From the NCBI GenBank assembly GCA_038888155.1, contig JAWAJB010000035.1, positions 1-11,023 of the forward strand: a stretch of 11,023 bases of DNA. The letters are read 5' to 3'. Under the pieces are notes generated by a model. That model saw only the letters and a list, made by a program, of their open reading frames with translations. It was not told where the DNA came from and made no database searches. Made by a program: the position numbers and the translations under genes. Within the stretch, counting starts at the first letter, position 1. Each line of letters starts with the position of its first letter. Source of the stretch: Desulfurococcaceae archaeon (lineage in GTDB: Archaea > Thermoproteota > Thermoprotei_A > Sulfolobales > Desulfurococcaceae). Below, piece by piece: positions 1-11,023 of this stretch.

Positions 1-358
1 ATAAAACCCAATGATTCACACACGCTTCACGGCCTGTAAGGGTTTGTCAACGCCCCCAACCCCTCTAGAAGCTGTGTCAGTGTCGCTAGCCCGTGGTATC
101 CATGCACCTTCCCTGTTCACCGACCTGATTAAGACGCTACTCTACAGGTCGCTGGGCAGAGTGTAACCGGCTCGATACTCGCTGAAACCAAGCGTGCAGC
201 CTGCAACGGCCGCCGGCCAATCCGAAACCCTAATACACAAGCCAGCCCGAAAACAGTAATGAGAGAGGCACACCCTCCCAGAAGATTCAAGCACTCCCTA
301 AACCACTCCTCACTCGCTCTAAAAACCTCGGCGACACCTCTCTCAAGGCTTAGAGTAT

Positions 359-374
359 CTCCGACAAGTCGGAG
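359..374. repeat. 7-bp inverted repeat with 2-nt spacer (CTCCGAC-AA-GTCGGAG), possible operator
   Basis: The IR is seen directly, just upstream of an AT-rich TATA-like element (CTTAAAAATA, about 386-395). Any regulatory role is inference. Confidence 0.3.
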
Positions 375-515
375 CCGAGTACAACCTTAAAAATAGCTGG
401 TATAGACCCTTGAAAACTCGCAAGTGATTTGCCGAGAAAGATTTGGCTTAACGAGAAGACTTTTCTAACCTAGGCTGGATAAGAAGCATTAAATGAGGGA
501 GTGAGGTGGCGCCTT

Positions 516-824
516 GTGGCAAGCTATAGGGTCAGGGTCACTGTGAGAGAGGTTAGAGGGTATTGCGCTTTGGGCTTAAAGCCCGGGGACGAGTTTATCA
601 TCGAAAGGTATTACTTTTTAACTCAACAGAATACTAGGGTTTGTCTACACGCCTTAGTGGGGATGTCCAGCCTTTTACTGCCGTTTCTGAAAGGAGTTTC
701 AGCTCGCGAGCTGGGCATTGGCATAGAAAATGATGTAGGGTTTGTTCACTGCCCCGATCCTGGAGGACCATACACTACAGGCGGCACAGTAATTTTCGAG
801 CTGAGGAGGGAAGAAATAGATTAA
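516..824 (+). CDS. TIGR04076-family small Cys-containing protein (uncharacterised, possibly redox/metal-related)
   Basis: Translation has the family-like pattern V.V.EVRGYC...KPGDEF, VCLHAL, HCPDPG...GGTVIFELRR. The ORF track starts at GTG 501, but GAGGTG (503-508) lies 7 nt before the in-frame GTG at 516, which is the more likely start. The stop overlaps the wecB stop (TTAA 821-824). Family assignment is from motif recall. Confidence 0.75.
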   Translation: MASYRVRVTVREVRGYCALGLKPGDEFIIERYYFLTQQNTRVCLHALVGMSSLLLPFLKGVSARELGIGIENDVGFVHCPDPGGPYTTGGTVIFELRREEID

Positions 825-1915
825 GACACTTCCTTCTCAACAGCATCCACTATTCTCTCCGCCGCCTTACCGTCGCCGAACGGTGACTCACTCGGTAGCT
901 CGGGCGGGTGGGAAAGCACTTTTTCCAGCTCTGCTAGCACGACACTTGGGTTCAAACCAACTATCCGAGCGAAACCCGCTCTAACGGCTTCAGGCCTCTC
1001 GGTGGAGTTTCTCAACACTAAGACGGGCTTCCTTATTCTTGGGTGGGTTGCTTCCTCTTGTATCCCGCCCGAGTCGGTCATAACAAGTTTTGAGTTTTTC
1101 AACAGGGCTAGGAATTCGAAGTAGCCTTGGGGTGGAAGGATCTGTGCGTGCTCTAGGTTACTGAGAGTTGTGAGAAGTCCATACTCTTCTAGTCTCTTAC
1201 GCGTTCTCGGGTGAATAGGGTAGACCACTGGAATAGGGGTTTTCTTCAATATTTCTATGAAGTTCTTAAGATTCTTCGGGTCGTCAACGTTTTCAGCACG
1301 ATGAAATGTTACTAGGACGTATTCGTCAAACTTTACTTGGCTCATCACGTTAGTCTCTACATCTAGTATCTTATCAAAGTATGTTTCAAGTGCGTCTATT
1401 ACTGTATTACCTGTTACGTAGATTTGACCGAGAACTTTCTCCTCCTCTAGATTTCTCTTATTTAGTTCTGTCGGAGCGAAGAGGTAGTCCGATATGTGAT
1501 CAACCATTCTCCTATTATGCTCCTCGGGCATTCTCCAATCGTAGCTTCTTAGACCAGCTTCTATGTGGCCAATCCTTATGCCGAGCCTTAGGGATGTGAG
1601 AGCTGTAGCTAGTACGCTATTTGTATCACCTTGGACGATGGTTACACCAGGTTTTCGTCTATGGGCTTCTAACGCCTTCTCTATCCTAATCATTATCTCC
1701 CCGATTTGAGCGGCTGGAGAGCTGTTCTCGAGTTTAAACTCCACGTGCGGGTTTGGCAATTTAAGCTCTTCAATGAATCTCCTACTCATTTCGTAATCGT
1801 AGTGTTGCCCCGTGTGAACGTATATAAACTCTACTCCTCTCCTCTCTAGTTCGCCTATGATTGGAGCCATTTTGATTATCTCGGGTCTTGTGCCTGTGAA
1901 TGCAAGTATGCTCAT
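821..1915 (-). CDS. wecB: UDP-N-acetylglucosamine 2-epimerase (non-hydrolysing)
   Basis: Motifs GTRPEIIK, HTGQH, QGDT, HIEAGLRS, MPEEHNR, HRAEN, HPRT, DSGGIQEE and TERPE are present. ATG 1915 overlaps the wecC stop (ATGA) with GGAG upstream, so it is preferred over GTG 1924. Confidence 0.96.
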   Translation of the reverse strand: MSILAFTGTRPEIIKMAPIIGELERRGVEFIYVHTGQHYDYEMSRRFIEELKLPNPHVEFKLENSSPAAQIGEIMIRIEKALEAHRRKPGVTIVQGDTNSVLATALTSLRLGIRIGHIEAGLRSYDWRMPEEHNRRMVDHISDYLFAPTELNKRNLEEEKVLGQIYVTGNTVIDALETYFDKILDVETNVMSQVKFDEYVLVTFHRAENVDDPKNLKNFIEILKKTPIPVVYPIHPRTRKRLEEYGLLTTLSNLEHAQILPPQGYFEFLALLKNSKLVMTDSGGIQEEATHPRIRKPVLVLRNSTERPEAVRAGFARIVGLNPSVVLAELEKVLSHPPELPSESPFGDGKAAERIVDAVEKEVS

Positions 1916-3225
1916 GCTCTCCACGCTCTACCGTAGCCTACTCCATAGTATTTGAACCCAGCTGAGATAGCCTTACTCGGCTCGAAAACCCTTCTTCCGT
2001 CAACTATTATTCTATGTCTTGCAAGCCCGCCCAACTCGTTCAAGTCGAGATGCTTGAACTCTGGGTGGTCAGTAACGACTACAATCATGTCAGCGTCTTT
2101 GACAGCTTCTTCCAAGTTCTCAGAGTACTTAGCTCCAAAGCTCTCGCGCGTGTATGGGTCGTGAACAACAACTTCTTTAAACCTCTTAGCTAACTCTACG
2201 ACTACTACTCTAGCTGGAGACTCCCTTGTGTCGTCAACACCTCCCTTGTAGGTAGCTCCCAATATGGCCACCTTAGATAGAGATGGATCCAATCCCTCAA
2301 GACCTGCCGCTCTCTCGACTATTTCAACCATATGGTATGGCATGAACTCGTTAATCCTCCTAGATATTTTAACTAGCTCTACGCCCCAGAAATCGGGTAA
2401 CAAGGACGCGAGCATACAAGGGTCCTTAGTTAGACAAGGACCTCCAACACCAGCACCAGGCCAGTGTATATTCACCCTAGGGTGAGTGTTAGCCAACCTA
2501 ATGGCCTCGTAGACATCTATTCCCAGCTTCTCAGCAATCAAAGCAATCAAGTTAGCGAACGCTATATTTAAATCACGAAAAGTATTCTCAACAAGCTTGA
2601 TAAACTCAGCAGTAGTGGCATCCGTAGGCAGTAAATTAGGATTAACCCTCCCGTAAACCTCCAACGCCCTCTCCGTAGAGCGAGGACCAACACCACCAAT
2701 AACCCTAGGCGCATGAAGCAATTCCTCAATCGCTCTACCTGGAGCAATCCTCTCAGGAACATGAGCAAGATAGAAATCCTCCTCTACCTTAAGCCCCGAA
2801 CCCCTTTCCAACATATCCCTAACTAATTCATTAGTAGTACCTGGGGGTACAGTAGATTCAATGACTACGAGCATATCTTCACGCAATTTCATAGCAACAG
2901 CTTGAGAGATGTTGACGACATAGCTTAAATCAACGACACCTCCATTAACTGGGGTGGGAACATCGATCAAAACAATATTGCACGAATCCAAAGCTTCCTC
3001 AATGCTAGAAGTAGCTGTTAGCCTTCCCTCGCTAACAGCCTTTCTAAGAAGATTATCAAGACCTGGCTCTTTTATATAAGGCTTACCTCTACCGATCATT
3101 GAAATCTTAAATTCATTAATATCAACGCCTATTACTTTATATCCATTATTAGCAAAAATAATAGCCGTAGGAAGCCCTACATAACCTAACCCCATGACAC
3201 ATATAATCTCGTGCATGCCATCCAT
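1912..3225 (-). CDS. wecC: UDP-N-acetyl-D-mannosamine dehydrogenase (UDP-glucose/GDP-mannose dehydrogenase family)
   Basis: Rossmann GLGYVG, VPTP, ESTVPPGT, PERIAPG, catalytic Lys in KLVENTFRD, catalytic Cys in GVGGPCLTKDP, and YKGGVDDTRESP. Adjacent to wecB. The start may be ATG 3216, about 9 nt downstream of GGGGT. Confidence 0.9.
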   Translation of the reverse strand: MDGMHEIICVMGLGYVGLPTAIIFANNGYKVIGVDINEFKISMIGRGKPYIKEPGLDNLLRKAVSEGRLTATSSIEEALDSCNIVLIDVPTPVNGGVVDLSYVVNISQAVAMKLREDMLVVIESTVPPGTTNELVRDMLERGSGLKVEEDFYLAHVPERIAPGRAIEELLHAPRVIGGVGPRSTERALEVYGRVNPNLLPTDATTAEFIKLVENTFRDLNIAFANLIALIAEKLGIDVYEAIRLANTHPRVNIHWPGAGVGGPCLTKDPCMLASLLPDFWGVELVKISRRINEFMPYHMVEIVERAAGLEGLDPSLSKVAILGATYKGGVDDTRESPARVVVVELAKRFKEVVVHDPYTRESFGAKYSENLEEAVKDADMIVVVTDHPEFKHLDLNELGGLARHRIIVDGRRVFEPSKAISAGFKYYGVGYGRAWRA

Positions 3226-3240
3226 ACCCCATGTCCTTAT

Positions 3241-3913
3241 CTAAATTGTGAGAGGATATTTACATTTTACGAACCACTCTTATTGATATTCAAGTAGATT
3301 CTGCGATGTTTTTCCTATATCCTCTTAAGGGGTTTTCATTAGATCGATCTCTGTTCATATTTCAACTAGTTTCAAACTCATTTGTTCTATGAATATTTTG
3401 AAGTCTTTAATGGTTAAATAATGCAGATGTGTAAAGTTCTGTCTAGGGAAATATCCCTTTACCAACTGAAGTTTCCATTTAACGAAACCGTATTTAGTGT
3501 AGTAATAATTATACCTTTTTCACATGAGTGCACACCTCCTTCAATACCACATATGGAAACTTCAAACGAAATAAGATGTGGTCATAAATTCCTGTCTCTA
3601 ACTTCAGGCCTTCTACGTCAACATCGCGAATATAAGTATCGAACTCCTTTCTCTAAGTTTCTTGACTATTTTGTGTGAAATACCAATACCTCATACGACA
3701 GCTTCCTTCTCTTTGTTTAATCTCTCCATGAAATGACCCTTACCGCAACCCTATATCAAGAATTAAGCCCGAGGCTTTACCAGCGACCTTATTGGCTAAC
3801 ATCTAATTTCGTATTAAGAAATTTAAGAGAGAACGTTCGCGATATTCTTCATAGTCTTTAAATAGCTTAAAATAAGGTGGTTTTTCGGTTAAAGCACCGA
3901 GAATTATTTTCAT
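3241..3913 (-). pseudogene. Degraded class I SAM-dependent methyltransferase, MetW-like
   Basis: Manual translation across frameshifts: MKIILGALTEKPPYFKLFKDYEEY...GLILDI/GCGKGHFMERLNKEKEAVV*GIGISHKIVKKLRER/FDTYIRDVDVEGLKLETGIYDHILF...VLKEVCTHVK/KGIIITTLNT/GFVKWKLQLVKGYFPRQNFTHLHYLTIKDFKIFIEQMSLKLVEI*. Motif I (LDIGCGxG, 3736-3760) is broken by one extra G in the GGG run at 3749-3751. In-frame stops occur at 3803-3805, 3691-3693 and 3355-3357. The ends are approximate. Confidence 0.88.
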
Positions 3914-3932
3914 CAGTAAAGGGTCATGATTT

Positions 3933-5177
3933 TTACCTTCTATGAAATCGAGAAACAACGTTATATAGTTCTTCTATATCTTTAATAGTTTTTTCTACAC
4001 AATAGTTAGAATGTCTAAGATTTTCAATAATATTTCTTCTCAATGTCTCTACATAAGAGTATTCTCCGACTAATTTCTTGACCATCTTAGAAAGCTCCTC
4101 TACACTATTAACAGTAAAACCCATGTTCTTACGAACTATCTCGCTGGCTCCTGGGAAGGGATAAACAATAGGTATTGCACCAGAACTCCATGCTTCTAGG
4201 ATAACTGTGGGGAATCCTTCTGGCCACCTAGTTGGTAGGAGCAAGATATCTATAGTTCTCATCCATGAGTTTTTCTCTTTATCTGTTAAAGGTCCTGTCA
4301 ATACTATATTACTTAATTTCCGAGTATTTACCTCATCGTGAAGTCTACGTTCATCGGGACCTCCACCTATGAAAACTACAAATATATTGTTCCTTAGGCT
4401 TTCCTCAATGCTATGTACGGCTTCTATTATATCAAAAATTCCTTTCTCTGATAAGATTCTACCAACGTATCCTATTACTAGTCTATTTTCTAAGCCTCTG
4501 GTTTTCTTAGACATGTGTTTTTCGTTGTTGATTATCTCAAAGCTCTTATTCATTATATCTAAACATTCTACAAAGTTTGGGATCACGATATATTTCTCCT
4601 CATAACTGTACAATTCTTTTAAGAAGATCTTTTTTACTTGTGTGAGCACTATAACCTTGTCGGCAAGATCTATGATTTTCTTTCTCGTTACGTATTCTTT
4701 CAACGACTTTGGATATGATGTATCATATCCGTGAGTTGAGACCACGACTCGTAAACCACGTTTCATGCCGATCGTTGCTGCTACAAGAGATCTTAGTGCA
4801 AGGTGATTAGAATGTATTATACATGTATTCTTGTCACATTCTTTTGCTATAATACTATCTATCATTGGTGCTAAAATAATTGCGCTAAAGAGTGCCCTAG
4901 GTTCTATAATAAGCAGGGGTGTAGTTTTTAATAGTAACCATGTATGGCGTAAGCCAAGAAGAACTAATTTTATCTTGTCTCTGCTTCTATATGGTAACCT
5001 GTACAAGGCTAAATTATCTGAAATGATGATATGAGGTCTTATATGAGGTCTTGTTTGCAGTATTACAACACTGTGTCCTCTTCTTAAAAGAGCTCTTACC
5101 AACGTGTGGATATAACTTGTAACACCACCTATATCAGGATAATAATCACCTAAAATTATTACTTTCATTTTCATCAC
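3933..5177 (-). CDS. Glycosyltransferase family 4 (GT-B fold)
   Basis: N-terminal YYPDIGGV, STHG, IPNFV, GRILSEKG, and the EX7E motif EGFPTVILEAW. The start overlaps the upstream stop (GTGATG at 5172-5177). Confidence 0.93.
   Translation of the reverse strand: MMKMKVIILGDYYPDIGGVTSYIHTLVRALLRRGHSVVILQTRPHIRPHIIISDNLALYRLPYRSRDKIKLVLLGLRHTWLLLKTTPLLIIEPRALFSAIILAPMIDSIIAKECDKNTCIIHSNHLALRSLVAATIGMKRGLRVVVSTHGYDTSYPKSLKEYVTRKKIIDLADKVIVLTQVKKIFLKELYSYEEKYIVIPNFVECLDIMNKSFEIINNEKHMSKKTRGLENRLVIGYVGRILSEKGIFDIIEAVHSIEESLRNNIFVVFIGGGPDERRLHDEVNTRKLSNIVLTGPLTDKEKNSWMRTIDILLLPTRWPEGFPTVILEAWSSGAIPIVYPFPGASEIVRKNMGFTVNSVEELSKMVKKLVGEYSYVETLRRNIIENLRHSNYCVEKTIKDIEELYNVVSRFHRR
5029..5052. repeat. 12-bp perfect tandem duplication (ATATGAGGTCTT x2) inside the GT4 gene
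   Basis: Seen directly; it encodes RPHI-RPHI in frame. Confidence 0.85.
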
Positions 5178-6373
5178 GCATAATATTTTGTCGCTCTGAA
5201 TACCTTAGCTATCAAATTGGATAAGGTCGTTCTCGTCATATATTTGGGAACGTACCGTCTCATCATTTGTGAAATTGAGAATATATCCACGTAACTAAGG
5301 CAAAGACTTTTTATCTCGATATGAGGTTTCAGGTTCAGAAATCCGTTATCTATGCTTAATACGGAAGGGTTGCATAAGATGCTGTAGCCGTAGGAAGTAT
5401 TATGAAGACCGACCTCTTCTAGAGGATAATTCAGTCCAGGTATTGAAGTAGCTAAGTTGAGATAATGTATCAAACCTATTTCCGTCATTAATGCTGAACC
5501 TATCTGTACATCGATGCCCATTTTTTTGCATAACATAGCTGTTTCACGCGTTATCCTTAAGCATCCAAGCTTCGATGGATGAAAATTCACTATATCAGCT
5601 ACCTCAAGTTCAGCAAATAACTCAATGTCTTGAGGCCTAGTTAGACTTTCATCTAACATTATTTTAATAGATGGATGGAATACTTTTCGTAGTTTCGCAG
5701 TCTCCTTTAAGGCATTCTTAGGCAGAGGTTGTTCTACTATATCGATGTTATATCTTTCCATAATTCTAAAGGCCTTGACGGCCTTCTCATAGTTCTCTAG
5801 ACACTGATTGGCATCGACTCTAAGTATAATGTCTGTTTCCTTTAGCGAATCTCTTATGATTCTTAAAGTTCGCTCTAAGTCATCTAAATTACAAGGAATC
5901 TTTATTTTGATGTGTCTCACTCCTTTTGATATCCACTTGTTTAATTCTTCAACCATGAAAAATGGATGCTTGAGGAATACCGTGCCCACCACTGGTACCT
6001 TATCTCTATACTCACCACCGAGTAAATGAGCGATTGATGTTTTTCTTCGTTTTGCTAAAGCATCTAATATGGCGCTCTCCAAAGAGAGGAATGCCCCATA
6101 AGTAACTCTACTGGTACACGAGAGTATATGGTACTCATATTCTTTCAGAGCTCTTAATGCTTCATCTAAACTGTAACCTATGATCATCCTCCTAAGCTTG
6201 ACTATTGTAGAGTAGTCTTCGAATATATTAGTTCCGTAAGGAGTCCCCTCGCCAACGCCATATACTGAGTCCTCGGTCCTTACGAATGTTATCAGATGCC
6301 AGGACTCTCTAATAGGTTTCCAGCCAGAAATAAAATGTGAAGTTGGTAATTTCAGTATGACAAAATCGATCAT
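5174..6373 (-). CDS. Enolase-superfamily protein (mandelate racemase/muconate lactonizing enzyme family), specific function unknown
   Basis: Capping-domain motifs GVGEG and ESAILDALAK...LLGG. Barrel motifs KxK (K156/K158), metal ligands D187 (RVDANQ), E214 (VEQP) and D241 (MLDES); numbering is from ATG 6373. The true start may be the in-frame ATT at 6391. Confidence 0.92.
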   Translation of the reverse strand: MIDFVILKLPTSHFISGWKPIRESWHLITFVRTEDSVYGVGEGTPYGTNIFEDYSTIVKLRRMIIGYSLDEALRALKEYEYHILSCTSRVTYGAFLSLESAILDALAKRRKTSIAHLLGGEYRDKVPVVGTVFLKHPFFMVEELNKWISKGVRHIKIKIPCNLDDLERTLRIIRDSLKETDIILRVDANQCLENYEKAVKAFRIMERYNIDIVEQPLPKNALKETAKLRKVFHPSIKIMLDESLTRPQDIELFAELEVADIVNFHPSKLGCLRITRETAMLCKKMGIDVQIGSALMTEIGLIHYLNLATSIPGLNYPLEEVGLHNTSYGYSILCNPSVLSIDNGFLNLKPHIEIKSLCLSYVDIFSISQMMRRYVPKYMTRTTLSNLIAKVFRATKYYA

Positions 6374-6394
6374 GCTTATATATTCTGAAATGAA

Positions 6395-6406
6395 GGATCA
6401 CCTCCT
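6395..6406 (-). promoter_or_regulatory. Very strong Shine-Dalgarno sequence AGGAGGTGATCC
   Basis: The plus strand reads GGATCACCTCCT, identical to the conserved archaeal 16S rRNA 3' tail. It sits in the 39-nt gap between the membrane protein gene and the enolase-family gene. Confidence 0.85.
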
Positions 6407-6412
6407 ACACTT

Positions 6413-8230
6413 TCACTTGATTACGAGTAAATAGTATAGGTTTGAATATATCACGCCTTCCCCATTATCAATGACATAGTATAATGGTCTGCGATAGAGG
6501 CTATAGTAGCCTAAAGGTCCTGGGAATACTTTATCGGAGATTGGCATTGGAATAACTACGTTTGCACGCCTCTCTAGGAGTTCTATCATTGCTTCCGATG
6601 CCGTGAGTTCTGGTCTAATGAAACCGTGTGTAGGAATTTTTGGCTTATTCCATAAGAGGTCACATAACCCGAAGCCTGTGTACGGCTGAACACAGAGAAA
6701 CCTGTAAGTACTATCTTCAACTAAAGAATTATTCAGGAACCTTAAGGTATCGAGCACGAAAGGCGAGATAGCTCCTTGGGTCCACACTGGGTAGGTGTAT
6801 AAGTCTCCTTCTAAGCTCGTAATATAAGGACCTATATGTATAGAATAATTCGCGATAAACCCCAGAGAGAGGAGTATAAGAGATAACGACCCAACGATAA
6901 ACTGTCTAGAAAAACCTCGAACCTCGGGTACTTTATATTTAGCTAAGTAATAAAGAATGTTTACGGTAAAGAAAAATTGTATCAAAGGTAAAGCTCTACT
7001 GCCACTCATAAAACTCCCTACTCCAATCCATCCCACTAACCACGTTAGTGACGATGAAATTAATAGAGTAAACAATGCGAACCTCTCGGTGTTTACATTG
7101 CTGGCCTGGTACTTTTTCCCGGGATATACTATATGTTTAATTACGGAGAGAGTGTACAAGCCAATACCTCCTAGTATGATAAGATTCTTTGTGTATTGAC
7201 TAATCAAATATTTAACCAAGTCTACAATAGAAATATACGGATTGTACTCAACGATACTTCTTGCAATCTCTAACTCGTATGCATACAGTTTAACGATCCT
7301 CTGAACACCTTGTACAAGGGTTAGCCCCATTAGATAAACGTCAACGAATATCTCGTATACCAAGAAAAGTGCTCCAACCACTATTAATGCGCTGATCAAT
7401 CCTCTTATACCTATATGAAGAGACCGGTTCCTAATTAATACCAATGATGCTAGAGATATTAGAGCAATGAAAAACAATGTTATTGTAGCTGTTGAAAGGT
7501 GGGTTGCTAGAAGTCCTAAGTATGCGATAATTAACATCAGAACATGCCTTGTTGTAAATCGGATCTTTGATATGAAAGTGATTGTTATGTAGTACGCTAT
7601 AAGAGCCACATACGCGTAAGCTAATTCGACTCCGCCGTAGTAAGGCAGGTACAACGTGAAAAGGGTTAGTAGTGAGAGTATCAATAGATGAATAGACTTG
7701 TTGAGAGCATTTGCTGGAATAACTAAAGCGGTCAGTAATGTGGCGTACGTTATGTAAGACGCTAGTAATACAATAGACATCGACACTGGTAGAGGAGTTA
7801 GCTGGCTGATTATTTTAAGTACCGCTGGCAAAACACCATTTCCAGGATGATGACCGTATTGGTCTGAGTAAAACAGTTCATTGTTAACTGGTATGTATCC
7901 TTTCTCAGCAACCCATAAAGCAAACGAATAATGAGCAGAGGAGTCCCATGGACCATACAACCATGAGTCGTTAGGGTATTTTAAAAGAGGTAGGTAAATA
8001 ACCATGGCAACCATAATAATATACGTAGATAACACTGATGCTTTTACTGTTTGAAACGCGTGTTTAGCTATTAATGAGATAATGACTAGAAAAGTAATAG
8101 TCTCTAAAACTATATTGTCCAATGGCATTGCATCTACGAAGACTTTGAATTTTATTAACGATATGGTAATAATATAAATTGTTGTTACAACCAGTATTGT
8201 AAAAAACGAGAGAAAGCTTTTCTCTCTCAT
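6413..8230 (-). CDS. Polytopic membrane protein, putative GT-C-fold glycan polymerase/transferase
   Basis: 605 aa with a dozen or more hydrophobic segments by eye. An early loop reads GPWDSSAHY...GYIP...QYGHHP, a late loop carries Arg (GSRALP), and there is a soluble C-terminal domain. It is flanked by GT genes. No WWDYG motif, so it is not AglB. The CDS is secure; the function is inferred. Confidence 0.6.
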   Translation of the reverse strand: MREKSFLSFFTILVVTTIYIITISLIKFKVFVDAMPLDNIVLETITFLVIISLIAKHAFQTVKASVLSTYIIMVAMVIYLPLLKYPNDSWLYGPWDSSAHYSFALWVAEKGYIPVNNELFYSDQYGHHPGNGVLPAVLKIISQLTPLPVSMSIVLLASYITYATLLTALVIPANALNKSIHLLILSLLTLFTLYLPYYGGVELAYAYVALIAYYITITFISKIRFTTRHVLMLIIAYLGLLATHLSTATITLFFIALISLASLVLIRNRSLHIGIRGLISALIVVGALFLVYEIFVDVYLMGLTLVQGVQRIVKLYAYELEIARSIVEYNPYISIVDLVKYLISQYTKNLIILGGIGLYTLSVIKHIVYPGKKYQASNVNTERFALFTLLISSSLTWLVGWIGVGSFMSGSRALPLIQFFFTVNILYYLAKYKVPEVRGFSRQFIVGSLSLILLSLGFIANYSIHIGPYITSLEGDLYTYPVWTQGAISPFVLDTLRFLNNSLVEDSTYRFLCVQPYTGFGLCDLLWNKPKIPTHGFIRPELTASEAMIELLERRANVVIPMPISDKVFPGPLGYYSLYRRPLYYVIDNGEGVIYSNLYYLLVIK

Positions 8231-8235
8231 ATCCC

Positions 8236-9441
8236 TTAACCCTTGTCCAGTAAATGCTTTATGATAATTAATAGTATACGTGCCCCTAAGACTCTGTCCA
8301 CTTTGCTTCTATAATTTTCTACCTTAATCTTGATCCTTGAATGTGCATCTTTTAGCATCAGAGTCTTTAATGAATGTTCAACACAGTCTAAATCACTCGG
8401 TCTGCAAACAAAACCTAAACCATTTTCTTCCACTAATCTCCACAGCTCACTATCCTTGTCGCAAAGAACTAAAACAGGTAATCCAAGAGCGATATACTCA
8501 TAAAACTTTACTGGGATTGCGTAATCAAAAATAGGAGAAGCAGATAATGGAACGATACCGATGTCTGACGCCGATAGAACTTCAACAAGTCTTCTCGTGT
8601 CTAGGTTGCCAAGATAAATAACTATATTTTCTGATACTAACGAGTTAATGAGTCGTTGATGCATCTTATCTACGATGGGGCCAGCTAATATTAATTTAAT
8701 TTTTCGATTGCTAAATGTATTCAGCTTTCTTACCAAGATCATAACCTTAATTAACTCATGGTATCCGCCAATCATACCTGTATAAGCTATAAGGAATGTG
8801 TCATCATCCATTCCCAACAACTGTCGTGCGACTACCCTATCTATACTTTTAAATACTGCTAGATCAGCCCCATTCGGAACGACCACTACATTTTTCAACG
8901 ACTTTTTTTCCAATCTCGCCTTAAGATTCTCTGTAACTGCTGTGACAAGGTGAGCTCTTGAACATATGGAGTAGTAAACACGACACAAAGTGTTGATAAA
9001 CTTAATGATTAATGTGTTTTGACCAGTCCGCGTCAAAGTACTATGAAATGATGTTTCTGGAGGGTCTCGTATATCAACAACGAGTTTTGCTTTAACTATT
9101 CTAGCACCTACATAACTTGGTATTAATATGCTATACTCAGGCACACTTGCTAAGATTATTTTTGGTCTGAGATGCATAATGTAGAATACAAGAGGAAATG
9201 ACAAAACAACGTTCAATAAATTGGCCAACAAAAACCTCGAAGAAATTAAGGGAAGAACATAGGTTAAGCACTTGCTAATTGGTTTTAAGACTTCATAACT
9301 ATATAGCATTTTAAAACCAACACATGTCAAATTCACATTATTCCTAGACAGAAAATCTAAGAAATAACCAATCCGCCTATAAGCAGCTGTACCTCTCAAA
9401 AAATATGTACTTATGACAAGAACATCACCAGCTCTTCTCAT
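8236..9441 (-). CDS. Glycosyltransferase family 4 (WbuB-like subfamily)
   Basis: AAYRRI, VVDIRDP, VPNGAD, YTGMIG, and PVKFYEYIALGLPV (the PxKxxEY variant of the GT4 nucleotide-binding motif). Confidence 0.9.
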   Translation of the reverse strand: MRRAGDVLVISTYFLRGTAAYRRIGYFLDFLSRNNVNLTCVGFKMLYSYEVLKPISKCLTYVLPLISSRFLLANLLNVVLSFPLVFYIMHLRPKIILASVPEYSILIPSYVGARIVKAKLVVDIRDPPETSFHSTLTRTGQNTLIIKFINTLCRVYYSICSRAHLVTAVTENLKARLEKKSLKNVVVVPNGADLAVFKSIDRVVARQLLGMDDDTFLIAYTGMIGGYHELIKVMILVRKLNTFSNRKIKLILAGPIVDKMHQRLINSLVSENIVIYLGNLDTRRLVEVLSASDIGIVPLSASPIFDYAIPVKFYEYIALGLPVLVLCDKDSELWRLVEENGLGFVCRPSDLDCVEHSLKTLMLKDAHSRIKIKVENYRSKVDRVLGARILLIIIKHLLDKG

Positions 9442-9774
9442 AATCCCATCCTTTTACTGTTAATATTGACTATCAAACACTAGTGTACATCAAGTATACT
9501 CCAATATAATAAGTATCTAAACTAGTGTGATATAATCTTTTAATTTTTAATTTTAAATCAATATAACACATTTCTCAACATCAACTTGTCAAGAAAACAT
9601 CTCTTTCTAACATACTTTAATCAGTTGACAAAGAGTCTTATCTGTATTTTTCTCAGATCTGATGGAATAGATTAAGCTATTACTTATATCAGCGATCACG
9701 GCTTCGGATATTGGTGAATGGATTCGGTGTCATAATGGATTCCTATCGAGACTCACGTCTCCTCTCAGCTAGGT

Positions 9775-10150
9775 TTAACATATACGTATATATTTTTCAT
9801 AAAATGATTGCGGGGATTAAAGCTCTCTATAAACTTCTTTTATTCTATCCCCCCGTTTTTTCTGTCAAAATTTTTAATTATTTGTTTAAGTTCTTCATAT
9901 GAGTTAAAAATTAGTTCGTTATCTAAATTTTGACTATTTCCGGCAATCCTCCTTTGTTCATTGTTATTACTGGTGTTCCCACTGAAATAGCTTCTAATGC
10001 TATCAATGTGTAGTTCTCTGGATATATGGATGGCACTTTCAATAGACTTAGATTTTATGCATACTAGGAGATGAACTTTATTGTTCGATTTATGACTGTT
10101 AATAAATTCGGATACTTTAATTTTAGACTTCCGCTTCCGGCGATGAGTGT
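9775..10150 (-). pseudogene. Degraded C-terminal half of a GT4 glycosyltransferase
   Basis: Across frameshifts: LIAGSGSL/VSEFINSHKSNNKVHLL/VPSIYPENYTLIALEAISVGTPVITMNKGGLPEIV (9932-10036)/LDNELIFNSYEELKQII/RIKEVYREL*SPQSFYEKYIRIC*. The EX7E motif is intact. No N-terminal domain is present. Confidence 0.88.
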
Positions 10151-10164
10151 GTTGTCATCAATTT

Positions 10165-10329
10165 CAAGTGTTGAAACTATGAAGTAGCTTATTAATGAAC
10201 ATTTTTAATCCACATACGTTTAGTTAGATAACCATTTTTGCTAAGTGTGATCGACACAAGTGGGCAAGTAGATTTTCCTGTTCCATCCGGTCCGCAAAAA
10301 GCGATCACATAGGTATTAGGGATCTTCAT
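10165..10329 (-). pseudogene. N-terminal fragment of a thymidylate-kinase-like P-loop kinase
   Basis: ATG 10329 overlaps the upstream GT by 14 nt and reads MKIPNTYVIAFCGPDGTGKSTCPLVSITLSKNGYLTKRMWIKNVH* (stop 10192-10194). It continues after a frameshift as LISYFIVSTLE. IAFCGPDGTGKST matches the TMPK-type Walker A (hhFxGxDGxGKST). Confidence 0.8.
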
Positions 10330-11023
10330 TTATTCCATCGACCATAAGTCGTAGGTATTTTTCCGCGTTTACCTGCCATGAAAAGTGTTTTCTAACGTGA
10401 TTTAAGCCATTGACGGAGAGTTTTTTTCTTAGATTTTCATCGGCTAGTATGGATTCCAATGTTTTAGCAAGCTCTTCAGGATTAGGTCTTTCAACTAATA
10501 GGCCTGTAGCCTCGTGTCTCACAACCTCAGGTACTCCGCTTACTTTTGTTGCGACGACTGTGGAGCCGCAAGCCATGGCTTCTAAAATGGTTGCCGGTAG
10601 GCCTTCAAAAACGGATGGTAAAACGTATACGTATGCTAACGAATAGAGATATTTGAGGATAGACCCAGGCACTTTTCCGATGAAAAACACGCGATTCAAA
10701 ACACCGCATTTCTCTGCTAGGCTTAAACACATCTCTATGTACCGTGTATCTCCACTACCTGCGATGATCAATGACCACGACTTATCATCAAGCGTGCAGA
10801 GGGATTTAATCAATAAGTGTAAACCCTTACGTGGTTCAAGCCTGCTAATGAAAAGTAAGATCTTCTCGCCACCCGTAAGTTCCTTATATCCCCTTAAAGC
10901 CAGTAGTTTATTCATAATTTTTAAGGCCTTGTTCAGCGGCTGAGGCTTGAACGTATCAACGTCTACGGAGTTTGGAATCATTGCAATTCTCTCTCTAGGG
11001 ATTTGATAAAGACTCGTTAAGAT
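10316..11023 (-). CDS. Glycosyltransferase family 4, 5' part outside window
   Basis: The frame is open to the window edge (ILTSLYQIPRERIAMIPNSVD...). Motifs SRLEPRKG, IAGSG, EX7E in EGLPATILEAMACG, and GVPEVV are present. The ORF-track start at 10981 is an internal Met. Confidence 0.93.
   Translation of the reverse strand: MLTSLYQIPRERIAMIPNSVDVDTFKPQPLNKALKIMNKLLALRGYKELTGGEKILLFISRLEPRKGLHLLIKSLCTLDDKSWSLIIAGSGDTRYIEMCLSLAEKCGVLNRVFFIGKVPGSILKYLYSLAYVYVLPSVFEGLPATILEAMACGSTVVATKVSGVPEVVRHEATGLLVERPNPEELAKTLESILADENLRKKLSVNGLNHVRKHFSWQVNAEKYLRLMVDGINEDP

Follow-up and report, generated by a model that had tools for sequence, protein, structure and literature searches.

A divergent enolase-superfamily enzyme, probably acting on an acidic sugar, in a glycan gene cluster of thermophilic archaea

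The window analyzed here, i.e., the whole stretch of 11,023 nucleotides from a Desulfurococcaceae archaeon (contig JAWAJB010000035.1), carries a divergent member of the enolase superfamily among genes for glycosyltransferases and nucleotide-sugar enzymes (Table 1). An earlier note had placed this gene between a membrane protein and a GT4 glycosyltransferase and had seen it run into the start of the latter. Both observations are borne out: the membrane-protein gene lies upstream and GT4a downstream, all three on the minus strand, and the junction between the enzyme and GT4a reads GCG TGA TGA AAA TG, with the TGA stop of the enzyme overlapping the GT4a start. From this junction, the overlap amounts to 4 nt with a GTG start and to 1 nt with an ATG start. 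The genes wecC and wecB overlap by 13 nt. The same note had assigned the enzyme to an operon shared with wecB and wecC, which can be retained in part: the two genes are on the same strand and downstream, but GT4a and wecC are separated by 708 bp containing the remnant of a methyltransferase gene, so that a single operon from GT4b to wecB is plausible only. An intact methyltransferase is found at the position of the decayed gene in a related locus (L005). The tie of the enzyme to wecB and wecC is suggested, at the sequence level, by conserved synteny.

Table 1. Genes and gene remnants of the cluster, in order of position in the window
Feature	Position	Strand	Remarks
WecB, non-hydrolysing UDP-GlcNAc 2-epimerase	821..1924	-	above equivalog cut-off
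WecC-like nucleotide-sugar 6-dehydrogenase, closest to archaeal UDP-ManNAc dehydrogenase	1912..3225	-	
Decayed MetW-like SAM-methyltransferase gene	3268..3750	-	in-frame stops, frameshifts; between GT4a and wecC
GT4a, GT4 glycosyltransferase	3933..5177	-	Glycos_transf_1, 1.4e-26
MLE-subgroup enolase-superfamily enzyme, divergent	5174..6373	-	399 aa; Pfam, NCBIfam, model, Foldseek
Polytopic membrane protein, possibly GT-C fold	6413..8230	-	605 aa; 12 hydrophobic segments; without Pfam family
GT4b, GT4-type glycosyltransferase	8236..9441	-	transferase most consistently kept with the enzyme
Further GT4 glycosyltransferase, C-terminal part	10316..11023	-	cut by contig end

Regarding the sugar made by this cluster, the two assignments proposed earlier fared differently. 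WecB clearly exceeds the cut-off of its equivalog model (TIGR00236, 349 vs. 210 bits), but WecC passes only a subfamily model for nucleotide-sugar dehydrogenases and, with 432 bits, stays below the 750-bit cut-off of the model for archaeal UDP-ManNAc dehydrogenase; therefore, judging from these scores, the uronate of the cluster could be a HexNAcA other than ManNAcA.

The polytopic protein had been described as GT-C-like. All of the 18 top Foldseek rows are GT-C enzymes (E 1.4e-3 to 4.2e-2), but the model is poor (pLDDT 59.2, from an alignment of only 16 sequences) and gives no match at E ≤ 1e-3, for which reasons the GT-C fold is kept as a lead. The comparison looked for an N-terminal polytopic module of GT-C fold whose first outer loop carries a conserved acidic residue; in the protein, D96 is invariant and located in the loop between helices 62-79 and 98-110. 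In the Atlas, PMT_2 is found on 17% and DUF2206 on 10% of the members of two neighboring clusters. Orthologues of the membrane protein adjoin the enzyme gene in six other loci.

The enzyme gene itself is intact, as had been claimed, with an ATG start and no internal stop over its 399 codons. Pfam detects MR_MLE_C (3.5e-28, 99.2 bits vs. a cut-off of 29.4) and MR_MLE_N (1e-6, 29.4 bits vs. 22), and the AlphaFold model (mean pLDDT 91.1, pTM 0.88) displays the two domains of the enolase superfamily, an alpha+beta capping domain and a modified TIM barrel, with barrel strands at residues 125-132, 154-158, 183-187, 212-214, 237-240, 261-264, and 288-291, and a C-terminal extension of approximately 20 residues. 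Foldseek returns at least 500 matches at E ≤ 1e-3, the top rows being all enolase-superfamily structures; the best PDB matches all belong to the MLE subgroup. The first of them is the N-succinyl Arg/Lys racemase 2p88 (E 1.4e-25, TM 0.77/0.83), which is also matched by sequence (E 6.5e-23) and by profile (E 9.5e-54); the dipeptide epimerases 3jva and 1jpm and muconate cycloisomerases are likewise among the nearest solved relatives. The 3,6-anhydro-L-galactonate cycloisomerase 5xd7 appears as a weak match (E 8.5e-6).

None of the characterized functions of the subgroup is recovered by family models, since all 19 NCBIfam matches fall far under their own cut-offs, the best being menC at 105 vs. 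200.65 bits. The MenC/OSBS models give 105.1 vs. 200.65 (TIGR01928), 70.1 vs. 288 (NF002782), and 53.3 vs. 130.55 bits (TIGR01927); the dipeptide (L-Ala-D/L-Glu) epimerase models give 61.9 vs. 500 (NF041118) and 54.6 vs. 343 bits (NF011708), and the β6 Lys of these enzymes is missing; the muconate/chloromuconate cycloisomerase model TIGR02534 gives 100 vs. 334.95 bits. With the glucarate dehydratase model, the score is 15 bits, i.e., sequence similarity is negligible. On these scores, together with the separate clade and the absent β6 Lys, assignment as an ordinary OSBS, NSAR, dipeptide epimerase, or muconate cycloisomerase was rejected.

In the active site, the KxK motif characteristic of β2 in the MLE subgroup is present as K156/K158, inside strand 154-158, in all 96 family members. 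The three carboxylates that bind Mg2+ on β3, β4, and β5 are D187, E214, and D241, each of them kept in 96/96 members and aligned with the ligands of 2p88, 1jpm, and 3jva; in the model, these five residues are placed at the ends of β2 to β5. In contrast, the catalytic Lys expected on β6 is replaced by His265 in every one of the 96 members, immediately after strand 261-264 (β6), while the aligned position holds Lys in 108 of 139 out-group sequences as well as in 2p88, 1jpm, and 3jva. Further family-specific changes cluster around β6 to β8 and in the 50s loop, and the lining positions that differ from the out-group are G43, T44, Y46, F133, F264, P266, C271, M296, L318, and E320. E319, which is invariant in the family, corresponds in the alignment to the Glu in the '..E-L-x-G' stretch of the muconate and chloromuconate cycloisomerases. 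Because the catalytic residues are invariant, a pseudo-enzyme was rejected. Mandelate racemase and glucarate dehydratase both work with a Lys/His pair, and glucarate dehydratase also interconverts the C5 epimers D-glucarate and L-idarate; such a pair suits proton abstraction alpha to a carboxylate. It would serve for beta-elimination, too: in the dehydratases of the superfamily, a His usually is the general acid that assists the departing hydroxyl.

The enzyme belongs to a small, separate archaeal clade. Its family comprises 96 clusters at E ≤ 6.6e-61, the next matches being at 1.3e-36 and 5.1e-25, and a search of 1.84 billion representatives yields only 15 at E ≤ 1e-30; the closest homologues share 39-82% identity. 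A FastTree phylogeny built from every second full-length sequence (117 rows) places the 48 family rows that it includes on one side of a branch with an SH-like support of 97. The loci with readable neighbors (see below) are assigned by record title to Desulfurococcales, Ignisphaera, Thermosphaera, Zestosphaera, Pyrobaculum, Bathyarchaeia, Archaeoglobales, and Hadesarchaea, and the gene is rare, with 3 of the 401 genomes sampled from the phylum harboring it (G000 included). A regular-expression scan of the plus-strand frames of 74 distant metagenome loci (L021-L094) detected no His at the β6 position. Sister sequences with an 'NxHP' motif, which includes the β6 His (P0205, P0220, P0223, P0238, P0133, and P0168) are bacterial-looking.

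Seventeen loci have readable neighbors (L004-L018, L020, and L113), and the co-occurrence with glycosyltransferases and nucleotide-sugar dehydrogenases that had been anticipated is found there: glycosyltransferases are present in 15 of them and a nucleotide-sugar 6-dehydrogenase in 10. The latter is seen in all five loci that are flanked by approximately 10 kb in either direction (L004, L006, L011, L012, and L113); the seven loci without a visible 6-dehydrogenase all lie on contigs breaking off no more than a few kb away from the gene, at one end or at both. WecB is present in 6/17 loci. The conserved partners of the enzyme are GT4b and the membrane protein: GT4b has full-length or nearly full-length orthologues in 10/17 loci, which in L009, L013, L016, and L017 lie immediately upstream of the enzyme gene, and 13/17 loci encode a polytopic membrane protein to which no Pfam family is assigned. 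As a functional partner, the translationally coupled GT4a is weakened, an orthologue (36% identity) being found only in L005 as against 10 loci for GT4b. Amide-forming enzymes lie beside the enzyme gene in 7/17 loci: six have an Asn_synthase-domain protein, immediately adjacent in L004, L009, and L012, and L113 has an ATP-grasp enzyme. A fusion of ADH_zinc_N and GFO_IDH_MocA is located directly downstream in L007, L011, L013, L016, L017, and L018, and methyltransferases and unannotated proteins are frequent. The enzyme's closest homologues hence are a clade of their own within glycan clusters, instead of the ordinary OSBS, NSAR, or dipeptide epimerases in non-glycan neighborhoods that would have spoken against the earlier proposal.

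The genome to which the window belongs is 97.4% complete. The cluster-type Asn-synthase-like enzyme has no orthologue in it (0 matches at E ≤ 1e-5), its other Asn_synthase-family ORFs showing only 27-29% identity over at most 181 residues, and neither the window nor the genome holds an orthologue of the ADH-GFO fusion. It follows that WecB/WecC, the GT4s, and the membrane protein are the only constant partners. A separate generic MLE paralogue is encoded elsewhere in this genome (contig C2).

Taken together, the enzyme probably alters an acidic sugar in the glycan cluster of these heat-loving archaea, and this is probably a job not yet described for the enolase superfamily. The reading that we favor, tentatively, is a Mg-dependent removal of H5 from a ManNAcA-type uronate by a C5-epimerase yielding L-GulNAcA. 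This proposal starts from what the sequences and the model show: the enolase-type fold with its metal and base residues intact, the replacement of Lys by His, a clade of its own, and a conserved neighborhood of glycan and uronate genes. The substrate, C5 as the site of attack, and epimerization over elimination as the outcome are what we infer, and all the support for them comes from context and active-site logic. In this scheme, a cytoplasmic, catalytically competent, Mg2+-dependent enzyme would have been recruited into surface-glycan biosynthesis and would bind the C6 carboxylate of the ManNAcA-type hexuronate that WecB and WecC produce, whether this is still the UDP-sugar or has already been transferred to a lipid-linked intermediate. 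H5, which is alpha to this carboxylate, would be removed by means of an acid/base pair formed by Lys156/Lys158 on β2 and His265 on β6, and the proton would be returned on the opposite face, giving the C5 epimer. From there, it would fall to GT4b and the membrane protein to use the L-GulNAcA residue or pass it on, and in many relatives the Asn-synthase-like or ATP-grasp enzyme may afterwards amidate the carboxylate. Several observations count against this reading: the nearest solved relatives are the N-succinyl-Arg/Lys racemase, dipeptide epimerases, and muconate cycloisomerases rather than sugar-acid enzymes, seven of the 17 loci show no 6-dehydrogenase, WecC scores below the cut-off for UDP-ManNAc dehydrogenase, the Lys/His pair would also fit elimination, and the amide-forming enzymes would also fit work on an amide-linked substituent.

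The latter alternative, in which the enzyme racemizes the alpha-carbon of an amino acid, or of another acid with an alpha-hydrogen, that a neighboring Asn-synthase-like or ATP-grasp ligase has linked as an amide to the uronate carboxyl, is considered unlikely. It would account for the best PDB matches (2p88, 3jva, and 1jpm), since a uronoyl-amino acid is a kind of N-acyl amino acid, and for the Asn_synthase-domain and ATP-grasp proteins in the loci. Amino-acid amides of ManNAcA-type uronates exist. In Methanococcus N-glycans, ManNAcA carries threonine. In VPS, GulNAcA carries glycine (PMC13463779). However, the ligase is not seen in 10/17 loci and no orthologue is found in the window's 97%-complete genome at E ≤ 1e-5, the second base of the racemases (β6 Lys) is replaced by His, and the NCBIfam models for dipeptide epimerases and racemases remain far below their cut-offs (e.g., 61.9 vs. 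500 bits). Lower in probability still is the same H5 abstraction followed by beta-elimination of the 4-OH, with His265 as general acid, to a 4,5-unsaturated (4-deoxy-hex-4-enuronate) sugar, which the fused ADH/GFO oxidoreductase might reduce or process in some lineages. The Lys-to-His change in 96/96 members, the usual role of His in dehydratases, and the position of the fusion directly downstream in 6/17 loci all point that way, as does the weak match to 5xd7: both the galactarolactone and the 3,6-anhydro-L-galactonate cycloisomerases of the MLE subgroup eliminate the oxygen beta to the carboxylate. Yet a nucleotide-activated 4,5-unsaturated HexNAcA is not known to us as a building block of any natural glycan, the fusion is absent from the window, from its genome, and from 11/17 loci, and the published VPS pathway is a direct precedent for epimerization and not for elimination (PMC13463779).

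Action on another carboxylate of the cluster, such as a substituent of lactyl, pyruvyl, or glycerate type or a small free acid that is attached afterwards, or a cycloisomerization or lactonization, is similarly improbable. While the chemical versatility of the enolase superfamily, the frequent methyltransferases and unannotated proteins, and an active-site lining that is unlike the out-group at many positions would leave room for it, no enzyme making or attaching such an acid is consistently present in the loci, where the sole carboxylate source seen repeatedly is the nucleotide-sugar 6-dehydrogenase. That the gene codes for an MLE-family enzyme of ordinary metabolism (OSBS, muconate cycloisomerase, or acid-sugar enzyme) merely located beside glycan genes, or for an inactive relic, would agree with the generic families given by Pfam and NCBIfam, with the decayed genes of the cluster, and with the rarity of the gene, but it is very hard to credit: the ORF is intact with a model at pLDDT 91, the genome has its own generic MLE paralogue, and the recurrence of the glycan neighborhood at 15/17 loci in distantly related archaeal lineages, taken with the conservation of catalytic and metal residues in 96/96 members, argues strongly against it.

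The enolase superfamily is a standard test case for the prediction of enzyme function. To our knowledge, its known members serve in catabolism, in the synthesis of menaquinone, in peptidoglycan recycling, or in the racemization of amino acids, and none builds glycans; literature searches for the superfamily in glycan or nucleotide-sugar biosynthesis found no paper linking the two. It can be hypothesized, although this is doubtful, that the present enzyme is the first of the superfamily in glycan biosynthesis, a metal-assisted C5-epimerase converting ManNAcA into L-GulNAcA, of an origin independent of both the beta-helix/lyase-like epimerases (AlgG and Glce) and the AGE-like Agl32/VpsJ type, with a Lys/His pair created by the β6 Lys-to-His change on an MLE scaffold, and that together with its 'NxHP' sisters it forms a new catalytic subgroup. 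The origin of rare L-configured uronates such as L-GulNAcA is only now emerging, and the enzymes proposed have unrelated folds (PMC13463779; PMC13308652). If the C5-epimerase reading is true, a thermostable, soluble, Mg-dependent C5 editor of an activated or lipid-linked uronate would be a third solution, which would aid in predicting the surface glycans of uncultured hyperthermophilic archaea and might be of use in making rare sugar nucleotides. Whatever the substrate, the strict Lys-to-His swap is an unexplored catalytic variant of the MLE subgroup.

Among known systems, the NSAR/dipeptide epimerases (2p88, 3jva, and 1jpm) are the best matches by sequence, profile, and structure, and share the two-domain fold, the β2 KxK, and the D/E/D ligands. 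They differ by an identity of only 22-23% in the Foldseek alignments, by Lys instead of His on β6, by a shorter C-terminus, by the β6 to β8 and 50s-loop regions, and by their peptide or amino-acid contexts, where the present enzyme is encoded in glycan clusters. The muconate/chloromuconate cycloisomerases (3dgb, 1muc, and 2chr) have in common the fold, the subgroup, and the Glu aligned with E319, but the TIGR02534 score is far too low and the enzyme has no aromatic-catabolism context. Glucarate dehydratase and mandelate racemase likewise place Lys on one face and His on the other; unlike the enzyme, with its β6 His on an MLE-type scaffold, they belong to other subgroups and use a β7 His and a β6 Asp. 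Glucarate dehydratase takes the proton alpha to a sugar-acid carboxylate, epimerizes C5, and eliminates the 4-OH, which is the chemistry proposed here.

With regard to uronate C5-epimerases, AlgG/AlgE, Glce, and DS-epimerase have beta-helix or (alpha/alpha)-barrel folds; neither these nor the Agl32/VpsJ folds are found in the enzyme, whose model is an enolase-superfamily barrel. For the VPS of Vibrio cholerae, VpsA/VpsB (WecB/WecC-like) make UDP-ManNAcA, VpsK transfers ManNAcA, VpsJ is proposed to act on the lipid-linked disaccharide and to epimerize C5 there, giving L-GulNAcA, and a glycine amide is subsequently attached by VpsH (PMC13463779). The logic is the same as in the archaeal cluster, with a WecB/WecC-type pair, a transferase, a C5-modifier, an amide-former, and GT4 transferases, but the system is bacterial and Wzx/Wzy-dependent, and VpsJ, whose C5-epimerase role is itself proposed, has a non-enolase fold, resembling 2-epimerases (AGE-like) and aspartate-semialdehyde dehydrogenases according to the authors (PMC13463779). 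Agl32 of Halobacterium salinarum is an archaeal D-glucuronyl C5-epimerase of N-glycosylation acting on GlcA flanked by GlcA (PMC13308652). It resembles the enzyme in being archaeal, cluster-encoded, and, as proposed for the latter, active in C5 epimerization of a glycan uronate, but it belongs to the AGE superfamily with an (alpha/alpha)6-type fold (PMC13308652) and is unrelated in sequence and fold. The relation proposed here to the uronate C5-epimerases is one of functional analogy only, and C5-epimerization of glycan uronates, ManNAcA included, is a real biosynthetic step performed by other folds (PMC13463779; PMC13308652).

The 399-aa enolase-superfamily protein of the window (hereafter the enzyme) was described in an earlier note as the product of an intact MR/MLE-family gene, and this holds: Pfam recognizes both domains (MR_MLE_C, 3.5e-28; MR_MLE_N, 1e-6), an AlphaFold model based on 44 aligned sequences reaches a mean pLDDT of 91.1 and a pTM of 0.88, and the Mg2+ ligands and base machinery are complete. 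The best PDB matches of this model are all MLE-subgroup structures, headed by the N-succinyl Arg/Lys racemase 2p88 (E 1.4e-25, TM 0.77/0.83) and including muconate cycloisomerases and dipeptide epimerases. None of the 19 NCBIfam families matched is reached at its cut-off, the best scores being 105 bits for menC (cut-off 200.65) and 100 for muconate cycloisomerase (335), with 62 for the L-Ala-D/L-Glu epimerase model (500). Key residues were placed by alignments to 2p88, 1jpm and 3jva together with the strands of the AlphaFold model: K156 and K158 are borne by beta2, D187, E214 and D241 end beta3, beta4 and beta5, respectively, and His265 ends beta6, at the very position of the subgroup's second catalytic Lys. 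The beta6 motif reads NFHPSKLGC, versus N-I-K-L-M-K-x-G-G in the reference enzymes.

A word-indexed search returned 104 clusters. E-values of 6.6e-61 or lower are reached by 96 of them (39-100% identity), after which the best two drop to 1.3e-36 and 5.1e-25; where sources are named, they are archaeal MAGs only (Ignisphaera, Desulfurococcaceae, Thermosphaera, Zestosphaera, Acidilobaceae, Bathyarchaeia, Archaeoglobales, Thermoplasmata). An exhaustive HMMER search of 1.84 billion representatives gave 4,510 proteins at E<=1e-3, of which only 15 (several being fragments) pass E<=1e-30. Among 235 aligned sequences of 300-460 aa, K156, K158, D187, E214 and D241 are found throughout the archaeal clade of the enzyme (the family, 96/96) and in nearly all of the out-group (n=139). 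Position 265 is His in 96/96 family members, versus Lys (108), Tyr (13), His (11), Arg (3) or another residue (2) in the out-group. Also fixed in the family and rare outside it are G43, T44, Y46 (a 50s-loop insertion), F133, H154, F264, P266, C271, M296 (Glu in 98/136 out-group sequences), L318 and E320. A C-terminal extension of about 20 residues is family-wide (median of 50 residues after G344 vs 28 in the out-group) and might anchor the enzyme to the membrane or to a partner. In the window copy, residues ~350-399 (window 5174-5320, minus strand) comprise a linker of low confidence and then a predicted long helix spanning 367-398, the last 40 residues being basic (net charge +6) and moderately amphipathic (muH ~0.48).

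In a FastTree phylogeny of 117 rows (every second full-length sequence), the 48 sampled family rows lie on one side of a branch with SH-like support of 97, and adding the more distant His-type sequences P0097, P0112 and P0114 gives a group with support of 99. The next relatives, P0205, P0220, P0223 and P0238, also carry N-x-H-P. Since long branches and compositional bias were flagged, nothing beyond the family's monophyly is treated as solid in this tree. The homologues fall in a clade of their own rather than among OSBS, dipeptide epimerases or N-succinylamino acid racemases, the ordinary affiliations that the earlier note had considered, or among muconate cycloisomerases, and all NCBIfam scores are below cut-off. 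With P0133 and P0168, the four next relatives make up a sister set of MLE-subgroup proteins with a beta6 His; no NCBIfam cut-off is reached by the five members scanned (P0220 left out) or by the distant His-type sequences, and P0205, the sole sister protein searched against structures, has no close solved structure.

Matches to the enzyme at E<=1e-40 can be found in 3/401 genomes sampled from the phylum, that of the window included, and in one of three other genomes of the same genus, so that its gene is a rare accessory one. The further occurrence of the gene in Archaeoglobales, Hadesarchaea and Bathyarchaeia makes it likely that it has spread laterally among thermophilic archaea. Broken copies that read only as short ORFs (90 and 114 aa) are present in a Pyrobaculum MAG (L010 6743-7608) and in a 1-kb metagenome contig (L019 510-854; 67% identity to the window's enzyme), and reflect either gene decay or assembly error. 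The window's genome harbors a second, generic MLE-subgroup paralogue on contig C2 (247230-247874; L001:1063-2190; 375 aa, MR_MLE_C 179.8 bits), for which no NCBIfam equivalog scores above cut-off.

The window is the whole of contig C35 (11,023 bp), from an archaeal assembly of 2.42 Mb (97.4% complete, 6.4% contamination), and every large ORF lies on the minus strand.

Features of the window, with the main genes in the order of would-be transcription (10316-11023 first, WecB last)
Feature	Position	Strand	Basis
GT4 fragment, truncated at contig end	10316-11023	-	Pfam
P-loop-like stretch, 39 residues (..GPDGTGKS..)	10195-10308	-	
Gap of 875 bp, no ORF of at least 80 aa listed	9442-10315		
GT4-like protein (GT4b)	8236-9441	-	Pfam
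Membrane protein, 605 aa, without Pfam family	6413-8230	-	Pfam
Enolase-superfamily gene	5174-6373	-	Pfam
GT4 (GT4a)	3933-5177	-	Pfam
Gap of 708 bp between GT4a and wecC	3226-3932		
Decayed MetW-like SAM methyltransferase gene	3268-3750	-	
Nucleotide-sugar dehydrogenase	1912-3225	-	Pfam, NCBIfam
WecB	821-1924	-	Pfam, NCBIfam
ORF of 107 aa adjoining wecB, without Pfam family	501-824	+	

As the earlier note had it, the enzyme gene overlaps the start of GT4a, its TGA stop lying within GCG TGA TGA AAA TG. The wecB/wecC pair that it placed in the operon of the enzyme stands as regards WecB, which scores 349 bits against an equivalog cut-off of 210, but the dehydrogenase passes a subfamily model only, its best model, archaeal UDP-ManNAc dehydrogenase, scoring 432 bits against a cut-off of 750. 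The methyltransferase remnant occupies most of the gap upstream of the dehydrogenase gene; it starts GCGKGHF..., aligns with an intact gene (L005:11516-12049) at 30.5% identity across 167 residues and contains frameshifts and nine in-frame stops, a second frame aligning better over 3515-3652. The P-loop-like stretch matches, at E 4.9e-5, the N-terminal end of a 207-aa protein that is kept in L004 and L009 and has no Pfam family; the stretch is probably a second decayed gene. The 107-aa ORF has counterparts of 58-61% identity at the same position in L004, L006, L009 and L015, by which it is judged a conserved small protein traveling with wecB/wecC. G+C content is 45-51% over wecB/wecC (1-3000) versus 32-40% over the remainder, the low-G+C block (3000-10500) comprising the GT4, enzyme, membrane-protein and GT4 genes, and between-locus identity is 60-73% for WecB and WecC versus 39-52% for the enzyme. 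These contrasts point to a variable module, perhaps one exchanged laterally, beside a stable precursor module.

The membrane protein, for which a search gave 11 homologue clusters, contains twelve hydrophobic segments, and D96 is among the invariant residues of its first loop. As to its description as GT-C-like in the earlier note, the 18 best Foldseek rows are all GT-C (DPY19, STT3/OST, PglB, AftA, ArnT; E 1.4e-3 to 4.2e-2, TM 0.29-0.40), but the predicted model is poor (pLDDT 59.2), nothing is found with it at E<=1e-3 and no Pfam family is assigned. In the Atlas, PMT_2 and DUF2206 occur on minorities of members of two neighboring clusters. A GT-C fold is a reasonable lead rather than a finding.

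Loci of relatives were drawn at family level from one-genome-per-species contigs (11, L004-L014), metagenomes (6, L015-L020; 74 others, at <=31% identity, were left out) and a phylum survey (G141, i.e., L113). Neighboring ORFs were called by a simple longest-ORF procedure and scanned with Pfam at E<=1e-5; counts cover the 17 loci in which one or more neighbors could be read, leaving out the 1-kb fragment L019 and contig-edge pieces of G184. The co-occurrence with glycosyltransferases and nucleotide-sugar dehydrogenases that the earlier note suggested looking for is observed: a glycosyltransferase is found in 15/17 loci, all except L008 (2.7 kb) and L020 (3.8 kb), and a nucleotide-sugar 6-dehydrogenase in 10/17, including all five with ~10 kb on both sides (L004, L006, L011, L012, L113). 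WecB is present in 6/17, as is an Asn_synthase-domain protein, the immediate neighbor in L004, L009 and L012; L113 has an ATP-grasp enzyme in its place. GT4b has orthologues (30-50% identity) in 10/17 loci, directly upstream of the enzyme in L009, L013, L016 and L017; the translationally coupled GT4a has one in L005 only (36%). A polytopic membrane protein without Pfam family occurs in 13/17, six being orthologous to that of the window and the other seven belonging to three further sequence types with 8-10 hydrophobic segments. Methyltransferases, FkbM-type or other, are also common. Directly downstream of the enzyme, six loci (L007, L011, L013, L016, L017, L018) encode a fusion of ~735-750 aa between a zinc-ADH-type domain (ADH_zinc_N) and a GFO_IDH_MocA oxidoreductase, whose best NCBIfam models, inositol 2-dehydrogenase and AdhP, are both far under cut-off. 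The window's genome has no orthologue of this fusion or of the cluster-type Asn-synthase-like protein.

In the enolase superfamily, three carboxylates hold Mg2+, which binds the substrate carboxylate while a base takes the alpha proton, and the enzyme retains this whole machinery. The only recurrent carboxylate-producing neighbor of its gene is the 6-dehydrogenase, paired with WecB, and the product of this dehydrogenase is a HexNAc-uronate, most likely UDP-ManNAcA. As H5 is the sole proton alpha to the carboxylate in a pyranuronate, it is H5 that the base of the enzyme would abstract, with the beta2 Lys and beta6 His expected to face the substrate from opposite sides. Such an opposite-face pair is the arrangement of the Lys/Lys racemases of the same subgroup and, being Lys/His here, is also reminiscent of mandelate racemase and glucarate dehydratase, which have pairs of that kind. 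Given intact machinery, a uronate source and opposite-face Lys/His, C5-epimerization to L-GulNAcA is tentatively proposed as the most likely outcome.

Glucarate dehydratase acts on a sugar acid both by epimerizing C5 and by eliminating the 4-OH. For the enzyme, 4,5-elimination on the same uronate is a close chemical alternative to epimerization, albeit a quite improbable one. The main rival takes its cue from the nearest solved relatives, which racemize N-acyl amino acids: the enzyme would racemize an amino acid joined to the uronate by an amide bond; with the second catalytic Lys lost and the ligase missing from 10/17 loci and from the window's genome, this appears unlikely.

The superfamily and subgroup of the enzyme are known already; what is new is the catalytic set of KxK plus beta6 His and the biosynthetic glycan context, the function being a predicted one. 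In the full text of open-access literature, no paper linking the enolase superfamily to glycan or nucleotide-sugar biosynthesis was found. Agl32 of Halobacterium, of AGE-like fold, is the only archaeal uronate C5-epimerase described (PMC13308652). A published parallel to the proposed archaeal route is the VPS pathway of V. cholerae, where VpsA/VpsB produce UDP-ManNAcA, VpsK transfers it, VpsJ is proposed as a C5 epimerase acting on the lipid-linked disaccharide and VpsH then adds a glycine amide (PMC13463779). The archaeal Asn-synthase-like or ATP-grasp genes beside the enzyme would, by analogy, fit a VpsH-like amidation step.
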